From: Trichlorobacter lovleyi SZ
GTDB lineage: Bacteria > Desulfobacterota > Desulfuromonadia > Geobacterales > Pseudopelobacteraceae
NCBI RefSeq assembly: GCF_000020385.1
Contig: NC_010814.1
Coordinates: forward strand, 300,001-332,000
Direction of reading: 5' to 3'
DNA length: 32,000 nucleotides
Shown here: in pieces, positions 1-32,000 of the stretch
Position numbering within the stretch: position 1 is the stretch's first letter
Layout: each line of letters begins with the position of its first letter
Notes under the pieces: generated by a model
The model's input: the letters and a program-made list of their open reading frames with translations, nothing else
The model's database searches: none
What the model was told of the DNA's origin: nothing
Program-made: the position numbers and the translations under genes

Positions 1-806
1 TAGCTTGCGTAACGGGCCATCATCTCATCCAGAGTCAACATCGTCAGAGCCGAAACAAGGCTATTGCGCTGCCACCCATTGGCCGTTGCCTTCCGATCAA
101 AACGATCGACAAGCAGCACATCCTTGCCGGCGGCACGTTCCAGAGAGACCGGCGCCACATCAATGCCAGCCATGGCAGCTAGTCTCATTGCGACATACTC
201 TGCTTTGACGACGGAGTATAGGTCGGTGGAAGTGGAAAATTTCGCTATGAATTTCCGGGAATCACTTTCAATGAGGGCCTTGGGTCGTGCTCCACCGATA
301 GAGGTTCCATGCTGAAGGGCCTGTGCAAGCTCAGGGGTTAGCGGAATACCCTTCTCGACACGCTCGGTCGCCTCAATCAGTTCTTCAATGGGGGCTCCAG
401 AGGCATATCGCGGCTCGTACTGCGTAGGCGATAACTGGAAATCAAGGGCGCCTATCCTGTCGGACCCGGACTCAATAAGGTAACTGAGTTCGTCGAGTGC
501 TGCCGGGTCGATTCCAGACGCTTTATTTCCGAACTTCTTGTTGAGAATTACCCTGCGTCCCCAGGCATCAGGAGCAGCGTCCCGTAAACACCCCGGGATG
601 GAAAGCCCAGAAAGGAGAGGGAGTAGCCCCTGACGCAGGGGAAGTTCAGCGTCGTAAATCGAAATAGCATTGTCGCGCTGCAGGTAGCTTTTACCGTAGT
701 TGAAGACATATGTCGTCCCTACGGTCGTAAGCATTCCGGCCACTACCGGATCTGTCTCTCCAGGGAGCCAGATCCAGACATATAATTCTTTGTACTCAGA
801 ATTCAT
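1..806 (-). CDS. hipA: HipA-family serine/threonine kinase toxin, N-terminal ~268 aa; 3' part lies off the window
   Basis: Not in the ORF track because it runs off the left edge. Hand translation of the minus strand from ATG at 806..804 gives MNSEYKELYVWIWLPGETDPVVAG...SIGGARPKALIE...GKDVLLVDRFDRKA..., which are HipA N-terminal and kinase-core style motifs. It overlaps the stop of the upstream XRE gene by 11 nt. Confidence 0.85.
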   Translation of the reverse strand, partial: MNSEYKELYVWIWLPGETDPVVAGMLTTVGTTYVFNYGKSYLQRDNAISIYDAELPLRQGLLPLLSGLSIPGCLRDAAPDAWGRRVILNKKFGNKASGIDPAALDELSYLIESGSDRIGALDFQLSPTQYEPRYASGAPIEELIEATERVEKGIPLTPELAQALQHGTSIGGARPKALIESDSRKFIAKFSTSTDLYSVVKAEYVAMRLAAMAGIDVAPVSLERAAGKDVLLVDRFDRKATANGWQRNSLVSALTMLTLDEMMARYAS

Positions 807-1134
807 CGTTTACCTTCATAGAGCTGCGAACCAGCTGGGGCAGAAGAGCCAGCTTATCGTCAACCCGGCTTATATTTCTGGAGATATTCGCGTTCCCTTC
901 ATCCCCAAATAGGTTTACCCCAACCAGGTTGGCTACCTCAAACACCAGGCCGATCTCACACTTCGGATCGCCACGCTCGATCTTCTGCAAAGTCCTTCTG
1001 GAAATCCCTGCCCGACCAGACAGGTCTTCCTCAGTCATCTTGCGCTCTTTCCTGCCAAGCCGGATGAGTTTGCCCAACAGCTCTGCAGCATCCCGGGTCT
1101 GGCGGAGATATGTACGGTTGACTGGAGACGCCAT
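796..1134 (-). CDS. hipB: XRE-family HTH antitoxin (HipB-like)
   Basis: 112 aa with an HTH segment MTEEDLSGRAGISRRTLQKIERGD. ATG is preceded by AGGTGA. It lies directly upstream of, and overlaps, the hipA-like gene. Confidence 0.8.
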   Translation of the reverse strand: MASPVNRTYLRQTRDAAELLGKLIRLGRKERKMTEEDLSGRAGISRRTLQKIERGDPKCEIGLVFEVANLVGVNLFGDEGNANISRNISRVDDKLALLPQLVRSSMKVNDEF

Positions 1135-1276
1135 AGATCACCTATTGAGCATTAACGTAGTCATGTGATAGCTTCGTGATTACGATAATAGTCAAAACAT
1201 ATAAAGGCGTCAATAGAATTTACTGTTTAGCTGATGACCTGTCATGACTTAATGTCAATCCAAATGAAGCCAAATA

Positions 1277-1594
1277 TCATTCCAGTATTTTACCAAGTAC
1301 CGAGGAACAATAGTCATCCGTAACTTCACCTGATGGGATGATACGCCTTTCTACTATCGCTGCCGGTTTTGGTAGCAATTCTCTTGGCTGCTCCATGGCT
1401 ATTTGGGTTTTTGTGCGTGTTGGCGGAGTTTCGCGAGACATGAGATCCATGACCTGCATCCCTTGCTCTGATGCAAGAAAGTATTTGAGTGCTTCGTGAG
1501 TGTATGCCGACTGCTTCCGACTTTTACGGAGGCGTGCGAAGGCATTGACAATGTCGGGATCATAGGTTTTGATTTTGAGCGTGAACTGAGCCAT
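1277..1594 (-). CDS. Small putative ParR-like centromere-binding adaptor (assigned by position only)
   Basis: 105-aa ORF 9 nt downstream of the ParM-like gene, the classic parM-parR order. The N-terminus FTLKIKTYDPDIVNAFARLRK is compatible with a ribbon-helix-helix start. I recognise no sequence family. Confidence 0.45.
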   Translation of the reverse strand: MAQFTLKIKTYDPDIVNAFARLRKSRKQSAYTHEALKYFLASEQGMQVMDLMSRETPPTRTKTQIAMEQPRELLPKPAAIVERRIIPSGEVTDDYCSSVLGKILE

Positions 1595-1603
1595 GACTCA
1601 CGC

Positions 1604-2485
1604 TCACATTCCGCCAGCAAGTGAGCGGAATCCGCGGGCATTCGCAAATTCCGGAACCGGCAGGACGATTACCTCAATATTCTTTGCCGGAAAGCCATCC
1701 TTGAGCAGTGCGGCTCCGCCACCAAACAGCAATACCCGGTCGAAGTCGGCATGCATTCCAACGTGCGCCTGCAGCTCTCCCTGGACATCCTTTATGATGT
1801 GCTCGATGTAGGCAACGCCGGCATCGCTGATTTCTCTTCTGACATCGTGTCGCTCGAATCCGTATTGCAGATAACCCTTCTCGATCAGGAAAGCTATTTC
1901 GACCGGGGTAAAAGTGCCGGAAGGTGCCAGGTCCTTGATGCGTGGCAGCAGATAGCTGGTTGCCATTTGGTGAACACCCCGTTTGTTGAGGGTCTTGCCG
2001 TAGATGATCTGTCTTTTCTGAGGAGAAAAGAGCGTAAAGATGATGGTGTTGAATCCGATGTCTATTCCCAGCACGTTGCCTTCAGGGCGTTCCTCGACAT
2101 TATCCAGGTAATCCCTGAGTCCACCGAGTCCTTGCGGGAATATGGCAACGTCAGTGACGAGCGCTCCAGTCAATGCCTTTGCTAGGGCCGGAACCGCTCC
2201 GCCAGGTTTGTTTTGATCCTGCCAATAGGAATATGGCAGACCAACGGCGAGTGTTACTATCCCTTCTGCTCTCGCCGCCTTGAAACAGTGGCCAACAAAT
2301 TCTGGATAAAACCTTACAAGCTCTTCCATTGTTTTCAGGTAGGACGACCCTGATGACAACAGAGCTTCTTCGCCTAACAGCAGGTTTTCACCGTCATACC
2401 TGAATGCGGAAATAATTCTCCCCTTACGATCCTCATACATCCACTTCGCCGACGAAAATCCCAGATCACAAACCAGCACTCCCAT
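1604..2485 (-). CDS. parM: ParM/StbA-type actin-like plasmid segregation ATPase
   Basis: Actin-fold motifs: VLVCDLGFSSAKW (phosphate 1), VLGIDIGFNT (phosphate 2), VLLFGGGAALL (adenosine). Start moved from the ORF-track 2518 to ATG 2485, which follows GGAGG (plus strand cctcc at 2491-2495). Confidence 0.8.
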   Translation of the reverse strand: MGVLVCDLGFSSAKWMYEDRKGRIISAFRYDGENLLLGEEALLSSGSSYLKTMEELVRFYPEFVGHCFKAARAEGIVTLAVGLPYSYWQDQNKPGGAVPALAKALTGALVTDVAIFPQGLGGLRDYLDNVEERPEGNVLGIDIGFNTIIFTLFSPQKRQIIYGKTLNKRGVHQMATSYLLPRIKDLAPSGTFTPVEIAFLIEKGYLQYGFERHDVRREISDAGVAYIEHIIKDVQGELQAHVGMHADFDRVLLFGGGAALLKDGFPAKNIEVIVLPVPEFANARGFRSLAGGM

Positions 2486-2497
2486 GATTGCCTCCTT

Positions 2498-2700
2498 GGA
2501 GAATATTTTGGGGAACAAAACGTCCCCTACACCTATAATCTTGCGGGGGGGAAGGTGAAGGAGACGTTTTTGGGGAATATTTGGGGGAATATTTAGGTTC
2601 CATTCAATTAAGGACCCTTTTTCGGTACCTTTTTGTTCCCCTAAAAAGGCTCCTTACCTCTGTTTGCGCAACATGGAGAACTTTTGTTCTCCATGTTGCG
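2498..2700. repeat. Repeat field upstream of parM (candidate parC centromere/promoter)
   Basis: Motif family GG(G/A)GAA(T/C)A(T/A)(T/A)T. Direct copies: ggagaatatttt 2498-2509, ggggaacaaaa 2510-2520, ggggaatattt 2572-2582, gggggaatattt 2583-2594. Inverted copies: ttttgttcccc 2631-2641, ttttgttctcc 2682-2692. Also a perfect 15-bp-arm inverted repeat at 2667-2700 (cgcaacatggagaac tttt gttctccatgttgcg). Confidence 0.4.
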
Positions 2701-3297
2701 TTATTGGTTTTGTATCTGGGCGATCATCAATTCCAGGCGTTTGATTTGCTCATCAAACCGGAGCGCCACCAGGAAGCGCTGTAGTGCGTGCTCCAGATCA
2801 ATACCCCCGGCATTTATCGACGGATTGCCGATCATCTCCGCAACATAGGCATTGCGGTCGGGATGCCAGACAATTGTTACTGATGGATGTGAATCATGTA
2901 TCCTGGTGGATAGGACCCTCTGTGGCGGATCTTCACCGAACATCCGCGCATAAACGGCAGGAAAGTCTCTCTTCAATGCTTCATGGACATCTCCTTGTTC
3001 ACCTTGTGCCAGTTCTCGTGCGGCTTTTACCGGATCAAACCCCCATCCTGTACACCAGCGCGGGAAGGAATAGCCTTTCTTCCGCAAAACGGATTCCCAC
3101 TTAACATCGATTCCGTATGACCTACGCAGACCTTCTTTTGGGAGGGTATCAATGTCGCCGGTACCCCTGAGCAGATCATGAATATGTTCGGCGCTGTTCT
3201 TGTTCAGTGTCCTGGTTATTTCGATAACGCTCAAACCGGAGGTAAATGCCTCCACTATTCGTGAGTTGAGCTTTTCTTCCAGATTTTCTACTCTCAT
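2701..3297 (-). CDS. Hypothetical protein (198 aa); HTH-like N-terminus, HicB/UPF0150-like pattern at the C-terminus
   Basis: Strong SD (caaggagactacagcATG). N-terminal LSVIEITRTLNKNSAEHIHDLL looks like an HTH. C-terminal VTIVWHPDRNAYVAEMIGNPSINAGGIDLEHALQRFLVAL resembles the HicB-type antitoxin fold pattern. No family confidently recognised. Confidence 0.6.
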   Translation of the reverse strand: MRVENLEEKLNSRIVEAFTSGLSVIEITRTLNKNSAEHIHDLLRGTGDIDTLPKEGLRRSYGIDVKWESVLRKKGYSFPRWCTGWGFDPVKAARELAQGEQGDVHEALKRDFPAVYARMFGEDPPQRVLSTRIHDSHPSVTIVWHPDRNAYVAEMIGNPSINAGGIDLEHALQRFLVALRFDEQIKRLELMIAQIQNQ

Positions 3298-3326
3298 GCT
3301 GTAGTCTCCTTGTATTGGTGAGGTAC

Positions 3327-3362
3327 AACATTTCTAAAAGAACAAGTTCTTATAGAAATGTT
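3327..3362. repeat. 17-bp-arm near-perfect inverted repeat (operator- or hairpin-like)
   Basis: aacatttctaaaagaac aa gttcttatagaaatgtt, with one mismatch in 17. It lies between the stop of orf153 (3386) and the start of orf198 (3297). No U-tract follows on the coding (minus) strand. Confidence 0.6.
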
Positions 3363-3385
3363 TAGGTGTCGACTCTGACAGATGT

Positions 3386-3847
3386 TTATTCCCAAAAATT
3401 ACTGTGGTTCCCCTCCAATATGGCCAACTGGATCAAGGTATGTTTACGGCTTCCGGATCGAGAATAACGGCGAAGGTTGTAGGCCGCCTGGCGAACTCGA
3501 TGAATTTTGAAATGCGGGTACTCAATCTTGAAGTGTTGCCGGATTCTGGTTGCCATGTCTCTAGCCCGGAGTTTCATTCCAGGTTTGAGATTGAGATAAT
3601 TGCTAAGGATGTAGCGTTCGATTTTCCCGAAATTAGGGAAAGCCAGCATGACCGCTCTCTTGTCCGGTTTGAAGGTTTTATTCATCTGGGCGACGTACCA
3701 TTCGTCTGTCCAGACTCGACAGAGAGCAGAAAGAAGCAGCTGATTACTGTCAGTAAGCGGGAATTCGATGATGCGGTCTTCAGCAAGGCGCCTGAGCACC
3801 TTCTGGGATAATGGTTTGAACTTCGTGATTGCTGCATTGCGTTTCAT
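3386..3847 (-). CDS. Hypothetical basic protein (153 aa)
   Basis: ORF with SD AAGGAG 7 nt before the ATG. Lys/Arg-rich. No recognisable motif. Confidence 0.55.
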   Translation of the reverse strand: MKRNAAITKFKPLSQKVLRRLAEDRIIEFPLTDSNQLLLSALCRVWTDEWYVAQMNKTFKPDKRAVMLAFPNFGKIERYILSNYLNLKPGMKLRARDMATRIRQHFKIEYPHFKIHRVRQAAYNLRRYSRSGSRKHTLIQLAILEGNHSNFWE

Positions 3848-3902
3848 TATTGCTCCTTTGCGGGTCGTAATAATCGGTTGTTGCTGCCGTGAAGTATCTT
3901 GT

Positions 3903-4547
3903 TCAGGAAGGCGGGCTTCTCGACGAGTAACCCAAAGGCGTGAAGTCCTGTATGGCTACACAGCCAGACATTATTTCCTGGTGCTGTTGGGTCAAGAGCC
4001 TCATGCGGTCGACGACGATGGTTCCGTTGTCTGCGAGCTGCTTTATTCGTCTGAACGCCCGTTTCAAAGTGTCTCTGACATTGAAGTCAGAGCAGCCGTA
4101 GAGATCAGCGATCTCGTGTGTTGTTAGTTTCCCTTGTTCAGCTACCCCCAGGGAGAGAGACAGAGTTTCTCTTTCCCTTGCCGTCAAGTGGTGTGAAATA
4201 GCCTCGAAGATTGCCTCGATGTCAGCGCCTTCTTCACTCCTATGACTCGTCTGTTCGACTGCCTCGATGTCGCCATAACAGATATGCGAAGGAATCGAAT
4301 TGGAACCATGGGTAAAGTTAGGGTCAGGAGTGAGAACGCTGATCTTGTTCCGGAATGTGGTCCAGAAGGCAGCCTCGAACGGGATATTCTTCTCCTGACT
4401 ACGTAGGACTGCTACCAGAGCGGCTTCGTATGCCTCTTGCAGAAAATCGCACATATCATAGGGGGTGAATTTCCGATACTGCCTGATCTTGCTCTTGATC
4501 GTGGGTTCGTTGTCCTGCACCCATTGCATTGCCTTGAAGAAATCCAT
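3903..4547 (-). CDS. Sigma-70 family (ECF-like) RNA polymerase sigma factor with a ~50-aa C-terminal extension
   Basis: Region-2-like DMCDFLQEAYEAALVAV. Region-4-like LTARERETLSLSLG...LTTHEIADLYGCSDFNVRDTLKRAFRRIKQL. Start moved to ATG 4547 behind GGAGG (gatcggaggtcatATG); the ORF-track start 4616 would read through a terminator hairpin. Confidence 0.75.
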   Translation of the reverse strand: MDFFKAMQWVQDNEPTIKSKIRQYRKFTPYDMCDFLQEAYEAALVAVLRSQEKNIPFEAAFWTTFRNKISVLTPDPNFTHGSNSIPSHICYGDIEAVEQTSHRSEEGADIEAIFEAISHHLTARERETLSLSLGVAEQGKLTTHEIADLYGCSDFNVRDTLKRAFRRIKQLADNGTIVVDRMRLLTQQHQEIMSGCVAIQDFTPLGYSSRSPPS

Positions 4548-4560
4548 ATGACCTCCGATC

Positions 4561-4604
4561 AAACAAAAAAAGCCGGTCACGGAAGTTTTCTCCGTAGACC
4601 GGCT
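4561..4604 (-). terminator. Rho-independent terminator-like hairpin immediately upstream of the sigma-factor RBS
   Basis: Minus strand: agccggtc-tacggagaaaacttccgt-gaccggct followed by ttttttt. The T-tract ends ~6 nt before the GGAGG of the sigma gene. Confidence 0.65.
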
Positions 4605-4693
4605 TTGCCAGCACATTGAAGTGCCCGGCCGTGCCAGATTGAATCTGTGCTATTAGGTTGTCGTGCTACTACTGAAGGCCGGTTGCTCCAGGA

Positions 4694-5023
4694 TCATCTG
4701 ACAGGTTCAGAAAGCCTTACTCCCAAGCATGAAGCGATACGGATAATTTCCTCCGTGGATGAGACCTTCCGAAGATGATCTTCGACTTTTCTCCTGATTC
4801 TTACGGTGTCCCATCCAGAAGGAAGGTAAATTCCAAAAAGATGAATGGTGCCATCTTCAGCAATACTGATGGCCTGATCACGGAATGCCTTGATCACGAC
4901 ATTGATGTTCGGCAGACCTTCAACCAAGCGGTATGCATCACCTGCCTGGGTGATGGTAAGCCCTTGTTGTCGTAAATATGTGATGACGATTGTCACGGCG
5001 TCATCTGGAACTGGGCAGTTCAT
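4694..5023 (-). CDS. Hypothetical protein (109 aa) adjacent to the origin
   Basis: ORF with SD GAGGAGG before the ATG. No recognisable motifs. Confidence 0.55.
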   Translation of the reverse strand: MNCPVPDDAVTIVITYLRQQGLTITQAGDAYRLVEGLPNINVVIKAFRDQAISIAEDGTIHLFGIYLPSGWDTVRIRRKVEDHLRKVSSTEEIIRIASCLGVRLSEPVR

Positions 5024-5059
5024 GGGGTCCTCCTCAACGGGTTTTTCAGCCCCTATTGG

Positions 5060-5296
5060 TTATAAAAGGTTAAAAGAAGGTTAGGGGGCTGTGGAAAACT
5101 CTGTAACGTCTCGTGCTGTTTAGTGAAATTCCGATGTGCCTGTCGGCCAAAGGTCAATAGTTCCGCAGGTCTAAAGTCAATAGGTTTGCCGGTCAAAAGT
5201 CAGTACCTGTAGGGCTAAGGTCTATACTTTGTCGGTCAAAAGTCAGTAGTTGGCCGGTCATAGGTCAATACCTTGTAAGTCATAGGTCAATGCCTC
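5060..5296. other. Putative vegetative origin (oriV): AT-rich GGTTA repeats, DnaA-box-like site, seven iterons
   Basis: ggttataaaa ggttaaaagaa ggttaggggg (5059-5088). tgtggaaaa at 5090-5098 matches 8/9 positions of the DnaA box TGTGGATAA. The iteron array follows (next feature). Confidence 0.65.
5141..5296. repeat. Seven direct iterons, 21-23 bp spacing, core (A/T)AA(A/G)GTCA(A/G)TA(G/C)
   Basis: GTCA/GTCT cores start at 5153, 5176, 5199, 5220, 5242, 5264 and 5286. The last repeat overlaps the rep stop codon (5287-5289). Confidence 0.8.
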
Positions 5297-6207
5297 CGCG
5301 TGACGGATACCAGGTCTTCCCTGAACTCCCAGGATTCGAGGAAACTCACTTTGACGAGTACGTCGAGCGCCTTCCTCAATTCGATGCGAAAATGCCGTAA
5401 CTCCATCTCGGAACCGCACAGTTTGATGAGAGTCTCCGTTTTTACCGGGAACGGTTTCCGATGGCTCGACCAGTAACCGAAGAGTTTTGATGCAATGCCG
5501 TCTGGGAGTGCTCGTCTCGTCTCCCAATTCACCCTCGTCAGGAACTCTTCGTCGAATAGAAGGCGCATTTCTTCGCCAACCCATACTTCCCATCGGGATA
5601 GGGTTTCATTGTTATCGTTTCTGGACCGGAACTTGAGGATCAGGGAAACACTGATGAAGCTATCGAGGCGTTTTGATTGGAAGCGGATCGCGGTTGCCTG
5701 CATTCTGCTGAGACAGACGCGGAGCCGGTCGTAGCTTTGGCCCTTGATTGGCCAGCCAAGCATTTTGATGAAGGAATAAGGGGTGAAGTCGATACAATCG
5801 CCAAGACGGGTCTTCTTTGCCAGGTGCATCAGGTGCAACCAGACAAGTTCATCATCCTGGCGCAGTTCCTCTCCGCGATAAATTACCTGACCATCTCCGA
5901 TCACAGCTATTTCTGCATCCTTCATGAAGAGTCGAGCTTGATTACGGTTTCGACAATTGAAAAGTGCCGAACGAAGAATCTCATTCGGCATTGCTCGTTG
6001 AGTATCGGGCCATTCTGGAAGATACTTCGGTCTCGCTGCGAGGCTTTCAAGAATACGTTCGAACGAATCAACGCTGCTTCTATCGTCAACTGAGCTTGCT
6101 CTGTGCTGGAGTCTATTATGTTGCAATGGCCACCTCCCAGGATCGCGGAGGTAGTGCCGGTGAAACTCTGATCTGTTCGGTTTCGCGCACAAAGGCCTGA
6201 CGCTCAA
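5287..6207 (-). CDS. trfA: TrfA-family plasmid replication initiator
   Basis: LPEWPDTQRAMPNEILRSALF...IYRGEELRQDDELVWLHLMHLAKK...FTPYSFIKMLGW...YDRLRVCLSRMQATAI matches my memory of the conserved TrfA core (WP..R..PN..LRSALF; G.eL.q.D..VW). Start is uncertain: the track start 6207 is a TTG, and an in-frame TTG at 6126 has a much better SD (GGGAGGTGG). Confidence 0.8.
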   Translation of the reverse strand: MSVRPLCAKPNRSEFHRHYLRDPGRWPLQHNRLQHRASSVDDRSSVDSFERILESLAARPKYLPEWPDTQRAMPNEILRSALFNCRNRNQARLFMKDAEIAVIGDGQVIYRGEELRQDDELVWLHLMHLAKKTRLGDCIDFTPYSFIKMLGWPIKGQSYDRLRVCLSRMQATAIRFQSKRLDSFISVSLILKFRSRNDNNETLSRWEVWVGEEMRLLFDEEFLTRVNWETRRALPDGIASKLFGYWSSHRKPFPVKTETLIKLCGSEMELRHFRIELRKALDVLVKVSFLESWEFREDLVSVTRRH

Positions 6208-6416
6208 GGTCCCGACGGATAATATCCATCACACGATCAAACCTGGCTTCAGGGTCAGGTGATTTTTTGTATTCGATGGTTACTTTCACGGGCTGCTCGC
6301 AACAAACAGAAGATTAACTAAACATTTTGATGAAAATAATAAATACGTATGCTATAAATGATGAGTAAATGACGGTTGTATGTTTCATATAGACGATAAA
6401 CCGCTTGCAAATATCA

Positions 6417-6611
6417 TCAATCGGCCCAAAGTGCATCAAATGGCCAACCTAATTCTTGGGCAATCAGCCTTTGCAGGCGTTGTGATTTGGCTCTGCCGCT
6501 GATTACGTGATAGACCGCAGTACGATGTACCCCTGCTTTTTCAGCGATATGTGATCCTGATATTCCTTTCTGCATCATCAGGACCTTTATTTTAAGCGCT
6601 TTCCTCATCAT
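6417..6611 (-). CDS. Small Cro/Ner-like HTH DNA-binding protein
   Basis: 64 aa with HTH KGISGSHIAEKAGVHRTAVYHVISGR. Divergent from the CI-like repressor. No good SD at 6611; an internal start at 6578 (MMQKGIS) is possible. Confidence 0.6.
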   Translation of the reverse strand: MMRKALKIKVLMMQKGISGSHIAEKAGVHRTAVYHVISGRAKSQRLQRLIAQELGWPFDALWAD

Positions 6612-6641
6612 GATGATTATTGTTGCATAAGGATGAAAACC

Positions 6642-7334
6642 ATGTCAAGCCAAAATCTGCAAAATGATGATAACTTGATCGAAACCATCATCGAAAAGCT
6701 GAAAAAAGCCCTTGATCTGAAGAATGATACGGATGTCGCAAAAGCGCTAGAAAGCGATCCAAGGCTTCTTGGAACCTGGAAAAAGCGGGGAACAGTCCCG
6801 TACGATAAAATCATCAAATTGTGTATCAGGCATAACATCAATTTGCAGTGGATTTTCTCAGATGATAGTTCTCTTCCGACGGTGTGCCGTGACAATGGAC
6901 TTGTCTCGGAGGCTGATGGCTACGTCCAGGTTCCTCGTTACGAGGTCAAGGCCAGTGCTGGCGGAGGTGCAATTATTCATAGCGAACAGATTGTAGATCA
7001 CTTGTATTTCAAGACGGAGTGGGTAAAAAATGTGTTGGGAATTCCCAGGGATTTTCTGGCACTCATTTCAGTTCAAGGCGATAGCATGGAGCCTACCCTG
7101 AGCAACGGCGATCTGATCTTGATCGATGTCCGGACGTCGAAGGTTGAAGATGGCGCTATATACGTTGTGCAATACGACGATGTCTTACTTGTGAAGCGTC
7201 TTCAGAAGAAGTATGACGGCTCTGTTGTGATCCGAAGCGATAACACCCTATACGAGCCTGAAATTCTGCATGGGGATGAGGCGTTAAATCTTAAGATCGT
7301 CGGTAGGGTGGTTTGGGCCGGCGGGGTGATTTAG
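6642..7334 (+). CDS. CI/LexA-like repressor with S24 autopeptidase domain
   Basis: N-terminal phage-CI-type HTH (DTDVAKALESDPRLLGTWKKRGTVPYDKIIKLC...NLQWIF). C-terminal S24 motifs VQGDSMEPTL (catalytic Ser) and LLVKRL (Lys). ATG 6642 has AAGGA 8 nt upstream; the track start 6633 abuts the SD. Confidence 0.85.
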   Translation: MSSQNLQNDDNLIETIIEKLKKALDLKNDTDVAKALESDPRLLGTWKKRGTVPYDKIIKLCIRHNINLQWIFSDDSSLPTVCRDNGLVSEADGYVQVPRYEVKASAGGGAIIHSEQIVDHLYFKTEWVKNVLGIPRDFLALISVQGDSMEPTLSNGDLILIDVRTSKVEDGAIYVVQYDDVLLVKRLQKKYDGSVVIRSDNTLYEPEILHGDEALNLKIVGRVVWAGGVI

Positions 7335-7348
7335 ACAGGAATGACGGG

Positions 7349-8851
7349 ATGAACGTTGGGATATGGATAAGGGTATCAACAGAAGACCAGGCGCGGGGAG
7401 AATCGCCAAAGAATCATGAAGCCCGTGCTCGAATGTATGCAGAACTCAAGAGATGGAACATAGTAGACTTGTATGACCTGTCAGGCGTTTCAGGCAAGGA
7501 TGTCCTTGACAATCCCGAAGCCAAGAGAATGCTTGATGACGTAGCCGCTGGTCGAATACAGGCTCTTATCTTCTCAAAACTTGCTCGCCTTGCCCGCAAC
7601 ACCAAACAACTCCTAGAAATCTCCGACTACTTCCAAAAGCACGACGCTGCACTCGTAAGCCTTGAAGAGAGTATTGACACGTCCTCTCCTGCCGGCAGAC
7701 TCCTCTATACCGTTATCGGCGCATTGGCTCAGTGGGAGCGTGAGGAGATCTCTGCCCGTGTCGCAGCATCAATTCCTATCAGGGCAAAGTTGGGAAAGAA
7801 TACTGGTGGAAAGGGGGCCTTCGGTTATCACTGGATTGATGGAAAGATCGTTCCCAATCCGGATGAAGCTCCAGTCGTCAAAAGGGCATACCAAATATTC
7901 CTTGAAACCGGCAAGTTGCTCACAACCTGTAATCAACTCAAAGATGAAGGGCTCTATTCAAGGAGCAAGAAGGTTTACAGGCCGACATCTCTCAAGCGGC
8001 TTCTCTCGGATACAATCTACAAGGGCATACGCAGAGCCAACTACGCAAAGAGTCTTGGTAACAAGAAGAATTGGGTGCTGAAACCGGAGTCAGATTGGGT
8101 TTATACCAATGTGCAACCGCTGGTGTCGGAAGAGGACTGGGACGCAGCGAATAAAATCTTTGAGGAGACTGCTCGACGATACACATCATTCAAGTCGGTT
8201 CCAAAGGTTGGAAGGTTTTTGTTTTCAGGAATATTGAAATGCCAGTGCGGAGAAAAACTGTACGTTGCTCCATATCCGTCGATGAAGATTCCCCGTTATG
8301 CTTGCAAGAAATGTGGAATGAGAATCAACGAGGACATCATCGAGGAGAACTTCCAGAATGCCTTGAAGGAGGTGGTTGTCGCACCTGAACAGCTTGGTGC
8401 CAACGAAGATCTGGAAAATGAATTGGTGGAAAAGCAGGAGAGGCTTGAACTGCTGAAGAAAGAGCAGAAGGAAGTAAACGGGAAAGTTGATGTTTTAATC
8501 GACTTGTACGGTAAGCAGGTTCTTGATCAAAACGGGTTCAAAGAAAGATATGATCCGATCAAGATCAGGCTTGACAACATTACCTTGGAGATCCCCCGTC
8601 TGCAGGCAGAGATTGATTTCATCAAAACAAATGAGATTGGCAAGTCGTATGTAATCGAGAGAGCAACTACGCTGGCGTCACTGTGGCCATCGTTGAGTTA
8701 TGAGGCTAGGCAGCAAGTCGTGAAAGAACTTGTCGAGAGGATTGATGTCGGCGAGGATTCCCTTCATTTTGTTTTCTTTTATATCCCTTCGTTCGCGCCA
8801 GTAGAGAAAGGTTCACACATCTCCAGGGATTCATGGCTGTCACCAACATGA
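7349..8851 (+). CDS. Large serine recombinase (integrase)
   Basis: Resolvase catalytic domain [12 protein letters not shown]...[13 protein letters not shown], a recombinase domain, a zinc-ribbon-like CQCGEKLY...YACKKCG, and a coiled-coil C-terminal region. Start taken at ATG 7349 ([10 protein letters not shown]). The last ~9 codons and the stop lie in comM-derived DNA. Confidence 0.9.
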
Positions 8852-9878
8852 AGCGGGAGGGGTAGGTCAGGGATTGCAAGGCCCGTGAGATGGTGACGCG
8901 CCCGTCTTCCAACGGCTGACGCAGTACCTCAAGGGCGTTTTTCTTAAACTCCGGCAGTTCATCAAGAAACAGCAGGCCGTTGTGGGCCAGTGAGACTTCA
9001 CCAGGCTTGGGCGAAGTGCCGCCGCCAATCAGCCCTACATCAGAGATGGTGTGATGTGGGGCACGAAACGGACGCTGTGTCACCAAGGCAGTGCCGTTTT
9101 CCAGCATACCGCTGACACTGAAGACTGCGGTGGTTTCCAGTGCTTCGTCAAAACCCAGGGCAGGAAGTATTGACGGGATTCGACGGGCCAGCATGGTCTT
9201 GCCTGAGCCGGGTGGACCGATCATAAGGAGGTTGTGCGATCCAGCAGCAGCCACCTCAATGGCACGTTTGGCGTGGTCCTGCCCCCGTACCTCACAGAAA
9301 TCCTCACCATGCTCATCTTTCAGACTGAAAAGCTGCTGCAGATCAACCTGCTTGGGTGGTATTGCTGCTTCTCCTCGCAGGAACTGGACAACCTCTGCCA
9401 GGGTGCGGGCCGGCAGCACATCAACCCCTTCCACCACAGCTGCTTCCGATCCATTTTCAAGTGGCAGGATCAGACCGGCAAGCCCTGCCTTGCGGGCCGC
9501 GACTGCTACCGGCAGTGCGCCGCGCACCGGCTTCAGGCTGCCGTCAAGGGAGAGTTCGCCCAGCAGGATATAGCGGTTGACGCGATCACCGGTGATGGTA
9601 CCGGTGGCGGTCAGGATACCGATCGAGATCGGCAGGTCAAAGGCAGAGCCTTCTTTTTTCAGGTCTGCCGGCGCCAGGTTGGCGGTGATCCGGCGGGGCG
9701 GGAAGTCATAGCCGCTGTTCTTCAAGGCAGCCTTGACCCGGTCCTTGCTTTCCTTGACTGCACCGTCAGGCAGGCCGACAGTGGAAAACTGCGGCAGACC
9801 CTGGGCAATATCCACCTCTACATCGACCAGAATGGCGTCAATTCCGACAACGGTGGCACTCAGGACCTTGGCCAGCAT
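8824..9878 (-). pseudogene. comM: comM/yifB (Mg-chelatase-like AAA+ protein), 5' fragment interrupted by the element
   Basis: N-terminal Lon-like domain. Walker [14 protein letters not shown] and Walker [11 protein letters not shown]. Homology-like sequence stops after FMLVTAMNP, where CPCG is expected. The remaining 42 codons of ORF 8706..9878 read antisense through the recombinase gene. Confidence 0.85.
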
Positions 9879-9879
9879 T

Positions 9880-10683
9880 TCAGGCTTCCTTCAGCATGAT
9901 GAAGCCCATCTGCCGTCCTGTCTCACCGTCATCCCGCCGGTAGGAAAAGAACAGCTCTTTTTGGCAGCAGACACAGTTACCGGAGGTCTGGATGGAGCCG
10001 GGAACAAGCCCTGCATCCTCCAGCTGCATCCGGTTTGCCAGGGCCAGGTCAAGCCGCCATTTGCCATTGCCGGCAGGTTCTGCCACAGCGTTCCAGAGCT
10101 CAGCTTGATTCTTGAACCCATCCTTGACCGGTTGGTCCACTTCATAGCAACAGGGGTTGATACAGGGACCGATTGCAGCCTGTATATCTCTGGGGCGGCT
10201 GCCGAACACCTGTTTCATTCCTTCAGCGGCCTGGGCGGCAATCCGGGCCGCTGTGCCCTGCCAGCCGGCATGGACCGCGGCAATCACCTTCTTGGCCGGA
10301 TCAAACAACAGGAGCGGCACGCAGTCTGCCACGGTGACCCCGATCATTACGCCGGGCTGGTTGGTGATGATGGCGTCAGCCTCAAGGGCGGTAAAGTGCG
10401 AAAAATCATCGTTGGGCGCGTCAATAACCAGGATGTCGGTGCCATGGTTTTGGCGCACCGTGACCAGGCGTTCCTGTGGGATGCCAAAGGCCCGGGCCAG
10501 CAGGCTGCGGTTGCCCTCCACGTTGTGGGGCGAGTCATCGGTGTTCATGCCCAGATTCAGTGAGTTGTAGGGAGGACGTGAGATCCCTTCGTGGCGGGTT
10601 GTGAAGCCCTGAATCGTTGCCGGTGCTGTCGTTTCAAAGCTGGGCGCAAGATAGTGAATGCGTCCGATGCGGGTTGTTTCCAT
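9880..10683 (-). CDS. pgeF: YfiH/PgeF family (DUF152) peptidoglycan-editing/laccase-domain protein
   Basis: Family-typical motifs [25 protein letters not shown] and CCYEV. ATG 10683 has AAAGGAA upstream. The stop lies 1 nt from the comM ATG. Confidence 0.85.
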
Positions 10684-10700
10684 TTGAATTCCTTTGCCTT

Positions 10701-11321
10701 TCAAGGCTTATTACGGTTTAATGTCTGCCGGCGGCGCTGCCACCAGATATAGCCTGCCACCAGTCCACAGCTTGCCAGAATGACCCAGGCCAGGGCACGG
10801 TGGGACCAGGCCATGACCAGCTCCTGATTCTGGCCGATGGCGTAGCCGATCCAGGTCAGGATGCTGCACCAGATGCCGGCTCCCAGCAGGGTGTAGAGGG
10901 TAAAACGCAGATGATTCATGCCGGCTACGCCGGCAGGAATTGAAATGAGATGCCTGATAACCGGCAGCAAGCGGCCGATAAAGGTGGATATCTCGCCGTG
11001 GCGCAGAAAAAAAGACTCAACGCGCTCAAACTTGTCCGGCGGGATCAGGACATAACGGCCATATTTAAGGATCAGGGGGCGTCCCAGATAATGGGCGGCA
11101 TAGTAATTGGCGTAGGCCCCGGCCAGACTGCCAAAGGTGCCGGCCAGGATTGCCGGCAGCCATGCCATCCTCCCCTGGTGGATCAAATAGCCTGCCGGCG
11201 GCATCACCAACTCACTGGGGACAGGGATGATGGAGCTTTCCATCGCCATCAGCAGAAAAATGCCGGGATACCCCAAGTGGCCGACGGTTTCCAGCAGCCA
11301 GCTGATTAGTTCGTGAATCAT
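10701..11321 (-). CDS. DedA-family inner membrane protein
   Basis: Multi-pass membrane protein with the DedA-type segment FFLRHGEISTFIGRLLPVIRHLISIPAG. Confidence 0.85.
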   Translation of the reverse strand: MIHELISWLLETVGHLGYPGIFLLMAMESSIIPVPSELVMPPAGYLIHQGRMAWLPAILAGTFGSLAGAYANYYAAHYLGRPLILKYGRYVLIPPDKFERVESFFLRHGEISTFIGRLLPVIRHLISIPAGVAGMNHLRFTLYTLLGAGIWCSILTWIGYAIGQNQELVMAWSHRALAWVILASCGLVAGYIWWQRRRQTLNRNKP

Positions 11322-11405
11322 GAAAGTCCTTTACCGGGCAAAATGCCCCTCCTTATACCTTAAAAAGCTGGGCGATACAACCGCCCCCATGAAAGGAATC
11401 TGCTC

Positions 11406-11843
11406 ATGAGTATCAGATTTTGTGTGTTACTGCTGCTGCTACCGGTGCTGTTTGGGGGCTGTGCGTCGTTCCGCGCTAAAAACCGTCAGGACGCCTGTGA
11501 AAAGATGATCAAGGATTACAACCGGATGATCCGTTGGCAGGAGGCTGAAAAAGCAGGTATCGCCTTTGTTGATGCAAAGCAGCGCCCAAGCTTTGACAAG
11601 GGGGCCGAAGCGTTGCGCCGTCGTGGCGTTACGGTGGCAGATTACCGTATCCTGGCTAAGGAGTGTCTGGTTGAAAAGAAGAAGGCCGAGTCCACGGTTG
11701 AATTTGATTACTTTGTCATGCCTAATAACCGCTTGAAGACGGTGACGGATCATCAGAGCTGGATCTTTATTGAAGAGAATCCCGCAGAGCCCGAGCTGAA
11801 GGAAGGCTGGCGGCTTGTCTCTCCCCTGCCCGAGTTCAAGTAG
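11406..11843 (+). CDS. Putative lipoprotein, function unknown
   Basis: Signal peptide plus lipobox [15 protein letters not shown] gaaagga upstream. Confidence 0.6.
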
Positions 11844-11851
11844 GGCACCTG

Positions 11852-12805
11852 ATGGATGAGCTGGCGCACCAGGTGGCACGGTTTCTTGAGTTTCTGGCAA
11901 CGCAACGGAGTGCCTCGCCCCATACCATTGCTGCCTACCGTAATGATCTGAACGGGTTCAGCTCCTTTGTCCGGAGCGAGCGTGGCAACACGGTAAGTAC
12001 GAAGACGGTTGACCATCTGCTGCTGCGCCTCTATCTGGCGAGCCTGAATGGTGGTCTGGACAAACAGCAACGGGCCGGGTACGCAAAGAGCAGTATCGGA
12101 CGTAAGCTGGCGGCAGTCAGGGCGTTCTTTGGCTGGCTGGTGCGGACCAGGCAGCTTGAGGTCAACCCGGCAGAGCTGATTGCCACACCCAAGCGGGAAC
12201 AACGCCTTCCCTTTCATCTGAATATTGATCAGACCGTCACGCTGATCGAGGCCCCTGGCCATACTGGGCAGGAACAGCCAACTTTTGCCCGGGATACGGC
12301 CATTCTTGAGTTGCTCTATTCAAGCGGTCTGAGGGTCTCGGAGCTGACCGGACTGGCGGTTGCTGATCTTGATCGTGCCGCTGGAATGGTCAGGGTGCAG
12401 GGAAAGGGCGGTAAGGAGCGGATTGTGCCGGTCGGATCAGCTGCCTTGGAGGCGCTGGAGCAGTATCTTGCCGGGCGTGGCCAGCTGGCGGATGATGCCC
12501 CGCTCTTCCTCGGCTGTCGTGGCGCCCGGATCAACCGGCGTACGGTTGCACAGCTGGTAAAACGCTGGGCTTCAGGCATTCCTGCCTTTCGCTCGATTTC
12601 GCCTCATACCCTGCGCCATACCTTTGCCACACATATGCTGGAAGGGGGGGCTGACCTGCGCTCAATTCAGGAGCTGCTGGGGCATTCCTCCCTCTCCACA
12701 ACCCAGAAGTATACCCATGTCGGGCTTGATCGCCTGCTGGAGGTCTATGACAAGGCCCATCCCCGTGCCCGCGAGACAGACCAACAAAACGGGGAGAGTG
12801 CCTGA
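11852..12805 (+). CDS. xerC: Tyrosine recombinase, XerC/XerD family
   Basis: N-terminal SAM-like domain ([23 protein letters not shown]). C-terminal catalytic box [39 protein letters not shown]. Confidence 0.85.
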
Positions 12806-12844
12806 CGCGCTCTCCCCGTACCATCCTGTCTGTCGATCTTCCGG

Positions 12845-13519
12845 TTATGCCAGTTCGATGGTGACCCTGGCCCCTTCTTCAACCTTCAACTTGCGCTCGA
12901 TGCCGGGGCCGATCACCAATGCATTTTCATACTGCATCTCAACATCATTGATGATCATGACCGGGAAGACACCCCCGCCGCCTGCCTCGGTGCTTATCTT
13001 CATCTTCTTGCTGGTCTTGCCGAAGAAATCACTGATATGTTTGGCTGTTGCCTGGCTGACAGCCACCATGCCCAGTTGGTCAAAGCTGCTGCTGACGTCA
13101 CCCTGTTGCAGGTGGGCGATCCGCAGGGCCATCCCGTCATGACCGCTGGCAGCAACGGGTTCGGCAGCAGGCGTCGCACCCGGCTTGGGCAGCATCTGCT
13201 CAAGTTTGCGTAGCGCCAGATTCAAGGTGATGGTGACCATGGACATGTTCACATTTTTTGAACAGAGGACGCTGATATAGGCGCCGGTAAGCGGCCGTAC
13301 CATCAGCCTTCCTTCTGAAAAGCGGAGATCCATTGCCACCAGGTTTTGGGGGATCTGGAGTGCGTGCAGGCAGTCAAGGACCGTCCCGGCAGCGGTGGAA
13401 AGATGTTTTTCATCAAGTATCAACGGGCAGGCTGCCGCAAGGATTTTTCCCTGCTCATTGTACAGTGAAGTGCCGATCACGCCGTCAATAGCGGTTATCT
13501 GTTGCAGGATAGTCTGCAT
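12845..13519 (-). CDS. Roadblock/LC7 (MglB-like) domain protein with an uncharacterised C-terminal domain
   Basis: N-terminal ~110 aa fit the Roadblock pattern (ITAIDGVIGTSLYNEQGKILAA...LVAMDLRFSEGRLMVRPL...YISVLC). The C-terminal 90 aa are unassigned. Confidence 0.6.
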   Translation of the reverse strand: MQTILQQITAIDGVIGTSLYNEQGKILAAACPLILDEKHLSTAAGTVLDCLHALQIPQNLVAMDLRFSEGRLMVRPLTGAYISVLCSKNVNMSMVTITLNLALRKLEQMLPKPGATPAAEPVAASGHDGMALRIAHLQQGDVSSSFDQLGMVAVSQATAKHISDFFGKTSKKMKISTEAGGGGVFPVMIINDVEMQYENALVIGPGIERKLKVEEGARVTIELA

Positions 13520-13525
13520 GAATCC

Positions 13526-14266
13526 TTACCTCCCCGGCACCAATGCGGCTCTGATTTCTGCTTCCACAGCATCCAGTTTGTTGCCGGTTGCAACGGCGAT
13601 ACCCAGATAGTGCTGCTTTGAATCATACATCAACAGGTCAAAGTGCTGGGTCTGAACAGCAGCGGATTTTAGCTCTCCCAGCCCGAGGAAATCACCCAGC
13701 TTGTTGCCGGATTGCGCCAGAAACAGTGCCTTTGCTGCCAGGGCCTCGGCCTCCATGCTGTCGTCCTGCACCGGGTGTCCCTGCTTGTCTAGCAGCACGG
13801 CATAGGTCACCGCGTCGATCTGCATAACCCTGGCTGCTGCAGCACTCATGGTGCGCTGGGGGCTTGCCGGATCAACCGGCCTTGGCTCTTTGCGGCGTTC
13901 GCTGGTCTCGATCACATCGGCGAACGATTCCTCTGGCATGTTGTTCTCTTCATCCATTCTGCGGTGTGCTTCCAGCAGCAGGAAGTTAAGGCTGCAGTGG
14001 ATGGTGCAGACGTTGGTGGTCATTTCAGGAGCGAGGCTGAAGTTGCCGCCGGGCCACTTGAGGATTTCGTAGATCGCATCCTCACCGCTGAATGAGGCCT
14101 GCTCGGCATGGATGATCTCACCGTCTACAAAATAGATTGCACCGCGATGATCCAGGTGTTCTACGGTGATGCAGCCTGAATACCTGTTGTGTCCCTTGAT
14201 CTGGATGACGTCGGCGAGCGAAAGACCGGCAATCTCACCCTGGAAGCCGCTGACTGCTTCTGCCAT
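13526..14266 (-). CDS. DUF4388-domain protein with a C-terminal Roadblock/LC7-like region
   Basis: N-terminus GEIAGLSLADVIQIKGHNRYSGCITVEHLDHRGAIYFVDGEIIHA...GEDAIYEILKWPGGNF is typical of DUF4388. The C-terminus (VTYAVLLDKQGHPV...LKSAAVQTQHFDLLMY) is Roadblock-like. Confidence 0.65.
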   Translation of the reverse strand: MAEAVSGFQGEIAGLSLADVIQIKGHNRYSGCITVEHLDHRGAIYFVDGEIIHAEQASFSGEDAIYEILKWPGGNFSLAPEMTTNVCTIHCSLNFLLLEAHRRMDEENNMPEESFADVIETSERRKEPRPVDPASPQRTMSAAAARVMQIDAVTYAVLLDKQGHPVQDDSMEAEALAAKALFLAQSGNKLGDFLGLGELKSAAVQTQHFDLLMYDSKQHYLGIAVATGNKLDAVEAEIRAALVPGR

Positions 14267-14349
14267 GAATGAACTCCCGCGTGGAATGATGCCCTGGATA
14301 GAAGAGCGGATATCTCGAAAAAGGGATCTTACGCACTTTATTGCCTAAG

Positions 14350-15425
14350 TGTCAGGTCCCGGATGATTCCATCGCCAGGAAAAGCTTTTCATTGTTCCTG
14401 GCTCGCGATATGCTCTTTGACATCATCTGCGGTGAAATCTGAGGAGCCTGATATGACAATTCGGTTGCACGCCAACGCGACGACAACACCCAGGATTCGG
14501 CGCTACATTCAACAATCGAGCAAGACGGACAAAGGGCTGGCCAAGGAGCTGGGCATTTCCCTTGATACCGTACGGCGGTGGCGCAAACGCAGTGAGGTAC
14601 ATGATCACTCTCATACGCCGCACCGGCTCCCCACGACCCTAAACGAGGCCCAGGAAGCGGTGGTGATCGAGCTGCGCCGTTCCCTGCTGCTGCCCTTGGA
14701 TGACCTTCTGGTCGTCACCCGCGAATTCATCCATCCCGAGGCCTCGCGTTCGGCCCTGGACCGCCTCTTGCGTCGTCATGGTGTGTCTCGGCTGGCGGAT
14801 CTTATCCCCAAGGAGGATGAGACTCAAGCCAAGCCCAAGACCTTCAAGAGCTATGAACCCGGCTTTGTTCATGTCGATATCAAATATCTGCCGCAAATGC
14901 CGGACGAGACCTCGCGTCGGTACCTGTTCGTCGCCATCGACCGGGCCAGCCGCTGGGTGTATCTGGAGTTGCGCAAAAGCAAATCGGCCCAGGCGGCAAA
15001 AGGCTTTCTGGAGCGCTTGGTCGCCAAAGCTCCCTTTAAGATCCACAAGATGCTGACCGATAACGACAAAGCCTTTACCGACCGATTCAGCACAGCAGGT
15101 GAACGCAAGCCCACGGGGAACCACCTCTTTGACAAGGCCTGCTTGAAACACAACATTGAGCACCGCCTCATTCCCCCACGACACCCTCAGACCAACGGGA
15201 TGGTGGAGCGTTTCAACGGTCGGATCAGCGACGTATTGGCGACCACGCGGTTTGATTCAGCCGCAGACTTGGAGGCGACCATGCTCAGGTATGCTCACCT
15301 CTATAACCAGCACATTCCGCAACGAGCGCTCGGCCACAAAACCCCGGTAGAGGCCCTGAAGAGCTGGCAAAAATCAAAACCCGATCTTTTCCACAAACAA
15401 GTCAGGAATCATCCGGGACCTAACA
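14350..15425 (+). mobile_element. IS481-family insertion sequence, 1076 bp, complete
   Basis: Terminal inverted repeats tgtcaggtcccggatgattcc (14350-14370) and ggaatcatccgggacctaaca (15405-15425) match 20/21. Flanked by a 6-bp direct duplication cctaag (14344-14349 and 15426-15431). Confidence 0.85.
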
Positions 15426-15430
15426 CCTAA
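14453..15430 (+). CDS. IS481-family DDE transposase
   Basis: N-terminal HTH (LAKELGISLDTVRRWRKR). rve-type core VHVDIKYL...LTDNDKAFT...HPQTNGMVERFN. ATG 14453 has GAGGAG upstream. The stop codon (15428-15430) lies in the flanking target duplication. Confidence 0.9.
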   Translation: MTIRLHANATTTPRIRRYIQQSSKTDKGLAKELGISLDTVRRWRKRSEVHDHSHTPHRLPTTLNEAQEAVVIELRRSLLLPLDDLLVVTREFIHPEASRSALDRLLRRHGVSRLADLIPKEDETQAKPKTFKSYEPGFVHVDIKYLPQMPDETSRRYLFVAIDRASRWVYLELRKSKSAQAAKGFLERLVAKAPFKIHKMLTDNDKAFTDRFSTAGERKPTGNHLFDKACLKHNIEHRLIPPRHPQTNGMVERFNGRISDVLATTRFDSAADLEATMLRYAHLYNQHIPQRALGHKTPVEALKSWQKSKPDLFHKQVRNHPGPNT

Positions 15431-15471
15431 GCGCAAGAATGAATTTGATGGTGAAAAAGGTCTCCTGGAAA

Positions 15472-15500
15472 TAAAAAACCCCGCCGGTGACCCGGCGGGG
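15472..15500 (-). terminator. Rho-independent terminator of the CoA-transferase gene
   Basis: Minus strand: ccccgccgg gtca ccggcgggg followed by ttttttat, 25 nt after the stop at 15525. Confidence 0.7.
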
Positions 15501-15524
15501 TGTGCGCTACGTAACAGAATTCGA

Positions 15525-17120
15525 CTACTCGCAGAGGTCGATCTTGACGTCCCAGTTCTTGAGTTTCATGGTGCCGTTCTTCTCAAGGTTGAGGTGCATC
15601 TTGAAGGCGCGATCCCACAGTTGCGGCTCGTGACCAACCTTACGCTTGAGGCAGTCTGCCTCGGCAATGTTCAGGTACTCGGTCAACTGAGCCTTGTAGT
15701 CCGGGTGGGCGCACTTCTCGATGATGCGACGGGCGCGCTCTTTCGGAGCTACACCACGCAGGTCGGCCAGACCCTGCTCGGTGATGACGCAGTCCAGGTC
15801 GTGCTCGGTGTGGTCGATGTGTGAGCAGTGTGGTACCACGCAGGAGATACCGGTCGGGTCGGTCTTGCTTGGGCGGCTGGAAGGGGTATGCATCATCTTC
15901 AGGAAGCCGTTACGCAGGAAGTCACCGGAACCGCCCAAGCCGTTGATCATCCGGGTGCCGCCAACCAGGGTGGAGTTGGCGTGTGCATAGATGTCGATCT
16001 CAACCGGGGTGTTCATGGCGATACAACCCAGACGGCGGATCGGCTCCGGAGCGTTGGAGATGGAGAGCGGACGCAGGGTGATCTTGTCGAAATACTTGTC
16101 CATGTTGGCAAAGAAACGGGGGAAGCCCGGATCAGCGGACAGTGACAGGGAGCAGGAAGAAGCGGCGTCCAGTTTGCCGGAGTCAAACAGGTCAAGCATG
16201 GTGTCCTGCAGTACTTCGGTGTAGACGGTCAGGTTCTTGAAAGGACCTTTTGCCAGGCCACCGATAACAGCGTTGGCGATGGAGCCCACGCCGGATTGGA
16301 TCGGCAGCAGGTTCTTGGGCAGACGGCCAGCCTTCACTTCATGGGTGAAGAAGTCGATGATGTGGTTTGCAATCGCCTCGGAGGTGTCGTCCTGCTCGGC
16401 AAAGGCACGGCCCTGGTCACGCAGCTTGGACTCAACCACTGCAATCACCTTGCTTGGATCGCAGGGGATGGAGATGGAGCCGATACGTGAGTCGGCACGG
16501 GTAATGTTGAATACCTGACGGTTCGGCGGGGTCAGGGGGGTCAACAGGTCATGGATGCCTTTGAAGGAAGGCTGTCCGGTGTTTACCTCGATGATGATCT
16601 TGTCGCAGATCATCAGGATCTCAGGGATAACGCCGCAGGAAGAGGTCGGTACCAGGCTGCCGTCTTCCAGGATCTCGGAAACCTCGATGATGGCCAGGTC
16701 CAGTTTACCGGTCTCGGTATCCTTGGTGTAGAAGCCGTAGCCCAGGTCCTGGGCAAACAGGGAGAGGTGCTTGTCGCCCATCCGGATGCGGCCGGCGTTG
16801 ATACCGGCGGCAATGTCCTTGCCGGTCTGATACGGCCAGCGGCGGTCGATCATGTCGTTGATTGCCCAGCGGTTTTCAGTCTCTGCACCGACCGAAGCGC
16901 CGATGAACAGGTTGAATTTCAGTTTGCCTTGCAGGTTGTTTTTTTCAACATGCTCAGCCAGGGCGATAGGTACCACTTTGGGGTATCCGGCCGGAGTAAA
17001 GCCTGACCAGCCAAGGTTCATGCCGTCTTTGAAGTACTCAATGCACTGCTCTGGGGTCTTTACCTTGTCCAGCAGTGATTTGCACTGAACGCGGTCTTGC
17101 AAAGTTCCGTACTCTGACAT
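15525..17120 (-). CDS. Acetyl-CoA hydrolase/transferase family enzyme (succinyl-CoA:acetate CoA-transferase type)
   Basis: ~530 aa with family-typical segments such as GASVGAE, GGSGDF and a conserved C-terminal domain. Start set to ATG 17120 ([10 protein letters not shown]) behind GGAGG. Confidence 0.85.
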
Positions 17121-17316
17121 CTTACTACCTCCTGTTTTGTTTTTGTGTCTACACAGCGTCGAAGCATACACGCAACGGCGAATAAAGCTAAAAAAACATG
17201 CGCAAAAACAGAGTGTTGAAAAAAACTTAACTGACTTACGCTAAAGTAGAACCGGATTTTACTTAAGCGAGTTCCCAGAGTCAAGGCAATTTATTCGGTT
17301 TTTCGCATGACGGTTG

Positions 17317-18057
17317 TCAGCCCGGATAAATTACCTGCAGCAACGACAACCCCTGGGGAGGGGCGGTGACTCCGCCGCGCTGGCGGTCCGGTTCTGCCAG
17401 CAGGCCGGCAACATGCTCCGGCGCAAAACGTCCGCGCCCCACATCCACCAGAGTGCCGGCCATGATCCGCACCATGTACTTCAGGAAACCGCCACCGGTA
17501 ACATCAATGGTGATAAGGGGGCCGCTCTGATTGATCTGCACTGCATCAATCCTGCGTCGGCTGGTTACTGCGCTGCAATTGGCGCCACGAAATGCGGCAA
17601 AGTCATGTTCGCCGACGAAATATGCGGCTGCCTGCTGCATGGCCTGCAGGTCAAGCTGTTCGCGAACATGCCAGGAGGTGCGACGGTTGAGCGGACTGCG
17701 GACAGGGGCGTTATAGATGGTGTAGCGGTAGGTTTTGGAACGGGCTCCCCCAATGGCGCGAAAGCCGGTTGGTACTTCCACGGCAGACTGAATTGCAATA
17801 TCGTCGGGCAGGTGGCAGTTAACGCCATCTACAAATGCCTTGAGAGGAATTGTTGATTCGGTACGGAACACAGCCGGCATGGCAACGGCATGTACCCCGG
17901 CATCGGTACGGCCGGATGACTGCACCCGTACCCGCTGCCCGAGGATTTTGGCCAGTGCCAGTTCCACGGTCTCCTGGATCGAAGGGCCGTTGGTCTGTTC
18001 CTGCCAGCCGCAGTAGTTGGTGCCGTCGTATTGAATAATAAGCTTTATGGTTCGCAT
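17317..18057 (-). CDS. truA: tRNA pseudouridine(38-40) synthase TruA
   Basis: MRTIKLIIQYDGTNYCGWQ...SSGRTDAGVHA (catalytic Asp motif). Start chosen at 18057 to match the canonical TruA N-terminus. Confidence 0.9.
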   Translation of the reverse strand: MRTIKLIIQYDGTNYCGWQEQTNGPSIQETVELALAKILGQRVRVQSSGRTDAGVHAVAMPAVFRTESTIPLKAFVDGVNCHLPDDIAIQSAVEVPTGFRAIGGARSKTYRYTIYNAPVRSPLNRRTSWHVREQLDLQAMQQAAAYFVGEHDFAAFRGANCSAVTSRRRIDAVQINQSGPLITIDVTGGGFLKYMVRIMAGTLVDVGRGRFAPEHVAGLLAEPDRQRGGVTAPPQGLSLLQVIYPG

Positions 18058-18223
18058 AAAAAAGGGAGCGGTCTTTTCCCGCAATCTCGGTGTCAGGCTT
18101 CTCATTCCCTTGTGTGGCGTACTGTTCTGCACGCCTCCGCGTGAATGCTCGCCTTCCTTGACCTTGCGAAAAAATCCTCGCTCCCTGAACTCCTCGTCAA
18201 TTGAGGTTGTAAACGCTTGAGCT

Positions 18224-19324
18224 TTACTTCTCCAACAAAATTCTCAGCATACGGCGCAACGGCTCCGCAGCACCCCACAGCAGCTGATCGCCGCAGGTAA
18301 AGGCCTGGACGTACTGTGGCCCCATTTTCATCTTGCGGACCCGGCCGACCGGTACGGTCAGGGTGCCTGATACGGCCGCCGGGGTCAGACCGGCCAGGGT
18401 ATCTGCCTTGTTGTTGGGGATCAGCTTGACCCACTGGTTGTCATTGGCGATCAACTGCTCAATCTCGGCCAGCGGCAGATCCTTATTCAGCTTGATGGTG
18501 ATTGCCTGGCTGTGGCAGCGCATGGCGCCGACCCGCACACAGATACCGTCCACCGGAATCGGAGCGCTGGTGCCCAGGATCTTGTTGGTCTCCTGGAACC
18601 CTTTCAGCTCTTCACGGCTCTGGCCATCCTCAACTTCACGGTCGATCCAGGGCAGCACGTTGCCTGCCAGCGGGAAGCCGAACTCCTTGGTCGGCATGGA
18701 GCCGTCCCGCAGGGTCTGGGTCACCTTCTTGTCTATCTCAAGGATGGCAGAACCGGCGTCCTTGAGCTCTTTAGCCACCACCCCCTGCAGTACACCCATC
18801 TGGGAAAGCAGTTCACGCATGTTGGGGGCACCTGCACCGGAGGCTGCCTGATAGGTCATGGAGGAGATCCACTCCACCAGACCGGCACGGAACAGGCCGC
18901 CCAGCCCCATCAGCATCAGACTGACGGTACAGTTGCCGCCGATAAAATCCTTCTGGCCATTGGCCAGGGCCTTGTCGATCACGTTGCGGTTGACCGGATC
19001 AAGGATGATGACGGCATTATCTTCCATCCGCAGGGTGGAGGCAGCATCGATCCAGTAGCCGTTCCAGCCCTGCTTGCGCAGTTCAGGGTGAACCGCCTTG
19101 GTGTAATCGCCCCCCTGGCAGGTGATGATCACATCCAGTTTTTTCAACTCTTCAATATCATCAGCCTTTTTCAGGGTGCCGGCCCCCATCGGGGCAGGCT
19201 GACCAGCCTGGGAGGTGGTGAAAAAGACCGGCTCAAAACCGAGGGCAAAGTCGTTCTCCTCCTGCATCCGCTGCATAAGGACCGAGCCGACCATACCGCG
19301 CCAACCAACGATTCCTACTTTCAT
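18224..19324 (-). CDS. asd: Aspartate-semialdehyde dehydrogenase
   Basis: [20 protein letters not shown]..., GGNCTVS (active-site Cys), and full-length similarity pattern to Asd. Confidence 0.95.
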
Positions 19325-19391
19325 GGTATGTACTCCTTCAAAATGAATATATGCAGTTCAATTAATCCGATTATATTAAAGTACAGTTACA

Positions 19392-20483
19392 TTACGCAAG
19401 TGCTGCAATTATCGCGTCACCCATCTCTTTGGTATTCACCAGCTTCTCGCCTGACTTGTTCTGGAAGATGTCACGGGTACGGTAACCCTGATCCAGTACG
19501 GTCTCCACAGCGGTGTCAATGGCGTCAGCCGCCTCAACCATGCCGCAGGAAAACTTGAGCATCATGGCTGCAGACAGGATCTGGGCGATCGGGTTGGCAA
19601 TCCCCTGACCGGCGATGTCCGGGGCAGAGCCGCCGGATGGCTCATACATGCCGAAGCTGCCTTCTGCCAGCGAGGCGGAGGGGAGCATACCGAGGGAGCC
19701 GGTCAGCATGGCAGCCTCATCAGAGAGGATATCGCCGAACATGTTTTCGCACAGGATCACGTCAAACTGCTTGGGCCATTTGACCAGCTGCATGGCAGCG
19801 TTATCCACGTACATGTGGGACAGTTCCACATCAGGGTACTGCTTGGCAATGTCAATCACCACTTCACGCCAGAGCACGGAAGAGGAGAGCACGTTGGCCT
19901 TGTCAATGGAGCAGACCTTCTTGCCACGCTTCCGGGCAGCCTGAAAGGCAACATGGGTGATCCGCTCGATCTCCGGCACGCTGTACTTCATGGTGTCGAT
20001 GCCGATCCGGTTGCGGCCTTCGCCTTCAATGCCCTTGGGCTGGGAGAAGTAGATGCCGCCGGTCAGCTCGCGGATCACCAGTACATTGAAGCCGCCGCCG
20101 ATTACTTCCTCTTTCAGCGATGAAGCGCCGGTCAGAGAAGGGAAGATAATGGCCGGACGCAGATTGGCGTAGAGACCGAAGATCTTGCGCAGCGGCAGCA
20201 GTGCCCCACGCTCAGGTTGTTCATCCGGCGGCAGTGACTCCCACTTGGGACCGCCCACCGAACCGAACAGGATCGCATCGGAATCCTTGCAGATATCAAT
20301 GGTTGTCTGGGGCAGTGCCTTGCCCTCATTGTCAATCCCGGCACCACCCACATTGGCAAAGGTGCCTTCAAAGGTTACGTTGTATTTCTGGCCAATTACA
20401 TCCAGCACCCTGGTTGCCTCAGCCATCACCTCAGGTCCGATACCATCACCCGGCAGGACCGCAATTTTAAAAGTCTTCGCCAT
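19392..20483 (-). CDS. leuB: 3-isopropylmalate dehydrogenase
   Basis: [39 protein letters not shown] 20483 has a GAGGGGTGG SD. Confidence 0.95.
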
Positions 20484-20550
20484 GTTCCACCCCTCTGTCA
20501 AAAAAGTGCGCTACCTTACTGTATACATTAGATGTTTGTCAATCATCACG

Positions 20551-20581
20551 AAAAAGGGGCGATCTCTTTGGAGACCGCCCC
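20551..20581 (-). terminator. Rho-independent terminator of metK
   Basis: Minus strand: ggggcggtctc caaa gagatcgcccc followed by ttttt, ~30 nt after the metK stop. Confidence 0.65.
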
Positions 20582-20611
20582 TTACATAAACGTCAGGATT
20601 AACGGCTCCGG

Positions 20612-21778
<1,167 letters not shown>

Positions 21779-21846
21779 GTGCGTGAAACTCCTTTTACGT
21801 AAAATATAGGTTGTTGCCAGACAAAACGAATCCTCGTTAACCCAGT

Positions 21847-22176
21847 CTACTGATCCTCAGCATCAGCATGGTTTCTGCTGCGGTGGCGGATGTAGAGCTG
21901 CCCGCCCAGATCAAACAGTATCAGGGCGGTTACCAGCAGCAGCAACGGCCCGTTGTAGCGGAAAAAGGCAAAGCAGTTGAAGAACATGTAGAGCAGCACC
22001 ACGCCGGTCAACAGTTTACGGACCGTGCCGACACCGGACTCGGCTGCCTCGGGATCGCCTCCACCTGCCTGAAACAGCAGCGGTGCCAAGTGGTAGCCCA
22101 CCGAGGCATCCACCAGTACCAGCAGGATATTCACCACAAACAACGGCAGCAACAGGGGATCCATGCTCATTAACAA
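21847..22176 (-). CDS. Small hydrophobic membrane protein, function unknown
   Basis: 109 aa with 3 predicted TM stretches. It overlaps the stop of the upstream DUF169 gene by 7 nt. The start among M1/M3/M5 is uncertain. Confidence 0.45.
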
Positions 22177-22934
22177 TCGCCTTCAGCAGTGATGTAATCC
22201 GGCGGCAAGTCGCAGCCGGACGGGATCTGGAACGGCACCGGGTAGCGGATGCCGGCCTTGTGGGTAGCTGCCAGCCCTTCTGCAGTCCGCTCCAGCCAGC
22301 TAAACGGGATGCCAATGCACAGCTCATGGTCCTGAGTCATGCCGAAGCGGCGGTCACCCAGGCAGGGGATCTCCACCGTGGGCTCACCGGTCAGCGCCAC
22401 CTGGGCCACGGCCCGGGAGCAGACCCCGGCATCGCCGGAGCTTTTCATGGTAAACTCGCCCCCCTGGTGAAACAGGAAGGCCTGTACAAAGCGCATGGCC
22501 TGGGCTGAATTAACATACACGACCACCAGATCAGGGATTATCCCTTCCACCGGACGGGCCAGGGGATAGGTCAAAAGCCCTTGCACATCAGGGGCCAGCC
22601 GGGGCATGGCCTGCTGCATGGCAGCGGCTGCAGCCTGATCCTGCTGGTAGATGCCGTTATTGACCGAGCCATCCAGTACCCGTTGCGGCGGCGTGATCAG
22701 ACCGACGCAACCGGCACCTAATACGCAATGGGCGGTCTGCTTGTCTGCCCAGGTGGACCAGCCGTACATCCGGCTGTAGGCGATCTGCTGGCAGACTGCC
22801 AGACGCTGCCCCTTGACCCGGATCTTCTTGCCGGCAATCAGTGCAAGGTCTCTGACCATGGTGACGCCGACCGGTTGTGTGACCGGATTGACGGTCTCTT
22901 TGACCGTCGCAAGAAAATGCCCAAGCTGTTCCAT
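22170..22934 (-). CDS. DUF169-like protein
   Basis: Overall pattern (PVGVTMV...AVCQQIAYSRMYGWS...HCVLGAGCVGL...) fits my memory of DUF169/COG2043. Start moved to ATG 22934 behind AGGGAGG; the longer track ORF would overlap the RRM gene. Confidence 0.55.
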   Translation of the reverse strand: MEQLGHFLATVKETVNPVTQPVGVTMVRDLALIAGKKIRVKGQRLAVCQQIAYSRMYGWSTWADKQTAHCVLGAGCVGLITPPQRVLDGSVNNGIYQQDQAAAAAMQQAMPRLAPDVQGLLTYPLARPVEGIIPDLVVVYVNSAQAMRFVQAFLFHQGGEFTMKSSGDAGVCSRAVAQVALTGEPTVEIPCLGDRRFGMTQDHELCIGIPFSWLERTAEGLAATHKAGIRYPVPFQIPSGCDLPPDYITAEGDC

Positions 22935-22969
22935 GTCCCTGACCTCCCTGAGTGCGTGACCGTCTGCGG

Positions 22970-23299
22970 CTACTGCTTCTGGCGTGCCCGCGCCCGCCGC
23001 GATCCCGGCTGGGTATTGCCGGCACCACGGGTGAGCGGCTTTGTCTGTGCTTTTTGGGGGTTGGCAATGCTGACCGTAATGACCCGGTTTTCCATCAAGG
23101 CGCCATCCAGACACTCAATTGCCTCGTGCAGCTGCGCTTCATCTGCCATCCGTACATAACCGCAGCCTTTTGACTTGCCGGTTGCAGGATCGGTGATGAT
23201 ATGCACCGAGGTAACGGTGCCTGCCACGCTGAACATCCTGCGCAGGTCATCTGCTGTTGCTTCATAGGGCAGGTGCCCTACATAGAGTTCTTTGGCCAT
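22970..23299 (-). CDS. RRM-type RNA-binding protein with an Arg-rich tail
   Basis: RNP-2 LYVGHL and RNP-1 KGCGYVRM. C-terminal RGAGNTQPGSRRARARQKQ. Confidence 0.85.
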   Translation of the reverse strand: MAKELYVGHLPYEATADDLRRMFSVAGTVTSVHIITDPATGKSKGCGYVRMADEAQLHEAIECLDGALMENRVITVSIANPQKAQTKPLTRGAGNTQPGSRRARARQKQ

Positions 23300-23445
23300 G
23301 AGCTGGTCCTTTGTCCCGCTTCCATTTCAAGGCCCTGGCCTTGTGGGCTCGTCTTCGGCTCCTCAACGTACTGACGTGTACGCCTGCGTCGCCGAATTCC
23401 TCGCCGCCTTGCCAGTATCCTTGAACTGAAACCGGAGTGGATAGT

Positions 23446-23703
23446 CTATGCAGGAGCTGTTTGCTGCTCCCACTGCTGCAGCCGTTGCAGGGCTTCCCCG
23501 GCGTTTTGGCCACACATCTCGCTACTGGGCCGCAGCGAACTGCAGACCGCCGGACGTTCCGGTCTGTCAAAGATACGGCAACGGCCTTCCGGCGTCAACT
23601 GAACACAGCGGATTCCAGCCGGTTTTCCTGCCGGCATACCCGGTATGGCAGAGCTGATGGAGGGGGCGATACAGCAGGCAGCACAGCCGGCCCGGCACTG
23701 CAC
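23446..23703 (-). CDS. YkgJ-family cysteine-cluster (putative Zn/Fe-binding) protein
   Basis: QCRAGCAACCIAPSISSAIPGMPAGKPAGIRCVQL...GRCRIFDRPERPAVC matches the conserved ~85-aa family. GTG start at 23703 follows GGAGAA and avoids overlap with the rhodanese gene. Confidence 0.6.
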   Translation of the reverse strand: MQCRAGCAACCIAPSISSAIPGMPAGKPAGIRCVQLTPEGRCRIFDRPERPAVCSSLRPSSEMCGQNAGEALQRLQQWEQQTAPA

Positions 23704-23707
23704 CGAC

Positions 23708-24019
23708 CTATTTCTCCAGCGGCAGTCCGGCCTGACGCCAGCCGGGCATGTCGCCATCCAGATAGGCTATCCTGCTGTAGCCACGTTTTGCAAGCATTGA
23801 GCCGACCATTTCCGCTCGCGCCCCTGATTCGCAGTACAGTACCAGCTGAGCCTGTTTGTCCTTGGGAAGCGAACCGGTCATTCTGAGCAGTACCTTCCAG
23901 AACGGCAGCAGCAGGGCGCCGGGGATATGCCCCAGGCGGTACTCCATCGCGCTGCGTACATCCACCACCGTGGGCGGTGTCTTTGATTTCAGCTGTTTCT
24001 GTAACTCTTTTGCATTCAT
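23708..24019 (-). CDS. Single-domain rhodanese-like sulfurtransferase
   Basis: VVDVRSAMEYRLGHIPGA and active-site loop CESGARA. Confidence 0.85.
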   Translation of the reverse strand: MNAKELQKQLKSKTPPTVVDVRSAMEYRLGHIPGALLLPFWKVLLRMTGSLPKDKQAQLVLYCESGARAEMVGSMLAKRGYSRIAYLDGDMPGWRQAGLPLEK

Positions 24020-24042
24020 CCGCTGTTCTGCTCCATTACACG

Positions 24043-24831
24043 TTATGGCCGGCCGGTGGTGGCAAACCAGATCCCGGCCCCCATGCTCAATCCGATATCA
24101 CGGTGGCCCAGATAATCACTCTGTACCCGCAACCCGTTTTCAAGCAGCGACATGCTGACCTCAACCTTGTTAAAGGCATCATAGCGGTTACGGTCCCCCA
24201 CCACCAGCAATACCGCGGCAGGCAGTTGGCGCAGTTTCAGGTACAGCTCTGAGATATTTTTCAGGTTGTCCGGAAAGAAGTCCTCCACCGGATCCAGCAC
24301 AATCAGCTTGCACTTGAAGTACGAGCTGAACTGGTGCAGGTAGGCGTAGGTCTTGGTCATGCTGCCGGAGATGTCGATCAGGTGCGGCGACACCCCGTAG
24401 CATTCATCAAAGAGCGAGATGTGACTGAAGTTATCCAGGTTCTGGTCAACCCGCTCTCCCAGTTCCGGCACCGATTTTGACCACTCCCGGGTCAATCGCT
24501 TGAATCTGCGATGACAGTCTTCGTCCGTGTCACGGGCATTGATATACAACACCCTGCCGGACTGCAGGCAGCGAAACTGCTCCAGAAACGGCAGGTCAAA
24601 GGCAACCGACATGGCAAGCTGCATTGCCAGGGTGGTTTTGCCATAGACATTGTTGGTCTGCAAGGAGACCAGGGCATTGGCCGGGATAAAATCCTCAACC
24701 AGATATTCTTCCGGCTTCGGCTTGATAAACTCACGTTCCTGCCATGCCTTGATCCCCAGTTTTGCAGCAAAGGGGTTTTCCTCAATCTTCAGGTTGGATG
24801 CGATGGTCATGGGCTTGTACCTGAGAAGCAT
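24043..24831 (-). CDS. RecA-superfamily (AAA_25/KaiC/RepA-like) ATPase with a degenerate Walker A
   Basis: Walker-A-like TNNVYGKTTLAMQLAMSVA, with the first Gly of GxxxxGKT replaced by Thr. Walker-B-like KLIVLDPVEDF. The start (24831 or 24810) is uncertain. Confidence 0.55.
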   Translation of the reverse strand: MLLRYKPMTIASNLKIEENPFAAKLGIKAWQEREFIKPKPEEYLVEDFIPANALVSLQTNNVYGKTTLAMQLAMSVAFDLPFLEQFRCLQSGRVLYINARDTDEDCHRRFKRLTREWSKSVPELGERVDQNLDNFSHISLFDECYGVSPHLIDISGSMTKTYAYLHQFSSYFKCKLIVLDPVEDFFPDNLKNISELYLKLRQLPAAVLLVVGDRNRYDAFNKVEVSMSLLENGLRVQSDYLGHRDIGLSMGAGIWFATTGRP

Positions 24832-24887
24832 CTTCCACGTTTGAGAAAGGCGGGCAGCTGTTGCCGGGCTACCCGCCGGGTCATGTC

Positions 24888-26288
24888 TTAGTAACGGTAA
24901 TGCTCGGCCTTGTAGGGGCCTTCCACCGGCACGCCGATGTAGTCAGCCTGCTCCTTGGTCAACACGGACAGCTGGGCGTTCAGCTTCTTCAGCTGCAGCC
25001 GGGCCACCTTTTCATCCAGATGCTTGGGCAGTACATAGACGCCGGTCGGGTATTTGCCCGGGTTGCAGAAGATCTCAATCTGGGCGATGGTCTGGTTGGC
25101 AAAGGATGATGACATGACGTAGCTGGGGTGGCCGGTGGCGCAGCCCAGGTTCACCAGGCGTCCCTTGGCCAGCAGGATGATCCGGTTGCCGGAAGGCAGG
25201 ATGATATGATCCACCTGGGGCTTGATCTCTTCCCACTGGTACTGTTCCAGGGCAGCAACCTCGATCTCGTTGTCAAAGTGACCGATGTTGCAGACAATGG
25301 CCTGATCCTTCATTTTCAGCAGGTGCTCATGGGTAATGACATGGTAGTTGCCGGTGCAGGTCACGAAGATGTCGGCCTTGTCGGCAGCATACTCCATGGT
25401 TACCACGCGGTAGCCTTCCATGGCAGCCTGCAGGGCGCAGATCGGGTCAATCTCGGTGACCCAGACCTGGGCGGACAGGGCGCGCAGGGCCTGGGCCGAG
25501 CCTTTGCCCACATCACCGTAGCCGCAGACCAGAGCAACCTTGCCGGCCACCATCACGTCGGTGGCCCGCTTGATGCCGTCCACCAGCGATTCGCGGCAGC
25601 CGTAGAGGTTGTCGAACTTGGATTTGGTGACCGAGTCATTGACGTTGATGGCCGGGAAGGCCAGCTCGCCACGTTCATGCATCTGATACAGACGGTGCAC
25701 GCCGGTGGTGGTCTCTTCGGTGACACCCTTGATCTGGGCCAGACGGACCGAGTACCAGGTTGGATCAACCGCCAGTTTGGCCTTGATGGCGGCAAACAGG
25801 ATCGTCTCTTCCTCAGAGCCGGGGTTGTTCAGGACGCTAAGATCCTTTTCAGCCTTGCTGCCCAGGTGCAGCAGCAGGGTGGCATCGCCGCCATCATCCA
25901 GGATCATGTTGGAAAAACCGCCGTCAGCCCATTCAAAGATCTTGTGGGTGTAGTCCCAGTAATCGGTCAGGGATTCACCCTTGACGGCAAAGACCGGCAC
26001 GCCTGATGCTGCAATGGCAGCAGCAGCATGATCCTGGGTGGAAAAAATGTTGCAGGAGGCCCAGCGGACCTGGGCACCCAGGGCGGTCAGGGTCTCAATC
26101 AGCACCGCGGTCTGGATGGTCATATGCAGCGAACCGGTAATGCGGGCTCCCTTCAGCGGCTGAGAGGCGGCATACTCCTCACGGATCGCCATCAGGCCGG
26201 GCATCTCGGTCTCGGCTATTTTAATCTCTTTACGGCCCCAGTCTGCCAGGCCAAGGTCAGCCACGATGTAATCAGTTCCCATGTTCAT
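24888..26288 (-). CDS. ahcY: Adenosylhomocysteinase
   Basis: [12 protein letters not shown], the NAD-binding [13 protein letters not shown], and the C-terminal YRY. ATG 26282 (MGTDY) has better SD spacing than 26288; either way it is coupled to the sahR-like stop (26285-26287). Confidence 0.97.
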
Positions 26289-27217
26289 TCTCCTTTGGTT
26301 GTTGTGTACGCCTGTATCAGCAGCACCGCTTCCTGTCCCTGCAGCGGCGGAATCTGTGCAATGGCAACCGTGCCGAAATCCGTCTCTTTCAGCCAGTGCT
26401 GCAATTCTTCTTCTTCAAACCCCAGCCATTGGTCAGCCAGCTGCTCGCGGGCCAGTTCCCGTTCATGGCGGGCCAGATCTGCCAGTAACAGCGATCCGCC
26501 ACCTGTCAGTACCCGCCTGATCTCGGCCAGCACCGAGGGGGGATCGGCGGCATGGTGCAGCACCATGTTCAGGATGGCGCAATCCACGGAGCGATCCGGC
26601 AGCGGCAGGTGGTTCATCTCCCCCAGCCGCAGGTCAACCCCTTCAATGCCGGATGCCGTCAGCCTGCGGCGGGCCTCATCCAGCATGGCCGGTGAGTGGT
26701 CAACCCCGATCACTGAACAGGCCTTTTCAGTCAGGGCAGGCAACAGACCACCGGTACCAAGTCCGATCTCCACCACCTGGCTACCCTGCGGTATCAACGC
26801 CAGCAACTGCTCCCGGTAGTCCGGCACCGGCAGCAGGGTGCGGGCCAGATCGTCCCATTGACGGGCATGCTGGTCAAAAAACTGTCGGCTGCGCTGGCGG
26901 CGGGCCTCAAGTACGCCAGCTATGGCTGCAAGATCCCGCTCCCGCTCCGGCAGGTTCTCCAGCTCCTGTTCCAATGCCGGTCTGATGGCATGGAAAAAGG
27001 GAGAGTCGTTGCCGGCACGGTAGTAACTCCAGGTCCCCTGGCGCTTGACCGACAGCACCCCGACCTCGGTCAGGATCTTGAGGTGCCGTGAGATGCGGGA
27101 CTGTCCCATCTCAAGGATTGTGGTCAGCTCCTGCACGGTAAACTCACCACGCAGCAGGATCGCCACCAGGCGCAGGCGGCTGGCATCAGCAAGTGCTTTG
27201 AGAACATCAAGAAGCAT
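26285..27217 (-). CDS. sahR: ArsR-type HTH fused to a SAM-methyltransferase-like domain (SahR-like regulator of the methyl cycle)
   Basis: N-terminal ArsR HTH ([44 protein letters not shown]). C-terminal class-I MTase motif [10 protein letters not shown]. Located directly upstream of, and coupled to, ahcY, the architecture described for SahR in Deltaproteobacteria. Confidence 0.75.
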
Positions 27218-27238
27218 AGATCAGCTTTCTTGTAATAA

Positions 27239-27262
27239 CTATATCAACTTTTCTTGATATAG
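27239..27262. promoter_or_regulatory. Perfect palindrome, candidate SahR operator
   Basis: CTATATCAA-cttttc-TTGATATAG: 9-bp perfect arms with a 6-bp spacer, ending 22 nt upstream of the sahR-like ATG. Confidence 0.55.
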
Positions 27263-27284
27263 CAACTGGGCCGGAGTTGGTCAA

Positions 27285-27317
27285 CAAAAAACCCGCCTGG
27301 AGCCAGACGGGTTTTTT
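27285..27317 (-). terminator. Terminator hairpin, potentially bidirectional, downstream of the NMO-family gene
   Basis: aaaaaaa cccgcctgg ag ccagacggg tttttt, with one mismatch in the 9-bp stem. A-tract and T-tract on either side. Confidence 0.6.
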
Positions 27318-27340
27318 GGGTTAGGGTATCAAAGTGACCA

Positions 27341-28402
27341 CTAGTCCCCGAACAGCTCATCAAAGATCGCCTGCACGGTGGTGATCTTGTCTGCCTTCCA
27401 GGCATTGGTGCCGCAGAAGACCAGACCGGTTTCCACATCGCCTTGCTGGGCGCGGTCCAGGGCAGTCACAATACAGAACCGCTCGCCGGATTCCTTGTAG
27501 GAACATTTTTTCAGGCAGCCCATCCGGCAGGGGGTGTGGTGGTCCAGGTCATACTGGCGGATGTTGGGGGTGTTGGTCAGGATCGCCCGGCCCGGCAGAC
27601 CGGCCGGTGACATCAGCAGGCCGATGTCTTCCTGCTTGCAGTCCAGGTAGGCCTGTTTGAAGGCCATATCGGCATCACATTCTTCGGTGCAGACAAAGCG
27701 GGAGGCCATCTGCACGCCGTCGGCCCCTTCTGCCAGGGCATGTTCCAGATCGGCCCTGTCCCAGATGCCGCCGGCAGCGATGACCGGTATCTCAACATGG
27801 TATTCATCACGGAAGAACTGCTTGACGCCCCGTACTGTGGCATACTGGTCATACTCACCAGTGCCGATGTTTTCCATCTTCTCGCCCAGGTGGCCGCCGG
27901 CGGTGTCGGGGTCTTCCACCACCACCGCATCGGGCAGGCGATGGTAACGCTTTTCCCAGGTGCGGGCGATCAGTTGGGCTGCCCGCACTGACGAGGCGAT
28001 CGGTACCAGGGCCACATCAGGGGCATGGGCGGTCAGTTCAGGCAGGGAGAGCGGCAGACCGGCTCCGCAGACAATCACCTGGGCGCCTGCCTCAATGGCG
28101 GACTTGACCAGCGGCTCGAAATCGGACAACGCCACCATCACGTTCACACCGATAATGCCGTCCGGCGCAATGGCGCGGGCCTTGCGAAGCTCGGTCTGAA
28201 AGGCCTGGGTCTCGGCCTGAAAATAGTTGGTGCCGGTGTAGTGGTCGCTGTTCAGGGCGATACCGGCTGCCGCCACCAGGCCGATGCCGCCGCATTTGGC
28301 AACATGCCCGGCCAGGTTGCCGCCTGATATCCGGACCCCCATCCCACCCTGAATAACCGGATACCGTGCGGTGTGTTTACCGATCTTCAATTCTTTGGTC
28401 AT
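27341..28402 (-). CDS. NAD(P)H-dependent flavin oxidoreductase, nitronate monooxygenase (NPD/FabK-like) family
   Basis: YPVIQGGMGVRISGGNLAGHVAKCGGIGLVAAAG, and AAGGIWD near the C-terminal half. Confidence 0.8.
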   Translation of the reverse strand: MTKELKIGKHTARYPVIQGGMGVRISGGNLAGHVAKCGGIGLVAAAGIALNSDHYTGTNYFQAETQAFQTELRKARAIAPDGIIGVNVMVALSDFEPLVKSAIEAGAQVIVCGAGLPLSLPELTAHAPDVALVPIASSVRAAQLIARTWEKRYHRLPDAVVVEDPDTAGGHLGEKMENIGTGEYDQYATVRGVKQFFRDEYHVEIPVIAAGGIWDRADLEHALAEGADGVQMASRFVCTEECDADMAFKQAYLDCKQEDIGLLMSPAGLPGRAILTNTPNIRQYDLDHHTPCRMGCLKKCSYKESGERFCIVTALDRAQQGDVETGLVFCGTNAWKADKITTVQAIFDELFGD

Positions 28403-28556
28403 GCTTAGCCCTCCAGTGCAGTACTGCTACCTATTCATATACAACAGCAGGGCAATACGGGGTGTAATAGTTATGTAAAAGCGTTGTTCTTGACCGGAGC
28501 GGTCGGACACTTCATAATGACGGGCCTAAACCTTTATTGTAAGGGAGGTAGATACC

Positions 28557-29840
28557 ATGGATACAAACTGGAAGCTTGAAACCCTGGCTATTCAGGGTGG
28601 TTACGAGCCAAAGGCCGGCGAGGCCCGCATTGTGCCGATCGTGCAAAGTACCACCTTCAAGTATGATGATGCCGACTACGTGGCCAAGCTGTTTGATCTT
28701 GAAGTGCCCGGCTTCTTTTATACCCGGCTGGGCAATCCGACTGCTGATGCCTTTGAAAAAAAGATCGCCCAGATGGAGGGTGGTGTGGCTGCCCTGGCCA
28801 CCTCATCCGGCCAGGCTGCCATTACCCTGGCCATGCTGAACATCTGCCAGGCCGGACAGCATATCGTATCCGCCAGCACGCTCTACGGCGGTACCTACAA
28901 TCTGTTTTCCTCTACCCTGCCCAAGCTGGGGATCGAGGTCACCTTTGTCAATCCCGATGCCCCGGCAGAGGAGATTGCCGCTGCCTTCCGGCCCACCACC
29001 CGCGCCCTGTATGCCGAAACCATCGGTAACCCCGGTATGAACGTGCTGGATTTTGAGAAATTTGCCAGCGTGGCCAAGGCGCAACAGGTGCCGCTGGTGA
29101 TCGACAACACCATGGCTACCCCCTATCTCTGCCGCCCCTTTGAACTGGGGGCCAATATTGTGGTCCATTCAGCCACCAAGTATATTGACGGCCACGCCAC
29201 CAGCCTGGGCGGCGTGATTGTAGATGGCGGCACCTTTAACTGGGATAACGGCAAATTTCCTGAACTGGTGGAGCCGGACGCCAGCTACCACGGCATGCAG
29301 TACGTCAAGACCTTCGGCCCGGCTGCCTACATCATCAAGGCGCGGGTACAGCTGATGCGGGATCTGGGGGCCACCGTGGCGCCGATGAACGCCTTCCTGT
29401 TCAACCTGGGGCTGCATACCCTGCCGCTGCGGATGCAGCGCCACAGTGAGAATGCCCTGGCACTGGCCAGGCACCTTGAGGCACATCCGGCAGTTTCCTG
29501 GGCCTGTTACCCCGGTCTGGCCAGCCACTCCAGCCACGGGCGGGCACAGAAATACCTGCCCAAGGGAGCCAGCGGCGTGCTGACCTTTGGTATCAAGGGG
29601 GGGGCAGCAGCAGGCAAGAAGTTTATGGAGGCCTGCAAACTGATCGCCCTGGTGGTGCATGTGGGGGATGCCCGTTCCTGCGTACTGCACCCGGCCAGCA
29701 CCACCCATCGGCAATTGAGCGAAGAGCAGCAGCTTTCCTCCGGGGTCAGCCCGGACCTGATCCGGCTGTCCGTGGGGATTGAGCATATTGATGACCTGAT
29801 TGCGGATGTGGATCAGGCGTTGGCAATCAGTCAGAAGTAA
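28557..29840 (+). CDS. metY: O-acetylhomoserine aminocarboxypropyltransferase/sulfhydrylase (PLP-dependent)
   Basis: FFYTRLGNPT, VVHSATKYIDGH (PLP Lys), and length ~427 aa typical of MetY/MetZ-type enzymes. Confidence 0.9.
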   Translation: MDTNWKLETLAIQGGYEPKAGEARIVPIVQSTTFKYDDADYVAKLFDLEVPGFFYTRLGNPTADAFEKKIAQMEGGVAALATSSGQAAITLAMLNICQAGQHIVSASTLYGGTYNLFSSTLPKLGIEVTFVNPDAPAEEIAAAFRPTTRALYAETIGNPGMNVLDFEKFASVAKAQQVPLVIDNTMATPYLCRPFELGANIVVHSATKYIDGHATSLGGVIVDGGTFNWDNGKFPELVEPDASYHGMQYVKTFGPAAYIIKARVQLMRDLGATVAPMNAFLFNLGLHTLPLRMQRHSENALALARHLEAHPAVSWACYPGLASHSSHGRAQKYLPKGASGVLTFGIKGGAAAGKKFMEACKLIALVVHVGDARSCVLHPASTTHRQLSEEQQLSSGVSPDLIRLSVGIEHIDDLIADVDQALAISQK

Positions 29841-29852
29841 CTATCTTAGCTA

Positions 29853-29882
29853 GGGGGTGCGGTTGGCTGCACCCCTGTTTTC
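29853..29882 (+). terminator. Terminator-like hairpin after metY
   Basis: ggggtgc ggttggct gcacccc tgttttcg, 13 nt after the stop codon. Confidence 0.55.
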
Positions 29883-29895
29883 GTACAGGATTCCC

Positions 29896-30741
29896 ATGCT
29901 CGATATCGCCATCGGCACCTTCACCATGCGTCCCTATGTGTTCGCCTTTTTTGCCGCGTTTCTGCTGGCCTGCGTCCCCCATGTGGGCTGGAAAAAGACC
30001 CTGAGCTTTACCGGACTGGGCTACCTGATTGCCTTTATCTCCGAGAAGCTCTCCATCACCACCGGCATCCCCTATGGCTGGTACTACTACATTGACAGCA
30101 CCAAGACCAGGGAACTCTGGATCTGGGGGGTGCCGTTCTTCGACTCGCTCTCCTATGTCTTTCTGACCTACTGCAGCTATACCACCGCCCTGCTGATCCT
30201 GTCACCGCTGGCAACCCGTGGCGCAGATCTGATCACCCTGGAAACCCGTGCCATCCGGCGTTCATGGGCCGCCCTGGTGTTGGGTGCGTTCCTGCAGACC
30301 TTTCTGGATATCATCATTGATCCGGTGGCGTTGCAGGGCAGTCGCTGGTTTCTGGGGCAGATCTACGGCTACAGAGAGGTGGGGGTGCATTTCGGGGTGC
30401 CACTGTCCAACTACATCGGCTGGCTCCTGACCAGTTTTGTGCTGGTGGCTGTCTTTCAGTGGGTTGATCGCAGACAGGAAACAGAAACACCGCGCGGCAT
30501 CTTCCCGATGCCGTTCAGGTCGCTGCTGGGGCCGATCCTGTATCTTTCAGTGCTGCTGTTCAACTGGGGGGTGACGCTCTGGATCGGGGAAAAATTGATG
30601 GCGCTGACCGGCATCTTCATCTTTACCCTGCCGATTGTTTTGGTCGTCTTGCTGGCCCTGCAGCGGGTCAACCGCTACCGTGAAGAAGAACTGCGGGAAC
30701 ATCTCAAGGATTATCCCTGGTCGCCGCTGGGCAGGTGGTAG
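29896..30741 (+). CDS. Polytopic membrane protein, DUF422/carotenoid-biosynthesis-protein-like
   Basis: Multiple TM helices. Segments GIPYGWYYY, FFDSLSYVFLTY, IIDPVALQG and PLSNYIGW fit my memory of PF04240-type proteins. Start moved to ATG 29896 because the track GTG start 29857 lies inside the metY terminator. Confidence 0.55.
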   Translation: MLDIAIGTFTMRPYVFAFFAAFLLACVPHVGWKKTLSFTGLGYLIAFISEKLSITTGIPYGWYYYIDSTKTRELWIWGVPFFDSLSYVFLTYCSYTTALLILSPLATRGADLITLETRAIRRSWAALVLGAFLQTFLDIIIDPVALQGSRWFLGQIYGYREVGVHFGVPLSNYIGWLLTSFVLVAVFQWVDRRQETETPRGIFPMPFRSLLGPILYLSVLLFNWGVTLWIGEKLMALTGIFIFTLPIVLVVLLALQRVNRYREEELREHLKDYPWSPLGRW

Positions 30742-30789
30742 CCATCTTGCCTTTATCGGCAATCTGAAAACAGCTGACTGCGCTTTTCA

Positions 30790-31551
30790 CTACAGCATCG
30801 GCAGGATCTGCTGCAGGGCCAGGCCGAGATTTTTGCCGGCCCTGCCGCTGTTGGCCGCCAAGCGGGCCAGCTGGGGGATGATGCGCGGTTTTTTCAGGCA
30901 GGTGAAGAGTACGCGGGGAATGCTGATCCTTAACTGTTCATCGGTCAGCTCATCCAGTGAAAACCCCAGTTCTTCGGCAGCATCATCGCTGATGGCACGT
31001 AACCCCAGAAAAGGGATTCCCGCTGCGGTGGCTGCCTGGGCAACGGCAGCACTCTCCATCTCCAGTACCGGGGTCGGGAGGTTGTCGGGCAGTGTTCCGG
31101 CGCAGGCGCTTTTGGTGACGATCCTGCCGGTGGTAATGAAGCTGCCCTGCCAGGTCCGCAGTCCTCTGTGCTGCAATTCGGCAGACAGCCGTGCAGTGAT
31201 CAGTTCACTTCCCGGCAGGGTTACTTCGTTCAGGCCGTTTTCGTTGTCAGTGAAGAGCCGTTTGCAGAGTACCAGATCGGCCACCTGCGCCCCCGGGCGT
31301 ACGGCACCGCAGAATCCGGCCGACAGCAGCAGGTTTGGCCGGTCCGCCTTGATCAGCTGGTGGGCTGCGAGGGCTGCAGCTGCCGTTCCCATGCCACCTT
31401 CAACCACCGTGACCAGGCGGTCCGCCAGCATGCCGCGGTAAAAGGGGATGCCCCCCATCAGGCGTCGCTTGACCTGCTGCAGACGTTTGACCAGAGCGAC
31501 CCGTTCCTCGGGCATTGCCACAATAATGCCGATATGCTTGACCGTATCCAT
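30790..31551 (-). CDS. PNP_UDP_1 phosphorylase-family protein (MTA/SAH nucleosidase- or HpnG-like)
   Basis: IGIIVAMPEE...VVEGGMGTAAAA...LLLSAGFCGA...EMESAAVAQ motifs of the nucleoside phosphorylase/nucleosidase fold. Start set to ATG 31551 (GGAGG upstream); the longer ORF would overlap the tRNA gene. Confidence 0.65.
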   Translation of the reverse strand: MDTVKHIGIIVAMPEERVALVKRLQQVKRRLMGGIPFYRGMLADRLVTVVEGGMGTAAAALAAHQLIKADRPNLLLSAGFCGAVRPGAQVADLVLCKRLFTDNENGLNEVTLPGSELITARLSAELQHRGLRTWQGSFITTGRIVTKSACAGTLPDNLPTPVLEMESAAVAQAATAAGIPFLGLRAISDDAAEELGFSLDELTDEQLRISIPRVLFTCLKKPRIIPQLARLAANSGRAGKNLGLALQQILPML

Positions 31552-31638
31552 GCTGCGTACTGTACCTCCATTTGTCGCCCCTGAAAAGCCCCTGATCAAA
31601 ATTCTGGACAAACAGGTCATATTCATGTAATTAAAAAA

Positions 31639-31729
31639 GTTCTTCCTGGAGAGGTGTCCGAGTGGCTGAAGGAGCACGCCTGGAAAGTGTGTGTACGCTA
31701 ATCCCGTACCCAGGGTTCAAATCCCTGCC
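31639..31729 (+). tRNA. tRNA-Ser (anticodon GGA), class II with long variable arm, CCA encoded
   Basis: Acceptor GGAGAGG/CCTCTCC. Anticodon stem CACGC/GTGTG with loop CTGGAAA. Variable arm GTACG-ctaatcc-CGTAC. T arm CAGGG-TTCAAAT-CCCTG. Discriminator G followed by CCA. Confidence 0.95.
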
Positions 31730-31737
31730 TCTCCGCC

Positions 31738-31776
31738 ATACCTATCAAAGGGCTACGTACTTGATTGTCGTAGCCC
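31738..31776 (+). terminator. Terminator hairpin after tRNA-Ser
   Basis: gggctacg tacttgattgt cgtagccc followed by tttttcttt. Confidence 0.6.
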
Positions 31777-31818
31777 TTTTTCTTTGCCATCCCCTGAGCT
31801 AGCAAGGAGGACAGCCGC

Positions 31819-32000
31819 ATGCGCCCTGCCCGTACCCTTTCCCGTTGTGCCGCCCTGTTGCTGACTCTGGTTCTGGCGGGCTGTTTTGCCAAGCCGCTGC
31901 CGCCGGTGGTGGTACCACTGCCCACCCGCCAGATTGACTATCAGAAAGAGGTCAAGCCGTTGCTGGACAAGCGTTGCACGGTCTGCCACTCCTGTTATAA
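31819..32000 (+). CDS. cti: Fatty-acid cis/trans isomerase-like protein, N-terminal 60 aa (runs off the right edge)
   Basis: Not in the ORF track because it has no stop in the window. AAGGAGG SD, then MRPARTLSRCAALLLTLVLAGCFA (lipobox) ...EVKPLLDKRCTVCHSCY. This is the heme CxxCH motif in the context I associate with Cti N-termini (RC.VCH.CYDAPC). Confidence 0.55.
   Translation, partial: MRPARTLSRCAALLLTLVLAGCFAKPLPPVVVPLPTRQIDYQKEVKPLLDKRCTVCHSCY

Follow-up and report, generated by a model that had tools for sequence, protein, structure and literature searches.

Gene content of the element end

The 32,000-nt window, the whole stretch of Trichlorobacter (Geobacter) lovleyi SZ DNA analyzed here, opens with element DNA (G+C 0.45–0.50) and continues into host DNA (0.55–0.62). 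In the sequence-only reading of this DNA, the element carries a replicon made up of a TrfA-like Rep and an iteron-type oriV, and both components were recovered. The initiator gene trfA (5287–6126, minus strand; PF07042, 1.3e-49) encodes 279 aa, or 306 aa if translation starts at an upstream TTG at 6207, and its product is 47–51% identical to TrfA of real plasmids. The adjoining oriV (5058–5293) contains an A+T-rich segment (5058–5085), a DnaA-box-like sequence, TGTGGAAAA, at 5091–5099, which is a consensus match only, and seven regularly spaced 20-bp iterons (consensus TGTCGGTCAAAAGTCAATAG) starting at 5141, 5164, 5187, 5208, 5230, 5252, and 5274. The iteron spacing (22–23 bp within 5141–5293) is identical in nine relatives. 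Elsewhere in the 32-kb window the motif does not recur on either strand.

The actin-type partition system, the hipBA module, and the sigma factor that had been proposed are likewise confirmed by profile matches, all on the minus strand. Partition is of type II: a parM-like ATPase gene (1604–2485; phrog_691 partition protein, 4e-20), whose product is 39–43% identical to those of ParM/StbA-annotated genes carried by pPRO1, pSD, and a T. lovleyi plasmid, is directly followed, as on pPRO1, by a gene for a putative 105-aa ParR adaptor (1277–1594; dN/dS 0.05–0.29), which is assigned by position alone and has no match in family profile searches, including PHROG. A parC-like region (2486–2665) carries 12-bp repeats, TTGGGGAATATT, at 2496, 2558, 2570, and 2584; further copies, in inverted orientation, occupy 2631–2653. 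The antitoxin gene hipB (796–1134; XRE HTH; HTH_3, 3e-8), found in exact form on 148 contigs and with dN = 0 against seven relatives, overlaps the start of hipA by 11 nt. The 5′ part of this toxin kinase gene (1–806, ORF 3–806; Couple_hipA 1.6e-7 and HipA_C 4.5e-20 in Pfam) exits the window on the left; in relatives hipA is complete (430 aa). The sigma-70/ECF-family sigma factor gene (3903–4547; TIGR02937 at 48.8 bits, above the cut-off of 42.9; Sigma70_r4) has syntenic homologues on pSD and pPRO1. A conserved backbone gene, orf198 (2701–3297; dN/dS 0.14–0.18), is 28–30% identical to syntenic pSD and pPRO1 genes and is followed by a hairpin with a 16-bp stem (2666–2701). Three further minus-strand ORFs are candidate genes for a recombination directionality factor (RDF): orf153 (3386–3847; dN/dS 0.11–0.38) and orf109 (4694–5023; 0.06–0.20), neither with a family match in profile searches (including PHROG for orf153), and the small conserved orf57 (6116–6289; 0.09–0.49), which overlaps the trfA start and is called as a gene in three relatives (L007, L009, L011).

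A cro-like HTH gene (6417–6611, minus strand; HTH families, repressor PHROGs, BcepMu gp16), with a promoter-like site at 6648–6619 that is a consensus match only, is the first of the leftward operon. Divergent from it lies the gene for a CI-like repressor (6642–7334, plus strand; Peptidase_S24, 1e-21; Phage_CI_repr, 3e-9), which contains an S24 autopeptidase domain and the motifs SAGGG, GDSM, and VKR and has a dN/dS of 0.04–0.10. The predicted S24 CI and divergent Cro are both present, but the CI-like repressor is no phage module: its gene also occurs on pSD and pPRO1, and it belongs to the conjugative backbone. At the element end, where a large serine recombinase (LSR) had been expected, the integrated (truncated) form of the gene (7349–8851, plus strand; 500 aa; ACD94064.1; phrog_95, 3.6e-103) encodes Resolvase, Recombinase, and Zn ribbon domains and the RVST catalytic motif. 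Across the backbone, dN/dS against seven relatives is generally 0.02–0.3 per gene (0.02–0.14 for trfA), with upper values of 0.38 for orf153 and 0.49 for orf57. TrfA, the seven iterons, ParM, HipBA, the sigma factor, and the S24 CI/Cro pair are all conserved, and purifying selection on them is strong.

Insertion within comM

The intact 509-aa comM of another T. lovleyi strain (L014) fixes the element/host boundary at 8824–8825, in comM codon 358/359. Since identity to this gene ceases at 8824, the end point of 8823 proposed from the sequence alone was right to within 1–2 bp. The 5′ part of comM (codons 1–358; 8826–9878, minus strand), assigned by identity to the intact gene, encodes a fragment with 100% identity to the protein of T. 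lovleyi SZ, and the annotated comM ORF (390 aa) extends to 8706, inside the element. The junction attL (8800–8825) comprises a P′ arm at 8800–8823 (AGTAGAGAAAGGTTCACACATCTC) and the crossover dinucleotide CA/TG at 8824–8825. In the proposed reaction, the LSR would have recombined a near-palindromic attP, AGTAGAGAAAGGTKMACACACCCC-TG-GAGATGTGTGAACCTTTCTCTACT (symmetric at 21/24, with a TG core fixed by the CCATG sequence of host L005), with the comM sequence for the conserved motif AMNP|CPCG, and the excised circle is predicted to carry the junction GAGAAAGGTGCACACACCCCTGGAGATGTGTGAACCTTTCTC.

Many Geobacterales carry far-junction ORFs that read MRTSAVLS..RERLTHP|CPCG (attR loci L097, L099, L100, L107, and L109), and related integrases target the same comM motif. 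The 3′ half of comM that should lie at the opposite end was found in Geobacter sp. SVR and in T. lovleyi-type contigs (L107 and L109); SVR has the two junctions on a single chromosome, 162 kb apart and in the same orientation. For SZ itself, the far junction is probably of the same T. lovleyi type, as the exact SZ HTH protein adjoins such an attR in other assemblies. The claim of a mobile element that a large serine recombinase inserted into comM holds, with both att junctions defined, that of the SZ far end by way of its relatives. AbaR/Tn6019-type Tn7-like transposons of Acinetobacter share comM as target gene, although they use TnsABC-type transposition at another comM position, in contrast to the site-specific serine recombination of the SZ element. 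Tn7-like elements also lie within comM in three host relatives (L001, L002, and L098).

An integrase gene divided by its own attachment site

Frame analysis indicates that the int ORF crosses the P′ arm and core and stops nine codons into comM antisense. The attP thus lies inside the LSR's own ORF, a new feature, and insertion for this reason cuts the integrase gene in two: a ~160-aa tandem XRE-HTH DNA-binding tail is split off and resides ~150 genes away at the opposite junction. In the circle, the 491-codon recombinase core would be fused in frame to the ~160-codon tail, and judging from the reconstructed frames the resulting 655-aa protein could be made from the circle only. The fusions are in frame and stop-free in both SZ (655 aa) and SVR (647 aa), and the SZ fusion aligns end to end with natural unsplit homologues in a single BLASTP alignment (e.g. 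P0396, E = 1.6e-163). Such unsplit Int-HTH homologues comprise at least 13 cluster representatives. In the unsplit gene at locus L115, a 19/22 palindrome surrounds a CA at codon 495, while the runner-up palindrome in that gene reaches 12/22. An unsplit gene does not always signify a free circle, since one homologue lies on a 1.7-Mb contig.

It is conceivable, if rather doubtful, that the continuous frame over attP is functionless: the HTH would be an independent regulator started from a P-arm GTG, and the integrase would tolerate variable tails. The GTG, 4 nt away from the core, could start the HTH ORF alone, annotators call a 161-aa or 117-aa HTH protein, integrated integrases end in host-dependent tails (495–532 aa), and the core needs no tail to be complete in its catalytic, recombinase, zinc-ribbon, and coiled-coil regions. 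However, core and tail form one polypeptide in the at least 13 homologue clusters, the two genomes for which both halves are known each preserve the frame (2/2), and the P arm–HTH linker contains no ATG and is under purifying selection (pN/pS 0.23). Furthermore, a conserved ribosome-binding site for the HTH ORF is impossible in the integrated state, because the DNA upstream is then host comM. The state-specific tail presumably serves regulation or directionality.

The closest known integrases with a comparable arrangement are tyrosine recombinases, whereas the SZ enzyme is a serine recombinase. The Mx8 intP/intX of Myxococcus has its att site within its own integrase gene. So do archaeal 'suicidal' tyrosine integrases of the SSV type (PMC8371274). 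In both systems, as in SZ, integration interrupts the integrase ORF, so that one protein is specified by the chromosome and another by the free element. SSV-type insertion detaches the catalytic domain and inactivates the enzyme, whereas in SZ the whole catalytic and DNA-binding core is kept and only the C-terminal XRE-HTH is lost.

Nature and mobility of the element

In ten related loci (L001–L010), TraL/E/K/B/V/C genes follow hipA within 3 kb. The sequence-only reading had seen no conjugation genes, which is accurate for its 8.8 kb; the window ends before the tra genes directly to its left, and the element is an F-type integrative conjugative element (ICE), not a plasmid/phage hybrid devoid of transfer genes. 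Positions 1–8825 most probably represent the end nearest the integrase of such an element, an F-type (MPF_F) ICE of ~156 genes in comM, spanning ACD93909 to ACD94064. The same DNA was described in 2012 as the 'Tr' region, Glov_0226–0336, with 108 ORFs, limits drawn from composition and BLAST, tra genes at Glov_0304–0322, and a 'resolvase' at Glov_0336 (Wagner et al. 2012; PMC3403914). The att-defined element is longer, at ~156 CDS by accession numbers, and its comM target, att sites, replicon, and split integrase were not recognized in that description (PMC3403914). Neither an RDF nor a relaxase or oriT was identified in the element.

Three free replicons, pPRO1 (NC_008607.1), pSD (CP014964.1), and T. 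lovleyi plasmid NZ_CP058410.1, share a syntenic backbone with the SZ element at 23–55% amino-acid identity, the order CI-like, sigma, orf198, ParM, OmpA, DsbC, TraL-E-K-B-V-C being common to pSD, pPRO1, and the element. They differ in having other Rep proteins and in lacking the SZ recombinase, TrfA, and att site; in MOB-suite typing, the related plasmids come out as 'non-mobilizable'. SXT/R391 ICEs and the related IncA/C plasmids possess an F-type mating apparatus, and SXT/R391 regulation, maintenance, and transfer functions are modular, with a lambda CI-like, SOS-cleavable SetR divergent from a cro-like gene. Their ParM-type srpMRC and a HipAB-like pair reportedly stabilize the excised form. 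The SZ element resembles SXT/R391 in F-type mating, CI/cro divergence, ParM partition, and a HipAB-like pair. SXT, however, integrates at prfC by a tyrosine integrase, has SetCD as its activator, and replicates by a relaxase-driven rolling-circle mechanism, whereas the SZ element combines a comM-targeting large serine recombinase with a sigma factor and a theta replicon of the TrfA-iteron kind.

We searched JGI metagenome contigs (two scans) and IMG/VR for the attP pattern of an excised circle, and it was absent from both; the exact fusion proteins were likewise absent from a 15-billion-protein collection, and PLSDB held no plasmid with this element DNA or a close relative of the recombinase. 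The lack of an attP-bearing contig could point to a fixed remnant of an integrated plasmid unable to excise or transfer, as could the partial amelioration of tra codon usage (PMC3403914), a composite far end, and decayed variants in which trfA is truncated (L001 and L010) or int and cI are missing (L010). We nevertheless consider this quite unlikely given the low dN/dS of all backbone genes and the empty site of a conspecific strain. Moreover, hosts with ComM proteins only 73–89% identical share this junction, while their elements are 88–99% identical, which requires recent horizontal spread. Movement in capsids, as a prophage, phage-plasmid, or PICI-like satellite with int, cI, cro, rep, and ori as its lysogeny-replication module, is very improbable: the int-cI-cro-rep-ori order does resemble phage-inducible islands and CI, Cro, and integrase match PHROG families, but in ten relatives the 10 kb past the window edge contains an F-type T4SS in place of capsid, terminase, or tail genes, IMG/VR gave no match, and the CI-like/sigma/ParM backbone recurs on the conjugative plasmids pSD and pPRO1. 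Integration of the element in all of the at least 20 contigs seen, the different Rep proteins of related plasmids in the same hosts, and the occurrence of a theta replicase in 0 MPF_F elements among 200 curated ICEs (PMC5587801) would suit a use of TrfA/oriV other than vegetative maintenance, such as plasmid incompatibility/exclusion or amplification in situ while integrated. This is unlikely, as the origin architecture is complete and trfA sits in a CI-controlled leftward operon with parMR and hipBA, which fits maintenance after excision.

Proposed life cycle

For the ICE favored here, the integrated state would be one in which a rightward cI-int operon supplies the S24 CI-like repressor and the 500-aa integrase, with attL × attR recombination beyond the capacity of the integrase by itself. 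DNA damage may then trigger CI autocleavage, and loss of CI would open the leftward operon cro-orf57-trfA-(oriV)-orf109-sigma-orf153-orf198, one small product of which could act as the RDF and allow excision. Thereafter, TrfA would fire the iteron origin, ParMR/parC would segregate the copies, HipBA would penalize loss, and the sigma factor might switch the tra genes on.

Replication and partition genes on ICEs are an established theme (PMC5587801). As for the suggestion that the element lives as a plasmid once excised, a complete-looking replicon, partition system, and hipBA are in place; autonomous replication would be the presumed consequence of this gene content, with the circle itself absent from the contigs searched. 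The SZ island is a large, self-transmissible element that has retained a full plasmid maintenance kit, and since its backbone is conserved and syntenic with the free Geobacterales plasmids pPRO1 and pSD, plasmid-like behavior after excision is plausible.

Target site and borders of the element

The truncated ComM encoded at 8706–9878 (minus strand) is 100% identical to a Trichlorobacter lovleyi SZ protein, and the end of its gene overlaps the recombinase ORF. A second T. lovleyi strain (L014) retains an intact comM encoding a 509-aa protein (P0003) in a matching neighbourhood, which upholds the sequence-only reading that an element at 1–8823 interrupts this gene. DNA identity between SZ and L014 extends through ...GCCATGAATCCCTG and ends at window 8824, such that the break in ComM falls between AMNP and CPCG; G+C content is 0.45–0.50 up to ~8.8 kb of the window and 0.55–0.62 past that point. 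Many chimeric ComM ORFs of 390 aa share one and the same tail, and the host portions of ComM are only 73–89% identical; the presence of the same element at the same site in hosts that differ to this extent would be indirect evidence for excision and transfer.

The 3′ half of comM, which had been expected beyond the island, is present at the far junction in five related loci (L097, L099, L100, L107 and L109), and ComM C-terminal fragments with a common foreign N-terminus (MRTSAVLS..RERLTHP joined to CPCG) are frequent in Geobacterales. At the far end of L097, L099 and L100, variable cargo is followed by a conserved XRE-HTH ORF and then by ...AGTAGAGAAAGGTTAACACACCCC-TG-comM 3′. Integration as expected of an integrative conjugative element (ICE) is thus documented by attL at 8800–8825, attR in the same five loci and the empty site in L014. 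In Geobacter sp. SVR, the two junctions share a chromosome and an orientation and are 162 kb apart. The exact SZ terminal HTH protein (ACD93909.1 / WP_041243025.1) adjoins a T. lovleyi-type attR in L107 and L109, the right flanks of which are 100% identical to L014. Judged from GenBank accession numbers, the element in SZ would extend from ACD93909 to ACD94064 (about 156 CDS), and its far junction is predicted to read AGTAGAGAAAGGTGCACACACCCC-TG followed by the 3′ part of comM and by fic. In a contig search with the ComM C-terminus, the matches listed came largely from phyla without relation to the host and included no ICE-bearing genome, SZ among them. Joining the element arms yields the attP junction GAGAAAGGTGCACACACCCCTGGAGATGTGTGAACCTTTCTC, which is symmetric around TG at 21 of 24 positions, and comM without the insertion gives attB as ATGAATCCCTGTCCTTGTGG. 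Crossover is confined to the TG dinucleotide, since the host of L005 has CCATG at the junction.

Several far ends are more elaborate. Two copies of the XRE-HTH ORF with its P arm occur at the ICE far end in L103, L104 and L108 (4.4 kb apart) and in L099 (at 1029 and 10031); the inner junction links a P arm via TG to a 27-bp comM-like stub, and AraC, Fe-ADH, TraR/DksA and the outer HTH ORF come next. In L109, L110 and L112 the 4.4-kb block stands alone in comM with an attB-like site regenerated at its left edge, a configuration that resembles the accretion of cis-mobilisable remnants. The 3′ part of comM and 6.5 kb of flank in L109 are 100% identical to L014, and its comM 5′ part is only 82.9% identical; either a recombinant flank (e.g. 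chromosomal DNA co-transferred) or a chimeric assembly could account for this mismatch. The copy in L010 (JAHCVK010000001.1, 475–5852) lacks int, cI and cro, has a 984-aa ORF between the comM pieces and a 5′-truncated trfA, and has therefore decayed. Tn7-like elements (TnsA, TnsB, TniB-helicase) occupy another comM position in L001 (1–1434), L002 (1–1395) and L098 (4048–9848), and one of these lies in tandem with the ICE in Geobacter sp. SVR; comM in these bacteria is thus a hotspot used by two or more unrelated kinds of integration machinery.

Gene content and replicon

ORF listing and family scans bore out the gene list of the sequence-only reading, and its coordinates were accurate. From the left window end, the minus strand carries hipA (3–806, open at that end), hipB (796–1134), a 105-aa ParR candidate named from its position only (1277–1594), an actin-like ParM (1604–2485), a sigma-70/ECF protein (3903–4547), TrfA (5287–6126) and a Cro-like HTH gene (6417–6611), together with the unnamed orf198, orf153 and orf109 and a small orf57 between TrfA and the Cro-like gene. 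On the plus strand, a CI-like repressor with an S24 peptidase domain (6642–7334) precedes the large serine recombinase. HipA kinase domains following an overlapping XRE antitoxin gene identify a HipBA type II toxin–antitoxin module, the HipA of relatives being full-length at 430 aa. Searches of Pfam, NCBIfam, PHROGs and PADLOC gave no match for orf57, orf109, orf153, orf198 or the ParR candidate, and an Rfam search found no family besides one host tRNA. The start codons of cro and cI are 30 bp apart, and the best promoter-like site of the element by consensus match (6619–6648, minus strand, TTGACA-18-AACAAT with a TG extension) overlaps the first cI codons and would begin a leaderless cro mRNA approximately at its ATG. 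The host flank (9880–12805 and 31648–31738) is ordinary, comprising a PgeF-like Cu-oxidase_4 gene, a DedA/VTT membrane protein, a XerC-like tyrosine recombinase and tRNA-Ser(GGA), in the same order as in the strain with intact comM.

The initiator clearly belongs to the TrfA family (PF07042, 1.3e-49, 169 bits versus a cut-off of 22) and is 47–51% identical to TrfA of actual plasmids of Methylomagnum, Nitrosococcus and Polaromonas; the Methylomagnum TrfA plasmid and the element have no backbone in common. Adjoining trfA, seven 20-bp direct repeats with 22–23 bp spacing (5141–5293) are accompanied by an A+T-rich stretch (5058–5085, between orf109 and trfA) and a DnaA-box-like TGTGGAAAA (5091–5099), the latter two being consensus-level matches only. 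Direct repeats about two helical turns apart beside rep, with these additional features, constitute an iteron-type origin, on the far side of which from trfA lies orf109. The repeat core at up to 3 mismatches has five occurrences on both strands of the 32 kb, all within the iteron cluster, and the cluster spacing is unchanged in nine related loci. Of a putative type II (ParMRC) partition system, ParM is supported, yet falls under the Pfam and NCBIfam cut-offs. Upstream of parM, 12-bp repeats with inverted copies (2496–2653, with few repeats at 2496–2597) plausibly, though not provably, represent parC.

Conjugation genes and plasmid kinship

An exact HipB look-up returned ten loci (L001–L010) from Geobacter sp. 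SVR, G. sulfurreducens subsp. ethanolicus, other genomes and metagenomes, with 88–99% DNA identity to the window element and the gene order comM-int-cI-cro-trfA-...-parM-hipBA. In these loci hipBA is followed by OmpA, DsbC, TraL, TraE, TraK, TraB, TraV and TraC, an F-type mating apparatus. The mating-pair-formation (T4SS) genes of an ICE are thus found entirely beyond the window, in the ten relatives and in SZ, where the genome paper already reported a 'Tr' genomic island with tra genes Glov_0304–0322 and a flanking 'resolvase' Glov_0336, its comM target, att sites and replicon being unrecognised there (PMC3403914). Pairwise comparison with seven relatives gave dN/dS of 0.02–0.14 for trfA, 0.02–0.10 for int and ≤0.25 for cI, cro, parM, sigma and hipB, and no gene exceeded 0.5, unnamed ORFs included.

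The free Geobacterales plasmids pPRO1 and pSD and a 290-kb T. lovleyi plasmid share a backbone with the element in the same order at 23–55% amino-acid identity, comprising the CI-like repressor, sigma-like protein, orf198, ParM, OmpA, DsbC and TraL to TraC. These plasmids differ from the element in being free, in having other Rep proteins and in lacking its recombinase. By this syntenic backbone, the element is an integrating cousin of a conjugative plasmid lineage, and the CI-like repressor is part of that backbone rather than of a phage. A TraD-like coupling protein is encoded on pPRO1; MOB-suite found no relaxase in pPRO1 or pSD, and TraC had no match in IMG/VR.

These findings bear on the class of the element. 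The earlier interpretation as a plasmid–phage hybrid stands insofar as a mobile element with plasmid-like genes is present, but not in its phage component or its lack of transfer functions, because the element is an F-type ICE with tra genes beyond the window. A temperate phage, phage-plasmid or PICI was rejected, as the part of the element within the window and the following 10 kb in the ten relatives contain no virion, packaging or capsid-redirecting genes. Membership of the SXT/R391 family, characterized by the tyrosine integrase Int_SXT at prfC and the SetCD activator, was likewise rejected, since the element has a serine recombinase at comM and no FlhCD-like genes, with a sigma factor in that place.

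A possible plasmid-like phase

The proposed 'hybrid lifestyle' gains from the intact, conserved maintenance genes, but no circular form was found in metagenome contigs, IMG/VR or PLSDB. Specifically, neither the exact nor the relaxed attP pattern occurred in JGI metagenome contigs or in IMG/VR viral contigs, megablast of the 8.8 kb against PLSDB gave no DNA match, matches of the recombinase to plasmids reached at most 26% identity, and the reconstructed SZ and SVR fusion proteins (integrase plus XRE-HTH tail) had no exact match in the protein collection. A plasmid-like phase after excision is plausible but unproven, being suggested by intact conserved parts and their position.

Our working model builds on features read directly from sequence, namely the target site, att sites, core dinucleotide, gene content, purifying selection, plasmid kinship and split integrase ORF. 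The trfA, oriV, parMR and hipBA functions lie in or beyond the leftward operon facing the CI gene; if CI controls this operon, the origin would be silent while the element is integrated. Maintenance functions silenced by a repressor in the integrated state would agree with SXT/R391 ICEs. A survey of curated ICEs gives a broadly similar view (PMC5587801). From family knowledge, RecA would stimulate autocleavage of CI, in which the SAGGG, GDSM and VKR motifs are present, TrfA would bind the iterons, ParMR would segregate copies, HipBA would penalize loss and the sigma factor may activate the tra genes. The integrase alone would be expected to catalyse attP × attB only.

An integrase gene split by its own attP

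The integrase displays the Resolvase catalytic domain with the RVST serine, recombinase domain, zinc ribbon and short att with central dinucleotide of large serine recombinases. Its ORF (7349–8851, plus strand) starts 14 nt after the CI-like gene, runs across the P′ arm and core, and has its chromosomal end nine codons into comM antisense (..EKGSHISR followed by DSWLSPT and a stop). At the other border, the far-end HTH ORF contains no ATG from the att core to the HTH domain, and the GTG annotated as its start is 4 nt away from the core, within the P arm. When P and P′ are joined, the two ORFs form one frame without a stop, encoding 655 aa in SZ and 647 aa in SVR. A search of 1.84 billion cluster representatives revealed that many of the closest recombinases (37–47% identity) are 602–674 aa long, with a homologous XRE-HTH domain at the C-terminus in at least 13. 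A single BLASTP segment spans the reconstructed fusion and such unsplit homologues from end to end (e.g. P0396, E = 1.6e-163). The unsplit gene for P0397 (L115, beside coupling-protein genes) has, at codon 495, a palindrome centred on CA that scores 19/22, against 12/22 for the runner-up in that gene, and the best palindrome of the SZ reconstruction is 19/22 at codon 491. Within the far-end ORF, pN/pS is 0.23 for the 36-codon linker outside the P arm and 0.11 for the HTH domain, and the P arm is conserved as DNA (pS 0.026). The candidate directionality factors orf57, orf109 and orf153 have no counterpart in L115 or L117, two loci with unsplit genes.

Comparable tails extend to other recombinases. 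ComM-antisense tails terminate P0392–P0394, P0406 and P0409, and P0400, P0433 and P0539 continue in frame into the C-terminal region of ComM as Int–ComM chimeric ORFs, which indicates that the same motif of comM was entered in reverse orientation. Together, these tails indicate that most close members with readable C-terminal tails share the comM motif target and have attP within the linker part of their gene. In L117 (734–2758), the linker of the unsplit P0398 encodes AMKPHPCVAF, and the resemblance of its DNA GCAATGAAACCTCATCCTTGCG to the comM attB GCCATGAATCCCTGTCCTTGTG suggests that attP there mimics the target. P0543 is encoded by an unsplit 637-aa gene on a 1.7-Mb contig, and an unsplit gene is thus not always evidence for a free circle.

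An att site inside the integrase ORF is the trait of SSV-type 'suicidal' integrases, and the element possesses it. However, SSV-type integrases are tyrosine recombinases from which the catalytic part is severed, whereas the serine recombinase of the element keeps its entire catalytic and DNA-binding core (residues 1–491) intact. A review describes att-within-integrase systems from archaeal tyrosine recombinases only (PMC8371274), and a literature search found no case of a serine-recombinase gene carrying its own att. The new result is a clade of large serine recombinases that target comM and have their own gene split on integration. One tentative reading, to which we give rather less than even credence, is that the element has two state-specific integrases, a 655-aa recombinase–XRE fusion in the circle and a 500-aa tail-less form when integrated, and that the change of form sets the direction of recombination or signals the excised state to the element's regulatory circuit; bacterial serine recombinases would then have their own equivalent of the archaeal att-in-gene integrases, common to the whole clade that targets comM.

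Implications

As an ICE with plasmid-like maintenance genes, the island is in itself ordinary and was seen already in 2012; gained here are its exact borders, att sites and target, along with the unexpected feature of a serine integrase gene cut by its own attP. It is a clear F-type ICE with a TrfA-iteron theta replicon, a combination found in none of 200 curated ICEs (PMC5587801). In that survey, theta replicases occurred in 16 of 200 elements, none of them type F, making the combination new, though not categorically so. Directional control is the main engineering problem of serine-integrase tools, and a natural design principle would be on offer should the detachable XRE tail influence directionality; for Geobacter genetics, the 50-bp attP/attB pair defined here could become a tool. 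With free-plasmid cousins in the same hosts, the element is useful for studies of ICE–plasmid interconversion in bioremediation-relevant bacteria. The element targets the best-conserved motif of comM, and this accounts for its spread across Geobacterales genera; insertion in comM is also consistent with a view of mobile elements as agents that inactivate transformation genes.
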